Shown one piece after another: positions 1-54,049 of a stretch of DNA of 54,049 nucleotides. Below the pieces are notes generated by a model, which did no database searches, was not told the origin of the DNA, and was given only the letters and a program-made list of their open reading frames with translations. Location of the stretch: positions 1 to 54,049 of IMG/VR virus record IMGVR_UViG_3300048011_000299; one strand, written 5' to 3'. Both the position numbers and the translations under genes were made by a program. Each line of letters opens with the position of its first letter. Position 1 is the stretch's first letter. The stretch comes from a virus (taxonomy: Duplodnaviria > Caudoviricetes).

Positions 1-29
1 AGGCATCCCTCGCCTCTGGAAATGGTCTC
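1..29 (+). repeat. End overlap with 54021-54049 (28/29 identical); circular assembly
   Basis: aggcatccctcgcctctggaaatggt occurs at both window ends. Confidence 0.95.
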
Positions 30-390
30 TGACTTCGCATCCAGAATGGAGCAGCCACTGGGCGAGAAGTGGAAGTTCAGCAAGAAGCTGGAAGATTTTC
101 GCTGGGATATGATTCAGGAAGAATACGGGGAAGCTTTTGATGAAAGCTGCAACGGAAATAACCCTGAAAACATGCTCAAGGAATTAGCTGACTTAGTCTA
201 CGTGATTTACGGATACGCAGCCACATACGGCTGGAATTTAGACAAGGCAGTTCGCCGTGTACACCGCTCTAATATGAGCAAGCTGGGCTTAGACGGCAAG
301 CCCCTGAAAGGACCAGACGGCAAAGTGCAGAAGGGTCCAAATTATAAAAAACCAACACTAACAGACCTTGTGGAGACCAATGATGAGTAA
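1..390 (+). CDS. MazG-like / PRA-PH-like NTP pyrophosphohydrolase, 3' part (begins at 53925 across the circular junction; about 161 aa in total)
   Basis: EEYGE..KELADLVYV..VHRSNMSKLG.DGKP..DGKVQKGPNY motif; frame is continuous with ATG 53925 through the end overlap. Confidence 0.85.
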   Translation, partial: RHPSPLEMVSDFASRMEQPLGEKWKFSKKLEDFRWDMIQEEYGEAFDESCNGNNPENMLKELADLVYVIYGYAATYGWNLDKAVRRVHRSNMSKLGLDGKPLKGPDGKVQKGPNYKKPTLTDLVETNDE

Positions 391-2332
391 CCTATTACCA
401 ACTGACTACCAAACCTTCATAGCAACCAGCCGCTATGCGAGGTGGCTCGAAGAAGAAGGCCGAAGGGAGACATGGTCAGAGACAGTATCTCGCTACGTGG
501 ATAATATTGTGCGCCCTAAAGTAGGTGCGGAGTTTAATTTATCAGAAATAGAACAGGCTATACTGAGCCTAGAAGTCATGCCCAGTATGCGGTCAATGAT
601 GACTGCAGGTAAGGCGGCTAACCGCGATAATACGTGTATGTATAATTGCAGCTATCTAGCCGTAGATGATTTGAAGGCCTTCGATGAGGCTATGTTCATC
701 TTGCTTTGCGGTACTGGAGTAGGTTTCTCTGTCGAGAGACAGTATATCAATAATCTCCCTGAAGTTCCGACTCTCTTCGACAGTGATACTATCGTTATGG
801 TCAGGGATAGTAAGGAAGGCTGGGCTAAGGCTTTCAGGCAAGTTCTTGCTCTCCTGTGGGCTGGTGAAATTCCAAAATGGAATGTGGAAAAAATAAGACC
901 GGCTGGCTCTAGGCTAAAGACATTCGGGGGCAGGGCGTCTGGCCCAGCGCCGTTAGTCGATTTGTTTAACTTTGCAGTCACTACGTTTAAGAATGCTCAA
1001 GGACGTAAGCTGTCTTCGATTGAGGCGCATGATCTAATGTGCAAAGTAGGAGAAGTAGTAGTCGTTGGCGGTGTACGCCGCTCCGCAATGATTTCTCTGA
1101 GCAACCTGTCTGATGACCGTATGCGTCATGCTAAGTCCGGTAAGTGGTGGGAGAATGACCCACAACGCGCATTAGCAAACAACTCTGTGGCCTACTCAGA
1201 GAAGCCTGACAGCATGTCCTTCATGCGGGAATGGACTGCCTTGGTAGAGAGCGGGTCAGGGGAGAGAGGCATCTTCAACCGGCAAGCTGCTATTAAACAA
1301 GCTGCTAAGAATGGACGCCGTGACCCTAATCGTGAGTGGGGTACTAATCCCTGTAGTGAGATCATTTTAGCTGGGCCTAGAACTGATCCAAAGACTGGTA
1401 ATCCTATTGCCGGTACAGGTGGGCAATTTTGCAACCTCAGTGAAGTAGTTGTGAGGGCAACCGACACGATAGAAGACTTGGAGCGTAAGGTTAGGCTGGC
1501 TACTATTTTAGGAACCGTACAGGCCACCTACACTAAGTTCCCGTACCTTCGGAAGGTCTGGGAGAAGAATACTGCCGAAGAGCGTCTGCTTGGCGTCAGC
1601 CTGACAGGTATTATGGATAACCCGCTAATGACTACAGCCAACAAGGGATTGGCTGAGACTTTAGAGCATCTAAAGCAGGTTGCAGTGGATACTAACAAAG
1701 AGTGGGCAGATAGGCTTGGAATAGAGCAGTCGGCTGCTATTACGTGCGTGAAACCATCGGGAACAGTTTCGCAGCTAGTAGATAGTGCTAGTGGCATACA
1801 TGCCCGTCACTCTCCATATTATATCCGTACAGTAAGGGGTGATAATAAAGACCCTCTAACGCAGTTTATGATAGAACAAGGCATTCCCAATGAGCCAGAG
1901 GCATTTAAGCCTGATCAAACGACTGTATTCAGCTTTCCAGTTAAGTCTCCTGAAGGAGCGGTCTGCACCGCAGATATGACGGCTATTGAGCAGCTTGAAA
2001 TGTGGCTGATGTACCAACGGCATTTTGCGGAACATAAACCAAGCGTAACTATAAACGTAAAGGCTGATGAGTGGTTTGAAGTAGGCGCATTTGTGTATGA
2101 GAATTTTGATGAGATGTCTGGCGTATCGTTCTTGCCGTATGATGATCATACTTATCAACAGGCTCCTTATCAAGAATGTGAGGTTGCAGAATATCAGATG
2201 TTGCTAGGTCAAATGCCTGAACGCATTGACTGGTCGAAGCTGGCAGACTACGAAAAAGAGGACACAACGGTCAGTATGCAGACGATGGCTTGTACTGGAG
2301 ACAGTTGCGAACTCGTTGATATTTCAGCATAA
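380..2332 (+). CDS. nrdJ: Class II (adenosylcobalamin-dependent) ribonucleotide reductase
   Basis: PSMR, YNCSY, GTGVGFSVE, GGVRRSA, TNPCSE, QFCNLSE, TCVKPSGT and C-terminal ACTGDSC; no small subunit gene; GGAG RBS before ATG 380/383. Confidence 0.93.
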   Translation: MMSNLLPTDYQTFIATSRYARWLEEEGRRETWSETVSRYVDNIVRPKVGAEFNLSEIEQAILSLEVMPSMRSMMTAGKAANRDNTCMYNCSYLAVDDLKAFDEAMFILLCGTGVGFSVERQYINNLPEVPTLFDSDTIVMVRDSKEGWAKAFRQVLALLWAGEIPKWNVEKIRPAGSRLKTFGGRASGPAPLVDLFNFAVTTFKNAQGRKLSSIEAHDLMCKVGEVVVVGGVRRSAMISLSNLSDDRMRHAKSGKWWENDPQRALANNSVAYSEKPDSMSFMREWTALVESGSGERGIFNRQAAIKQAAKNGRRDPNREWGTNPCSEIILAGPRTDPKTGNPIAGTGGQFCNLSEVVVRATDTIEDLERKVRLATILGTVQATYTKFPYLRKVWEKNTAEERLLGVSLTGIMDNPLMTTANKGLAETLEHLKQVAVDTNKEWADRLGIEQSAAITCVKPSGTVSQLVDSASGIHARHSPYYIRTVRGDNKDPLTQFMIEQGIPNEPEAFKPDQTTVFSFPVKSPEGAVCTADMTAIEQLEMWLMYQRHFAEHKPSVTINVKADEWFEVGAFVYENFDEMSGVSFLPYDDHTYQQAPYQECEVAEYQMLLGQMPERIDWSKLADYEKEDTTVSMQTMACTGDSCELVDISA

Positions 2333-2340
2333 ATCACAAT

Positions 2341-2372
2341 AAAAAAGCCCTCAGATCGCTTGACCTGAGAGC
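2341..2372 (-). terminator. Intrinsic terminator ending the minus-strand late operon
   Basis: Minus strand reads gctctcag-loop-ctgagggc followed by TTTTTT. Confidence 0.7.
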
Positions 2373-2388
2373 GCATTTACACTAAAAT
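2360..2388 (+). promoter_or_regulatory. Sigma70-type promoter for the putative sRNA
   Basis: TTGACC-17 nt-TAAAAT; no plausible plus-strand ORF before the next terminator. Confidence 0.7.
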
Positions 2389-2394
2389 GTATCT

Positions 2395-2467
2395 TGAATG
2401 AGGTTGAGATTGGTCCACCTTGTTCGTTGGTTGAGACCCCTGCTTTGGTTGGCGGGGGTCTCTTTCT
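2395..2467 (+). ncRNA. Putative trans-acting antisense small RNA (about 70 nt) complementary to early-gene ribosome-binding leaders
   Basis: Promoter upstream; 11-bp terminator stem at 2433-2462; core GAUUGGUCC-ACC-UUGUUCGUUGGUUG complementary to several translation initiation regions. Confidence 0.65.
2433..2467 (+). terminator. Intrinsic terminator hairpin (sRNA and nrdJ operon)
   Basis: gagacccctgc-tttggttg-gcgggggtctc then tttct. Confidence 0.75.
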
Positions 2468-5400
2468 ATTCAGGGAAGTTTTTCCTAGTCTCAAAGTTTG
2501 GCATTACACCTAAAGCAGCTTCAGTCATATCTTCACCCACGGCTATAGCTAAACTATTGAGTACTGGGTTACTATAATCTTGCTGGCCGTCTTCTTCTTC
2601 TCTGATACGGATTTGGTATCTACCGTCCAGCCGTGCTACCCGAAGAGCCGCTAAGGAAGCATCTCTGATAGCATCCCTAGATTGTCGCTTCCTAGTTATA
2701 TCTACAAGATTAGCAAATTCTTTAGGGCTTGTAATAATGGTAGCCAAAACCTGTTTGTGGATTTCTTTTTCGAGGGCAATAATTTCCTCTACTCTAGCGG
2801 ATGATAATCTACGCAGCATTGCAGCGGTTGGGTTCATGTAACCGGCTAGTACCAGAATACTGGTTGAGACAGCATCTCTAGTTTCTTCACCTATTCTAGT
2901 AAGTATCTCTGTATTAGAACCTACAGGAACATCCCTGAGCAGGGTTGGACCAGCATTGGCATATAAGACATTAAGAGCGTTGAATACACCTACTCTAACT
3001 GACTCTGTGGCTGCGTCAGCGGCTCCCTCTGGAAAGATGATGTCTAAGCTCTTCATTAAGCCTTTGGCAGAATCGGCGGTAAGCTTAACAATCTGGCTTG
3101 GCTGTATATTACGAAGCGGTGTGCCGTCAGGTTTAAAGCCGGTTATGCTTGATCCAAATACTTTCGAACCGACTGTATCTAAAGCAACAGACTGTAAGGC
3201 TTGTTGAGCAAGAAGACGTTGGCTAGTGGGTAGCTTATCTATCTCAGCCATTAGTTCTATAGTGCCATTGCTATCGGGCTTAGTAATAATATCCGACAGG
3301 GCTGCTCTAGTATCAGTTCTAGCGGCCTTACCTACACCACCCGATCTGCGAGTTACTTTAGATAGAAGATCATTTAGAACAGAGCTTTCTGCGGCCTTCA
3401 GAGCTTGCTTGGCTTGAGTAATGCTCTCTTCAGCACCTAACAAGTCATCTCCTAAATCACGCCGCCTCTGGCCTATGTCTACAACCATCTGCGCTAATCT
3501 GTCTGCACTCTGGTCATTACCGGCTGCGCGTAATTGTTTGATGGCAGGAGCAATTTGCTGATTGAGGTCTATCTCACTCATGCCTTTTGTAGCCAGTACA
3601 GAAAGCTTCTCCATCATCCTAGCCATGATGAGATCACCCATAAGAGGGGTGGTCGGCCCTACGTTACCCATAGATTCATCGATGGCTTCGTATAGCTGCG
3701 TAAAGCCTGACCCGTCAGCCTCATCCATAGCCGTATTGACGTAGGATTCCATTGCACGGTTGGAGTCTACAACACCTTGATCCCTAGAGGTTACTTGAGA
3801 GGGGTCTAGATTACGCTTGGAGCGTTGATCTGATAGTACAGACGTAAGAGCCTTAATCCGGTCATCATTACGCCAGCGATTATCAAAGTCTTTGTATTTC
3901 TGGTCAGCTATTTCTGCAAGTTCTCTGGTCTCTCCCTGAGCGTAGCCTAATTGACCCAGATTACCATCATCTTGCACTTTGGAAGAAATGTGCTTTTTAA
4001 TTTGACTGAATTTCTGAGCTAATTTTGGATTAGTTGCAGAGTAAGTGTCATACATACCGCTAAGAGTGGGCCGTAAGTTATAAACGTCTTGAAAGCCTAT
4101 GGTACTACCAATTCTCTCAAGAAACTCTGCCTTCTTTTCAGGTCTGATAAATATCTCACCACTGGTCTGCATAGTGAAAACACCATCAGGACCATATAAA
4201 AAAGTACGGGTATCCTCAGTAACCATCTTCTTATTAGTAAGTGCGGTGTAGATTTTACCCAAGGCATCTCTGGCTTGATTGCCGCTGGAGTCAAAGACGT
4301 TTACGTTTTGAACTGCGTCCAGAACTTGATCGACTAAAGCTTCCGCAGCCGCAGGTCCAATAGGCGTATTGGGAATTGCTCTAAAGGCAGCTTCTACTCC
4401 ATCTTTCTGAGCTTCAAAGACAGGGTATGCAGTACTTTGAGTCCAATTAGATAATGCCTGACGGTCATCACCGGTAAGCTGCATCTGGGTGAAGTCATCC
4501 ATCAGAAGATCGATGGATTGGTCATCTGCTACTACATTATCGATGTTTGTTTTAATAGCATCCCTAGCAGCTTCAGCCTCAGTAATGTCAGCGCCCAGAG
4601 CATTCTTTTCTACTTCAATTTGCCGTGACAGATTACCTACAGTAGTGTCTGCGGCTTCATCTATATCACCAGCAATGCGGGAGTTAGCAAATTCAGAGAA
4701 GAAGTCTCCCATTTGATTGAGGACGGCATTATCTGTGCCAGCCACATCTGGATTACTTCTATTACTACGCATGATAGAAATCATACGCTGATACATATCT
4801 CCAGAAGCCTGTTGGATCATTTCTTCAAATTCGTCGGCTCCCATAGTATCCTGAAGATGCTGACGGGTTTCTCGCATATAGGCCTCAGAGCCTGTCATCA
4901 GAGCCTGAGCCGTAGGTACTGGGATGTCTTTCTGAAAATCAGCAATCTTCAGTGTGACTACGGCATTACTGTTTAGTACCTTAGAAAGAACTTTTAAATT
5001 CCTTCCTACCTCAAGAGCATTCTTACCCTTCATCATAGTTGGGTCTAGAAACTCAGCTACCTTTAGGACTATGCCGTCTTGTACGGCGGCACTCATCCCA
5101 TCGAGGTCTCTGATAGTTGCCCCTGTAGCGTATTTACCTTTGCGAGTAATAAAATTAAACAAGGGAGTTGCTACTGTAAGCAAGCCATCCATAGCACCGT
5201 TAAGAATTAGACCGTCTGCTAATACAGCTAAATCATTGGCAGTTTCATCTGTTATATCTGCACCAGCACTCTCTGCTATACCTTTAATACGATCCGAAGA
5301 TATTACTAAACCAGAATCTCCTTCACTAACGGCCAGTGTTTCTAAAATAGAGCCAGATATTGTATTAGCGGTAACTGTACCAACGCCACCTAATTTTGCA

Positions 5401-6263
5401 CCTCTATTAAGAGTTGCCCCAGCCTTAGCTAAACGTAATGCTCCTTGAGCAGGTTTAGCCACAACACCCATAGGAAGAGCAAGCGTCCACAAGTCAGACA
5501 TAAATTGTTCGCCGCCACTAAGCTGCATACTAGGGGTGTTTGCTGCAAAGCCGCGCTCCTCTTCGGGAACAGAGGGGTCGTATTCGCTGGTATCTGTGGT
5601 AAACTCTTTATTATAAATACCTACAGCGTCCTTAGCTAGGCTTTTACTGCCTTCTTTAAAAATCCTAGACCAGAAATTACTGTCATAGGTTGGTATTAGG
5701 TAATCAGTGGCAACCAATTTAGAAGGATCGTTTGGATCAGGTTCATAAGCGGTATAAACTCTATCACCGTTATCTTGTAGAACGCCGGTCTGGTTATATA
5801 GCTCCTGAGATTGCTTCTCCCATTGCTCTTTTGCCGCTGGAAGGTCTTGGATTGCTAACTGAGACTCGCTTAGTTCGTTATAGCCCGTCCAGAGGTTTGC
5901 TACGTCCTGAAACGCGGCAGTAGCTCTTGTAATAGGGCCAACTCTAGGTGGTTTACCGTATAGGTCTTGCTTAGACAGGCTGTCTGCTTCTGCAACAGCA
6001 CTCTCTCGTACATTATTACGGGCATCTTCTGAAAACCTGTCGGACTCAGATCGCCAATCTTCCGCATTGCCGCCAAGAAAAGTCTCTTTCTCTTCTGGAA
6101 ATGCTAGGAAGTAATCATCTATAGCAGAGCTTTGGGGCGTTTCTGGAACAGTAGGAGAAGTTCCGTTGAGAGCATTCTGAATATCTTCTGGAGAGTATCC
6201 TAAAGCCTCCGCTTCTTCTGGAAACTGATCATAATATTTTGCCTGAGCTTCAGTCAGTTCCAT
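2466..6263 (-). CDS. Large putative internal virion / DNA ejection protein (1265 aa)
   Basis: Long ORF, Ala/Asp/Gln-rich, last gene of the virion operon; function inferred from position and size only. Confidence 0.55.
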   Translation of the reverse strand: MELTEAQAKYYDQFPEEAEALGYSPEDIQNALNGTSPTVPETPQSSAIDDYFLAFPEEKETFLGGNAEDWRSESDRFSEDARNNVRESAVAEADSLSKQDLYGKPPRVGPITRATAAFQDVANLWTGYNELSESQLAIQDLPAAKEQWEKQSQELYNQTGVLQDNGDRVYTAYEPDPNDPSKLVATDYLIPTYDSNFWSRIFKEGSKSLAKDAVGIYNKEFTTDTSEYDPSVPEEERGFAANTPSMQLSGGEQFMSDLWTLALPMGVVAKPAQGALRLAKAGATLNRGAKLGGVGTVTANTISGSILETLAVSEGDSGLVISSDRIKGIAESAGADITDETANDLAVLADGLILNGAMDGLLTVATPLFNFITRKGKYATGATIRDLDGMSAAVQDGIVLKVAEFLDPTMMKGKNALEVGRNLKVLSKVLNSNAVVTLKIADFQKDIPVPTAQALMTGSEAYMRETRQHLQDTMGADEFEEMIQQASGDMYQRMISIMRSNRSNPDVAGTDNAVLNQMGDFFSEFANSRIAGDIDEAADTTVGNLSRQIEVEKNALGADITEAEAARDAIKTNIDNVVADDQSIDLLMDDFTQMQLTGDDRQALSNWTQSTAYPVFEAQKDGVEAAFRAIPNTPIGPAAAEALVDQVLDAVQNVNVFDSSGNQARDALGKIYTALTNKKMVTEDTRTFLYGPDGVFTMQTSGEIFIRPEKKAEFLERIGSTIGFQDVYNLRPTLSGMYDTYSATNPKLAQKFSQIKKHISSKVQDDGNLGQLGYAQGETRELAEIADQKYKDFDNRWRNDDRIKALTSVLSDQRSKRNLDPSQVTSRDQGVVDSNRAMESYVNTAMDEADGSGFTQLYEAIDESMGNVGPTTPLMGDLIMARMMEKLSVLATKGMSEIDLNQQIAPAIKQLRAAGNDQSADRLAQMVVDIGQRRRDLGDDLLGAEESITQAKQALKAAESSVLNDLLSKVTRRSGGVGKAARTDTRAALSDIITKPDSNGTIELMAEIDKLPTSQRLLAQQALQSVALDTVGSKVFGSSITGFKPDGTPLRNIQPSQIVKLTADSAKGLMKSLDIIFPEGAADAATESVRVGVFNALNVLYANAGPTLLRDVPVGSNTEILTRIGEETRDAVSTSILVLAGYMNPTAAMLRRLSSARVEEIIALEKEIHKQVLATIITSPKEFANLVDITRKRQSRDAIRDASLAALRVARLDGRYQIRIREEEDGQQDYSNPVLNSLAIAVGEDMTEAALGVMPNFETRKNFPE

Positions 6264-6266
6264 GCG

Positions 6267-8594
6267 TTACTCCTGTGCCGATAATAAGGGACCAAGGGCA
6301 GATTTAGCTTGTTGGATTTGTTCTGGGGTAGGGTCTGGGCCAAAGATCATCCTAGCTCGAATATAGTAGAAGTTATCCATCAATTGTCCTTGTACAGCTT
6401 CAGGCTGGCCCCTAATCCAGTCCACTCTAATTTTATCGCTGTCCAACAATTGTTGATTATTCATATAGGTATTTAAGCCCAAGCCATTATTGTTTTCAGT
6501 TTCGTCTGTTTGCTGGTCAGACGGCACTGGCGCGGTGCTGGAAAGCCACTGCATCACTTCAGGGGTATTGTTATTCAGGTGATCGTTGATACCAACTTGA
6601 AGCTGAGTTGCTTCAAATGCCTGTCTATAAACAGGGTTCATCATGGCAATGTTATGCTCACTGCTATTATTTAATATCTGATCATAATCTTTAACCGCCT
6701 GAGTAATCATATTCTGGGTCTGAGTTTTTAGGTTGGCAGTATATGTGGGATAATCAGTGCCTACATTATTGATAGTAAGCGCATTCTTATAATCGAAGTT
6801 AGAAAGAGCCTGACCTGAGCTATCCAGAGCCAATTTAGCAAAGGAGAATGCGTGTCGAATATTAAGAGCATTCCACTGCGCCCATGCCGAAGCATTTTGT
6901 GCTAAAATAGACTTACTTTCTTCGTCTTCGGGTTGAAGATTTTGTAATTTCTGAGCCGCTTGTCTGCTAAATTCTTCAGCAAATTTGCTATCCGATAGAC
7001 CTTCACCGCCTAGCTCATTAGCCAGCGACTCTAGTTCTTCACCTACTCTTACGACTAGAGATGCACCCTTACCACCAATAAATGTCAGTATGTCTGGGTT
7101 GTTCTTAGCAAAAGTATCCAGTTGCAGAGCAGTCTGAGCCAGAGTGGTTGTATCGGTCTTCAAGTCTGACAGCGGCGCATTAAAGTCGGCGGTATTTCTA
7201 TTAGCCATATTCTGTGCGGCAATAACTTGATCGCTGCGAGGTCCAAGGTGTACAATATCATCTTTATCGTATGTCTTACCGTGTAATGCGTCATACCAGT
7301 TACCATTCTCCATCACAGCCAAATACATTTCAATAGGATCGCCAAAAGAAATCGCGTCAGGGTTTTCAAGCTTAGGCTTCAGAAATACCGTCTGCATTTT
7401 ATCTGTAAGCTTTAAGTCATTAGAGGTGTCGCCTTCGGCAGCATCATAAGTAGCTTGTACCTGAGCCAGTAACGATTTACGCTGCTCTAGAGCCAGTTTC
7501 TGTCGCACTTGATCTTCTGTTAAACTTGAATCGTCAGGACCAAAAGACGCTAATTCTGAGGTCACATTAGCCGTGAAGTCTGCAATGTTAGTCTTAGTTA
7601 TAGTCTCCGTCATAAACTTCTTAGTAGTAGGCTCTGCCAAAAGTTTATCGACTTCCGGTCGTAGAGATGGATCAGCATTTGCTAATTTCTTTAACTCATC
7701 GTCATCCTTAAAGGAGCCATCGTCATTCTTTAATGGGTTATTGTCAGGATTAAGATTAAACCGTGGCTCCTTCTTTATGGTTTCTAGGGCAGTAAGCAGG
7801 GCAGTCTTTTGCGTACCGGTGGGCATTGCATTGATCTGACTTTCCTTAGCACTTAAATCTGCTTTATTTTTTATACCCTTAAAGAACTCAGATACATCGG
7901 CAGGTACGTCTGTATATGGCGATACTTCAATGCCGCTTTTCTCTATTTCTACGGGTTCAAGGGAAGCATCATTCTCCCCTTCAGGGCCAAGAATAGCATC
8001 CATCTGCTTTTCCATGCCGCCCTGTATAGTACCGCCCGATTCTCTTAAATCCCCAACAGTGTCACGAACTCTAGCTTTAGTCTCATTATCGCCTTTGGCT
8101 CCAGCATTCTTAAAAGCAGCGTATGTACTGCTTTGGGCAACATCCAAATCTACATCACTACGCCGTAGCAGCGGCCCCTGTAATTCAAGGCTCTCAGTTT
8201 CCTTAGTGAATTTAAGCTGACCGCTATCAATCATACTCTTAGTCAGAGTAGTTACATCGCCTACATCCCCGTCCATTAAACGGAGTTGCTGCTCAAAAAA
8301 GTTTATAGCGTCAGTGTTGCTGGCATCGCCTGAGAAGTTTAAGTTCAACGCCTTAGCGTTACTCTTTAACTTTTTTTCTTTTAAATCCGCTGCATCTTGT
8401 GCGGCTTTTATTCGACGCTCTTCAATACGCGCCTCTTTGCGCTTTGCTATTTCTTCTAGCCGCTGGGCCTCTGCGCCTTTGCGAATACCATAAGAAATTT
8501 CATCCGCGAAAGCGATAAAGGGATCACTTTTCTTTTTGTATGCTCCAGAGCTTAAACCAGCCCGTACTTTAGCAGCCTCACTCTTAAAGCTCAT
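6267..8594 (-). CDS. Putative internal virion protein (775 aa)
   Basis: Long ORF with a charged coiled-coil N-terminus, in the ejection-protein cluster. Confidence 0.5.
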   Translation of the reverse strand: MSFKSEAAKVRAGLSSGAYKKKSDPFIAFADEISYGIRKGAEAQRLEEIAKRKEARIEERRIKAAQDAADLKEKKLKSNAKALNLNFSGDASNTDAINFFEQQLRLMDGDVGDVTTLTKSMIDSGQLKFTKETESLELQGPLLRRSDVDLDVAQSSTYAAFKNAGAKGDNETKARVRDTVGDLRESGGTIQGGMEKQMDAILGPEGENDASLEPVEIEKSGIEVSPYTDVPADVSEFFKGIKNKADLSAKESQINAMPTGTQKTALLTALETIKKEPRFNLNPDNNPLKNDDGSFKDDDELKKLANADPSLRPEVDKLLAEPTTKKFMTETITKTNIADFTANVTSELASFGPDDSSLTEDQVRQKLALEQRKSLLAQVQATYDAAEGDTSNDLKLTDKMQTVFLKPKLENPDAISFGDPIEMYLAVMENGNWYDALHGKTYDKDDIVHLGPRSDQVIAAQNMANRNTADFNAPLSDLKTDTTTLAQTALQLDTFAKNNPDILTFIGGKGASLVVRVGEELESLANELGGEGLSDSKFAEEFSRQAAQKLQNLQPEDEESKSILAQNASAWAQWNALNIRHAFSFAKLALDSSGQALSNFDYKNALTINNVGTDYPTYTANLKTQTQNMITQAVKDYDQILNNSSEHNIAMMNPVYRQAFEATQLQVGINDHLNNNTPEVMQWLSSTAPVPSDQQTDETENNNGLGLNTYMNNQQLLDSDKIRVDWIRGQPEAVQGQLMDNFYYIRARMIFGPDPTPEQIQQAKSALGPLLSAQE

Positions 8595-9132
8595 CTTCAG
8601 GCTCCTCTTCGTCTACTCCACCTAACATGGCAGCTTGTTCTTCTTCGGGGGCCACACCACCCGCTTCAGGCATAGCCATGAGACCTTCTGAAGGGGCCTC
8701 TGAAGTAGGTTCTTCAGGAATTACCTGCTCCTCGTCTTCCTCTTCCTGTAGAACACCTAGAGAAGCCTTGAGAAGCGTAGGGGTGATGATTATCCGGTCC
8801 TTGTTTTCTACACCCATCTCATATTTTACACCGGCATTCTTGGCCGATATTTCAATGTAGCGAGCTACGGGGCCAGCAATTAGAATGGATAGGTCTATAC
8901 CTATCTTACCTTTGCTGACTGCCTGTAAAAGTAAGGTGGAGACCACGGTTGCTATGTGGGCGTCTATACCCAGCATAGCAAATATTAGTTCCTTTTCTTC
9001 CGGTTCATCAATCTTATCGATTAAATAGGAAACAGCCTCATCGTAATCCACCATATCAGGTGGCCTGTGCCACGCATAATTTCGAGTATCTGATAGATAA
9101 TTACCGCCCGGAATTGGAGCATTAAACCTCAT
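8584..9132 (-). CDS. Hypothetical protein with acidic C-terminus (182 aa)
   Basis: ORF overlapping both neighbours. Confidence 0.6.
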   Translation of the reverse strand: MRFNAPIPGGNYLSDTRNYAWHRPPDMVDYDEAVSYLIDKIDEPEEKELIFAMLGIDAHIATVVSTLLLQAVSKGKIGIDLSILIAGPVARYIEISAKNAGVKYEMGVENKDRIIITPTLLKASLGVLQEEEDEEQVIPEEPTSEAPSEGLMAMPEAGGVAPEEEQAAMLGGVDEEEPEDEL

Positions 9133-9316
9133 CTTCTAATTCCTCTTCTTTAGACAGCTTGCTATCAGTGGGTTCTTCAAGAAATTCTTCTTCCATCTCA
9201 TCGAAAAACTCAGGCGTATACAGAAGCCCATCCTCAACTAATTCAGAGGTCTTCATCGGCATTTTACCATTTATAAATACTTTAATTGATTTTTTGACCG
9301 CTTCATCAAACGTCAT
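9122..9316 (-). CDS. Small acidic hypothetical protein (64 aa)
   Basis: AAGGTG RBS; overlaps the next gene. Confidence 0.6.
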   Translation of the reverse strand: MTFDEAVKKSIKVFINGKMPMKTSELVEDGLLYTPEFFDEMEEEFLEEPTDSKLSKEEELEDEV

Positions 9317-9352
9317 TTTTTATCACCTTATTTATTTACAGCACGGTTAATT

Positions 9353-11620
9353 TTAAGCGGTGGGTAAATATTTAGACAGCCATGCCGATCCCGCCTCAGA
9401 GCCAAAGTACGCCCCGCCAACTGACCCTAGTATTTTCATCATTCCGTCAAAAAAGCCGCCGCCAGACTGTTGACTTCCCTGAGCTTGTATCTGCGCTATA
9501 AGCAGCCGAAGCTCTTTTTCGGATTCGTTGTCTGTAGTCTTCCAAATGTAATCAAGTAAGTTATCTGCACTATCCCAGAGATTATTTTGAGCCTCTGTGG
9601 TTAAGTCCAGACCTGCTTTAACGTCTGCCGTATGTGCGTCTACCATGTTTTTGTTGCCGTCGGTCTCTACGGTCTGCCGCCATTTTGCATTAGCTAAATC
9701 CAACATATACTGAAATTCTGCTAAAAACTGTTGCCGGTCATTCTTCATGTCGGCGTTAAACTGTGCAGCATCGTTTATTTCACCGGCATTGAATTTCTTG
9801 AATGCATTTACTTCAGAAGTGTTATGCCGCTGAATAGTGACTACCATTTCAGTGTAGAATTTATTCATGTCGTTAGTAGCTTCTGCATTGAACCTTCTAG
9901 CAGTGTTTTCTTCTTTAGTGTTCGCCAGCATAGCTTGAACAAGAGCTTGCTTATTAACCATTTCAGCTTGTTGTTCATTAGTAAGATTTTTTAAGTCCAT
10001 TTCTAAAAAGGCTTTGGCATTCTGTACCGCAGCCTCTGAACGCGCATCTAGATTAGCCACCTCCAGATTGGAAAGGATATTAGCTTTATTTATTATAGCC
10101 TCTTGCTTATTGCTCAAGTTTTCGACGGTAAGCGTTTGAAAAAATGTAGCTTCTTTTTCAGCTACTCCCAAAGTAGCTTCCATAATTGCATTAGACATAG
10201 CCGCTGTAGCAGCGGTTCCAGAGATACCGCTGAATGAGATAGTTTTCATTACCTCTCTGTGCTGTGCTTGCGCCCACGGCGGTATAATAGGGTTGCCATT
10301 TGAGTCTTTGAACTCAGCAGCAATTGTCTTCATCTGCCATAAAATAGATGTTTTAGCGTCTACAAACTCCTTACCCTCTTTGCGAAGTTTATCAGCTAAA
10401 AGTTTACCGGCGGTAGTTGTTGTATCTATGACTTTAGAGAGGTCCACACTAGCCCAGTCATTTACAGCAATACCAAGTTCATTCTTTGTGCCGTCAGCAT
10501 TTACGCCCGTAGCAGCGCCGGTCATATCAATGGTATACTCTTCAGCGTCTACAAGAGCATCGTCGCTTACTGTACCAGTAGCTGCGGTCATCATCTCGTT
10601 ATCAGTGAGAGTAGTGGTAGAAGCATCGTAGGTACTTGCCCCCGGATTGTCAGCTAGGCTGGTATCTACTGTAGACGCATCTCCGGTTCCGGTTGCCGTA
10701 AATCCTTCATTTTCTCCAATATCGTAATTGGGATTATTAGGGTCTAAGTTAGTTCCTTCCGCATCTGCATTTATAGAAGGCATAATGTCGGCAAGAACTA
10801 ATCCCTTGTCTTTTAAAAACTTGTTAGGGTCGGCTAAAATAGCCTTCATATCGTCTTGATTGGATATAACTCCAGCCGCAACAGCCATGTCTTTAATAGT
10901 TTCTGCAGTAAGACGGTCCTCAGATATTACCCCATCTTCGTTTGCATTGTCTTCTGCGTACTGAGCAATTTGTGAAGCACTATCGCTATCGCCGCTGGAT
11001 TGAGCTTTCTGTTGATTAAACTGATATCCAGTCATTGTACCGTTGGCGTCCAACTCGCCGTTAGCATTTACTTTCATGGCTAGTTTATCAGTAACCGTTT
11101 TACCGTCTTCTGATACTACAACCTCATAAGGCATTCCTAGAAAGTTATAGGAGTATTGCATACCGCCTTCACTGACGTATACTTGGCGTCCATCAACAAC
11201 CCCTGCAGATGTATTAGGACGGTTCTTATCCGCTTCAGCATCTAAGCCGTTAAACCAACTAGCTATTCCACCAAATACTTTAGGTAGGGCCGACATAGGG
11301 TTTAGAACAAAAGCCGCAGCGTCCTTAACGCCTAAAGTATTTTTCTCACCTTGTATTTTATTTATGGGGTCTTGGTTGGGGTTGCTGTCTACATAGTTGG
11401 AGGTATTTCCTGAGCTATTATCGTCACCGTAGCCGTCATTTGCATGGCTATTACCGGTTAATGTATTAGAGATTGATGCAATACCCGTTACGTCATTATT
11501 GGGATTATTATCATTATCATAGGAGATAACTTTGCCATCGCTATCCAAATTAGATGCTCCGGGTCCACCGCCATCAAACATATCGCTAATGCTATCGTAG
11601 TTGCCAAAAATGCCAGCCAT
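9353..11620 (-). CDS. Putative internal virion / ejection protein (755 aa)
   Basis: Asn/Asp-rich N-terminus, Q/A/N-rich coiled coils, Gly-rich hydrophobic C-terminus. Confidence 0.5.
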   Translation of the reverse strand: MAGIFGNYDSISDMFDGGGPGASNLDSDGKVISYDNDNNPNNDVTGIASISNTLTGNSHANDGYGDDNSSGNTSNYVDSNPNQDPINKIQGEKNTLGVKDAAAFVLNPMSALPKVFGGIASWFNGLDAEADKNRPNTSAGVVDGRQVYVSEGGMQYSYNFLGMPYEVVVSEDGKTVTDKLAMKVNANGELDANGTMTGYQFNQQKAQSSGDSDSASQIAQYAEDNANEDGVISEDRLTAETIKDMAVAAGVISNQDDMKAILADPNKFLKDKGLVLADIMPSINADAEGTNLDPNNPNYDIGENEGFTATGTGDASTVDTSLADNPGASTYDASTTTLTDNEMMTAATGTVSDDALVDAEEYTIDMTGAATGVNADGTKNELGIAVNDWASVDLSKVIDTTTTAGKLLADKLRKEGKEFVDAKTSILWQMKTIAAEFKDSNGNPIIPPWAQAQHREVMKTISFSGISGTAATAAMSNAIMEATLGVAEKEATFFQTLTVENLSNKQEAIINKANILSNLEVANLDARSEAAVQNAKAFLEMDLKNLTNEQQAEMVNKQALVQAMLANTKEENTARRFNAEATNDMNKFYTEMVVTIQRHNTSEVNAFKKFNAGEINDAAQFNADMKNDRQQFLAEFQYMLDLANAKWRQTVETDGNKNMVDAHTADVKAGLDLTTEAQNNLWDSADNLLDYIWKTTDNESEKELRLLIAQIQAQGSQQSGGGFFDGMMKILGSVGGAYFGSEAGSAWLSKYLPTA

Positions 11621-11868
11621 CAGATATTACCCTTTTCTTTTTCACATGCACGAATGCGGTCACGAAGCTTTGCGTAGTCAGCTATAGCCGTTTGAATACT
11701 GCCGTCAGTGCCTTCTTCTAAGGCGTCTAATTCATCGGCTAATTCGTTGTTAAATTCAGGGGTGTAGGTCTGGATAGGTGGACAGTAGACTTCCAGCTTT
11801 GTTCTATAGACCGTTTCCGCGCAGCCGCTCAGTGAGACTGCGGCTATCAGTAATACTATCTGCTTCAT
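11620..11868 (-). CDS. o-spanin (Rz1-like outer-membrane lipoprotein)
   Basis: MKQIVLLIAAVSLSG|C lipobox; overlaps the 3' end of the i-spanin gene. Confidence 0.75.
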   Translation of the reverse strand: MKQIVLLIAAVSLSGCAETVYRTKLEVYCPPIQTYTPEFNNELADELDALEEGTDGSIQTAIADYAKLRDRIRACEKEKGNI

Positions 11869-12043
11869 GCTCTGCCATTGCTTTATAAAAATCAGTCGCC
11901 TTTTCCTGCGCCTGTAGATCGTCCTTGAGGACTTTATTCTTTTCGTTAGCTGCCCCACGTACTCGACCCATCACGTAAATAATGGGAAGAGCCAGTGCGA
12001 GAGCGCCTATAATGTATGTCTTAATCTTGCCGAAGATGAACAC
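11804..12043 (-). CDS. i-spanin (Rz-like)
   Basis: N-terminal transmembrane segment plus helical tail, directly after the endolysin. Confidence 0.7.
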   Translation of the reverse strand: MFIFGKIKTYIIGALALALPIIYVMGRVRGAANEKNKVLKDDLQAQEKATDFYKAMAEHEADSITDSRSLTERLRGNGL

Positions 12044-12774
12044 TAATGAACGCCTTCTTTATTATCCTTCCAGCGAGCGTATGCAGCTAAGGCAATGCCT
12101 CCAATTGCACACAGTAGGAAGATGGTTTTAAGGCTATCGGCATAAGCTACCAGCCCCTGTAATTGACCTGCAACTTCATTTAAGCCAGTGGCTGCACCCG
12201 CTATACCTGCGCCTACCATAGTCTTAGACTTAGTAAGCTTCTTAGGAGCCTCTGCGGTAGGCTTCTGTGCCATAGCAGGGCCACCCTCATCAGACGGCAA
12301 TTGAGCGTCACGGCTAAAGATAGCTGCTTCCGCTGCACGGCGGCGGGTAAGTCCACGTAGAGGTGTTAGCTTTCCGTCTACCCGCGCCTTGTTCCAACGG
12401 TTAAGCTGCTCTGGTACATCGTCGTATAGACCTGAGTTCAGGCGTTTAAGGGCTGTCGATGATTTAAAGTTACCTCCACCGACATTAAATACAAACGATA
12501 CTAGGGCGTCATACTGACCTTGGCTCAGAGGCACGTTTACTAGACGTTTAACTATCTTGCCGTGTTCGTCTAAGTCATCCTTTAGACGTTGCTCTGCCTC
12601 TGCTATCGTGCAGGTCATTCCAGAGCGAATACCCTTAGTTGCCCCGTAACCCTGAGTCCACTTACCTGCAGGGCAGCGATAGGCGTGTACTAAGCCATCG
12701 TCTTTTACTTTATGAAGACCTTCAAATTTTTTTACTAAGTCTACACAGTCTTGTGATACATTAGTTGGGTGCAT
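12043..12774 (-). CDS. Endolysin, GH24 phage lysozyme with hydrophobic C-terminal extension
   Basis: KKFEG..AYRCPAGKWTQGYG, QYDALVSFVFNVG, RWNKA..LRGLTRRRAAE. Confidence 0.9.
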   Translation of the reverse strand: MHPTNVSQDCVDLVKKFEGLHKVKDDGLVHAYRCPAGKWTQGYGATKGIRSGMTCTIAEAEQRLKDDLDEHGKIVKRLVNVPLSQGQYDALVSFVFNVGGGNFKSSTALKRLNSGLYDDVPEQLNRWNKARVDGKLTPLRGLTRRRAAEAAIFSRDAQLPSDEGGPAMAQKPTAEAPKKLTKSKTMVGAGIAGAATGLNEVAGQLQGLVAYADSLKTIFLLCAIGGIALAAYARWKDNKEGVH

Positions 12775-12824
12775 CTATGCTACTTTCTTTGTTGATATGT
12801 CTGCTCCCCGCCACATATTTATAA

Positions 12825-14300
12825 TCATTGAGTTCTTCCGTAAGGGCTAACAAAGCCGCCGTTGCCCGTACCTAAATCTTGAAGCGGCTGCGATAAGTTG
12901 CCCATACTGGCACTAGCACCCGGAAGCATATTTAACTGGCCTATCTGCTCCATAACAGTATTCATGTTAATACTCATTTGACCCATAGAACTGCCGGTTG
13001 CGTCAAACTTTTGTAAGATCATGTTACCTTGATTATCCATTGCGCGAACAATAGTATTGCCTTGGTCATCAATGCTATTCTGAATAAGATTACCTTGGTC
13101 ATCAAATGCGTTAGACAACTGACCAAACTGTTGGCGCATAGTGTCAGGAAGACCGCTAAGTTGGGAGAGCGATTTTAGCTGACCTGTGACGGCCTCGCTT
13201 TGCTGTCTTGCTAAATTTTCTTGATCTGTACCGAAATTTTGCAGTTGATTAAGAATTTGGGAAGCACTGCTTTGATCCTGATTGAACCCGTCACCTAAAG
13301 TTGATGCAATTTCATTTTGGCCCTTTTCAAGAGTAGCAAAGCCACCCTCTAAGTTATTGAAGCCACCCTCAAGGATACTGGATACACTACCTGCACTATT
13401 AGCCGCCGCAGCTTCAGCAGCCGACTTAGTATCTTGTGCGCCTTGATTGACTGCACCAGTAAGACCGGAAAGACTGCCTGTTACATCCCCAGCAAAATTT
13501 GTAAGGCCTGACTGAATGCCGCCAAGAGTATCATTTTGTGTGGAAGTATCATCTGTATAGCGCGTAACATAGTCATCAAATGTAGTTGAATACTGCTCTT
13601 GATTGCCTAGCATAGTGTCTTGATTTCCAGACAAGGTATCAAAGTAGGTATTACGGTCTGTAGTTTGTGTGGCAAGGTCATCCAGAATACTACTTTGGCC
13701 CTTCAGAGCTTCTGTCTGTAAGGTTGCAATATCGCCCTGCGTATCCGTAAACCCTGTATCAAGTGCTTTTCCCGCATCAGTAAAATTTGTATCCGTGGTA
13801 TCAAAGCGGCGACCCATTTCAGTACCCATGTCGGAGATACCAGTATTTGCATCATCGACGCCTGTCTGTACATTACCGACAGACGTATCTAACGTATCAA
13901 AACGTGTGGTTTGATCTGCAAAGCCTTGAGTTACATCGCCACCTACACCCGTAAGTTGTTGCCCCAGATCATCGGCACGACCTTGGTTCTCAATATTAAG
14001 ACGACTAAAGCCCGTCATCTGGTTTTGGGCAAGCTGTGCTTGGCTGGATGCGTTTTTTTTGTCAAACGCATTAATCAGAGACTGCAAGTCGGAAAAACCC
14101 GTGGTAACCTTTCCATCAACCCCTGCTATGTTTGTATTTATACCGCCTTGACCCGTATTAAGGGTTCCAATACCCGACATAATACCGGATAGGTCTACCG
14201 GAGCCGGTTTATTAGCGGCTGCGGCACTATTTATTGCCCCAGTCAATTCGTCCATCTGTGTGTCAGAAAGCTGATTTGTAGTCTTTTTATTAAAACTCAT
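12825..14300 (-). CDS. Putative virion protein, low-complexity coiled coil (491 aa)
   Basis: G/T/D/Q-rich repeats; lies in the structural operon. Confidence 0.5.
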   Translation of the reverse strand: MSFNKKTTNQLSDTQMDELTGAINSAAAANKPAPVDLSGIMSGIGTLNTGQGGINTNIAGVDGKVTTGFSDLQSLINAFDKKNASSQAQLAQNQMTGFSRLNIENQGRADDLGQQLTGVGGDVTQGFADQTTRFDTLDTSVGNVQTGVDDANTGISDMGTEMGRRFDTTDTNFTDAGKALDTGFTDTQGDIATLQTEALKGQSSILDDLATQTTDRNTYFDTLSGNQDTMLGNQEQYSTTFDDYVTRYTDDTSTQNDTLGGIQSGLTNFAGDVTGSLSGLTGAVNQGAQDTKSAAEAAAANSAGSVSSILEGGFNNLEGGFATLEKGQNEIASTLGDGFNQDQSSASQILNQLQNFGTDQENLARQQSEAVTGQLKSLSQLSGLPDTMRQQFGQLSNAFDDQGNLIQNSIDDQGNTIVRAMDNQGNMILQKFDATGSSMGQMSINMNTVMEQIGQLNMLPGASASMGNLSQPLQDLGTGNGGFVSPYGRTQ

Positions 14301-14304
14301 AATA

Positions 14305-14760
14305 TTATCCTTTTACGGCTAGAAAACCTACATCCCTGTAGCCCATACGTTGTAGAAATTTCTTATATCCTGTTCCGTAGGCTTCAGTAGACGCTCCAAT
14401 TGATATTTCTTCTGCGCCGTTTTTTCGGCCCCACTGCTCAAACGCTAGTATAAATTGCTTCAATACTTTTGGTGCGCTTCTTCTATATTGGGGAAGAATA
14501 CATACCGCCCATTCCCCTGCATATTTCATGTCACTGAAGTAGTGGTAATCAACATATCCATGAAAATATCCAATTATCTGATCATCTTGAACAGCAACCC
14601 AAACAAATACTGGACTGTCTGTTACGAGACTTGTTGCTAGTAATTCTAGCACTTTGTCTTCCTTAAATGTGAAGACTTTATATCGGGAGTTTTGGTGCAG
14701 CCATTTGGCTACAACCATAACTTTCCCTAGATCAGTTTTTTTTAAAGGTCTAACTAGCAT
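14305..14760 (-). CDS. GNAT-family acetyltransferase-like protein
   Basis: MLVRP..DL start, IIGYF, ILPQYRRS, FEQWGRKNGA, FLQRMGY pattern. Confidence 0.7.
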   Translation of the reverse strand: MLVRPLKKTDLGKVMVVAKWLHQNSRYKVFTFKEDKVLELLATSLVTDSPVFVWVAVQDDQIIGYFHGYVDYHYFSDMKYAGEWAVCILPQYRRSAPKVLKQFILAFEQWGRKNGAEEISIGASTEAYGTGYKKFLQRMGYRDVGFLAVKG

Positions 14761-14789
14761 ATAGGGTTAAGTAATTAGTTATATATGCT

Positions 14790-14818
14790 AGTATAGCACT
14801 TAGTTAGTGTAATGGCAA
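14790..14818 (-). promoter_or_regulatory. Sigma70-type promoter
   Basis: Minus strand TTGCCA-17 nt-TATACT upstream of 14760. Confidence 0.65.
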
Positions 14819-14822
14819 GAGC

Positions 14823-15122
14823 TTATTCTGGCTGCGTAGGCCAAGTGATTTCTTCACTGTTAGGCCATTTTTCATCAGCCGAGGGCAAATTACGAAGCGA
14901 AGCTCTATAAGTTGCCCATGCTGCCTTTTGGTCTGAAGTTAAAGGGCTATCAGCCGCTTGCGTCCAATCACACTCAGCAAGGCTAGCATCGCGTAGCATT
15001 CTAGATGCTTTGGCTTGGTCTTCTGCTAAACCATCCGCTATTTGCTTTTGAATAGCTTCTTCCGCTGCTTTTTCTTCCGCCGTCATTTCGCGGAAAACAC
15101 CGCCTTTATATATTGACCCCAT
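14823..15122 (-). CDS. Tail fibre assembly chaperone
   Basis: RMLRDASLAECDWTQ..DSPL..W..YRASLRNLP..WP motif. Confidence 0.8.
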   Translation of the reverse strand: MGSIYKGGVFREMTAEEKAAEEAIQKQIADGLAEDQAKASRMLRDASLAECDWTQAADSPLTSDQKAAWATYRASLRNLPSADEKWPNSEEITWPTQPE

Positions 15123-15125
15123 GAT

Positions 15126-16022
15126 TTAACCCTCTTCCATTTGAACTTCGACAACGAGCCTGCCGTGGTTGAAATTTCCTGATGTAGCATAAAAACGGAA
15201 GCCGCCTTCCATTGCATTGGGTGCTGGATTGCTACCGTAATTATTCCATCCCCCATGTTCGACATTGGGATAGCTATGAGAACTGTGCTGCCACATTACA
15301 TTGTGGTGAGCGCCACCGCCTTTTTCTGATTCATGGGAAGAACCTTCGCGCCAAGGAATAAACATAATTTGGCCCGTAATACCTTGTCCATAGCTGCTAT
15401 TTGTCTCCGCTATTGGGTTGCCGTAGAGTGGAAATCTCATCCAACCGTTGGCTGAATTGTCAAGGGTTCCACTCATATTATTTTGATTATATCTGCCGGT
15501 ATAAGTGCCGCCTAAATAGCTATTGGAAAGAAGGGAGTTACTACTACTAAGCCCGTAGATGTAAATGTAGAAGCTGGAAGTACTACTAACTTCATACATA
15601 GACAAACGAACACCAGCAATTTTTTCATAGGTGATGTCCGAGTTTATGCTTGCCCAAGTAATGTCGTAAGTACCTGTTGCCGAAAGAGTTTTGAAGTCGT
15701 ATGTTTTTGAGTACGTTGAGCTATTTGGCGTGGGCGCTGAAACGTATTCAAGAGCGGTTGCTCCAGTGTTGACCGCAAGTTGCTGACCAGCCAAACCTAT
15801 CGTCGCTGGTAGGGCATTAGGGTTGAACTGTAGCTGCCCAGAGCCGTCAGTGGTTATGGGCTTGTTCGCAGTTCCATCGGCTGCCGGTAGCTGAAGTGGA
15901 GAGTACGCAAGCGTACCACTTCCGTTTGTGACAAGAGGTGCGTTAGCGCCTCCGTCTGTCGAGGGCAAGGTAAATGTCGTACCCCCATTTTTGGCTATTT
16001 GATCTACTATGATCTTACTCAT
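15126..16022 (-). CDS. Tail fibre-associated protein (298 aa)
   Basis: MSKIIVDQI start; repeated LP..DG.A...L.T.GSG.L units; precedes the chaperone. Confidence 0.6.
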   Translation of the reverse strand: MSKIIVDQIAKNGGTTFTLPSTDGGANAPLVTNGSGTLAYSPLQLPAADGTANKPITTDGSGQLQFNPNALPATIGLAGQQLAVNTGATALEYVSAPTPNSSTYSKTYDFKTLSATGTYDITWASINSDITYEKIAGVRLSMYEVSSTSSFYIYIYGLSSSNSLLSNSYLGGTYTGRYNQNNMSGTLDNSANGWMRFPLYGNPIAETNSSYGQGITGQIMFIPWREGSSHESEKGGGAHHNVMWQHSSHSYPNVEHGGWNNYGSNPAPNAMEGGFRFYATSGNFNHGRLVVEVQMEEG

Positions 16023-16049
16023 CTATTTATCCTTTCAATGAGTGGGGGT

Positions 16050-16709
16050 TTAAGTGGATTTACGGCGTTTCGTACCGTAGATGGTGTAAAAACTATCTGC
16101 GCCATCGGCCTCACTAAACGTGCCTGATGGAGTGCGAAGATAAAATCCGTTGCAGGTATCGCTAGTCAACTTTGTGAACCATCTACAGCGGCTGGTGCTA
16201 TTTTCTTGGTAGCCACCCTCCATACCATGATAATTAAAGAAATCTCCTGTTACGCCTCTTTTTGTGCTGTCATCCGAATTTGGATCAGGAACATAGAAGT
16301 TAAACTCTAAAATTTTGTAACTGCCAGAGTTATCTGCTTCTTGAAACGTATTGTTCTGACCTGTCGTGTACATCTCACCACTGGTATTGTTGGAAAAGGC
16401 AGTGGTTCCCCTAAAGCCTATCTGTGACCAAGATTGGGTCGTTACTCTGCTAGAGCCATTCATGCAGCCAAAGAAAAGATAACTTACTTGCTGTGACGTA
16501 TGAAGGCGCTGGCAGCGAACTTGGAAGCTCTCATACTTTTCTGTGTCTAGGTTGGTAAACTCTATTACGTCCGTGCCATTGCTATCCACTTTGATTTCTT
16601 GCAGCTTTCGTCTGGTGAAAAAAGCATTCTCAATATCATCAAGCGTTAGCCCTGCTGTTGTTGACGATGCGCCGCCGCTAGACGTATTTGTTCTTAAAGT
16701 CCTTCCCAT
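16050..16709 (-). CDS. Putative tail/virion protein (219 aa)
   Basis: Start re-called at MGRTL (GGAGG RBS); lies in the tail cluster. Confidence 0.5.
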   Translation of the reverse strand: MGRTLRTNTSSGGASSTTAGLTLDDIENAFFTRRKLQEIKVDSNGTDVIEFTNLDTEKYESFQVRCQRLHTSQQVSYLFFGCMNGSSRVTTQSWSQIGFRGTTAFSNNTSGEMYTTGQNNTFQEADNSGSYKILEFNFYVPDPNSDDSTKRGVTGDFFNYHGMEGGYQENSTSRCRWFTKLTSDTCNGFYLRTPSGTFSEADGADSFYTIYGTKRRKST

Positions 16710-16710
16710 A

Positions 16711-18294
16711 CTAGACCTCCACGAACGTAACGGTTGTGAAGACACTTGTGCTATTGTCTTGGTTTTCTAAATACAAATTGTCACCACTATTTAAGACGAT
16801 ACCATTTCGCTCAAATGTGCCGACACCTACGCCGTTTTCAAGAAGACCTGACTTTGGGATAGCGCTAAAACCTGTACGAGTTTGACTTAGCTTAGTGTTG
16901 TTGGGTAGACCCGAAACCATAAATTTTTGTTCTGGGACGGTTTTACTATTATCCATAGCAACCAGAACAGCATTTGATACGCCAGTATGCTCTGCCGCTG
17001 TCTTCCAGTTAATTAAGTCTGTAGAGTAAAGGGCGTCACCTTTAGTGTTGCTGGTAAAACAAACCCAAAGAGATGCGCCAATCCTCTGAGGCTGGGTGGT
17101 CTTTTGTGTAAGAGCGTGTGTGGCGGTTTCCTTCGTGCAGACAGAATCAAATTCTCTTCTGGAAGTCGAATTAAAAACGTCTTCATGGGCAAATGACCAG
17201 ATTCCTTGTTTTGCGGTGTCAGCACCTTGAATATTAAGGTAATACCTGTCGTTAGTAGGATTGTATTTAATCCAACTGGCAGAGTTACCAGTTCCATGAG
17301 ACAATTGCAATCTAGCGTGATAATTTTGACCTGAATAAACCAATTGCGCAAGGCCCTCAGAAGTAGCGGTGTCCTTAGCATTCAGGATAGTTGACGCACC
17401 CGCTGTGTAAGTATTGTTGTTTCTCCATCGCCGCGCAGATATAAGCCCCAACTGTTCTTGGGTTTGTTTGCTGTTTGCTGAACTTATAAAGTTATGAAGG
17501 CCGAACACAAATACCCCACCGTCAGATTGAAAGTCGAGCGTCACGCCATCATTTGCGGCGTAGTTATCCCAATCGCCGCTGCTTGTATGACCGTATTGGT
17601 AAGTAAAGCTATCAGATGTTGTGTTGCCATAACCGCGATTTGTTGTGGAGCCGTTGAAGCTGTGAAAGTAACCTCCCGACATATAACCGGTGTCATGGAC
17701 GCTCATAAATACATCCGTCCAAGGGTCGCATATCGCTGCTCTATTGTAGTAACTAACACTGCGAGTCTCAATCGAAGTTGTTCCGCTCGCAGCGTATGTG
17801 CCTTGTAACCAAGTTGCAAAAAAAGATTTATCTGCCACTAAGTCAGTGTGAAAACGAAAATCGTTGCTACCGGGAAGAAAGCCACCATACGCAGTCTCTT
17901 TGTTGTAAGCCGCTGGGTTCTCAAAGAAGTATGGTTCAAATATCTGATACCGAAAACCGCCGGTACCAGAGTTCTTGGCGACCAGATTGCCGTTAAATGT
18001 CATGGCTTGCTTATCTGAGCCAGTACCAACGCTTATTATTGTTGATCCTTTAGGATCACCCAATAAGTCAAAGTCACCTGTATTATAAGTAATGTTTTGA
18101 GCAAGTGTGTCGGAGGTTTGTATAAAGTTGAGTGGATAATCTCCCTCGCTATCAACAACAATTGAACACTTTGGGTTCTTTGTGTTGTCTGCACTAATTG
18201 CATTGATAGCCACAACCACAGGTAAACCTGTGTTGTTTGTAAAAATCTTTTCGGCCTTTCCCGCCGCAACAGTATTGCTTGATCTACCTGCCAT
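16711..18294 (-). CDS. Putative tail / receptor-binding protein (527 aa)
   Basis: Rich in T, S, G and aromatic residues; AGGAGA RBS; tail cluster. Confidence 0.5.
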   Translation of the reverse strand: MAGRSSNTVAAGKAEKIFTNNTGLPVVVAINAISADNTKNPKCSIVVDSEGDYPLNFIQTSDTLAQNITYNTGDFDLLGDPKGSTIISVGTGSDKQAMTFNGNLVAKNSGTGGFRYQIFEPYFFENPAAYNKETAYGGFLPGSNDFRFHTDLVADKSFFATWLQGTYAASGTTSIETRSVSYYNRAAICDPWTDVFMSVHDTGYMSGGYFHSFNGSTTNRGYGNTTSDSFTYQYGHTSSGDWDNYAANDGVTLDFQSDGGVFVFGLHNFISSANSKQTQEQLGLISARRWRNNNTYTAGASTILNAKDTATSEGLAQLVYSGQNYHARLQLSHGTGNSASWIKYNPTNDRYYLNIQGADTAKQGIWSFAHEDVFNSTSRREFDSVCTKETATHALTQKTTQPQRIGASLWVCFTSNTKGDALYSTDLINWKTAAEHTGVSNAVLVAMDNSKTVPEQKFMVSGLPNNTKLSQTRTGFSAIPKSGLLENGVGVGTFERNGIVLNSGDNLYLENQDNSTSVFTTVTFVEV

Positions 18295-18304
18295 TTAATT
18301 TCTC

Positions 18305-20620
18305 CTAGTTGTCTCCGAAGTAGACCACGCGGCCTGTTGATTGGAATTTATCTTGCGACGAACCACCAATTGGTGCATCAGCAAATCCGTGAAGTACTTT
18401 GCCAGAAGGTACGGTTACGGTTGCTGCATCCCCAACATAAATAAATTGATATGCAGCGTGATTATCTATAGTGGCTACTGTCTCAAAATAATTATAATGG
18501 CTGTCTATCGTATCGCTCTCGCCAATGTAGAGCGTTGCATTTCTATCCATGCCCTGCCATGTACCTGCTATAGTCGTGTTGTTAGGCACAATTTCTATAG
18601 TCTTCCACATGTAGTAAGTAGCAGAAGCATCTGGAACCACATAGGCAGACGCTGTACCGCCAGATGATGAAGCTGATGAACTACCGCCTGATTTGTAAGC
18701 AGTAGAACCCATTCCAGAATGGTTAGCGCAGTAGTAGTACAGGGTAGGGCTATCTTGTTGTACAGTTATTTGTACATACGCACCCGCCTGACCTGCAGTT
18801 CCTACCACCGTCACTCCAGTAGTGAACTCTGATCCGCTGTCGTGTGTGCCATCTGCAGTAGTTGAGAACTTTAGAGGATGACCTGAGTTTGAACTATGCG
18901 ATTGATCGAAGCGATACTGTATAGACGGGGCTAAAGAAGCCTTCTGTAATGCCGTACCATCCAGATAAAATTCACCGCTGGCGGCTGTAACTGCTATTGT
19001 GTTGTACGCTAATCCAAGATTTGTAACTGAGGTAGCTGGATTATTAACATCACTCAGATTATTTACTGCAGTGAGGGCAGTACCTGCATCGAAGACTGCA
19101 GTAGCAAATGCAGTTCCATTGAATACTTTTAGGCTATCTACGGTAGTATTGTAGTAAATGGCTCCTGTAGCCACTCCGCTAGTGGATGGGTCAGAAGAAA
19201 AGCTACCCAGAAACAGAGTTACTATAGTGTTCTTTGAGGATACTGCTATTGCCTCAGAAGCGGCGGCGCTATTTTCTGAAACAAGGGCGTTAGCTGCGCT
19301 GGTAGCCGCTGCAGCCGCTGACGTAGCTGCGTTAGTGCTTGATCCAAAGAGGTTGTCTACATAAGCCTTATTTGCGCTGTCAGTGCTGACAGAAGGTGTA
19401 CCTAAACCAGTGACTTTATTGCCGCCAAGGGCAATGTCGCCTGTCATTGTGCCGCCAGCTAAACCCAAGAATGTAGTGTCTGAATAATTCTTAGTGGTAG
19501 GGTGTAGAGGCTGGGTAGGATCAGCCGACAGGATTATGTGTCCTGTCATTGTACCACCAGCTTTTGGTAGCTTAGTACCTATGCTAGTTGTGATAGTATT
19601 AGAAAAGTCTGAATCATCGCCAAGGGCAGCGGCTAATTCATTCAATGTGTCTAGGGCAGCGGGGGCAGAATCTACTAGGTTAGCTACCGCATTATCAACG
19701 TCTACTTTTCGTGCGGCATCGTTGGCGTTTGTTGGGGCAGAAAGATTGGTAATAGTAGCAGAAGTGCCAGCGTTCATATTCAATGTGCCGTTGATAGTAA
19801 CGTCATTGAAGGATGAAGCACCAGAAGTGGCAATTACGTTTGAGTTCAATGCGCCACTAGAAGTAAGCGTACCATTTAACGTGATGTTATTAAAAACTGA
19901 TGTTCCAGTGGATGTAACATTACCGCTTATGTCACCAGTTACTGAACCAACAAAGCCACTATTAGCCGTAATCTGAGTGCCAGTAATAGCCGTAGGTGAA
20001 TTACCGCCAATAACCGTACCGTCGATAGTACCGCTGTTTACATCTACCTGAGCTGCTGTAGTTAAACCGTTTAAATTAGCAGCACCGTTTGCGGTGAGAG
20101 TACCTGTCAGAGCAGTAGTACCACCTACGGAAACATTTCCCTGTGCGCTTATACCGCCTGATAAGAATAAGTCTTGGAAACGTAAGGAAGGTGATCCAAG
20201 GTCAGTTAAGTTGTTTGTCTCTGGAATAATTGCAGCGGCTGTACCGTCTACTAAAACCAACTCTCGCCAGACTGCTGAACCTGTAGTATTACCCACACAG
20301 ATGAACACACGGCCTGTAGATACATTTTCCCAAAGAGACCCTACCGCATATCCTTGAGTGAAATCGTTAGTTACGACAGGATTGGAAGTGGCAGCTAGAT
20401 TATTTTTACCGCCTGTACCGCCATGCACTGGAGGTAAATAACCAGATAAAGACGTAGAAAGATTTATCTTTGGTCCTTGGCCTACTGTACCGTTATGGCT
20501 ATGACCGGAAACACCATCAAAGGCGTCTTCTAATTTGTTAAATTCCGCATTGAGAGGCGGTGCTGTTATATCTGCACCGTTAAAAATCTGTGCGGTGGAT
20601 TGGCGCGTGTAACCTGCCAT
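18305..20620 (-). CDS. Tail fibre protein with a cupredoxin-like domain (771 aa)
   Basis: MAGYTRQS N-terminus, GHSHNG, LVDSAPAALDTLNELAAALG repeat, GHPLKFS...LYYYCANHSGMG. Confidence 0.75.
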   Translation of the reverse strand: MAGYTRQSTAQIFNGADITAPPLNAEFNKLEDAFDGVSGHSHNGTVGQGPKINLSTSLSGYLPPVHGGTGGKNNLAATSNPVVTNDFTQGYAVGSLWENVSTGRVFICVGNTTGSAVWRELVLVDGTAAAIIPETNNLTDLGSPSLRFQDLFLSGGISAQGNVSVGGTTALTGTLTANGAANLNGLTTAAQVDVNSGTIDGTVIGGNSPTAITGTQITANSGFVGSVTGDISGNVTSTGTSVFNNITLNGTLTSSGALNSNVIATSGASSFNDVTINGTLNMNAGTSATITNLSAPTNANDAARKVDVDNAVANLVDSAPAALDTLNELAAALGDDSDFSNTITTSIGTKLPKAGGTMTGHIILSADPTQPLHPTTKNYSDTTFLGLAGGTMTGDIALGGNKVTGLGTPSVSTDSANKAYVDNLFGSSTNAATSAAAAATSAANALVSENSAAASEAIAVSSKNTIVTLFLGSFSSDPSTSGVATGAIYYNTTVDSLKVFNGTAFATAVFDAGTALTAVNNLSDVNNPATSVTNLGLAYNTIAVTAASGEFYLDGTALQKASLAPSIQYRFDQSHSSNSGHPLKFSTTADGTHDSGSEFTTGVTVVGTAGQAGAYVQITVQQDSPTLYYYCANHSGMGSTAYKSGGSSSASSSGGTASAYVVPDASATYYMWKTIEIVPNNTTIAGTWQGMDRNATLYIGESDTIDSHYNYFETVATIDNHAAYQFIYVGDAATVTVPSGKVLHGFADAPIGGSSQDKFQSTGRVVYFGDN

Positions 20621-22284
20621 TATCTTCTCCCTGCAACGGAATATTCAAATACGAGACCTTGAATGGAATATGGGTCAAATTGACCAATAGACACAAACTC
20701 GGCGCGGGTTGAAAATCCTGACCCTTGAATGTTGGTAGACATAACCGGCTTAGAGTTGCCGCCATACAGTACGCTGGATGCCCCGTAATCTATATTACGA
20801 CCAGCATATTCCACAGGACCGCCTAAACTACTTTGGGAGTAACCGGCAGGTTGGGGATTGTTGTAATCTCCCCAATCAAAACGGAGTCCAAGATTTAAAG
20901 TGAATGGGCCTTCCGCACGTACAAAAGTATTGATCTGTCGCATTATTTTACGCAAATCAGTATCGCCAAAGTCTAAATATGGCGTGGAATATACTGCTAA
21001 AATATCATCACCAGAAAAGTTATTACCGACTTCCTGTTGATATACTTTGCCGTCAAAATCCCCATGCAATACAACTTCAGAAGACCCCACATAATCTGAA
21101 GTGGTTACATGCGCCCTGATCCCTACTAGCTCCCCAAAGTTCCATTGGATAGCGCCATTGGTTTCAGTTAGACCTCCTATTAATCCGTAGGAGTCTATCT
21201 TAGCTATAGAAGAGCCACCTATGAAGTACCTTACCTGAGACTTAGAGCGTATTACAACGCCACACAAAGTATCTAAATTATAGTTGGCTATAACGTCTAC
21301 TAAAGCACCTTGGATGGGGCGAGATACGGACTCAATCTCTACATCACCAATACGAGAAGTACCTGCGACAGGTCTAAAGCCATCAGGCGCTAGAAACATC
21401 AGGTCGCCACCAATTTCCAAAACACTGTCAGCGGCAACACAGCCTACGTTGGCAGTAACTGGAGAAGTGACGAAATTTAAAGTTGAATCGGTTGCAACCT
21501 TAACGATAGCATTTGATCCAAAAACAAATAAATTATCACGAAACGGCTTAATCTGAACTACAGGAAAACCTGCGGATAACTGACCTCCACTTGAGCCGAA
21601 ATCTAAGTAAGCGTCTGTATCTGCCGTATTTACAGGAGCGGAATAGGCTATAGCAGGCTTAGTACCCTTATCTCCAGATAAAAAGAGAGTATGGTTAAAA
21701 AAATCTACTACGCTAGGAGCATTTAGAACATTAGGACCGCCCGGACTAGAAGTGCCGCCAGTATTAGTGTTTACAAGCTCATACCAATTAGTACCATTAA
21801 ACACGATGGCTGGATTTACGCCATCTACAAAGCAGATTGCATCTCCACCACCAAAGTTAAATTGTACGTGGCGTAGTCTATTTACTGAACGCAATCCAGC
21901 CGACATATCGCGGGTAAATCCTGTAGATATAACCTGCCAGCCGGATAAGGGTACATACTTATAGAAGCTATAAGTGTTAGCATTTTTATCTTTACGTGCA
22001 GAAATATAAAACGGATTATTAAACTGAGAGTTCTGATAGATAGCTAATCCCAGTACAGCACCTTCTGCTGTAGATGAAGTGCCGACTTCACCTAGACCCC
22101 CTGAGCCTGCATAACCCAACTCTTTGTAGCCATTTATGCGCCGATAGCCGCCAAATAAAGACGGTTCATAATTAATCAGCCGTGTAGCAGAACCGGGAAG
22201 ATTGTCTGATAAATCTAAATGGTTTTCATTAGAATTTAGACCGCCTCCACATATAACCTTAAAGCTTTCTATCTGGTCAGCCAT
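20620..22284 (-). CDS. Tail nozzle / tail tubular protein B-like
   Basis: GGLN start, NVGCVA.DSV.EIGGDLMFLAPDG; position after the adaptor gene. Confidence 0.7.
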   Translation of the reverse strand: MADQIESFKVICGGGLNSNENHLDLSDNLPGSATRLINYEPSLFGGYRRINGYKELGYAGSGGLGEVGTSSTAEGAVLGLAIYQNSQFNNPFYISARKDKNANTYSFYKYVPLSGWQVISTGFTRDMSAGLRSVNRLRHVQFNFGGGDAICFVDGVNPAIVFNGTNWYELVNTNTGGTSSPGGPNVLNAPSVVDFFNHTLFLSGDKGTKPAIAYSAPVNTADTDAYLDFGSSGGQLSAGFPVVQIKPFRDNLFVFGSNAIVKVATDSTLNFVTSPVTANVGCVAADSVLEIGGDLMFLAPDGFRPVAGTSRIGDVEIESVSRPIQGALVDVIANYNLDTLCGVVIRSKSQVRYFIGGSSIAKIDSYGLIGGLTETNGAIQWNFGELVGIRAHVTTSDYVGSSEVVLHGDFDGKVYQQEVGNNFSGDDILAVYSTPYLDFGDTDLRKIMRQINTFVRAEGPFTLNLGLRFDWGDYNNPQPAGYSQSSLGGPVEYAGRNIDYGASSVLYGGNSKPVMSTNIQGSGFSTRAEFVSIGQFDPYSIQGLVFEYSVAGRR

Positions 22285-22973
22285 TAGAACCTAACCCGCG
22301 TGTCTCGCACATATTCATAATTATTAATGTACAGCGTCTGAAGGTCTTTGAGACCTTTCTCAAAGCTCATAAATGCCGCCTGAGCCGCTTCTATGTTATC
22401 TTTGAACATATACATATTGTACAAAGCACCATCTACGATAACGCTGTCGAAAGAGGTGGGAACGCGAGTTTGATCATTAAACACAGTAAGATCAGCAAAA
22501 TTTAAATAGTATCTGAAACGCACACTGTAGGCTTTGTCGGGAGATGGCGAAACGCCGTATCCGTTACCGTGGCTGGCAAAGACGTACTCAGGGATGTCTC
22601 TACCACTATTACCGCTGGTATAGTCATCGTCACGGTGCTTGTCATACCACTCATCCCTCTCTATGAGCTTGAGGGTTTTAAAGCCGGTATTTAAGCTGTC
22701 ATTTTTTTGTATCTGGAAGCTATTCCAGTCAGCTACTTTGAAGGCTTCAGGCCAGACATATTCTTCCTGCCCTTGGATCAAAGTTTCTGTATGCTCTGCA
22801 GCATTAAAGGGCCATTCAAACTCAGCCTGATTAACCCTACTGATAGCCGTTTTCACGCTATCCTTTGTAAGAGCCTGTACACCTCTAACAGAGTCAAACT
22901 CAGAGGCAGAAATCTCCACTTCGTTTAATCTACGAAGTACTAGATTACATAAAGTGAGGTAGGTGCTAGGCAT
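22284..22973 (-). CDS. Head-tail adaptor / tail tubular protein A-like
   Basis: YLTLCNLVLRRLNE, EWPF, SPSPDKAY; directly after the capsid gene. Confidence 0.75.
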   Translation of the reverse strand: MPSTYLTLCNLVLRRLNEVEISASEFDSVRGVQALTKDSVKTAISRVNQAEFEWPFNAAEHTETLIQGQEEYVWPEAFKVADWNSFQIQKNDSLNTGFKTLKLIERDEWYDKHRDDDYTSGNSGRDIPEYVFASHGNGYGVSPSPDKAYSVRFRYYLNFADLTVFNDQTRVPTSFDSVIVDGALYNMYMFKDNIEAAQAAFMSFEKGLKDLQTLYINNYEYVRDTRVRF

Positions 22974-22993
22974 GAATGTTCCTTAGAAGTAGG

Positions 22994-23021
22994 AAAAGGG
23001 GCCAGTGCAGGACCAGCCCCT
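22994..23021 (-). terminator. Terminator after the major capsid gene
   Basis: Minus strand aggggctggt-loop-actggcccct then TTT. Confidence 0.7.
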
Positions 23022-23029
23022 CAGTAATC

Positions 23030-24079
23030 TTATGCGAGGTTGTAGTTCGCTGTGAACAATGCCTCTGGTCTCAGAATCTTCCGACCATAGAGGCTCATGC
23101 CGCGCACCACATCCGCGAATGTAGTAGGTGACCGGAAGGTCTCAGTCTTAGCAATCTGTTGAGCCGTAGCTACCGCAGATGCGTGACCAGCAACCATCAC
23201 ACCGAAGTTGGCTTCGGAACCCGCAGAAGCGGCTGTACCAGCACCAGTACCAAGATATGGAAGGTTATTGGACTTGTAGATTGAGAACCCACGCAATGTT
23301 CCGGGCAAGCGTCCGTTACGCAACTCATCACCGCCACCGAAGTCGGCGTTAATAAGCTTACTAGACTCATCCATCAGTACTTCTGCAAATACCGGATCGA
23401 TTACTACCCACCGTCCATCGGTGTCTACATTAGCCTGATCCATCTGCCGTGCGATACGGTTTAAGATTGCCAATGGAGAAGTGATACCACCAGCACCACC
23501 GCCAGCGGCGATTGGGATAGAAGTAACTTCACCCGTACCACCAATATCGCTGCCACCGAATGTTGTGATATCCAGCTTGTTAGCTGCCAACATTTCGTCT
23601 GAACCTGCAGTGGAATCTGCTTTAGTACCATTGGTTGTGGTGTTACGCGCCCATGCGGAAGGTGTCTTCCAACCAGACATGTATCCAAGTACTTCTGCGT
23701 CAAAGGTATCACGCAGTTTGTAACCTGCACGATCACTTGCTAGATCACCAAAAGAAACATGAGAGTGTGCCTCTTCAATATCGTCGATAGCGAACTGAAA
23801 GTAGTTAGCTTGATCAACAACCATAGTGAAATCAGCGTCTGTAAGGTCTTGAGTAGACAGAGCCGTACCACGCTCATATGTCGTGATAGTGATATCTGGT
23901 TCTTTAATAATCTTTACAGAGTCACCGAAGTTAGCGATTTCTCCAGCGTAGTCAGTGTTAGTTACTGACTCTACTACAGACGCCTTCCTCAGAGCCTTCT
24001 GTACCTTTTTTGAGTAGATTACTGGGCTGAACGCACCCGAATTGAGGTTAGTATAACCTGATGCCTTTGGAAATGCCAT
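23030..24079 (-). CDS. Major capsid protein
   Basis: FSPVIYSKKV, TNTDYAGEIANFGDSVKII, FAIDDIEEAHS, FADVVRGMSLYGRKILRPE. Confidence 0.9.
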   Translation of the reverse strand: MAFPKASGYTNLNSGAFSPVIYSKKVQKALRKASVVESVTNTDYAGEIANFGDSVKIIKEPDITITTYERGTALSTQDLTDADFTMVVDQANYFQFAIDDIEEAHSHVSFGDLASDRAGYKLRDTFDAEVLGYMSGWKTPSAWARNTTTNGTKADSTAGSDEMLAANKLDITTFGGSDIGGTGEVTSIPIAAGGGAGGITSPLAILNRIARQMDQANVDTDGRWVVIDPVFAEVLMDESSKLINADFGGGDELRNGRLPGTLRGFSIYKSNNLPYLGTGAGTAASAGSEANFGVMVAGHASAVATAQQIAKTETFRSPTTFADVVRGMSLYGRKILRPEALFTANYNLA

Positions 24080-24320
24080 TGCTCTAATATCCTTGTATGA
24101 AATGGCTTAAAATAAACTTCTAGGCACACGTAATTGTGTGATTAATAAAATGATTAAATAATTCTAGAAGCAGCTAGATCAGACAATTAAACAACAGTGT
24201 CAGCTTGATTAGAGTGTCGCTAATAGCGGGTCTAACGCACTGGTGGACTTTGTATCTATTATCTGGGAGGGAGATGCGGGGTATACTACTAAGAGTGTCC
24301 TACATCTATGAAATCAATGG
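24080..24320 (-). other. Long structured 5' leader of the capsid mRNA
   Basis: About 240 nt non-coding; hairpins at 24209-24235 and 24273-24306. Confidence 0.55.
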
Positions 24321-24324
24321 TTTC

Positions 24325-24353
24325 ATTATAACACATTGAGTTAATTAATACAA
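24325..24353 (-). promoter_or_regulatory. Sigma70-type promoter for the capsid gene
   Basis: Minus strand TTGTAT-17 nt-TATAAT. Confidence 0.65.
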
Positions 24354-24395
24354 TAGTTAATTAATATATTACTGCACCCCCAAGGGCGCAGCCGT

Positions 24396-24424
24396 AGGCT
24401 ATAGTTAAGTGGCTTAATTGTCAA
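24396..24424 (-). promoter_or_regulatory. Second capsid promoter, inside an inverted repeat
   Basis: Minus strand TTGACA-17 nt-TAGCCT, within arms agccgtaggct (24390-24400) and agcctacggct (24429-24439). Confidence 0.55.
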
Positions 24425-24443
24425 CCCAAGCCTACGGCTTTTT

Positions 24444-25211
24444 TTATCGGGCAGCGCCAGAAATGTCGTATGCAAATGCTCCAGAGGAGATAGCAGCATT
24501 AATAGCTTCTTCGTTAGCCTCATACTCACGGTCACTCATTGCCTGTACCATACTCTCTGAGAAGGTAGCTTTACCGCCTGTACTTGGGGCAGAGGATGAG
24601 GTGCGGCCTACTGCCTGAGCAGCCGACTTGTTTGAGCGGCGTTTGCCGGTATCGGCTTTATACAGATCAATTGTACGTGCTGCCCAAGTAGCGTCAGTAT
24701 TATTCTTATATACGCTGTCCTGCATTGCAGACGGCTGTAGGGCTACCCACTCATGGAACTTTGGATCAGACCTAATTTGAGCGAAGTCTGGGTGTAGTTG
24801 CATAAGCTGTTGCTCTGCGGTTTTACGGTAAAGAGACTTCTCAAAGTTCTCCACCTTAATAAGACGCTGTTCACCTTCCTGAAGAGCTTCGTTAGCTCGC
24901 TTACGGGCAATAGTATCGACGATTTTAGCGACATCGGGGTAGCGGTTAGACCATGCCTCTACTTCCGCATCTGTCTTAGGGAAGCGTATTTGTTGGCGGG
25001 TTGCCGCGTCTAGTTGCTTCTTAACTGCGGCTAACTCTTGATCCTTTTGATCACGCACCGTCTGAATATGACGTTGTATGTCCTGATAGCGTTTCTTGTA
25101 GCTCTCCTCTTCAGCGTCTAATTGCTTAGTGGGTTGCTGTTGTGCCATCTCTTGGCTGTATGTTAATTCATCTTCCGCTTCAGGTGTGCGACTATACTTT
25201 TGCTTCTGCAT
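24444..25211 (-). CDS. Capsid scaffolding protein
   Basis: YKKRYQDIQRH, LMQLHPDF, FHEWV; coiled coil; directly upstream of the capsid gene. Confidence 0.8.
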   Translation of the reverse strand: MQKQKYSRTPEAEDELTYSQEMAQQQPTKQLDAEEESYKKRYQDIQRHIQTVRDQKDQELAAVKKQLDAATRQQIRFPKTDAEVEAWSNRYPDVAKIVDTIARKRANEALQEGEQRLIKVENFEKSLYRKTAEQQLMQLHPDFAQIRSDPKFHEWVALQPSAMQDSVYKNNTDATWAARTIDLYKADTGKRRSNKSAAQAVGRTSSSAPSTGGKATFSESMVQAMSDREYEANEEAINAAISSGAFAYDISGAAR

Positions 25212-25251
25212 AATATTTCCTTATGGGTCCGATAATATTCGGGTATCCAGA

Positions 25252-26163
25252 TTAAATTGCGAATGCGTACTTCTGCTTTTTCAGCATTCCGGGGAGTTTA
25301 GATGTTGAGGAAGCTTCTTCTTCGTAGGCTTCTTCGTCATCCAAGAGGTCATCCACCTGAACGGTAGCTACCTCAATATCGATACCCTCATCAGGTTCAT
25401 CGATTTCTTCGTCTTCCACTACTTCAGCGTCAGACATTTCTGCGTGTTGGATTAGGCCGGTCATCTGCATAGACATCAGACCCATCTCCGCTTCGGACTG
25501 CATCATCTGAATGTGCTTCAGCCCGTGCCACTTAACTACGTGAGCCGGTAAGACGTATTCGTCTGTACTCAGTTTGGCGTCTATATCGTCGCGCACATTT
25601 TCTGCGTGAGAGCCAATGGGAATAGGATTACCAGAGACTTCGTCATAGCCCATGATGCCGTCCATCATCATACCGCCGCCGCAATCTCCCTCGCAATCGC
25701 CTTCGCAGCCGCAAGCCATGCCGCCGTGGTACATCTCTACAAGTTCGTTTTTCTGTACAGCTTCGGCCACTTCCTTTTCGCGGGTGGATAGTTCGCCGTC
25801 TTCATTAGTGTCGGCCTTGGCGTCATCCCTTTGAAATTTCTTAGCTGCCATGTCTTTTCCCTCTTGTGTGGTAATTCCTTTAGTGGCGGTAGCTACGCCG
25901 CCTAATGCAAAGCCCTTGCCCTTAATCGACTCCCAGACCGGACCCATGTTGAAGCCTAGCTTCTGACCGCCTAGCATCACGCCCATCAGACCTAGCTTCG
26001 CAACATCTCTAAAGGTTACGTTGCCGTCTTCATCTCTGGCGTCCTCTAAGGCATCCAGCCGGTCCTGCTCCTCAAAGTCTTCTGGGTAGCGTTCCCGTAA
26101 GTACTTCTGCTCCATTTCAAAGAGGTCGCCTAAGTACTTCTCATATTCAGCTTGTTCGCTCAT
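25252..26163 (-). CDS. Acidic head-associated protein (303 aa)
   Basis: Start re-called at MSEQAE (GAGG RBS); FALGG and MYHGG motifs; DDIDAKLSTDEYVLPAHVV; EF-hand-like DTNEDGELS. Confidence 0.6.
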   Translation of the reverse strand: MSEQAEYEKYLGDLFEMEQKYLRERYPEDFEEQDRLDALEDARDEDGNVTFRDVAKLGLMGVMLGGQKLGFNMGPVWESIKGKGFALGGVATATKGITTQEGKDMAAKKFQRDDAKADTNEDGELSTREKEVAEAVQKNELVEMYHGGMACGCEGDCEGDCGGGMMMDGIMGYDEVSGNPIPIGSHAENVRDDIDAKLSTDEYVLPAHVVKWHGLKHIQMMQSEAEMGLMSMQMTGLIQHAEMSDAEVVEDEEIDEPDEGIDIEVATVQVDDLLDDEEAYEEEASSTSKLPGMLKKQKYAFAI

Positions 26164-28958
26164 AAAATTTCCTCTTCGGTAGGCGACATTAATCCATCTT
26201 CGCCTTCCATAATGGCTTGAGTTGCCATTACCCCTGCCATCAAAGAAAGAACCCAAGGTTTAGCGTTAGCCTTTTTCGCGGCCTTAATAGTTTCGCTAGT
26301 AATTTTCTCATTAAGAAGTAAATCTTGTGCAAAACTTAATGCAGCACCCCTGCCATACTTTTCGGACATTTCCTCAAAGGACATAGCTAAATCTACTATC
26401 TTAGCATCAATCTTTTGCTGAGACCGCCGAGGACTCATTTCAGCTACTTTATAGTCGGCTGAAGAGGGTATTAATCTACCGCCTGATCCTCTAGCCCTTT
26501 GAGCTTCAGACATATCTTGAAGGATAAGGTTCATAGGTATGCCGTCACTATCTACCTTCATAGATTGGCCTACTTTGCCAATAGTAGTGTCGTAAGTGTT
26601 GTGTAATCCTTCTGGAGTAGGGAAGAGACCCCTCTCCATGTCAGGTATAATAAGACGCTCTCCTGCACTGAGCCAATCTTTACCAAACAAATCAGGGTTC
26701 ATAAGGGCCAGCCTTACATCTCCTACATTTGGAACACCTTTCTGTTGAAGGCCGTGTCTGTCTAATCCTTTGATAAGACCTGCTCTTAAAGCTCCTGTAG
26801 GTAGCTCTGCGATATATCTAGCCATATACAAAGGGTCGGCTACCGATTTAAAATCGGAGAAAGGACGAATACGTTCAGATTCAGTCTTCCACTGCTCGTT
26901 TTTAGCATCCCAAATCTTTTCGCCATTGCTGTCGAGCTTAGGTACTTTTTTATCCATACCTATTTTTCTAATATGCTCATCAATGGCTGGTATTGCATTT
27001 GAAGAAATACGTGCTTGCTTAAATAGCTCTCCTATGAGCATTCCTGTATGATCCGCAAAATCTCCAGAGACTTCTGCCATTTGTAAGTACATGAGAAGAG
27101 GATCAGCGCCGTCTTCATCCATTGCCCTTACAATTTCATTATGAGTAGAAGCCATTGCTTGTTGTGCAGAGGCATAGCCGTAGTCCTGCTTATCCATGAA
27201 CTCTACACCAGCCTGAGATTCAACTGGAGTAATAAGCTTATCACCTTGTACCTTAGTGACCGTATTTGCAGAGGTAGGGTCTCCTACTACACTGAATACA
27301 GTTTTACCTTCTAAAGCTTCCCAATTAATTTTGACTGGCTTAATAGTCTGAGTAGATTTTAGTCCTTCGCTATAATGATTTGGAAGCAATGTAGATTGCT
27401 GTGCGGTAAGACCACTAAATTTAGCTCCTGATGGCTTTTTAACTCCTGTAGCAACCTCTTGTGCCGAAACAGTGTTATCTAACTCAGCGGCTATTTTAGC
27501 GCCGTCCATGACGTAGGGTTCCGGTGGACCTTCTCTAGGAGTAGTGAGAGTGGGAAGATCAAAGGCAGAGTCTGTTTGCTGGGCTATTGTAGCAGGTACA
27601 GTACCGGAACTTTTCTTGCGAATAGTTACACCAGCGGCTCCAAGCTTATTATTAACAACCTCAAAATTATCGCCTAAAGTTTCTTGTACATATTCACGCA
27701 GTTCGCTTTGAGTAAAACCTTTTTGATAAGTTCCTGCGGAAGTAATAAGAGACATTGCCTCTGGGCCTGTATCACCTTTGGCGTTTAAAACATCGCGGCC
27801 TCTAGTGGTTATGATGGCAGTGCCGTCTGGCTGTAATATACGGCCAATGTCTTTAACAATTTCATCCCGTGTTTCTTTTGGGACGACATTTAAAACATTT
27901 AGATTGGTAATACGTTTGTAAGAACCCTCTGGTATATCTGCACCGGAATTAAACGTAGGCTTAAAACCTTCACGGGGAAATGGCTCAAAAGTATCATATC
28001 CCAGTTCTCTCTGAGATAGACCTAGTCCAGCACCATAGTCCAAAGTAGAGCCTTCTCCTGATAGATCGGTAAGAAGGGCGTCTGCTTTTTTATATGTGGG
28101 TAATGTACCCGCTATTTGGGTTCTCTGTGAGTTAGAGGCTGGGGGTAGTTCTATTTCAGGTTCATCTATAACTTTACTGATTGCGGAAGGAGACCCCCCG
28201 TCAGGAACCATAGTCAGAGATGTTTCGGGTAACTGGTAATCTAGGAAGGTATTGAACGCGCTATTTTCGTACATATCCCTGCGCTGGGCTTCCCTGAGTA
28301 CATTATCAATTTCAGGCATACTGGTAGGGTCATCAAAAAATTCAGTAAGCTCATCAGCCAGTTCACCATCATACATCTTCTCATCTAAGTTACTTAGCAT
28401 TTGAGAAAAATCTTCATCAGATAATTTGGCTAATGCTTGTGGAGAAAAAATGTCTTCTAGTTGTTTAGATGCCGCAGTTGCTACTTCATCCATCGGAGGT
28501 AGCATTAATGCCGCAGGAGATGCGGCTGCGGCTGCAACAAATTTACGGCGGTCTGGGTTAAAACTGCCACCTAACATGGTTTCTTTAAGTGCTGTAGCTG
28601 CATCGGTTACGTCATCACTGACACTAGCAATTCCTTTAACTAAAGGCTTTGCAACAATTGCTCCTGCTACTGGCAATGCTGCGGCGGCTGTTTCAGTAAC
28701 AGCGTCTAAGTATCTACCTTCTTCAACAGCCTGACCTGCGTCTGAAATTCCTACAACAGGATTTAGTAATTCGTTAGCGGATCGTAGTTTGTCTGGTATA
28801 CCTGTTGGACCCAGATAATAATCTAGGTTCTCATTTATAGTTTTATTAAGTGCCTCAGTTCTTTTTTGACCTGCTTCTTTACTAAAAAAGCTTTCCGTAT
28901 TTTCTAAATCTTCTTCTACCTTCTCATCGCCGCCAAATATGCTCTCGAATAAACCCAT
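26160..28958 (-). CDS. Large multidomain protein with a SAM-dependent methyltransferase-like domain (932 aa)
   Basis: TLDYGAGLG..FEPF..NLNVLNVV..IITTRG..YQKGFTQSEL; between portal and scaffold. Confidence 0.65.
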   Translation of the reverse strand: MGLFESIFGGDEKVEEDLENTESFFSKEAGQKRTEALNKTINENLDYYLGPTGIPDKLRSANELLNPVVGISDAGQAVEEGRYLDAVTETAAAALPVAGAIVAKPLVKGIASVSDDVTDAATALKETMLGGSFNPDRRKFVAAAAASPAALMLPPMDEVATAASKQLEDIFSPQALAKLSDEDFSQMLSNLDEKMYDGELADELTEFFDDPTSMPEIDNVLREAQRRDMYENSAFNTFLDYQLPETSLTMVPDGGSPSAISKVIDEPEIELPPASNSQRTQIAGTLPTYKKADALLTDLSGEGSTLDYGAGLGLSQRELGYDTFEPFPREGFKPTFNSGADIPEGSYKRITNLNVLNVVPKETRDEIVKDIGRILQPDGTAIITTRGRDVLNAKGDTGPEAMSLITSAGTYQKGFTQSELREYVQETLGDNFEVVNNKLGAAGVTIRKKSSGTVPATIAQQTDSAFDLPTLTTPREGPPEPYVMDGAKIAAELDNTVSAQEVATGVKKPSGAKFSGLTAQQSTLLPNHYSEGLKSTQTIKPVKINWEALEGKTVFSVVGDPTSANTVTKVQGDKLITPVESQAGVEFMDKQDYGYASAQQAMASTHNEIVRAMDEDGADPLLMYLQMAEVSGDFADHTGMLIGELFKQARISSNAIPAIDEHIRKIGMDKKVPKLDSNGEKIWDAKNEQWKTESERIRPFSDFKSVADPLYMARYIAELPTGALRAGLIKGLDRHGLQQKGVPNVGDVRLALMNPDLFGKDWLSAGERLIIPDMERGLFPTPEGLHNTYDTTIGKVGQSMKVDSDGIPMNLILQDMSEAQRARGSGGRLIPSSADYKVAEMSPRRSQQKIDAKIVDLAMSFEEMSEKYGRGAALSFAQDLLLNEKITSETIKAAKKANAKPWVLSLMAGVMATQAIMEGEDGLMSPTEEEIL

Positions 28959-29173
28959 TATTCGGCTCCCTTGATTACTTCATCCCGAAGAGTTTCAATC
29001 CGCTTTAACTCAGCGATAGCACCTTGAATTTCCAACACACGGTGGTGATCTTTTATGGTCTCCAAGAGGCTGTGATATTGCCAGATACGTGCGTTGGCGT
29101 AGTCCTTCAGAGAGGCGTACTGATCCTTGTCATTGACTAAGGGTAGGAGACCCTTGAAGAACTGCTTATCCAT
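28958..29173 (-). CDS. Small portal-adjacent hypothetical protein (71 aa)
   Basis: QGAIAELKRI motif; overlaps the portal stop. Confidence 0.65.
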   Translation of the reverse strand: MDKQFFKGLLPLVNDKDQYASLKDYANARIWQYHSLLETIKDHHRVLEIQGAIAELKRIETLRDEVIKGAE

Positions 29174-31320
29174 CACTGTACTGGACCCTGTGGCGCTTGC
29201 TGTGGCTGCGGTGCATTACCCCCGTTGGCTCCCCCACCACCGCCTGTGAAACCGGCTGCGTCAGGCTCTGGGGCTGCTCCTGCGGCTATGTTACCACCGC
29301 CGTTGCCTGTGGGGTCATTGGGTGAGGGTGGTCCACCTTCGGGTGCGGCTCCTTGCGGGGGAACCGGAGGTTGAGGCATAAGTGCCTGAATTTCAGACAT
29401 CATCTTCTGTTGTATAGCGGCCTCACGCGGATCGTTGAGTATCTTGTCCTCATCCAAGTCCATAGAGGACGCAAGCTCACGTAAGATGTAGTCATACTTA
29501 ACAAACGGCTGCATGGATGGATTAGCAGTCATCTGCATGAACTGTAGTAGTCGCTGACTGCGTACCTCATTCCGCATTAGGCTCTCAGTACCTCGCGCCT
29601 TAACGTCGAGGTCTCCGATAAACTCCTTGTCGAAGTTAAACTGCATGTTGAATGCGAATAGGCTCTTACCTAGAGGAGACAGCAAGTAGTCATCAATATT
29701 CCTGACCACTGCCTTGATGTTCTGTGCAGCAGCGCCCATCAGCATAGACATGCCAGACGCTGTACGTCCTACTCCACCAACGGCTCCAGAGCCATGTGAG
29801 TAGCTAGGTATACCGGTGGCCTCATCCGCAAGCTGTCGGCTCTTGTCGAACATCATTAGAAGCTCTTGAGATACGTTAGGGAACTTAGTACCGAAGATGG
29901 CCTGTCCGGGCGCTCCAGCTTGTCTGCGGAACACTTTTCCCGGATACACAGACATATCCTGTCCGGGTACTAAGTTAGTCTCATCTACCTCTATAAGTAA
30001 GTTTCCTGATAGAGCGCCGTTATCTACGGCCATACGCATAAAGCCGTTCATAAGCAGTTGCGTGTCTGTCATGTTCTCAGCTACGCCGATTCCAAAGAAG
30101 CTGTATGGATTTAGCTCATAGGGTACGGATAAGTATGGTATACGGGTAGGAGTAAACGGATTGAGTACTAGACGCAGTATTTGTCCGTTACAGACCCATA
30201 TATTGACCTGTATTTCGTCCTGATCCTTTAATTCCTTGGGGATATCAATATCAGCTTCTTCAGCCAATTCTGCGTCTAATATGCCCCAATATTCGAGTAC
30301 TTCGTAGCGTTCCATAGAAGATGATACTGAATCGTCTTCTAGTGCGTCTTCCCAGTACTCTCGCTGGTAGTCTGCGCCATACTCTACCGCTAATTCGATG
30401 CTCTCTTCGCGGAAGTGAGGACGTTTCTTGAGAGAACGCATCTGAGTGCGGTTCAGGCGGTGTCTCTGTATAGTAAATTCAGCCTCAGACATATTACGGG
30501 CGTCTGGGTCAGGGTAGAAATCCCAAATGCTGACGTATTCCATCTTTGGGATTGTTTCAAACAGCGGATCGTAGTTACCTTCCTCATCCCAGCGGGGATA
30601 TTCCTTGTCCATAGCAAATGGACCTTTAAATACGCCGGTTCCAAAGAGAGTACACTCAAATGCCACTGATCGAAGGTGCTTAGGGGCGTCAGTCTCATCC
30701 AACTGATCGTGCATAAGCTTTTCCATCTTCTGAGCGGCACGTTTAGCTGGCTCAAAGGTAATAGAACCCGGAGTTGAGTTAGCTCCTATTTCTAAATCGT
30801 CTTTTATTGGCTCCAGCCGCTCTTTGTAGAGTCCTAAATCCTTGGCTATGTCGGGTCGAGCGATTGAGACAGGTACTTGGTAGTCTACGTCTACCTTTTC
30901 CTTAACTTTTTCGTCTGTTAGGGCGTTTGGATTGTAGGAAACCTCTCCAGCTACGTTACTGGGGAACTGTCTGGCCTCAATACCAATAGGAAACTTCGAT
31001 CCTGCAAATAATACGTCTACTACTTGGGCATAAGCAGCCAAAACTTTAGTCTTAGTTACCTTAATGAAGGCCTTAGACTTCTCAGTCTCCGTAAATTGTA
31101 CTTCTGAGGAGTATAGGCCACGATAATTACGATAAGAATCCAGCCAACGCTCTTCGTCAGCATATCTGGCGTCTTTTGAGCGGGTATACTGGCTATTAAC
31201 AAAGGCCACTGCCCCAGAATAGTTGATATTTTCCTCTACAACGTCACCGTCTTCGGCAAGAGGTACTGCAATGTCAGTATCTGTAACGTCTTCTGGTAGC
31301 GGTTTGTCCATTAATGCCAT
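29173..31320 (-). CDS. Portal (head-tail connector) protein
   Basis: YRNYRG, TKTKVLAAY, FGTGVFKGP, WDFYPDP, RTASGMSMLMGAA; follows TerL. Confidence 0.9.
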   Translation of the reverse strand: MALMDKPLPEDVTDTDIAVPLAEDGDVVEENINYSGAVAFVNSQYTRSKDARYADEERWLDSYRNYRGLYSSEVQFTETEKSKAFIKVTKTKVLAAYAQVVDVLFAGSKFPIGIEARQFPSNVAGEVSYNPNALTDEKVKEKVDVDYQVPVSIARPDIAKDLGLYKERLEPIKDDLEIGANSTPGSITFEPAKRAAQKMEKLMHDQLDETDAPKHLRSVAFECTLFGTGVFKGPFAMDKEYPRWDEEGNYDPLFETIPKMEYVSIWDFYPDPDARNMSEAEFTIQRHRLNRTQMRSLKKRPHFREESIELAVEYGADYQREYWEDALEDDSVSSSMERYEVLEYWGILDAELAEEADIDIPKELKDQDEIQVNIWVCNGQILRLVLNPFTPTRIPYLSVPYELNPYSFFGIGVAENMTDTQLLMNGFMRMAVDNGALSGNLLIEVDETNLVPGQDMSVYPGKVFRRQAGAPGQAIFGTKFPNVSQELLMMFDKSRQLADEATGIPSYSHGSGAVGGVGRTASGMSMLMGAAAQNIKAVVRNIDDYLLSPLGKSLFAFNMQFNFDKEFIGDLDVKARGTESLMRNEVRSQRLLQFMQMTANPSMQPFVKYDYILRELASSMDLDEDKILNDPREAAIQQKMMSEIQALMPQPPVPPQGAAPEGGPPSPNDPTGNGGGNIAAGAAPEPDAAGFTGGGGGANGGNAPQPQQAPQGPVQ

Positions 31321-31322
31321 AT

Positions 31323-33194
31323 TCAGTATCCAAATGTTGCGTCTGCGGGTCGCCAGACTTGTTGCGGAACGCCGTGGCCCATATCAAAGGGTGAGAATGC
31401 CTTTGGTCTGCTCATAACTGCGTACCTGACGCTGTCGTATGCGTGATCTGAGGCGTAGCGAGGGTCTATATCGTCTGATCCTCTAGGGTCTGCCGGTATG
31501 ACGGGCAGGTCGGCAATGATTTGTCGGCACGTATTGAAGAATTGTATCCCCGGAAGGCCTGTGTCCTCGTCTACTTTAAGGACTTCGTGCAGCCTGTTCT
31601 TGCCAGCTACTCTTGCGCCGTTGGTTCTGTCGCTAGGACGCCAACGTGTACCCTGTGAAATCATCTCTTCAGCTATAGATGGCCCTAGTTGGCCCCGCTG
31701 ATGCCAGCAACTGGAGTCTAGAACTCCGTAGTCTACGCGATCAGAGCCTTCAGCTTCCAGTACAGCCCTAGCCAAGTCTCTTCCGGTATGCTTACTCAGG
31801 TATAATTCCCTGTAGCAGACTAATGTATTATAGCTTGGGTCAATAGCGAACCAATGAACAGCGCTATAAGAACTATATCCGTAGTCGCAGGACCGAAACC
31901 TACGCCAATCAGTTGGTATTTCATACGGCTCAATAACGTGAACCTTTGATCTGAACTCTGAGAATGCCGCTCCGTCTGCAACTGCCCAGTCTCCTTCTAG
32001 TAATTGCCGCCGCTGCATCTCAGGAAGAGATAGCAGGTTAGCCTCGTACTGACCGCCGTCCATCAGGTAGGGGTTATCCTTGAGGCTTGCCGGTATAAAC
32101 CGACGATAGAACAGCGGCTCTCCAGCCTTCTCGTGGCTGTCTGGGTAGACCATGTCCTCGCCGGTCTCTATGTCCTTAGCAACGAACTTTGAGTTGGCTG
32201 GTGCAGGGTCAATGAAGGTACGCTTTACCCAGCCATGTCCACTACCGCCCGGATTGGTAGTCGCCCTCATGTAGATAGGCAGAGTAGGGTCTGTAGTTCT
32301 AAGCCTTGAGCGCATGTAATTCCACGCGAAAGGAGTAGGGTACTGAGTTAGCTCATCGAAGGCCACGTAACTGAAGGCCTGACCCTGATAGCGTAGAACG
32401 TCTTGGTCTCTCTCTAAGTACGTCAGCCAGAGCTTGGCTCCGCTAGGGAACGTCCACTGTGACTTCTTTTCAGCCCACTTAGCTCCTTGGAATGCACGGG
32501 GGTATAACTCCTGAGATTTCCATATAAGTTCCCTAAGCTCGTCATTGGTTCTACGAAGTATTAAGCCGTTGAAGTTAGGGTTGCTGAAGTATCGCATCGG
32601 GTCTGCTAGTAAGCCAAACGACTTACCGCCACCGGCTGCACCGCCGTAGAGTACTTCACGCTCCGAGGCCGCTAGAAACTCTGTCTGTGGACCCTCGTTA
32701 GGTGCGAAGACCACTTCCTGCTTCTGCTTCTCGCTCTCAATCACAGAGAAGTCTAGATTGGCAGTGTCCAACTCCTCGTTAGGCTGTAACTCTGCTAACT
32801 GCTTCTTAGCCATTGTCAGTCTGCGTTTGGCGTCCGACTGCTTGCGCTTGGCAGTTGCTAGGGTCTTCTCTTCCTTAGTCTTCGGCTTACGCTTGCGGTT
32901 ATCCTTGGCAAGCTGCTTCAGTCGCGTGGATGGGTTGTCACTCTTTGGTCCTCTGTGAGCCTTCCAGATGTGTATCAGACCTTGATGAGATATCTTATCT
33001 CCGGTCTTGGACGTTAACCACTCAGCGGCCTTACGGCTGGAGTGACCCTCTTCCAAGTAGTCCATAGCCTCTTCGACTAGAGCGGCCTTCTCCATGTCAG
33101 CTACTACGATTAAGGGATCATGTTCTGACTCCTTGTAGGCGTAGGGTATTTTAGCTGTCTTGTTAGGTCTTGGCTTATCTAACCAGATACTCAA
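31323..33194 (-). CDS. terL: Terminase large subunit with N-terminal extension
   Basis: Walker A YGGAAGGGKS, Walker B YVAFDE, ATTNPGG, LLEGDW, DYGY, DHAYDSVRY. Confidence 0.93.
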   Translation of the reverse strand: MSIWLDKPRPNKTAKIPYAYKESEHDPLIVVADMEKAALVEEAMDYLEEGHSSRKAAEWLTSKTGDKISHQGLIHIWKAHRGPKSDNPSTRLKQLAKDNRKRKPKTKEEKTLATAKRKQSDAKRRLTMAKKQLAELQPNEELDTANLDFSVIESEKQKQEVVFAPNEGPQTEFLAASEREVLYGGAAGGGKSFGLLADPMRYFSNPNFNGLILRRTNDELRELIWKSQELYPRAFQGAKWAEKKSQWTFPSGAKLWLTYLERDQDVLRYQGQAFSYVAFDELTQYPTPFAWNYMRSRLRTTDPTLPIYMRATTNPGGSGHGWVKRTFIDPAPANSKFVAKDIETGEDMVYPDSHEKAGEPLFYRRFIPASLKDNPYLMDGGQYEANLLSLPEMQRRQLLEGDWAVADGAAFSEFRSKVHVIEPYEIPTDWRRFRSCDYGYSSYSAVHWFAIDPSYNTLVCYRELYLSKHTGRDLARAVLEAEGSDRVDYGVLDSSCWHQRGQLGPSIAEEMISQGTRWRPSDRTNGARVAGKNRLHEVLKVDEDTGLPGIQFFNTCRQIIADLPVIPADPRGSDDIDPRYASDHAYDSVRYAVMSRPKAFSPFDMGHGVPQQVWRPADATFGY

Positions 33195-33565
33195 TCGTCG
33201 CTCTTCGGTGGCAGAATAAACATCGCCCCGCCCGTGTTCTTAACTTCTAGCTGCTCTTTCTTAATCAGTCCGGTGCGGTCCAGTAGCTGAGAGGCGGCTG
33301 CAATAGAGTTACGTGCGCCCATAGCCCCCGGATCGTCTAGTACATCAACCATGCTCCACGCTGCCTTAGTGGAGTTCATAGCCATGACCATAGAAGCTCT
33401 CTCGTTAATTTCATTCTTTAGGGCAGATACAACTACGCAGCTATGGGTATTGTCTGCATACCCAGCTACCTTCATAGCCTTCTTGATATTACCCTTACAC
33501 TCCTCAGACATCAGTGCATCTAGGAACTTCAACTGCTTTTCGGTGTATTCCTTCTCAGTCTTCAT
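33191..33565 (-). CDS. terS: Putative terminase small subunit
   Basis: YTEKQLKFLDAL..A.KVAGY HTH-like start, LLDRTG, FILPPK end; overlaps terL. Confidence 0.65.
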   Translation of the reverse strand: MKTEKEYTEKQLKFLDALMSEECKGNIKKAMKVAGYADNTHSCVVVSALKNEINERASMVMAMNSTKAAWSMVDVLDDPGAMGARNSIAAASQLLDRTGLIKKEQLEVKNTGGAMFILPPKSDD

Positions 33566-33837
33566 CCGATAGTCCTCATGTATACGAAGCAAGCGCCGAT
33601 AGATGCCGTGAAGACGATCCACCAAATGCGCTCAAAGAATTGCAGCTTGTGGCCTCTGGACGCAGTAAGCTGATCCAGTTTCACAATACGATCCCACATG
33701 GCCTTTTGCTGATCGTCGATATTATCCATACGCTTAAACACAGTAATCATACGCTCTTCCATTCTGGCGAGAGTTACGACTGCGTTTGAGAGTTTATCCA
33801 ATTTGTCCTCAATTCTAGTGAGGCGTTCATCAGTCAT
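33562..33837 (-). CDS. Coiled-coil protein with C-terminal transmembrane segment (holin/XhlA-like candidate)
   Basis: RLTRIEDKLDKL..LARMEER plus IWWIVFTASIGACFVY. Confidence 0.5.
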   Translation of the reverse strand: MTDERLTRIEDKLDKLSNAVVTLARMEERMITVFKRMDNIDDQQKAMWDRIVKLDQLTASRGHKLQFFERIWWIVFTASIGACFVYMRTIG

Positions 33838-33983
33838 TTTCTTTTAGCTTTTTTAGCAAGACCGCCCTTAGCCATCTTACCTGCCTGAAGGTCTTTGTAG
33901 GTCTTATCGCTGATAGTACTCTTTGACTTAGAACGGCTTGTGCCAGCCTTCTTGCGAGCATTCATATTCTTAACTAAGGACAT
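33834..33983 (-). CDS. Small basic protein (49 aa, not in the ORF track)
   Basis: MSLVKNMNARKKAGTSRSKSKSTISDKTYKDLQAGKMAKGGLAKKAKRK; fills the gap exactly. Confidence 0.7.
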   Translation of the reverse strand: MSLVKNMNARKKAGTSRSKSKSTISDKTYKDLQAGKMAKGGLAKKAKRK

Positions 33984-33987
33984 TTTA

Positions 33988-34254
33988 TTACCACTTCTTA
34001 CATGACCAGTATCTGGCGGTTAGTTTACTCTTGGCTGTGTCACACTTGTGCCTAGCTCTGAATGATTTACGCGCCTTGGGATTGTCCTTACGGATTTCCA
34101 TATTCGGGTCGCCAAAGGTGATGTACTTAACCGTGTCACCCTCTACAGCCAGCACCTCGAACTTCTTAGGGCCACCTCTGCGCGGCTTATTTACCGCCGT
34201 GAAACCATGCCGCTTCTTACCGGCTGCTATCTTCTCTGCTTTAGTCTTTGCCAT
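33988..34254 (-). CDS. Small basic hypothetical protein (88 aa)
   Basis: FGDPNM..RKSFRARHKCD..YWSCKKW. Confidence 0.7.
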   Translation of the reverse strand: MAKTKAEKIAAGKKRHGFTAVNKPRRGGPKKFEVLAVEGDTVKYITFGDPNMEIRKDNPKARKSFRARHKCDTAKSKLTARYWSCKKW

Positions 34255-34515
34255 TTACGCCACCACAAAATCTACTATCTGACCGTCAGGCATTCTCAGC
34301 TTATTGGGGTCAGGATTATACGCATACCGCTGATCGACTAACTTCAGGTTCTCTACGGGTGTATGCTCGTCTATCGGCTGCACTGAGCCAGCTTCACCAG
34401 CTTGGGCTTTCTTCTCTACCTGCTCACCGCGTCCACTTTCAAAGATCACATTAACGTGCGTCTGGAAGGGCATACTAGGCAGCGGGAAGTGGCTTATGAG
34501 AGTTTCACCGGCCAC
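34255..34515 (-). CDS. Hypothetical protein (86 aa)
   Basis: Tightly packed ORF. Confidence 0.55.
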   Translation of the reverse strand: MAGETLISHFPLPSMPFQTHVNVIFESGRGEQVEKKAQAGEAGSVQPIDEHTPVENLKLVDQRYAYNPDPNKLRMPDGQIVDFVVA

Positions 34516-34975
34516 TGAAAGTCCAAGCCCACCAAATTAAACCTGCACACCCAGCGCCTACAATTAGAACCACAATGCACCACTGGAATATGTTTACTAG
34601 AAAGGCTCTGGCTTTGGCTTGCTCCTCAGCCTCTTCCCGCTTACGCACCCGCTCCTGAGCCTGAAACTTTACCCAGTCATCGTAGAGACCCGGACGCCCG
34701 TACAGGCGCATGTGAGACTCAATCTCCTTACGGGCTTGCTTGAGCTTGTCTAGGTGTAGAAACTCCTCAAAAGAGTTCTCGTCTTTACCTAGAGCCGCAG
34801 AGAATAAGCTTCTCTTCTTGCGGTCACCCTGCGCCTTTAGAGTCTCTTCCGCAGTTAAGATTGCTCCTAGCTGCCGCCCCATAGCAGATATATCTTGTCC
34901 ATGCCCGATCAGTGTCTTAACCTGACCGATAGCGGCATTGGCGGCTCCTATAACCGCCAGTGTCTCTGCTATCAT
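34505..34975 (-). CDS. Hypothetical membrane protein (156 aa)
   Basis: GGAGAG RBS; C-terminal transmembrane segment. Confidence 0.65.
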   Translation of the reverse strand: MIAETLAVIGAANAAIGQVKTLIGHGQDISAMGRQLGAILTAEETLKAQGDRKKRSLFSAALGKDENSFEEFLHLDKLKQARKEIESHMRLYGRPGLYDDWVKFQAQERVRKREEAEEQAKARAFLVNIFQWCIVVLIVGAGCAGLIWWAWTFSGR

Positions 34976-34995
34976 CTCTCCCCCCGAAGAAATAA

Positions 34996-35193
34996 CTAGA
35001 TGTGATTTTGTCCTATCGGAAAGCAGTACGGCTTGGCGTTTAGCTCAAGCATACTAAAAACGTACTTAGCTATGCCCTGCATTTCCTGTACGCATTCTCG
35101 CTTAGTCTCGTACAGGTTTTTAGTATTCATCTTAACGTCACAGGTCTTAACGTCTGTCATAGACGAACATACCAGTAACGCACCGATAAACAT
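34996..35193 (-). CDS. Small Cys-containing hypothetical protein (65 aa)
   Basis: Hydrophobic N-terminus, four Cys. Confidence 0.55.
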   Translation of the reverse strand: MFIGALLVCSSMTDVKTCDVKMNTKNLYETKRECVQEMQGIAKYVFSMLELNAKPYCFPIGQNHI

Positions 35194-35336
35194 TACTTCT
35201 TCTTTTTCTTCATAGCCATGCCGCCGTAGCTCATAGCTGGCTTCTTCTTCATAGCCATACCGCCCATAGCAAGCTTAGGCATGGTACGGTTCTTTGCTGG
35301 AGGTACGTCTGCCCCACACTTCTTATCTTTCATCAT
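35193..35336 (-). CDS. Small Lys/Met-rich protein (47 aa, not in the ORF track)
   Basis: MMKDKKCGADVPPAKNRTMPKLAMGGMAMKKKPAMSYGGMAMKKKKK; GAGGAG RBS; TAATG overlap with the next gene. Confidence 0.7.
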   Translation of the reverse strand: MMKDKKCGADVPPAKNRTMPKLAMGGMAMKKKPAMSYGGMAMKKKKK

Positions 35337-35580
35337 CAAACTCCTCTTCTAATAACTCTGGTATGAATCTTTTTGGATCAATGGGAACTTCTACTGAACA
35401 GTCTTCTGTTGCGAAGTATCTCCCGTAGCCGTCGAACTCTTGAGCTAAGGGATTATCCTTCAACTCCTTCTCAGAGATCAGGCCTTCTTCCAGTAGTAGT
35501 CTTCTGATGTGATCGAACTTCAGGACTTGGCCTGTTCGTTCTTGGATGGCTGCACGAATATAGTACAGATTAAATGTCAT
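35323..35580 (-). CDS. Hypothetical protein (85 aa)
   Basis: ORF downstream of the promoter at 35599-35628. Confidence 0.6.
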   Translation of the reverse strand: MTFNLYYIRAAIQERTGQVLKFDHIRRLLLEEGLISEKELKDNPLAQEFDGYGRYFATEDCSVEVPIDPKRFIPELLEEEFDDER

Positions 35581-35598
35581 AATTTAACTAACCCCTTC

Positions 35599-35628
35599 AT
35601 TGTAACATTTTATATAGCCCTTGGTCAA
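35599..35628 (-). promoter_or_regulatory. Sigma70-type promoter for the late/packaging operon
   Basis: Minus strand TTGACC-18 nt-TACAAT. Confidence 0.55.
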
Positions 35629-35661
35629 GGGATTAATTAATCAGCCTGTTAAGTATTTTTA

Positions 35662-35690
35662 TTGACAACTAGCTGATTAATTTGTATAAT
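35662..35690 (+). promoter_or_regulatory. Perfect-consensus sigma70 promoter facing against the local genes
   Basis: TTGACA-17 nt-TATAAT. Confidence 0.7.
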
Positions 35691-35771
35691 GAATTGTCGG
35701 TTGAGCGGTTTACTATATAGATAGCCTACTCTTCCTAGTAATGGTTGGGGTAGTAGTTTACTCTAAGTAAT

Positions 35772-35957
35772 CTACCCGCCGTAGACCTTGTGGTAGATTT
35801 CTCCCCGACTGATCCCCATATCTTTCAACTGACTGTCTGACAGGTTCTTCAACTGCCAGTAGTCTACCCGCCGTTGCTGCATGTCCTGCATCTTCTTGAC
35901 GATGGCTGCGTCACCTACAAAGGTGTGGACCATCACTGCAAACATCTTTCCAAACAT
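35772..35957 (-). CDS. DUF1127 (YjiS-like) small protein
   Basis: RR....QLKNLSDSQLKDMGISRGEI signature; AAGGAG RBS before MFGK. Confidence 0.8.
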   Translation of the reverse strand: MFGKMFAVMVHTFVGDAAIVKKMQDMQQRRVDYWQLKNLSDSQLKDMGISRGEIYHKVYGG

Positions 35958-36035
35958 ATCTATCTCCTTAGCTGTATGTGGTATCATTATACCAACTACG
36001 CCAACTAGGTAGTAGATAGATAAGTGGAATACCCG

Positions 36036-36461
36036 CTATGCTTTCAGGTAATCGATAGCTCTTTGCATCAAGTCTGGGTCATCTCTAAATTTACCCAAGC
36101 CTGTATTGCAGGAGTCACAGAGAAACCCTCTAAAGTTACCTGTGATGTGGTCATGGTCTAACCTGAACGGTGTCTTGTTTCCCATACCGGGTGAATATAA
36201 TTGGTCTGCAGTCTTCTGGCAGATAGGGCAGGAATGTTCTTCCGGTAGTTTATGTCTGTCGTGTAACTCACGCATCTTGGCGTTGTGTACTTTAAGACAT
36301 TTCTTGCAGGTACAGGCTCGGCCCAAGCTCTTAGACTTGTTGAAACCAAACCTGTCTATTGGCAGTACCTGTCTGCAGCCAGAACAACGCTTAGTATCCC
36401 CAGAGTAGACTTCGTCTGAAGTAGCGTCTTTCCAGCCAAATAGGTTAGGCTGTTGGGTCAT
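36036..36461 (-). CDS. Endonuclease VII-family (His-Me finger) nuclease
   Basis: CPIC..LDHDHITG.FRGFLCDSCNTGLG.FRDDP; extra N-terminal CxxC pairs. Confidence 0.85.
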   Translation of the reverse strand: MTQQPNLFGWKDATSDEVYSGDTKRCSGCRQVLPIDRFGFNKSKSLGRACTCKKCLKVHNAKMRELHDRHKLPEEHSCPICQKTADQLYSPGMGNKTPFRLDHDHITGNFRGFLCDSCNTGLGKFRDDPDLMQRAIDYLKA

Positions 36462-36783
36462 AGTCAGCGTCAAAAAGATCAGCAACTACTTCGTCGCTTC
36501 CTTCTATCGTCTGAGCTAATTCCCTTAGCTTAGTAGCTTCCTTAGTGAGTTCAGAGGCTATGTCGTATAACTCCCCATACTCAGACTCCGCATTGTCCAA
36601 GACAAACTGAGTAATCTCCCAAAATGGTTTCTGGATAGTAACCTTCTCATCCTCACCAACTTCCAAAGTAGTCTGAAGGTACAACATCCCTGAGTCTGGT
36701 ACTTGCAAGTCGTGGTCTAAGAAAAACGGTAGCCCGTCAGCAAACAGGACGCCGTCTTCTCCAAAGTCTTTATCATTAGCCAT
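36445..36783 (-). CDS. Acidic hypothetical protein (112 aa)
   Basis: First ORF of the minus-strand late arm; promoter directly upstream. Confidence 0.6.
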   Translation of the reverse strand: MANDKDFGEDGVLFADGLPFFLDHDLQVPDSGMLYLQTTLEVGEDEKVTIQKPFWEITQFVLDNAESEYGELYDIASELTKEATKLRELAQTIEGSDEVVADLFDADYDPTA

Positions 36784-36818
36784 AGGTAATCCAAATAAAT
36801 AAATAAAATATGCCGCTT

Positions 36819-36847
36819 AGTATATACTACTTAGCAACACTTTACAA
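36819..36847 (-). promoter_or_regulatory. Sigma70-type promoter
   Basis: Minus strand TTGTAA-17 nt-TATACT. Confidence 0.6.
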
Positions 36848-36849
36848 GT

Positions 36850-37557
36850 GCCTTTGCTAATTTGCTAACTACTGAAGTAGTACGTTGACAGATTATTTGC
36901 TGGAGTAATCGGCTGGGGGCGATTTACAGTTGCTATTTTCTAAAAATAGGTGGGAGTTGTATACGGACCCAGTACCGGGGGGGGTGGCACATGCAGGGTC
37001 GGCTGCGCTGGCCGTCGATCTAGAGTCATTTTATTAAGTCATTGATTTTATTAAATAAAATATAAACCGGTGACTGAATAGTTCATAGGCTGATAGTGAT
37101 TTGTGTAATAAAATCATGCGCTTGGAATAAATCGCTCATAAAAATAATGGCAGATTGTGCAAACGGCCAAAAAAATACTGCTTTCCAGCCGGTTTTTTCT
37201 GAGCAGCCAGCCAGCAGCCAGTGCATGACGGGTGCATATGCTGCGAGCGCGGGTTGTGCTGGTGCATCCTCAGCCCTCTTCCTGCCATCCCTCAGTCACC
37301 GGCTCGAACCGCCAGCCTGAGCAGCCGACATCAGCCCATGACCCCATGATATGCTGCCACTTGCTTTCGGCTCTGTGCGGCGTTCTCTGGGCCTGTGGCA
37401 GGGTGTTAACCCCCAAATCTATATAGCCCTCACGCTCGATATAAGCGCCACTGAATAGGGGTAATTGTTTTGGGTATAATTATGCCATCTAACTGTTTGG
37501 CTACTGTGTGAGGCTTACAGCGCCTCTGAGAGCATACTACATTCTGGTCTTCGGACA
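36850..37557. other. Large non-coding region; candidate physical genome terminus / packaging site
   Basis: No credible gene; G8 tract at about 36977-36984; IHF consensus at 37035-37047; compositional shift. Confidence 0.45.
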
Positions 37558-37583
37558 CAAAAAAACCGGCTCGAAAGCCGGTT
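37558..37583 (-). terminator. Terminator of the early minus-strand operon
   Basis: Minus strand aaccggct-TTCG-agccggtt followed by a T tract. Confidence 0.8.
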
Positions 37584-37609
37584 GTTCTGGTTTGTTTGTT
37601 TGGGCTGAT

Positions 37610-37906
37610 CTACTTACCAGCGCCTCGAAGCCTGACGATCAAGGCGCATTCCATCAGGTTTCTTTTGACATAGTAATGGTCCAATTCTTTTGTGTCCTTC
37701 TGACTGTCTCTTGTGATGTAAGCGATCAGCCGGTTGGTTGCTGCATATGCTCTGACCAGTTCAGCGTCAGGCGTATTAGCGATAGCCTCGTTTATTATAA
37801 ATTGCGTGTCTCCAATAGCCAAATCAGACAGCTTCAAGTGATGCCACCTGACGGCTGCGGGGCGGTTTTGCGCTGCCATCACCATCTTTTGCTGCACCAT
37901 ATCCAA
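37610..37906 (-). CDS. Early hypothetical protein (up to 98 aa; start uncertain)
   Basis: ORF ending just before the terminator. Confidence 0.5.
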   Translation of the reverse strand: MDMVQQKMVMAAQNRPAAVRWHHLKLSDLAIGDTQFIINEAIANTPDAELVRAYAATNRLIAYITRDSQKDTKELDHYYVKRNLMECALIVRLRGAGK

Positions 37907-38067
37907 GCGGCTGCGTTTGGCAGGTGGCCGATTTCATCCAGCACAATGCTGTCGATTTCTACATCACGCTCGATGTCGATTGGCTCTTGCACTTCAGCGA
38001 ATTGAACATGGGCTGACCACTGAGCAGACTGCGTGCCGGTGGTGGTTTCTAAGAATAGTTTTTCCAT
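37879..38067 (-). CDS. Early hypothetical protein (62 aa)
   Basis: Start re-called at MEKLF. Confidence 0.45.
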   Translation of the reverse strand: MEKLFLETTTGTQSAQWSAHVQFAEVQEPIDIERDVEIDSIVLDEIGHLPNAAAWIWCSKRW

Positions 38068-38170
38068 CAGGATATACCCCAGATTAAATTGATAAGATTG
38101 ATTGCAAACAAGATCACAACCAGTGAAGCAGCGGCTCGATTGAGCCACCGCATTGTTTTGATTGGATCGA

Positions 38171-38509
38171 TCACGCTCGAACTCTCGACACAGTGATCGG
38201 CTGGTCACGCTGCTCCGGTGTCACATCCACGACTGGGCGTTTGTTGGCTAAAGCGTAGCGCCGTGCTGCCTCAAACAGTTTGGGCAATTGGTCATATCTG
38301 ACGCAGAATATGATGTCGGAATGCTCATCTACCTGACTTTCGAGGTAGAGCAGCTTCCAGCCGTTTTCTGCAAAAGCCCAATGCAGAGGCGGCACAAAGA
38401 ATGTGTTCTTTGGGTCAGAGCTAATTAGGGCAAGCTCCCAATTACCGGCGGCGCTTTCATGGATGGAAATCTTATGATCCGGTCCGACATGCTTTTGAAT
38501 GGTTTTCAT
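38171..38509 (-). CDS. Early hypothetical protein (112 aa)
   Basis: GGAGG RBS. Confidence 0.6.
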   Translation of the reverse strand: MKTIQKHVGPDHKISIHESAAGNWELALISSDPKNTFFVPPLHWAFAENGWKLLYLESQVDEHSDIIFCVRYDQLPKLFEAARRYALANKRPVVDVTPEQRDQPITVSRVRA

Positions 38510-38512
38510 AGA

Positions 38513-38686
38513 TCAGCCCTCCTGCTTTGGGATTTGGATGGTGTAGCGGGTTTCGGCGTGCTTGAAGTAATAGACGCCGTCCTTTTCACCCATGAACATG
38601 AAGTCAAACTTCACCGCTTCCATGAACGCCTCGAAAGCTTTTTCGGTGTTTGCTCTGGTAATGCGCGGTCCTTTAATGCCGTACAT
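38513..38686 (-). CDS. Early hypothetical protein (57 aa, not in the ORF track)
   Basis: MYGIKGPRITRANTEKAFEAFMEAVKFDFMFMGEKDGVYYFKHAETRY...; GGAGGT RBS. Confidence 0.65.
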   Translation of the reverse strand: MYGIKGPRITRANTEKAFEAFMEAVKFDFMFMGEKDGVYYFKHAETRYTIQIPKQEG

Positions 38687-38688
38687 GA

Positions 38689-38964
38689 TCACACCTCCAC
38701 ATAAACGATGGTGTCAGGCTTCAGGAATATCTCCTTGCACACATCATCAGCCGAACTGCATGAGAAATTGGCAAAGGCTGGCATCCCATACTTTGATTTT
38801 GGGTTGTAGTGATTTCTGACAAATTCGCCTTTGGCGTTTGGCTTGCGTCTGAAATATTCACCCTCTTTAACAGAGCGCAGCGCGACTGCCTGCATCCCGT
38901 TTTCTAGCGTCATAATATCTGCCGCCATTTCATTGAGCAGGTTCAGGTTTGGTTGATTGGTCAT
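38689..38964 (-). CDS. Early hypothetical protein (91 aa)
   Basis: GGAGGT RBS; ATGA overlap with the upstream gene. Confidence 0.65.
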   Translation of the reverse strand: MTNQPNLNLLNEMAADIMTLENGMQAVALRSVKEGEYFRRKPNAKGEFVRNHYNPKSKYGMPAFANFSCSSADDVCKEIFLKPDTIVYVEV

Positions 38965-39224
38965 TGGCTCACCTCCGCAAAAGCAGCACTGAATACTTCC
39001 AACATATAATGACCACTTGAGCAGTCGTATTCCTGATCATTCAAAGCACGGTCAAAGTATGCTTTTGTGAGCGCTTCGTTTTTGCTGTCGAAAGTAAAAC
39101 GTCCAAATTCACAATCCCGAAAATGCCCTTCAGTGATCCACTTACCCTTTGCGTTTTTCACTTGGATATCCCAGTCAAAACCATTTTGGTTTTTTGCTAT
39201 TTTTGTTTCAATTTTATCTGTCAT
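38961..39224 (-). CDS. Early hypothetical protein (87 aa)
   Basis: Conserved AACCAA..AAGGACCAAATAAATG leader. Confidence 0.65.
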   Translation of the reverse strand: MTDKIETKIAKNQNGFDWDIQVKNAKGKWITEGHFRDCEFGRFTFDSKNEALTKAYFDRALNDQEYDCSSGHYMLEVFSAAFAEVSQ

Positions 39225-39264
39225 TTATTTGGTCCTTTTTGGTTGGTTGGTTTCGATCAGGCAC

Positions 39265-39293
39265 AGATGCCCGTGACCCCTGTTAACATGCAA
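39265..39293 (-). promoter_or_regulatory. Putative early promoter with a GTTAAC box
   Basis: Minus strand TTGCAT-17 nt-GCATCT; GTTAAC at 39282, with three more copies up to 39383. Confidence 0.4.
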
Positions 39294-39463
39294 ATATTAA
39301 TTATGTCCACAATAAACTGTTAACAGACCGCGATAAGTTAACAGGCCAATAGAGCGCATATAACGGCCACTGAGTGAGTTAACAGGTTCTGCTACTTAGA
39401 GGTCATGAAATCGGCTAGACCCCACTCACCGGCGATTTTCGGTTTTTTCGGGGTAATTTTGCC

Positions 39464-39492
39464 AAAAAAAAGCCCCATCCGAAGACAGGGCC
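39464..39492 (-). terminator. Intrinsic terminator
   Basis: Minus strand gccctgtc-TTCG-gatggggc then T8. Confidence 0.75.
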
Positions 39493-39514
39493 AGTTCAGG
39501 GGAGAATTTACTGG

Positions 39515-39688
39515 TCAGCCGGTGGCTTTTTCCAGCCGGTCTATTGATCGGTTTAGCTTGGCTGCTTTTCTTTGCAGAGCCAGCAACCGGCGGCGTTCAG
39601 TTCGACGGCTGCGGGTAGGGGTGGTGGCTGCATATGAAAACTGGCCGGTCATAAAATCAGATGGCTTATGTTTGAAGCTTTTTCCCAT
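39515..39688 (-). CDS. Small Arg-rich early protein (57 aa, not in the ORF track)
   Basis: MGKSFKHKPSDFMTGQFSYAATTPTRSRRTERRRLLALQRK...; GGAGG RBS; TAATG overlap. Confidence 0.6.
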   Translation of the reverse strand: MGKSFKHKPSDFMTGQFSYAATTPTRSRRTERRRLLALQRKAAKLNRSIDRLEKATG

Positions 39689-40590
39689 TATGCTGCCTCC
39701 AGAAAACGGTTATCTGAAATCCACTTATTAACCTCTAATTCACGCTGCATCATATTGGCTGCGCGGTTTTGATTAGCGGCATCAGTCTGGCGCAATGCAA
39801 ACCCGTTTCGATCATCCGCATAAGTGGCATAATTGGTCCAAGCAGATACCAGAGCGAATTTGTTTTTACCTCTGATTGCGGCCTCTGATTTATACAGCGA
39901 AAACATTTTGTCTGCTTTGTTTTCGACTTGCCGCTTGCTGTCGGGGTTGGGCTTTGGAGCCATCATCGAATTGAGCAGCGCCTTCACCGTGCCATCGGTC
40001 AGGCTGGTTTGGGCAAATACTTTCAGCCGTGCGCTGTCAGCATAAAAATCATTCTTCGCTGTCCGAAGCTGCTTGATAAAACCTTCCATTGAGAACTGGC
40101 TGCTATTTCTGCGGCGCACCTTCGAGTGTTCTCCCGATACCATCCCATTTAAACAGAATGCATCTATCGCGCCGAATAGGGTGGTGTTCGATCCAGAGCC
40201 GCCGTCGATAGAGTGCAAGGCAATGATGCGCTGCTTGATGGTTGTCTGGTGTTCGTCGGTTTCAATCTGTGTTGCGATAGATGGAAACTGGATATCCATC
40301 ATTCCAAAAGCACCATTTCTGCCAGACTGAAATCTAAGCTGCGCGCCCTCAGTGTCGGCTGGGTCCATGTTCTCGGTCACCTGTTGCCATACACCCTCGA
40401 AGAAACTGCGGTGGCTGGCGCATGAGAACGTGTCTCCCACATGCCCCAGCACCTTGCCGGTGTTTCCATCGATCACAAATTTGTGCCGGTCCTGTCGGCT
40501 TGCTTCGAACACCGGATCGAAATCCAGATCAGTTGGCAGTTCGAGGTCTTGGCTGAAGTTTTGAAAATCTAACATATTTCTCTCTTTCAT
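39688..40590 (-). CDS. DUF932-family protein
   Basis: ALHSIDGGSGS..FGAIDAFCLNGMV resembles the NSHDG..C.NG motif; start at 40590 or 40575. Confidence 0.65.
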   Translation of the reverse strand: MKERNMLDFQNFSQDLELPTDLDFDPVFEASRQDRHKFVIDGNTGKVLGHVGDTFSCASHRSFFEGVWQQVTENMDPADTEGAQLRFQSGRNGAFGMMDIQFPSIATQIETDEHQTTIKQRIIALHSIDGGSGSNTTLFGAIDAFCLNGMVSGEHSKVRRRNSSQFSMEGFIKQLRTAKNDFYADSARLKVFAQTSLTDGTVKALLNSMMAPKPNPDSKRQVENKADKMFSLYKSEAAIRGKNKFALVSAWTNYATYADDRNGFALRQTDAANQNRAANMMQRELEVNKWISDNRFLEAA

Positions 40591-40651
40591 TGATTGGTTG
40601 GTTTGTTCGTTGGCTTGGCAGCCCCAGAGATTGGAGCCGCCGGTTTTTTAA

Positions 40652-40867
40652 TTAAGCAGCACGCCAGAGGCGCGAGCTATCATCATCGATCTTGCGGCAA
40701 GTGGCCTTGAACCCGTGTGATTTCATCGCGTTTATGATGCTGCTCACATTTGCGTTGGGAACCTTGAGGCTGTCACCTACGGCCATTGGCTTGGTCAGGT
40801 TTACCCATTTGCCTAAAATGGTTTCAGGCAGCGGAATATTCTTTTCGAGGATTACTTGATCTGTCAT
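40652..40867 (-). CDS. Small early protein (71 aa), possibly DNA-binding
   Basis: LEKNIPLP..KW..MAVGDS..RLWR; conserved leader. Confidence 0.65.
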   Translation of the reverse strand: MTDQVILEKNIPLPETILGKWVNLTKPMAVGDSLKVPNANVSSIINAMKSHGFKATCRKIDDDSSRLWRAA

Positions 40868-40953
40868 TTATTTGGTCCTTTTTTCGTTGGTTGCTGACTG
40901 ATCGTCAGGCAGGAAACATCACTTCCCTACTACAGGCCCATAGGCCTGTTTCA

Positions 40954-41169
40954 CTATGCAACCATAAACAGGCGTTCTTGCGCCTCTGCAATTTGCCACT
41001 GCTTCATAGACCGGCCCTCGAAAATCGGCACGATGCGGTCATTACGCTCGACAACGATATAATTGCATTGATCGAGCCGATAACCGCGCAGCGCATGGTC
41101 AAGGCGCTTTTCGTTTGCGTAGGATTTGGCTGATTTTAATTTGATGGCGCTACGATTACGTTTCTGCAT
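40954..41169 (-). CDS. Early hypothetical protein (71 aa)
   Basis: Start re-called at MQKRN after the AAGGACCAATCAA leader. Confidence 0.6.
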   Translation of the reverse strand: MQKRNRSAIKLKSAKSYANEKRLDHALRGYRLDQCNYIVVERNDRIVPIFEGRSMKQWQIAEAQERLFMVA

Positions 41170-41281
41170 TTGATTGGTCCTTTTCATTTTCATTTTGTGT
41201 CTGCTCGTTCAGCCAGACGTTTATGCTTTCTATTTCACCGAAGAATAAATCGTCGGGCATTTCCCTTAAGTCGTTTGACAT
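41156..41281 (-). CDS. Small acidic early protein (41 aa, not in the ORF track)
   Basis: MSNDLREMPDDLFFGEIESINVWLNEQ...; AAGGT RBS. Confidence 0.4.
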   Translation of the reverse strand: MSNDLREMPDDLFFGEIESINVWLNEQTQNENEKDQSNAET

Positions 41282-41371
41282 TGTTGAACCTTTTTTGCTG
41301 TCAGTTAAAAATAATGCTCAAAACGTCGAGCCAGCACGATAAAAACCCATACAAGGCGAAAAAGTATTTGA

Positions 41372-41581
41372 TTAGCGCACCGCCTTTATTAGGTGGTTCT
41401 CCATTGTGATAATGCCAAACCATTCTCTGCCTTTTCCGGTGATATGTGGGCGGTTTGCTACAGTCAGTTCGCCATCGCCTCGATACTGAGGGCCAAATAG
41501 GCTGGTCTCTATATAAGACAGCGGTTTGCCTACGTTTTCTTTGCAAGCTTTTTTGCTTGGGTAATTTGCTATCATTGTCAT
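41372..41581 (-). CDS. First early minus-strand gene (69 aa)
   Basis: YPSKKACKENVGKPLSYIETSLFGPQY; conserved leader. Confidence 0.65.
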   Translation of the reverse strand: MTMIANYPSKKACKENVGKPLSYIETSLFGPQYRGDGELTVANRPHITGKGREWFGIITMENHLIKAVR

Positions 41582-41637
41582 TTTATTGGTCCTTTTCGTT
41601 TGTTGGTTGATAGACGCAAATCTAGCGTCTGTGCCGA

Positions 41638-41667
41638 AGTCTACAGGAAACCCGTTAACAATTACAA
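41638..41667 (-). promoter_or_regulatory. Leftward early promoter
   Basis: Minus strand TTGTAA-18 nt-TAGACT; TGTTAAC in the spacer. Confidence 0.6.
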
Positions 41668-41876
41668 TAGTTAAATTAATAATTAATAACCTGACTAATT
41701 GGTCAACAAACGATTTTAAAAAATGATTTTTATTTTTTTTCCTTTCCCTGACCGGAGCGCCAGAAGGCCTTGTGAGTAATCTATCCGCTTATACGGCTGA
41801 GTATCTTTATTTTTATAGGTGTATAATGATTTGGTCGCGCAAGTAATTTTCTTAATCGAACTGTTAACTTATTTGA

Positions 41877-41906
41877 TTGACAACCTGTTAACCGCTGTTG
41901 TAGACT
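41877..41906 (+). promoter_or_regulatory. Rightward early promoter
   Basis: TTGACA-18 nt-TAGACT; CTGTTAAC on both sides of the -35. Confidence 0.7.
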
Positions 41907-41938
41907 GTCAATTCAACCAACGAATAAGGACCAATCAA

Positions 41939-42127
41939 ATGAAAGCTACTGCAATACATCACTTAATGAACGACTACTTGGAGAGTCACACGCTGGTTAA
42001 GGCTTGGCGGCTGCTAAACTACGTGCGGAAGTATCCCACAGCACTCTGCGGCCTTAACCGCACTGAGTTGGCTATATACAAGGCCATCGTCAACAACTGT
42101 GGCGAGGAGATGTCGAATGCAAGCTAG
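41939..42127 (+). CDS. First rightward early gene (62 aa)
   Basis: Start re-called at MKATA after the CAACCAACGAATAAGGACCAATCAA leader. Confidence 0.65.
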   Translation: MKATAIHHLMNDYLESHTLVKAWRLLNYVRKYPTALCGLNRTELAIYKAIVNNCGEEMSNAS

Positions 42128-42455
42128 TATTAAAATAACTCAGCGTATGCTGAATAAGTCCATTATCGATGCGAACAAGTCAGTGGTGGCATTTGCCAAA
42201 GAGTATCTGCCACACGACTACGATCACATATCTACCCTGCCAAGCAGGAAGGCTATTTTTACAGGTGTATGGACACACGCCGATAGCTTACCTGTTCCGG
42301 TACGCCTGTATCTAAGACCTCGCGGTGATAGGCTGCTATCTATCGGCAGTTTAAAGCTGTTTGCAAAGGCCGGTGATACTGTAACCTTCAGCCCAGCCTC
42401 TGACCCTTCCAACTACCAACTGGAGCTAGGTCTGATCGAAGGAGAGGCGGCATGA
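42117..42455 (+). CDS. Stand-alone putative DNA-recognition domain protein (112 aa)
   Basis: T..MLNKSIIDA..V..F..HDY..LY.RP.GDR..LK.FA..GD; recalled similarity to the N-terminal domain of MvaI/BcnI-type restriction enzymes. Confidence 0.45.
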   Translation: MQASIKITQRMLNKSIIDANKSVVAFAKEYLPHDYDHISTLPSRKAIFTGVWTHADSLPVPVRLYLRPRGDRLLSIGSLKLFAKAGDTVTFSPASDPSNYQLELGLIEGEAA

Positions 42456-42844
42456 GTGGATGTGGAAGCACCCTAGACTTTGAGTACATAAAAGCAATTA
42501 TTCGTTACAATCAGATGGATAAGAAAAAGGTAGTCTATTTAAACTATCATGGTGACCTCCTAAAACTTCAAGAGGAAGTCAGTATGAATGGTAAAAAGTA
42601 TATTGGATACCGCTGCCTAAGCTCAATTGATCCATTTAACCGCTGGAACCTTAACAAACATTTCATAGGAAAATGGACTACTGGAACGAAAGTAGAATTT
42701 GTACGTGACGGTGAGAAGGTTCTATTTGCCGGTCTCTCATCTCCACGGTTGGAAGAGCTAACTTCAGACATGACCGGCATGTTGGAAGTGTGGAACCTAA
42801 ACATCCAGCGGTATGAACAAACTACTGAGAGGTGTGCGGCATGA
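42452..42844 (+). CDS. Hypothetical protein (130 aa)
   Basis: ATGA overlap; RBS. Confidence 0.6.
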   Translation: MSGCGSTLDFEYIKAIIRYNQMDKKKVVYLNYHGDLLKLQEEVSMNGKKYIGYRCLSSIDPFNRWNLNKHFIGKWTTGTKVEFVRDGEKVLFAGLSSPRLEELTSDMTGMLEVWNLNIQRYEQTTERCAA

Positions 42845-43152
42845 AGCTCTATACCAACAACCAAGGCCACTGGTCAGGCACTCAGGCTGATGCTCGCAAG
42901 CGTTTTAAGAATGACATGCGCCTAGTCGAGGTTCCGGTAGATAAGCCCAATCTGCTTGCCTTCCTGAATGATAACGCAGTGGGTTCTTTCGAGGCTCTCG
43001 GTCACAAGCCAGAGCCAAACCCTGATCAACTAGCACCACACGCAACTAGCTGGGTGTCTTGGGCCTTAGAGCGCCTACAGCACGGACAGAAGAAGGACGC
43101 AGAGGAGATGCTTATCAAAGGTCTCAAGATACAGAAGGAGATGGCTCAATGA
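42841..43152 (+). CDS. Hypothetical protein (103 aa)
   Basis: MKLYT..W.GTQADA..EVPVDKP.LL.FLN. Confidence 0.65.
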   Translation: MKLYTNNQGHWSGTQADARKRFKNDMRLVEVPVDKPNLLAFLNDNAVGSFEALGHKPEPNPDQLAPHATSWVSWALERLQHGQKKDAEEMLIKGLKIQKEMAQ

Positions 43153-43472
43153 AAACCATTCTACTATATAACAAGCGCCTACAAATCACTGCCCAAGAAG
43201 AACGCGCTCTACGCATCATCCGCAAGAAGAAGTTTGTTGCTAAGAAGGATGATTTTAAGGAGCGTAAGGGGCGCGGTAATTACAAGTCAATTCTTCCAAC
43301 AGACCCGCAGATAGGTATCTCCCTCGAACCTAATTGGCGAGGACAGTTTAAACAATCAACACGGGCTGAGAAGTTCTTTGCCCATAACCCTCGCTGCCGT
43401 CATGCGGTCATAGGTAATGTTCGTCGGGTGAATACTATCCTCGATAAAATAGAGTCGGGGGATTTTGGATAA
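43149..43472 (+). CDS. Basic hypothetical protein (107 aa)
   Basis: Start re-called at MKTIL (AAGGAG RBS, ATGA overlap). Confidence 0.6.
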   Translation: MKTILLYNKRLQITAQEERALRIIRKKKFVAKKDDFKERKGRGNYKSILPTDPQIGISLEPNWRGQFKQSTRAEKFFAHNPRCRHAVIGNVRRVNTILDKIESGDFG

Positions 43473-43759
43473 TGGCTAAAGAAGAAGTATTCAGCAAGTT
43501 TATATGGTCTATTGGTGGTTTGACTGAGGTTATTGGTCAAATGCACTGTAGCACCACCAATGAAGCTACGGCGCTGCACTGGCACGACGATGAGAATTAC
43601 TGGTTCACGTTAGAAATGCGGGAAGACGGTGTCTACGCAGAGATAGATGACAGTACGGATGCAAAGACTATGTACGCTGCTATCGGTTACTGCCAGTATC
43701 ATGGCATCTCCTACAGTCTTATTTGGCAAGACTACAGAAAGGAGAAGTCTAATGGCTAA
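43472..43759 (+). CDS. Hypothetical protein (95 aa)
   Basis: TAATG overlap. Confidence 0.6.
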   Translation: MAKEEVFSKFIWSIGGLTEVIGQMHCSTTNEATALHWHDDENYWFTLEMREDGVYAEIDDSTDAKTMYAAIGYCQYHGISYSLIWQDYRKEKSNG

Positions 43760-44888
43760 AGCTCCTTACGTGCGGCCGCGAGAGGTAGGTAATGGTTGGG
43801 TGTACGACATCAGGCCTACCGCTGAAGTTCTAGAGGCTTTTCCGCATCTGAATGTTAAACCACGGGAGAACTACACCTGTATAAGAGATGCCAATGCCCG
43901 TGGCTATGAAATCAAGCGTCTGTTCGAGGCTCACAAAGCCGGTGAAGAGGTAGAGGTCAGGGCAGACAGCCGCTCTGTCGCTGCGCTGGTGGACTACTAC
44001 AAAGACAGCATGGCTTATACAAACATCAAGGCCGCTTCTACCAAGCGGTCCTACGATGGTCATCTCAGTCATGTGCTGCGTGTACACATAGGCGGCAAAC
44101 AGTTTAGCAAGATGTTTGTGTCACAGGTTGACTACGAATACGCACAAAGATTGTGGCTACACATACAGTCTGACGTATCTACACACAAAGCAAACCACAC
44201 ATTCAAGGTGCTGAAGCTGGTCTGGAACGAGGGTTTACGTGCGGGGAAAGTTAAATCTAACCCGTTCTCCTTAGTCAGGATACCCAAGCTACCGGACAGG
44301 CAGGTTATGTGGACCGTCGATCAGATCAAGGGAATGGTGAAGTACTGTGATGAGCAGGGCTATCCAAGCATGGGTACTATGATCGTCATGTGTTATGAGT
44401 TCTGCCAGCGTCCGGTGGATGTACGCACTATGAAGTGGTCTAACATAGATGGGCGTACTGGGGTGTCGAATTTCATCCAGCAAAAGACCGGCAAGCAGAT
44501 GTCCATAAAGGTAACCAACGCCGTTCAGGACAGGTTACATCTACATCAGCACCGTAACTCAGACGATTACATCTTCGCATACGAAAATACTGGGCGTCCA
44601 TACACGCAGGATCGCTGTAATAAGTTCTTTCGTAAGCTGGCTGACGGTTACGGGCTACCTGAAGTGCCTATACACGGTCAGTTCAATAAAGATGGCAGTC
44701 AGATGTATTCTACCATCTGGTTAGCTGACTTACGACGAACTGGGATAACCCATGCCAGTCAGTCTGGCTGCTCAGACAGAGAGCTAATGGCTCTATCAGG
44801 CCACAAGAACCCTCAGATGCTGGTTGTATACGCAGTAGAGGGCGAGATTGAATCTACCAACGCTAATATAAAACGAGGACTATTATAA
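43752..44888 (+). CDS. int: Tyrosine recombinase (phage integrase)
   Basis: QRPVD (R), QQKTG (K), DLRRT (R), SGHK..VY (H, Y); NPF core-binding motif; AAGGAG RBS before MAKAP. Confidence 0.88.
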   Translation: MAKAPYVRPREVGNGWVYDIRPTAEVLEAFPHLNVKPRENYTCIRDANARGYEIKRLFEAHKAGEEVEVRADSRSVAALVDYYKDSMAYTNIKAASTKRSYDGHLSHVLRVHIGGKQFSKMFVSQVDYEYAQRLWLHIQSDVSTHKANHTFKVLKLVWNEGLRAGKVKSNPFSLVRIPKLPDRQVMWTVDQIKGMVKYCDEQGYPSMGTMIVMCYEFCQRPVDVRTMKWSNIDGRTGVSNFIQQKTGKQMSIKVTNAVQDRLHLHQHRNSDDYIFAYENTGRPYTQDRCNKFFRKLADGYGLPEVPIHGQFNKDGSQMYSTIWLADLRRTGITHASQSGCSDRELMALSGHKNPQMLVVYAVEGEIESTNANIKRGLL

Positions 44889-45632
44889 ATGGATCACGAA
44901 CAAATTACTGTTCAGTATGTACGGCACTCAGGTGATGATCTCTCAGTCGTAGATGCGGCTAGAGTGAGCTATGACTCTAAGAGTGAGGCTCTGGGATACT
45001 CTGGTAAAGAGAGTGGCCCTATAGTGCCTGAGTTACACGACAGAGATAAGAAGCTCATCCGGTATCTGGCTGATCATAAGCACTACTCACCATTTAACCA
45101 TGCCTTCGTCACTTTCAGGTGTACCGCACCGTTGTTCTCTATGGCTCAACTCAAGAAGAGCGAGTACATGCCTTGGAATGAGATAAGCCGCCGTTACGTG
45201 GACAGTGAGCCTGAGTTCTACTGGCCGAATGAATGGAGAGGCCGTCCTCGAAAGGGTAACTCTAAGCAGGGCAGCGAGGGCCACATCACTATCTCCGACG
45301 ATATCATAGAGGATTCCTATGATGGTGCTATGCTCAGTTACCGGACGCTACTGGAAGTAGGTGTAGCTCCAGAGATGGCTCGCATGGTTCTGCCGCAGTC
45401 TATGTTATCGTCTTGGATATGGAGTGGTAGTCTAAAAGCCATCAGTAAGATGTGCAGCCTACGGTGTGCCTCTGACACGCAGTATGAGAGCCGTGTAGTA
45501 GCCAATCAAATCAGCGACATAATGCGAGGGCTGTTCCCAGTTAGCTGGGCTGCGCTGATGGGAGAGGCTTACCCGTACATACGTCCAATGAGCGACGATG
45601 AGAGGCAGCGAGCTAAGGAGAAGGCGGCGTGA
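44889..45632 (+). CDS. thyX: Flavin-dependent thymidylate synthase
   Basis: DLSVVDAARVSY, HKHYSPFNH, WNEISRRYV, APEMARMVLPQS, LRCASDTQYE. Confidence 0.9.
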   Translation: MDHEQITVQYVRHSGDDLSVVDAARVSYDSKSEALGYSGKESGPIVPELHDRDKKLIRYLADHKHYSPFNHAFVTFRCTAPLFSMAQLKKSEYMPWNEISRRYVDSEPEFYWPNEWRGRPRKGNSKQGSEGHITISDDIIEDSYDGAMLSYRTLLEVGVAPEMARMVLPQSMLSSWIWSGSLKAISKMCSLRCASDTQYESRVVANQISDIMRGLFPVSWAALMGEAYPYIRPMSDDERQRAKEKAA

Positions 45633-45799
45633 AGAATACAGGTAACATCAACGGCGCAATCAAGGCGTCTGCCGTAGTCGCATTTCTCATAGCTGGGCTA
45701 CCGATACTGATTGCTATGACTTATGACGAGTTCCCGCGCTACTGTAAGCAGACGATCCTTCTGCCATGCTTAGGGGGTGGTGATGAAAAAGACAGATAA
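45629..45799 (+). CDS. Small membrane protein (56 aa, not in the ORF track)
   Basis: GTGA overlap; AAGGAG RBS; SAVVAFLIAGLPILIAM transmembrane segment. Confidence 0.55.
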   Translation: MKNTGNINGAIKASAVVAFLIAGLPILIAMTYDEFPRYCKQTILLPCLGGGDEKDR

Positions 45800-45986
45800 A
45801 AAGCAGTACGCAATAACGTACTTGCATTATGTACTCGCAGTTCGCGGCACAATTAAAGAAGCTGCGGCGTATGCTAAACAGGCAGAAAAGGATAGGGAGA
45901 TATTGAGTGACATGAGCCAGAGAGATTTCTTAGGTCATGCCTCTGATTATATATCTATCTCAGATGTCACTGGTCAGGATGTGTAA
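45783..45986 (+). CDS. Hypothetical protein (67 aa)
   Basis: Overlapping ORF with GGGGGT RBS. Confidence 0.5.
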   Translation: MKKTDKKQYAITYLHYVLAVRGTIKEAAAYAKQAEKDREILSDMSQRDFLGHASDYISISDVTGQDV

Positions 45987-46129
45987 TGATTAAGCTATGT
46001 TACTACTGCTCACGTACCCACCAGCTACTGGCTCACAAGACTATCCATAAGTCGGTGGCTGAACAGGAAATGAGTTATATCAACGGCTCTGACTTCTACA
46101 TTCGTTTGGAATCACTGGACGGATACTGA
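45986..46129 (+). CDS. Hypothetical protein (47 aa, not in the ORF track)
   Basis: TAATG overlap; AGGA RBS. Confidence 0.45.
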   Translation: MIKLCYYCSRTHQLLAHKTIHKSVAEQEMSYINGSDFYIRLESLDGY

Positions 46130-46221
46130 TCACAGTGGCAAAAATGGCAGACTGCCACTCTGTAATCTGCCATGCCACTTTACCCATGTCAGAGGCATTT
46201 TATTGTTTAATATCAGTAATT

Positions 46222-46264
46222 TGGCTCCGGCGGTAGGGATCGAACCTACGACCAATTGATTAAC
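46222..46264 (-). mobile_element. attP core: 3' half of a tRNA-Asn(GTT)
   Basis: Minus strand GTTAATCAATTGGTCGTAGGTTCGATCCCTACCGCCGGAGCCA, i.e. anticodon through T-arm to CCA; 5' half absent; intergenic and near int. Confidence 0.85.
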
Positions 46265-46350
46265 CGTACCCATTGATTTCATTGGATAATTCGGGATACC
46301 TACAAAATGCCTGTTAACACTAATTGTTTTTATATGCGCCTAATTAAGTG

Positions 46351-46378
46351 TTGACAGATTCGAATAACTGTATAAGCT
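46351..46378 (+). promoter_or_regulatory. Promoter of the replication operon
   Basis: TTGACA-16 nt-TAAGCT followed by a hairpin at 46383-46402. Confidence 0.6.
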
Positions 46379-46442
46379 GACGCTGTCTCTTTGGAGAGGC
46401 AGAATACCAAACCAACTACCAACCAATGACTAAGAGTGACCA

Positions 46443-47210
46443 ATGACCTACCTCGAACAACTAGAAGTCATAAAGGCTATCCCTATACGGGAAGGAGACA
46501 CTAAAGTAATCCAGTGTCCTTTCTGTGGTGGCTTAAAGAAGCTGTCTGTTTCTAAAGTAGACGGCCAACTGAAGTGGTATTGCTTTAGAGCAAGCTGTAA
46601 TGGCAAAGGCATATACCAAGGCAAGAGAAGTCTACAGGCAGCTAAGAATTATCTAGCAGATGCTGTACAGCAAAAGACTAGAGAGCCGAAGCCTATTCCT
46701 TCGATCACTACTCCAGCCCGTAATCACCAGCCAGCACTCGACTATCTAGATCAGAACAATAGCCTAGAGGCTTACGAAGCTGGATACATAGATGTTCGCT
46801 ATGCACCCGCAGAGGATAGAGTACTATTCTGCACAGACACAGGCGCTGTAGGTAGATCACTAAAGAAGTATGGACCTAAGTGGCTTTCTTACGGAGTGCT
46901 GGAAGAGGGCATACACGTAGGAAATGGATCAACAGCCGTGCTTGTAGAGGATACACCATCAGCCTGTTCTGTAAGCAGAGTAGACGGCTTAGTAGGCGTT
47001 GCTTTGCTGGGAACTCGCGTAAGTAGCTGTCTTAAAAAGTCTCTGAACAAATACGATGCTTGCTATTTGGTCCTTGACAAGGATGCTTCGTCTAAGTCTA
47101 TAAAGATAGGTAGGAGTATAGATAAAAGCTTACTGATTAGGTTTACTTCTGAAGATTTAAAGAACCTATCAGTTAACCAGCTTGTAGAGGTGTTAAGTAA
47201 TGAATTGTAA
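46443..47210 (+). CDS. DNA primase (zinc finger plus TOPRIM)
   Basis: CPFCGG..WYCFRASC; VLVED..SA; VALLGT; LDKDA. Confidence 0.85.
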   Translation: MTYLEQLEVIKAIPIREGDTKVIQCPFCGGLKKLSVSKVDGQLKWYCFRASCNGKGIYQGKRSLQAAKNYLADAVQQKTREPKPIPSITTPARNHQPALDYLDQNNSLEAYEAGYIDVRYAPAEDRVLFCTDTGAVGRSLKKYGPKWLSYGVLEEGIHVGNGSTAVLVEDTPSACSVSRVDGLVGVALLGTRVSSCLKKSLNKYDACYLVLDKDASSKSIKIGRSIDKSLLIRFTSEDLKNLSVNQLVEVLSNEL

Positions 47211-47418
47211 AAAATTTGACTTTATGAGGTCACTTCATATAGGCCTTGTGACACATCACTGGACAGGTTCTTATCTTAGAAAGAATTACGGCGCTCACTA
47301 CAGAAAATATCTCCGCATACTTAGTAAGAAAGTTCTCAGAACTACTTCTGATTGGGCGGGGATAGATGTTTGGTGCAGCCCAATAGTTCCCTTAGCCCCG
47401 CCCCAGCCCTCAACATAA
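47200..47418 (+). CDS. Possible small basic ORF (72 aa)
   Basis: Overlaps the primase stop; GAGGT RBS; no recognisable family. Confidence 0.35.
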   Translation: MNCKKFDFMRSLHIGLVTHHWTGSYLRKNYGAHYRKYLRILSKKVLRTTSDWAGIDVWCSPIVPLAPPQPST

Positions 47419-47506
47419 TTACCAGAATAAATTATGAAGGGGCCATTGTGGTCATTATATTCGTCTACGAAACCAGTACAGACGTTAAAGCAAAGGGAAT
47501 GGTAAA

Positions 47507-47713
47507 ATGAAAGCCAGAGGCATAGCGATTATTGACATGTCAATTGATGGGGGCTTCAAGGAAGCCGCCGCAGAAGAAGTAGCATTGGAAAAACTGATAG
47601 CAGATTACTGCAAGGGCAATCCACGCATAGTACACTATCAAGTTGAGCTTAGGGAGCGTAGGGGTGAACCCGGAGCCGTTGATCTGAATAAGATGAAGTT
47701 CAGAGCTAACTAA
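47507..47713 (+). CDS. Hypothetical protein (68 aa)
   Basis: ORF followed by a terminator. Confidence 0.65.
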   Translation: MKARGIAIIDMSIDGGFKEAAAEEVALEKLIADYCKGNPRIVHYQVELRERRGEPGAVDLNKMKFRAN

Positions 47714-47738
47714 TTAAAACTAAACGAAAAAGAAATTT

Positions 47739-47766
47739 AGCCCTCACTTCGGTGGGGGCTTTTTTT
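47739..47766 (+). terminator. Intrinsic terminator
   Basis: agccctcac-TTCG-gtgggggct then a T tract. Confidence 0.85.
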
Positions 47767-47825
47767 ATTCTATTGGCTGTGCTAAGATAACATCTTATTA
47801 ATACGTTAACAGCCAAGAGAGTTAA

Positions 47826-49040
47826 ATGGACCAATCATTACTTAAAAGCTGCCTCAGTAATTCGTTCTATTCTGAAAACAAGGCAAAGCTAAGACCCTCA
47901 CTTTTTGATGACACACTAAAAGAAGTCTACACCACCATCGTATCAATGCATGATACATTTGATAAAGACCTCACCCCGCTAGAACTATTTAGTTACTGGA
48001 AGGCCAACAACCCCACTAGTACCGGTGCGTGGACAGCCGACATTCAAGACTTAATCAATTCAGTATCCAATGCCGAAGAGATAGATGATGTAGTAGCTGT
48101 CGATGTAATTGAAAACCTATGGCGTCAGCACATAGGCCTCGACATAGCCACCCTTGGCATAAAAATGTCTGAGGGCGATGCCTCTGCAATGGACCTACTA
48201 AAGTCTCTTCTAGACCGTGTCTCTGAAGGTTACATGCCTGATGACTTTGCTAACGAAGTAACTGATGACATCGATGAACTACTGGCCGTTGTCAGTAATG
48301 ATAACCGCTTCAAGTTCAACATCGACACACTCTCTAGAGAGGTCTACGGAATTGGTAGAGGCGAGTTTGGTGTCATAGCTGCCTACTCAAATGTGGGTAA
48401 GACTGCGTTTGCTATTAGTCTGTGTGCTGCACCGGCAGGTTTCTGCGCCCAAGGTGCTAGAGTAGGTTACATAGCCAACGAAGAGATTGGTAAGCGTACC
48501 AAGTTACGTGCGGTACAAGCGTATACCGGCATGACCAAAGATGAGATTGCTTTTGACTCTCGCGGAGCCGCTGCCCGTTATGCAGGTATTAAAGAGAGGC
48601 TGACCTTTGTCGATGCTCAAGGCTGGGATATCCAGATGCTTGAGGCTTACCTAAATAAGAAGAAGTTCGATGTGGTCATCGTCGATATGGCCGACAAGAT
48701 TGCACTCACTCAGCAATTTAACTCTGGGCATGAACGCCTGAGAGAACTCTACTACCGTCTACGTGAGGCCGCTAAGAAGTTTGACTGCGCCATACTAGGG
48801 CTATCACAAGCATCCGCTGAAGCTGAAGGCAAGACCCGTATTACTATGTCTATGATGGAAGGCAGTAAGCTGGGCAAGGCGGCTGAGAGTGATGTCATGC
48901 TTGGCATAGGCCGAATGAATGATCCTGATAATCCTGATGACCCTAGTCGCTGGATCACCGTGATGAAGAATAAGATCAGTGGCTGGCACGGCACAGTTCT
49001 CTGTAACCTGAACTCACAGACCTCTCGCTATGAAGTGTGA
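47826..49040 (+). CDS. SF4 (DnaB-like) replicative helicase
   Basis: AYSNVGKT Walker A, ANEE, VIVDMAD, LSQAS, SKLGKAAESD, KNKISG. Confidence 0.9.
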   Translation: MDQSLLKSCLSNSFYSENKAKLRPSLFDDTLKEVYTTIVSMHDTFDKDLTPLELFSYWKANNPTSTGAWTADIQDLINSVSNAEEIDDVVAVDVIENLWRQHIGLDIATLGIKMSEGDASAMDLLKSLLDRVSEGYMPDDFANEVTDDIDELLAVVSNDNRFKFNIDTLSREVYGIGRGEFGVIAAYSNVGKTAFAISLCAAPAGFCAQGARVGYIANEEIGKRTKLRAVQAYTGMTKDEIAFDSRGAAARYAGIKERLTFVDAQGWDIQMLEAYLNKKKFDVVIVDMADKIALTQQFNSGHERLRELYYRLREAAKKFDCAILGLSQASAEAEGKTRITMSMMEGSKLGKAAESDVMLGIGRMNDPDNPDDPSRWITVMKNKISGWHGTVLCNLNSQTSRYEV

Positions 49041-49176
49041 TGATCTGCCGCCGCACCTTGCGCTGCTTCTGGAAGAAGTTGGCGTAATTAACCCCAAACC
49101 TGAGCCGCAGCCTGTAGTGCGTGACCTCTCATTTAAACGTCCCGAGTTGGATGAGAATGGGGAGCCACCGTGGTGA
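49030..49176 (+). CDS. Small protein ending in DENGEPPW (48 aa, not in the ORF track)
   Basis: Bridges the helicase stop and the polymerase start. Confidence 0.5.
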   Translation: MKCDDLPPHLALLLEEVGVINPKPEPQPVVRDLSFKRPELDENGEPPW

Positions 49177-51332
49177 AATGGCTTGTATTGGATTTAGAGA
49201 CAACGGTTCAGCGAATAGATGGCCGAATAGATAACAGCCCTAAAAACCCTGACAACAGGTGTGTGTCTGCTCACTACGGCTGGCTTGGGTTGGAGACTGT
49301 AGATGAGGTTCACACAGACCTGTGGCATCACAAAGAACTACACTCTCCTGATGGGATAGACCGCCTGAAGCAGCACCTCGCTGAAGCAGACGGCATGATA
49401 TGCCACAACGTGAAGTTCGATGCTGAGTGGCTTCTGGAGATGGGCTTTGAATTGCCGCCTATCGTCAGAGACACGATGATAACAGAGTACCTGTTAGCCA
49501 AAGGACAGCGTAGGCTGCTTAGTCTGAAGGAGAGCGCTCTACGGCGTAAGACTGAGAGCTTAAAGAAGTCTGACCTAGTCGATGAGCTATTTAAAGGCGG
49601 CACATGCTTTTCTGAGATGCCGTTGGATGTAGTAGTCGAGTATGCAGAGGCTGACGTTAAGGCCTGTGGTGAGTTGTATATAGCCCAGCAAGACATCTTA
49701 GCCCGTGAGCATAATCTCAGCCTGAAGAAGGTCATTCCCTTTATGAATGAGATGCTGTTGTTTCTCTGCGAGATAGAGATGAACGGGGTCAAGATCGATA
49801 GGGATGCTCTGGCAGAGGTTGAGGCACAGTTTACCGAAGAGAAGGCCGCTCTAGAGATAGACCTGAAGCGTATTGTCGAACAGGTGATGGGTGACACGCC
49901 TATTAATCTAAATTCTGGTGATGATATGACCAGAGTGATCTACTCGCGGGAAGTCATCGACAAGGCCATACACAAGCAGACGTTTAATATAGGAACCAAT
50001 GAAGCCGGTAAGTCACTAAGACCACCTTTTGAGTTCATCAAGTATCCTAATAAGTTTGTGGACGCAGTACGGACCACAACCAGAGTTGTTATGAAGCAGT
50101 CTGCCTCGCAGTGTCCTGACTGTGGCGGCTCCGGTACTATCCAGAAGTACAAGGTCAAAACTAAGACTAAGTTAGGTAAGAAGTATCGTGTGCAGGGTGA
50201 GCCTTATAAGAATAGGTCACGGTGTGCTGTCTGTAATGGCGTAGGAGCGATATACACCTCGACAGGCGTAGTTGCTGGCCTAAAGATGGCTCCTAGTACA
50301 GCCTACGATGCCAGCATCGGCGGGTTTAAGTCTGACAAGGTTACTATACAGCGTCTGATTGAACAGGCAGATCGCAAGGATAATTCTACAGCCGTAGAGT
50401 TCCTGACTAAGCTGTCACGACTAAGTGCGGTCTCTGTTTATCTGGATAGCTTTGTGGCTGGTATTAAGAGGGGTACTCGCGCAAGCGGGTTTCTACATGC
50501 CAACTTCAATCAGTGCATTGCTGCTACGGGTAGACTGTCGAGTGGCGGCGGTATGTCATTGAACTTACAGAACCAGCCTAAGAGAGGTTTTCCTGTTCGT
50601 AAGTGCTTTGTCAGTCGGTTCCCAAACGGTTTACTTTTAGAGTCGGACTACTCAGCCCTTGAATTTCGTACCGCGTGTGAGTTGTCGAGAGACAGTCAAG
50701 GCTTGGCAGACGTACTAGAAGGGAAGGACATACACAGGCAGACTGCAAGTATCTGTCTACAGAAGCCGCCTAACGAAGTCAGCAAGGATGAGCGTCAGGG
50801 CCATAAGTGGGCCAGCTTCCAGCCACTTTTTGGCGGCACTGGGGCCGGTCAGCCTGATCATATAAAGGCATACTTCAGCCGTTTCTATGAGATATACGAG
50901 GGTATATACGGCTGGCATCAGTCACTAATGAATGGCACCTTAAAAGATGGCACAGTAACCACACCTAGTGGCCGTCAGTATTTCTGGCCGAATGTCACTA
51001 GAACCAAAGCAGACAGAGTATCAAATGCCACTCAGATACTGAATTATCCAGTCCAAGGCTTCAGCGCAGACTTAGTTCAATTAGCCTGTATAAGAGCATT
51101 TAGACTGTTTAAGGAGAGAAAACTACAATCAAAACTGATACTTACGGTACACGACAGTTTAGTGTGCGATACACATCCTGATGAGGTAGATCAGGTCAGA
51201 GAAGTTCTTACAGAGGCCATGACTAAGGTCAGCGAAGAGTCAAAAGAGCGGTTTGGCTACTCCCTTGTTGTGCCGCTCGACATAGAAATAAGTCGCGGTA
51301 AAAACTGGCTAGATCAGGAAGAATATGTTTGA
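49170..51332 (+). CDS. polA: Family A DNA polymerase with 3'-5' exonuclease and DnaJ-type zinc-finger insertion
   Basis: LDLETT, HNVKFD, ATGRLSS, DYSALEFR, NYPVQG, TVHDS; CPDCGGSG and CAVCNGVG. Confidence 0.95.
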   Translation: MVKWLVLDLETTVQRIDGRIDNSPKNPDNRCVSAHYGWLGLETVDEVHTDLWHHKELHSPDGIDRLKQHLAEADGMICHNVKFDAEWLLEMGFELPPIVRDTMITEYLLAKGQRRLLSLKESALRRKTESLKKSDLVDELFKGGTCFSEMPLDVVVEYAEADVKACGELYIAQQDILAREHNLSLKKVIPFMNEMLLFLCEIEMNGVKIDRDALAEVEAQFTEEKAALEIDLKRIVEQVMGDTPINLNSGDDMTRVIYSREVIDKAIHKQTFNIGTNEAGKSLRPPFEFIKYPNKFVDAVRTTTRVVMKQSASQCPDCGGSGTIQKYKVKTKTKLGKKYRVQGEPYKNRSRCAVCNGVGAIYTSTGVVAGLKMAPSTAYDASIGGFKSDKVTIQRLIEQADRKDNSTAVEFLTKLSRLSAVSVYLDSFVAGIKRGTRASGFLHANFNQCIAATGRLSSGGGMSLNLQNQPKRGFPVRKCFVSRFPNGLLLESDYSALEFRTACELSRDSQGLADVLEGKDIHRQTASICLQKPPNEVSKDERQGHKWASFQPLFGGTGAGQPDHIKAYFSRFYEIYEGIYGWHQSLMNGTLKDGTVTTPSGRQYFWPNVTRTKADRVSNATQILNYPVQGFSADLVQLACIRAFRLFKERKLQSKLILTVHDSLVCDTHPDEVDQVREVLTEAMTKVSEESKERFGYSLVVPLDIEISRGKNWLDQEEYV

Positions 51333-51357
51333 TTACCGCGCTTAACTAATGTATAAT
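51329..51357 (+). promoter_or_regulatory. Sigma70-type promoter
   Basis: TTGATT-17 nt-TATAAT. Confidence 0.65.
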
Positions 51358-51383
51358 GTAAGTTCACTTTTAAGGAAATAAGT

Positions 51384-52202
51384 ATGACTGACTTAGTATT
51401 ACAAGATAACAGCTTAACGATTGAAGAAATTAGCGCACAATTGGGTGCTGCCTCTACATCATCAGGGCCGTCAATCCCTGCCGTAGGGATGAATTATGAT
51501 GGTGAAATGGGTCCAATGGGCGCATTCTATTTAAAGACCGGACAAGACCAAGTCTACGCCACAGAGAACGTAAGGTTCAGGGCATTTAGTAATCACATCC
51601 AGTACCAGCACTGGGGTGATGACGGTCTAGTAAACAAATCCTTACTAGTGAAAAATCAACGCGAGGAAGCCCGTGATCAATTGGGCGGCATTATGTGTGG
51701 GATGCCTACTTATGAGCAGTCTATTCAAATGTCTCCTCAAGAGAAGGAAAAGTACAAGGACATTGACCGTTACCGTATTATTAGAGGCATAATTAATTAC
51801 ACAGGCAAGACATCGGATGGCCGTGAGGTCACTATCGAAAACCAGCCTTGCCTCATGTCTTTAAAGCGTAAGAACTACGGACCGTTCTACCACGATGTGA
51901 TGAAGAAGATGCCCCGTGGCATGAACCTCTGGGATTTCGAAAACATTCTGTCCAAAGACACACAAACAAACTCATACGGTAAGAAATACTACGTCATGCA
52001 CTTTGCTCCGCAGTTCGGTAGTCCAATTCCAATGGATCAACTTACTTACGACAGTCTGGCTCATGTCAGTGGTTTAATTACTGCTGAGAATAAGCGTATC
52101 GAGGAAGCCTATAAAGAAGCCAGTATGCAAGCAGTTGATGAGGCTGAAGCTGCTCGAATTATGGATGAGGTAAATCCCTTAGAAGCGGATTACCGCGTAT
52201 AA
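51384..52202 (+). CDS. Putative single-stranded DNA-binding / replication protein (272 aa)
   Basis: Position after polA; own promoter; acidic C-terminus; family not firmly recognised. Confidence 0.45.
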   Translation: MTDLVLQDNSLTIEEISAQLGAASTSSGPSIPAVGMNYDGEMGPMGAFYLKTGQDQVYATENVRFRAFSNHIQYQHWGDDGLVNKSLLVKNQREEARDQLGGIMCGMPTYEQSIQMSPQEKEKYKDIDRYRIIRGIINYTGKTSDGREVTIENQPCLMSLKRKNYGPFYHDVMKKMPRGMNLWDFENILSKDTQTNSYGKKYYVMHFAPQFGSPIPMDQLTYDSLAHVSGLITAENKRIEEAYKEASMQAVDEAEAARIMDEVNPLEADYRV

Positions 52203-52972
52203 TGGGCATAGTCGAAGGCATGTCAAATGAGGTGTACCACTCCCAAAGTGGTATATCCTCAACCGCCGTTAAGACGGTGTACAAGAAGTCTCTTGCCCAT
52301 TGGAAGGGCGAGAAACGCAAGCAGACATCTGCTTTCTCTATGGGGTCTGCCGTTCATGCTCTCCTGCTAGAAGAAGATCGTGACTTAGTTATTAAGGGGC
52401 CGAAGACTAGGGCGTCTAAAGGCTTCAAAGAGCTTGAGGAGAATGCTGAAGATGATCAGGTAGTGCTTACTGAAGTAGAGTATCACGTAGCACATCGCAT
52501 GGCTCAGGAGACCCTGAAGAATGAGACCTGCCTAACTGCTCTACGGCATCAGAACCGTAAGAATGAGGTCTCTATATTCGCTGAGTGTGAGCGTACTGGA
52601 TTAATGCTTAAAACAAGGCCTGACCTCTACATACCTTCAGAGGGTACAGTCTATGACGTTAAGACTACTCAAGATGCCAGCCCTACAGGGTTCGCGCAGG
52701 AGTGCTGGAAGTACAGTTACGATTTACAGGCAGCATTCTACTTATACGTGTGCAACTTAGCTGGTATCTTAGTAGAACGCTTTCATTTCCTTGCCGTGGA
52801 AAAGGCTGCTCCATACGCCAGCCATATGCACGTAGTCAGTCCAGAGCTACTAGCGAATGCCACGGAGCGTATGCATAGGACACTGGCTGTCATTAAGGAC
52901 GCTAGTGATAAGGAAGATTTTGGTACTGGGTGGGGCGAGTATACAGTCCTAGACCTCCCGAAGTGGCTATAA
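52202..52972 (+). CDS. PD-(D/E)XK exonuclease (RecE / exonuclease VIII-like, DUF3799)
   Basis: MSNEVYH..ISST, GSAVHALLLE, KTRPD..DVKTT, YDLQAAFY. Confidence 0.85.
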   Translation: MGIVEGMSNEVYHSQSGISSTAVKTVYKKSLAHWKGEKRKQTSAFSMGSAVHALLLEEDRDLVIKGPKTRASKGFKELEENAEDDQVVLTEVEYHVAHRMAQETLKNETCLTALRHQNRKNEVSIFAECERTGLMLKTRPDLYIPSEGTVYDVKTTQDASPTGFAQECWKYSYDLQAAFYLYVCNLAGILVERFHFLAVEKAAPYASHMHVVSPELLANATERMHRTLAVIKDASDKEDFGTGWGEYTVLDLPKWL

Positions 52973-53340
52973 CCCCACAGAGTGCCAAAGCGAAGGGCCG
53001 AAGACATCAACAATGGGTCAGAGATAAAATTCTCGCTCTCTTTCCCAAAAAGCTCCTCCCAGACGATGTCAGAAGCACTTCTATGGGCGCTGGCGGCGAA
53101 GACGTACAACTTAGTCCTGCCGCCAGACGCCTGTTCCCATACTCCGTAGAGTGCAAGGCATTTAAATCATTCGCAATCTACAAGGTGATGGACCAAGCGG
53201 CAGAGAACTGTCCGAAGGGTGCGGAGCCAATCGCCATTATCAAAGCAGATCGCCAAAAACCTTTGGCTGTCATGGACGCAGACCACTTCTTTAAATTGAT
53301 TGGGAAAAATAGTGCCAAAAATAAACCTGCCCGAAAATAG
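52963..53340 (+). CDS. PD-(D/E)XK endonuclease / Holliday junction resolvase-like
   Basis: SAKAKGR, STSMGAGGEDV, FPYSVECK; GTG start re-called. Confidence 0.7.
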   Translation: MAITPQSAKAKGRRHQQWVRDKILALFPKKLLPDDVRSTSMGAGGEDVQLSPAARRLFPYSVECKAFKSFAIYKVMDQAAENCPKGAEPIAIIKADRQKPLAVMDADHFFKLIGKNSAKNKPARK

Positions 53341-53629
53341 TATTCACGTAATGCTTACTCTTGATCCTGACAGTGGCAGCATGACCCTGTCCAGCCAAGG
53401 AAACATCCCAGAAACCTTAGACCCAGAATATGTGAAAGCCATGATGGATATATCCAATGGCCTCTGCATGATTTTGGAAAATGGTGTCGAATATCTAGCC
53501 ACAACCGGCTCCATTCTAACTGCTCTCGAAGAAGAGATGAGCGAAGAGGTGGTCTTTGAACCGGATGATGAGCTTCTGGATGCCGTGTCAGACGCAAAGA
53601 TTATTGATTTTAGCAAAAAGGTGCATTGA
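53300..53629 (+). CDS. Hypothetical protein (about 105-109 aa)
   Basis: Acidic; C-terminal KIIDFSKKVH; start uncertain. Confidence 0.6.
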   Translation: MGKIVPKINLPENSIHVMLTLDPDSGSMTLSSQGNIPETLDPEYVKAMMDISNGLCMILENGVEYLATTGSILTALEEEMSEEVVFEPDDELLDAVSDAKIIDFSKKVH

Positions 53630-53928
53630 TGAACGCTCGCAGTACAAAAATGACTTACGAAGATCATCTACGTGAACCTATTGATCAAGACCCTATGCCC
53701 ATCATGGATGTGGTCCATAAGCCGCCTCACTACAATAATGCGGGTATAGAGTGCATTGACGCTATGGAAGCTATGGTAGAGGGCGCTGATGTACAGCCTC
53801 ACGCCGCCTACTGTTGGCAGAATGCTTTTAAGTATCTGTGGAGATGGCCTTACAAGTCTAAGCCTCTGGAAGACCTCAAGAAAGCCCGTTGGTATCTGAA
53901 CCGGTTGATTGAGGAGCTTGAAGAATGA
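53629..53928 (+). CDS. DUF3310 / SaV-like protein (T7 gp1.7-like nucleotide kinase family)
   Basis: VHKPPHY..IECIDA..NAFKYLWR..EDLKKARWYL. Confidence 0.85.
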   Translation: MNARSTKMTYEDHLREPIDQDPMPIMDVVHKPPHYNNAGIECIDAMEAMVEGADVQPHAAYCWQNAFKYLWRWPYKSKPLEDLKKARWYLNRLIEELEE

Positions 53929-54049
53929 TCACTCAGGAAGATATCGACGCAGTGGCTGAACTAGCAGAGCCATTATCACAAGCTGGCTTACATAATATGC
54001 CAGATGACTGGGATAAACATAGGCATCCCTCGCCTCTGGAAATGGTATC
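53925..54049 (+). CDS. 5' part of the MazG-like gene (continues at position 1)
   Basis: ATGA overlap; GAGGAG RBS; in frame with 1..390. Confidence 0.8.
   Translation, partial: MITQEDIDAVAELAEPLSQAGLHNMPDDWDKHRHPSPLEMV

Follow-up and report, generated by a model that had tools for sequence, protein, structure and literature searches.

A candidate antisense small RNA that covaries with the leaders of early genes in HMO-2011-type phages

At the junction between the rightward early/replication operon and the leftward late (virion) operon, the window (the whole 54,049-nucleotide stretch of phage DNA analysed here) contains a compact unit for which comparison with related phages of marine roseobacters supports interpretation as a discrete plus-strand RNA gene with a predicted promoter (Table 1). 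The sigma-70-type promoter is found at the position proposed in the initial annotation of this DNA. The intrinsic terminator likewise occupies the proposed place and strand, with 12 pairs and a loop of 6 nucleotides instead of the 11 bp originally given. A terminator scan identifies 2433-2462 as the first plus-strand terminator downstream of nrdJ; since there is no earlier one, the 3' UTR of the nrdJ transcript would include the small-RNA sequence. The minus-strand terminator hairpin of the late operon, omitted in the initial annotation, overlaps the -35 box. This terminator sits beyond the small-RNA gene, so that late transcripts would traverse the entire gene in antisense. The layout of an A-run and a hairpin with an embedded TTGAC is present upstream in 20 relatives, and a large converging ORF is found at the equivalent position in CRP-738, CRP-235 and CRP-3.

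Table 1. Features of the junction unit and predicted target leaders in the window (energies are cofold gains with the whole RNA, in kcal/mol)
Feature	Coordinates	Strand	Remarks
nrdJ	368..2332	+	last gene of the rightward early/replication operon; ORF with ~70% nucleotide identity to annotated CRP-phage ribonucleotide reductases
Intrinsic terminator of the leftward late (virion) operon	2347..2372	-	hairpin followed by T6; overlaps the small-RNA -35 box
Sigma-70-type small-RNA promoter (predicted)	2360..2388	+	-35 TTGACC 2360-2365, 17-nt spacer, -10 TAAAAT 2383-2388; 10/12 matches
Predicted small RNA, ~70-74 nt	2395..2468	+	start inferred from the -10 box, end from the U-tail
5' stem-loop SL1	2396..2425	+	arms 2396-2404 and 2417-2425, loop 2405-2416, UUGGUC at 2410-2415
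Single-stranded linker GUUGGUU (predicted)	2426..2432	+	jointly with the SL1 3' arm, complements the A/C-rich leader segment
Intrinsic terminator of the small RNA and the rightward operon	2433..2468	+	12-bp stem, 6-nt loop, U-rich tail
Last late-operon gene, 1265 aa	2466..6263	-	ORF; stop codon adjoins the small-RNA terminator
Leader and AUG, 87-aa early gene 38961-39224	39222..39252	-	-9.9; rank 8/851
Leader and AUG, DUF932 gene 39688-40590	40588..40615	-	-14.2; rank 4/851; DUF932 E 3.6e-10
Leader and AUG, 71-aa early gene 40652-40867	40865..40894	-	-11.4; rank 7/851
Leader and AUG, 71-aa early gene 40954-41169	41167..41190	-	-7.5; rank 25/851; part complementary to the loop only
Leader and AUG, 69-aa early gene 41372-41581	41579..41610	-	-14.8; rank 3/851
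Full 5' UTR and AUG, first rightward early gene (41939-42127)	41913..41941	+	-18.3; rank 1/851; best predicted target
Primase leader (start 46443)	46406..46445	+	-18.2; rank 2/851; extra candidate target, window-type clade only

A covariance model (R1) was built from the unit, with 15 of the 22 matching sequences, the window included, serving as the training set. These 22 matches, seven of them new, are the window (73.7 bits, as a training sequence) and 21 of the 81 nrdJ-anchored IMG/VR loci, all with E <= 2e-6. R1 also matches 3 of 5 longer IMG/VR records and 4 of 11 cultured HMO-2011-type phages (CRP-3, CRP-212, CRP-235 and CRP-738). CRP-235 and CRP-3 carry further genes between nrdJ and the unit, which is therefore tied to the convergent junction and not to nrdJ. 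No R1 match is detected in CRP-1, CRP-207, G003 and G004, and these same four genomes lack the clustered GACCAA-AUG leader family (0-2 loose matches each); with respect to the check suggested earlier, whether relatives keep the leaders without the RNA, the two are thus absent together. The CRP-1 junction contains one bidirectional terminator only. A weak R1 match in CRP-13 (E 0.0077) was rejected because it has neither the loop motif nor the hairpin layout. A scan of bacterial genomes for prophage copies of the window-type core pattern, covering one sequence type, gives four matches (Tannerella, Caldilineaceae, Ahrensia and Polynucleobacter), approximately the number estimated for chance, none of which fits R1. 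A search of sequencing runs yields seven, each with at most 0.14 of the query words, and four metatranscriptome runs were compared with the window as contigs only; an assembled 926-nt contig of X4, without strand or transcript ends, matches 2254-2465 and then diverges, which indicates that module exchange occurs at the junction. Searched against Rfam 15 at the gathering threshold, the whole window yields no matches, and in a permissive search of 2300-2520 every match lies far below its own threshold, the best one with 21.2 bits against 102.3. The terms sRNA, antisense and non-coding do not occur in the main text of two phage-describing papers (PMC9038755, PMC6918029), and a full-text search found no paper linking HMO-2011 with a small RNA.

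The RNA of the window is predicted to fold with a minimum free energy of -36.4 kcal/mol (z = -6.0 against 200 shuffles), and z lies between -4.6 and -6.8 for each of the 8 RNAs folded. Half of the core of about 35 nt that had been described as single-stranded is in fact taken up by the 9-bp stem of SL1 (2396-2404 with 2417-2425), so that only the 12-nt loop and the 7-nt linker (2426-2432) are predicted to be free. In all 20 aligned copies the -35 box reads TTGAC and is followed after 16-18 nt by a -10 box (by pattern match in 17 copies and by eye in the remaining 3), and each copy keeps the 5' stem-loop, the short free linker and the terminator with its U-tail; the loop motif is UUGGUC in 18 of the copies and UUGGUA in two. 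In the alignment, which was fitted to the covariance model, 90.6% of 319 cells are paired, with both-sided changes at 9 of 16 pairs; these include 3 of 5 pairs in the SL1 stem and 4 of 9 in the terminator stem, where 96% of the cells are paired. The covariation score of 0.549 compares with 0.310 +/- 0.023 for shuffled controls, none of 500 of which reach this value, and with 0.065-0.260 for slid partners. There are 54 G-U or U-G cells against 10 A-C or C-A cells, and because G-U pairs fit the plus strand only, the unit is read as a plus-strand RNA, to which the U-tail points likewise. In common with trans-encoded base-pairing small RNAs that end in an intrinsic terminator, the unit has its own predicted promoter, no conserved ORF, a Rho-independent terminator, and a conserved, predicted-accessible seed with complementarity to targets at other loci. 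In the free RNA, the anti-Shine-Dalgarno part is predicted to be sequestered in the lower stem of the hairpin, with the loop and linker alone free. Such exposure of loop and linker combined with a sequestered anti-Shine-Dalgarno part is the layout of known fast-pairing antisense RNAs. The c4 RNA also presents its pairing segment in a loop, according to a section of PMC12197685.

As had been noticed from the sequence of the window, positions 2408-2434 are the reverse complement of 41913-41936, through an exact 12-mer and an exact 9-mer common to both. Allowing up to 2 mismatches, the 12-mer occurs 9 times in the window against 3.27 expected (0 of 100 shuffles reach 9), with the matches clustered at 39239-41924; by itself, the 9-mer shows no enrichment across the genome, with 10 matches where 8.3 are expected. 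To rank start sites without selection, every ATG or GTG with at least 40 following sense codons was scored by the gain in cofold energy with the whole RNA, a measure that cannot represent loop-loop kissing and ignores proteins. It was used in place of duplexfold, which was dropped in both forms tried: over the full RNA, energies were dominated by the G+C-rich terminator, and for the 5' part against all starts (median about -15), counts at <=-18 failed to separate cognate from non-cognate RNAs. Clustering of leaders by k-mers was left unused, given that it chained unrelated sites together. The six leader sites recognised earlier, at 39224, 40590, 40867, 41169, 41581 and 41939, all exist, with ranks 1, 3, 4, 7, 8 and 25 of 851. 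In the predicted duplexes, the loop pairs with GACCAA beside the AUG, and the linker together with the 3' arm of SL1 pairs with the Shine-Dalgarno box and an A/C-rich tract; the DUF932 leader has no AAGGA box and pairs via A/C-rich tracts. For the first rightward gene, the promoter TTGACA-18-TAGACT (41877-41906) would place the transcription start close to the first base of the leader that pairs with the RNA. The terminator scan finds no terminator between the leaders and their start codons.

Other proposed contacts fare less well. The primase leader, ranked second in the window, keeps a high rank in the G002 homologue (5 of 564) and in CRP-738 (3 of 891, -9.3 kcal/mol) and loses it in CRP-235 (735 of 954). 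The start of the helicase gene is a weak candidate (rank 52 of 851, and 335 of 954 for the CRP-235 helicase), as are the first codons of gene 38964 (rank 27 of 851), and the second seed assigned to the terminator loop is lost in CRP-738. G003 was discarded as a test of the helicase site, since ATGGACCAAT lies there within another ORF and not at the helicase start. Pfam searches with 20 early-region ORFs and PHROGs searches with 10 of these identify nothing beyond DUF932, endonuclease VII, a single PHROG without assigned function and two matches below threshold, and provide no functional clue to the leader-bearing genes.

The relationship between RNA and leaders extends beyond the window. Early-gene leaders top the unselected ranking of start sites in all 8 genomes: besides the window, these are G002 (ranks 1, 2, 3, 6 and 7 of 564), CRP-738 (1, 2, 6 and 7 of 891), G001 (1, 2, 3, 4 and 7 of 898), G005 (1, 2, 3, 4, 5 and 9 of 791), CRP-235 (1-4 of 954), CRP-3 (four of the top five of 1057) and CRP-212 (1, 2, 6 and 10 of 1063). 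The linker occurs in five sequence types over the eight genomes, each matching the leaders of its own genome: UUCGUUGGUUG with leader CAACCAACGAA in the window type, CUUCGGUUU with AAACCGAAG in G005, CAAGUUUAG with CUAAACUUG in CRP-235, AAGUUAGAU with AUCUAACUU in CRP-3, and UCUAGUUAGAAU with AUUCUAACUAGA in CRP-212. In a cross-matrix of RNAs and leaders, which, unlike the whole-genome rankings, is not blind because the leader lists were chosen by hand from scans for motifs and energy, the mean cofold gain of an RNA with its own leaders is -11.5 to -18.5 kcal/mol and that between types -1.9 to -8.3 kcal/mol, with -12.2 and -3.7 for the related pair CRP-235/CRP-3. Upstream of the Shine-Dalgarno box, the longest Watson-Crick match between RNA and leader is 7.8-10.2 nt for cognate and 3.0-6.0 nt for non-cognate combinations, and 7.8 and 5.5 nt for the CRP-235/CRP-3 cross pairs. 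The idea that the RNA is antisense to a shared early leader, and the expectation that seed and leaders should change together in HMO-2011-type relatives, are thus supported by five cognate linker/leader types. Because the eight genomes represent one phage subgroup, the five types cannot be counted as independent lineages, and relatedness confounds the co-occurrence of RNA and leaders. When the pre-terminator part is shuffled by mononucleotides, 7 of 200 shuffled RNAs equal the window RNA and 12 of 200 equal that of G002; the leaders do head the rankings, as anticipated, and the RNA is only moderately exceptional against shuffled sequence. A composition rich in U and G is in itself enough for fairly good pairing with leaders rich in A and C.

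Because the RNA and the leaders change together between phages, a repressor of early-gene translation appears most likely, and on these comparisons it is moderately probable that 2395-2468 (+) is a trans-acting antisense small RNA of a previously undescribed family that co-ordinately represses the translation of early genes. Host RNA polymerase would start the RNA at the sigma-70-type promoter of the unit. Since the rightward early/replication operon lacks any terminator before that of the unit, the 3' end of its transcript is a probable second source. The transcript would fold into a 5' hairpin with UUGGUC in the loop, a short free linker and the intrinsic terminator. Loop and linker would then contact the leaders of the small leftward genes, of the DUF932 gene, of the first rightward gene and, in the window clade, of the primase gene. 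Pairing would extend through the 3' arm of the hairpin, giving a duplex that spans the Shine-Dalgarno box to the AUG, which, as proposed here, would block ribosome binding. We infer accordingly that the RNA accumulates and pairs in the cell and that the early genes would be repressed co-ordinately at the level of translation.

What such repression would serve admits more than one answer. Within this explanation, maintenance of lysogeny or prophage immunity, which would make the sequence types heteroimmune, and control of the timing or dosage of early genes in lytic growth appear equally plausible, each somewhat short of an even chance, and some other role is clearly less so. Integrase is found in 10 of 11 records searched, with and without the RNA (it is missing only from CRP-13); it therefore does not discriminate and lends no support to a role in lysogeny. 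The RNA is exactly complementary to the late-operon 3' UTR, so that late transcription should interfere with the RNA or titrate it. In its strongest form, the immunity hypothesis holds that the RNA is the main, RNA-only immunity repressor of a temperate subgroup, silencing both early arms, with at least 5 types as heteroimmune groups on one host strain and the late antisense 3' UTR as a sponge; were this true, the three parts together would form a bistable RNA switch between early and late expression or between lysogeny and lysis. This form is rather unlikely. The observation that no CI-like repressor can be recognised agrees with the Pfam scan, which detects no DNA-binding domain in the 20 early-region ORFs; nevertheless, CTGTTAAC boxes (9 against 2.04 expected), located at early and replication promoters, suggest a DNA-binding protein regulator of the same promoters, so that the RNA need not be the sole repressor.

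The unit could also be real and act in cis, as lambda OOP does on cII, by controlling the processing or stability of late mRNA, or could amount to merely two staggered terminators, with the match to the leaders secondary. Late transcription would end only past the RNA gene, at a minus-strand terminator placed within the small-RNA promoter, an arrangement kept in 20 copies, and about 70 nt of perfect complementarity to the late transcript follows from this layout. Such a role would leave unexplained why the linker tracks the leaders through five types and why the leader family is absent from genomes without the unit, and it has no need of a conserved loop motif. Cis and trans roles can coexist; as the principal explanation, a cis role is unlikely.

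Each genome carries 4-6 repeats of the leader, homogeneous within the genome and different between genomes, which is the pattern of concerted evolution. Recombination between repeated motifs, rather than selection for pairing, could then keep the complementarity, with the leader motif as a protein operator or a recombination linker for cassettes and the junction as an inverted copy maintained by gene conversion; the module exchange indicated by the X4 contig would fit this scheme. However, the junction copy deviates precisely where the hairpin requires it, with extra bases and a 5' arm that has no counterpart in the leaders, and the SL1 stem covaries on its own. Furthermore, this copy is framed by a promoter with an invariant -35 box and a terminator, its G-U pairs mark the plus strand, and a protein site would not accept a spacing difference of 3-6 nt. 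Similarity at the DNA level without RNA pairing is accordingly improbable. Much the same can be said of the possibility that the RNA is real and acts mainly on host mRNAs, as part of host takeover, with the phage leaders matching only through sequence near the Shine-Dalgarno box. Many prophage small RNAs act on host genes, as stated in PMC12197685, and the UUGGUC loop is nearly invariant across all types; yet the variable linker follows the leaders of the phage itself, and the CRP-3, CRP-212 and CRP-235 types share one host strain according to their records, so that differences in the linker are not explained by different hosts.

That no stable small RNA exists, the promoter being a chance match within the hairpin of a terminator and the region no more than two converging operons that overlap at their 3' ends, is slightly less probable again: promoter-like sites are common (6 within 2 kb against 3.0 expected), but all 20 copies retain TTGAC in spite of variation in the flanking hairpin arms, the -10 box is kept at a fixed distance, relatives without the unit manage with a single 20-nt bidirectional terminator, and the sequence would still exist as the 3' end of the rightward operon even without a promoter of its own. 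A small protein of 59 aa (ORF 2398-2577) is hardly credible, its ATG lying near the predicted RNA start, as in CRP-235 and CRP-3, but missing in several aligned copies (e.g., L010, L012, L013, L015, L020 and L021), the ORF continuing through the terminator into the converging gene with no Shine-Dalgarno box upstream, and the observed changes keeping base pairs rather than codons.

If the unit encodes a trans-acting repressor, as preferred here, the at least five matched pairing types, three of which occur in cultured phages of one host strain (CRP-3, CRP-212 and CRP-235 on FZCC0040), represent a natural experiment on RNA-based specificity, immunity and competition between phages. The HMO-2011-type marine phages are termed dominant and broadly distributed in a passage of PMC9038755. 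The RNA family is absent from Rfam, and the covariance model can be used for the annotation of viromes.

Among known systems, the c4 RNA of P1 and P7 (immI) is similar in several respects. As in c4, two short exposed segments are predicted here to pair with a target containing the ribosome-binding site. As described in PMC12197685, c4 measures about 75 nt and is a structured phage RNA; its short exposed segments pair with such a target and block its translation, and c4 variants with matching changes in the target have different specificities, the basis of P1/P7 heteroimmunity. In contrast, c4 is excised from the very transcript under its control and regulates a single locus (icd-ant), whereas the RNA described here has its own predicted promoter, is encoded ~14.5 kb from its target leaders on the circular map, and is matched by 4-7 separate leaders spread over the two divergent early arms; the two RNAs are related neither in sequence nor through Rfam. 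The OOP RNA of lambda resembles the unit as a short RNA (77 nt) with its own promoter and intrinsic terminator that runs antisense to the 3' end of a phage transcript converging on it (PMC12197685). OOP acts only in cis, on cII mRNA via RNase III, whereas here the RNA overlaps the late-operon 3' UTR and its covarying complementarity involves early leaders located far away. Sar of P22 is likewise a small antisense RNA of phage origin; according to PMC12197685, it blocks translation of the early regulatory gene ant by pairing with its ribosome-binding region. Unlike Sar, which is encoded opposite a single target and fully complementary to it, the RNA of the unit is trans-encoded, with imperfect, bipartite complementarity to several targets.

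The CI RNA of P4 and the CA RNA of N15 are immunity RNAs of temperate elements that recognise short complementary sites on early transcripts. They are processed from the leader of the operon that they control and cause premature termination of transcription, whereas here a separate gene is complementary to the Shine-Dalgarno box and AUG, which indicates a block of translation and not premature termination. T4 RegA is a single phage factor that shuts off many early mRNAs through a sequence shared by their initiation regions; RegA is a protein whereas the factor proposed here is an RNA, and the two would be functional analogues, not relatives. To our knowledge, phage antisense RNAs that block ribosome-binding sites come from a handful of enterobacterial phages, each acting on one locus; in the HMO-2011-type phages analysed here, an RNA with a gene of its own appears to govern a whole set of early genes by way of the leader they share.

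The predicted small RNA at 2395-2468 (plus strand) represents, on the evidence of sequence comparison, a real and conserved family of phage RNAs not described before. The main result of this analysis is the covariation of this RNA with the leaders of early genes, and the proposed pairing between the two has strong comparative support.

Positions 1-29 of the window are repeated at 54021-54049 (28 of 29 nucleotides identical), which shows that the window, a phage contig of about 54.0 kb, is closed as a circle and that the rightward operon continues across the contig end into nrdJ. The latter gene shows ~70% nucleotide identity to nrdJ of roseophages of the HMO-2011 type. The small-RNA unit is located in the 133-nt gap that separates this operon from the late operon (see the table). 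The positions of the two opposing terminators indicate that the converging operons end staggered, each traversing the terminator of the other. It follows from this layout that late transcripts would traverse the whole unit in antisense and that rightward transcripts would carry the sequence of the unit at their 3' ends. The conservation of the late antisense read-through suggests that late transcription and the small RNA interfere mutually. An RNA-library contig of 926 nt (run X4, record 16) matches window positions 2254-2465, as far as the small-RNA terminator extends, and has unrelated sequence from there on, which suggests that the junction is an exchange boundary for the last late gene among relatives.

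Features of the small-RNA unit and of the phage contig
Feature	Position	Strand	Remarks
Small-RNA promoter-like site, TTGACC-17-TAAAAT	2360-2388	+	scan
Small-RNA terminator	2433-2462	+	scan
Late-operon terminator	2372-2347	-	scan; overlaps small-RNA -35 box
Rightward operon	promoter 41877-41906, replication genes, over contig end, to nrdJ 368-2332	+	
Late operon	end at 2466	-	leftward
DUF932 protein gene	39688-40590	-	E 3.6e-10; among leader-bearing early genes
Endonuclease VII domain gene	36036-36485	-	E 5e-18
Tyrosine integrase gene	44313-44834	+	52 bits
CTGTTAAC boxes	39280-39385, 41861-41892, 46311-46318, 47805-47812		all intergenic

A simple scan of 81 loci (80 IMG/VR loci around nrdJ relatives and the locus of the cultured phage CRP-235) reveals the layout of the window in many of them. 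With a threshold of E <= 2e-6, a covariance model, R1, built from 15 aligned and folded copies of the small RNA, detects it in the window and in 21 of the 81 loci, including 7 outside the training set. It also matches three of five longer IMG/VR records, with no match in the other two (G003 and G004). Among 11 records of cultured phages, R1 identifies CRP-3, CRP-212, CRP-235 and CRP-738, with no match in HMO-2011, CRP-1, -2, -13, -207, -345 or -603. We infer that the carriers are subgroup III, which has four cultured members with CRP-3 as the representative (PMC9038755). At the corresponding junction of CRP-1 (L113, 18992-19033), which lacks the small RNA, the only element between the converging operons is one bidirectional terminator, 20 nt long and rich in G+C.

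In the predicted fold of 2395-2468, positions 2396-2404 pair with 2417-2425 to form a 9-bp stem that encloses a 12-nt loop, and a free linker of 7 nt leads to the terminator; the folding energy is -36.4 kcal/mol (z = -6.0). Loop and linker are the sole open parts, in place of the 35-nt single-stranded core proposed in the initial annotation. In 20 aligned copies, standard pairs account for 90.6% of the pair cells, 9 of the 16 pairs show both-sided changes, and G-U cells outnumber A-C cells (54 vs 10). The covariation score is 0.549, a value that none of 500 column shuffles and none of the slid controls reaches, although the fitting of this alignment to R1 favours it somewhat. The plus strand is marked by U-tails. 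The TTGAC of the promoter is invariant in all 20 copies despite changing arms of the surrounding hairpin, with the -10 box 16-18 nt beyond it, and the loop motif is UUGGUC in 18 copies and UUGGUA in the remaining 2. Rfam contains no family corresponding to this RNA.

Across eight genomes, all related to one another, the small-RNA loop and the leader GACCAA adjoining the AUG are constant. The variable parts are the linker and the stem arm next to it, and the leaders vary correspondingly, yielding five matched types; for example, the linkers of CRP-3 and CRP-235 differ by a one-base deletion, and several leaders show a corresponding loss of one base. In a comparison with leader lists hand-chosen by the analyst, the mean cofold gain is -11.5 to -18.5 kcal/mol for RNA and leaders of the same genome vs -1.9 to -8.3 kcal/mol between types (-12.2 and -3.7 for the two closest types). 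The composition of the small RNA itself favours pairing with A/C-rich leaders. Of the shuffled RNAs, none of 200 performed as well as the observed RNA in each of four genomes, compared to 2 of 200 in G001 (a longer IMG/VR record), 7 in the window and 12 in G002 (another such record). The early-leader family was not found in the four genomes without the small RNA (CRP-1, CRP-207, G003 and G004). CRP-3, CRP-212 and CRP-235 represent three RNA/leader types with one host strain listed in their records (FZCC0040). These three cultured phages offer a natural set for testing specificity based on RNA.

Common to the early leaders of the window are an A/C-rich tract, an AAGGA box and, directly before the AUG, ACCAAU. 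Every ATG or GTG followed by at least 40 open codons was ranked by cofold energy gain with the complete RNA, a measure that charges the cost of hairpin opening. Among the 851 start sites of the window, early leaders rank 1, 3, 4, 7, 8 and 25, and the primase leader ranks 2. Of the ten best entries, eight correspond to early or primase leaders, two of these being further starts of leaders already in the list; the remaining pair lies at 15365 and 10447. Early leaders are likewise high-ranked in the seven other genomes. Two targets claimed initially, the helicase start and gene 38964, turn out to be weak (ranks 52 and 27), and neither the helicase nor the primase site is kept in CRP-235. Small hairpins lacking a T-run on either strand lie immediately upstream of several early leaders (41611-41632, 40895-40915 and 40617-40646) and may be 5'-end or processing structures of early transcripts.

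In the predicted duplexes, pairing spans the Shine-Dalgarno box and extends to the AUG, so that in the simplest case the small RNA would prevent translation initiation on all leader-bearing early genes. These are small ORFs without a functional match and one DUF932 protein. The RNA may serve in prophage immunity or in the timing of early expression, with neither role preferred; the integrase is nearly universal in the phage records searched, so its presence does not discriminate. A Pfam search detects no repressor in the 20 early ORFs scanned. The window contains 9 CTGTTAAC boxes vs 2.04 expected (0 of 100 shuffles reach 9). They lie in both of the early promoter regions and ahead of the primase and helicase genes, and one of them forms the palindrome CTGTTAACAG. 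These boxes are probably operators of a putative DNA-binding regulator, their location at early and replication promoters suggesting that a protein regulator exists.

The terms sRNA, antisense, non-coding and repressor are all absent from the main text of the two papers that describe these phages (PMC9038755 and PMC6918029). As outlined in the passages of PMC12197685 that deal with these systems, c4 of P1/P7 and Sar of P22 act by blocking a ribosome-binding site, as proposed here, and OOP of lambda has the same layout, a short RNA made from a separate promoter opposite a converging transcript. The small RNA is not a member of the c4, Sar or OOP families, being trans-encoded, with several predicted targets and an unrelated sequence.
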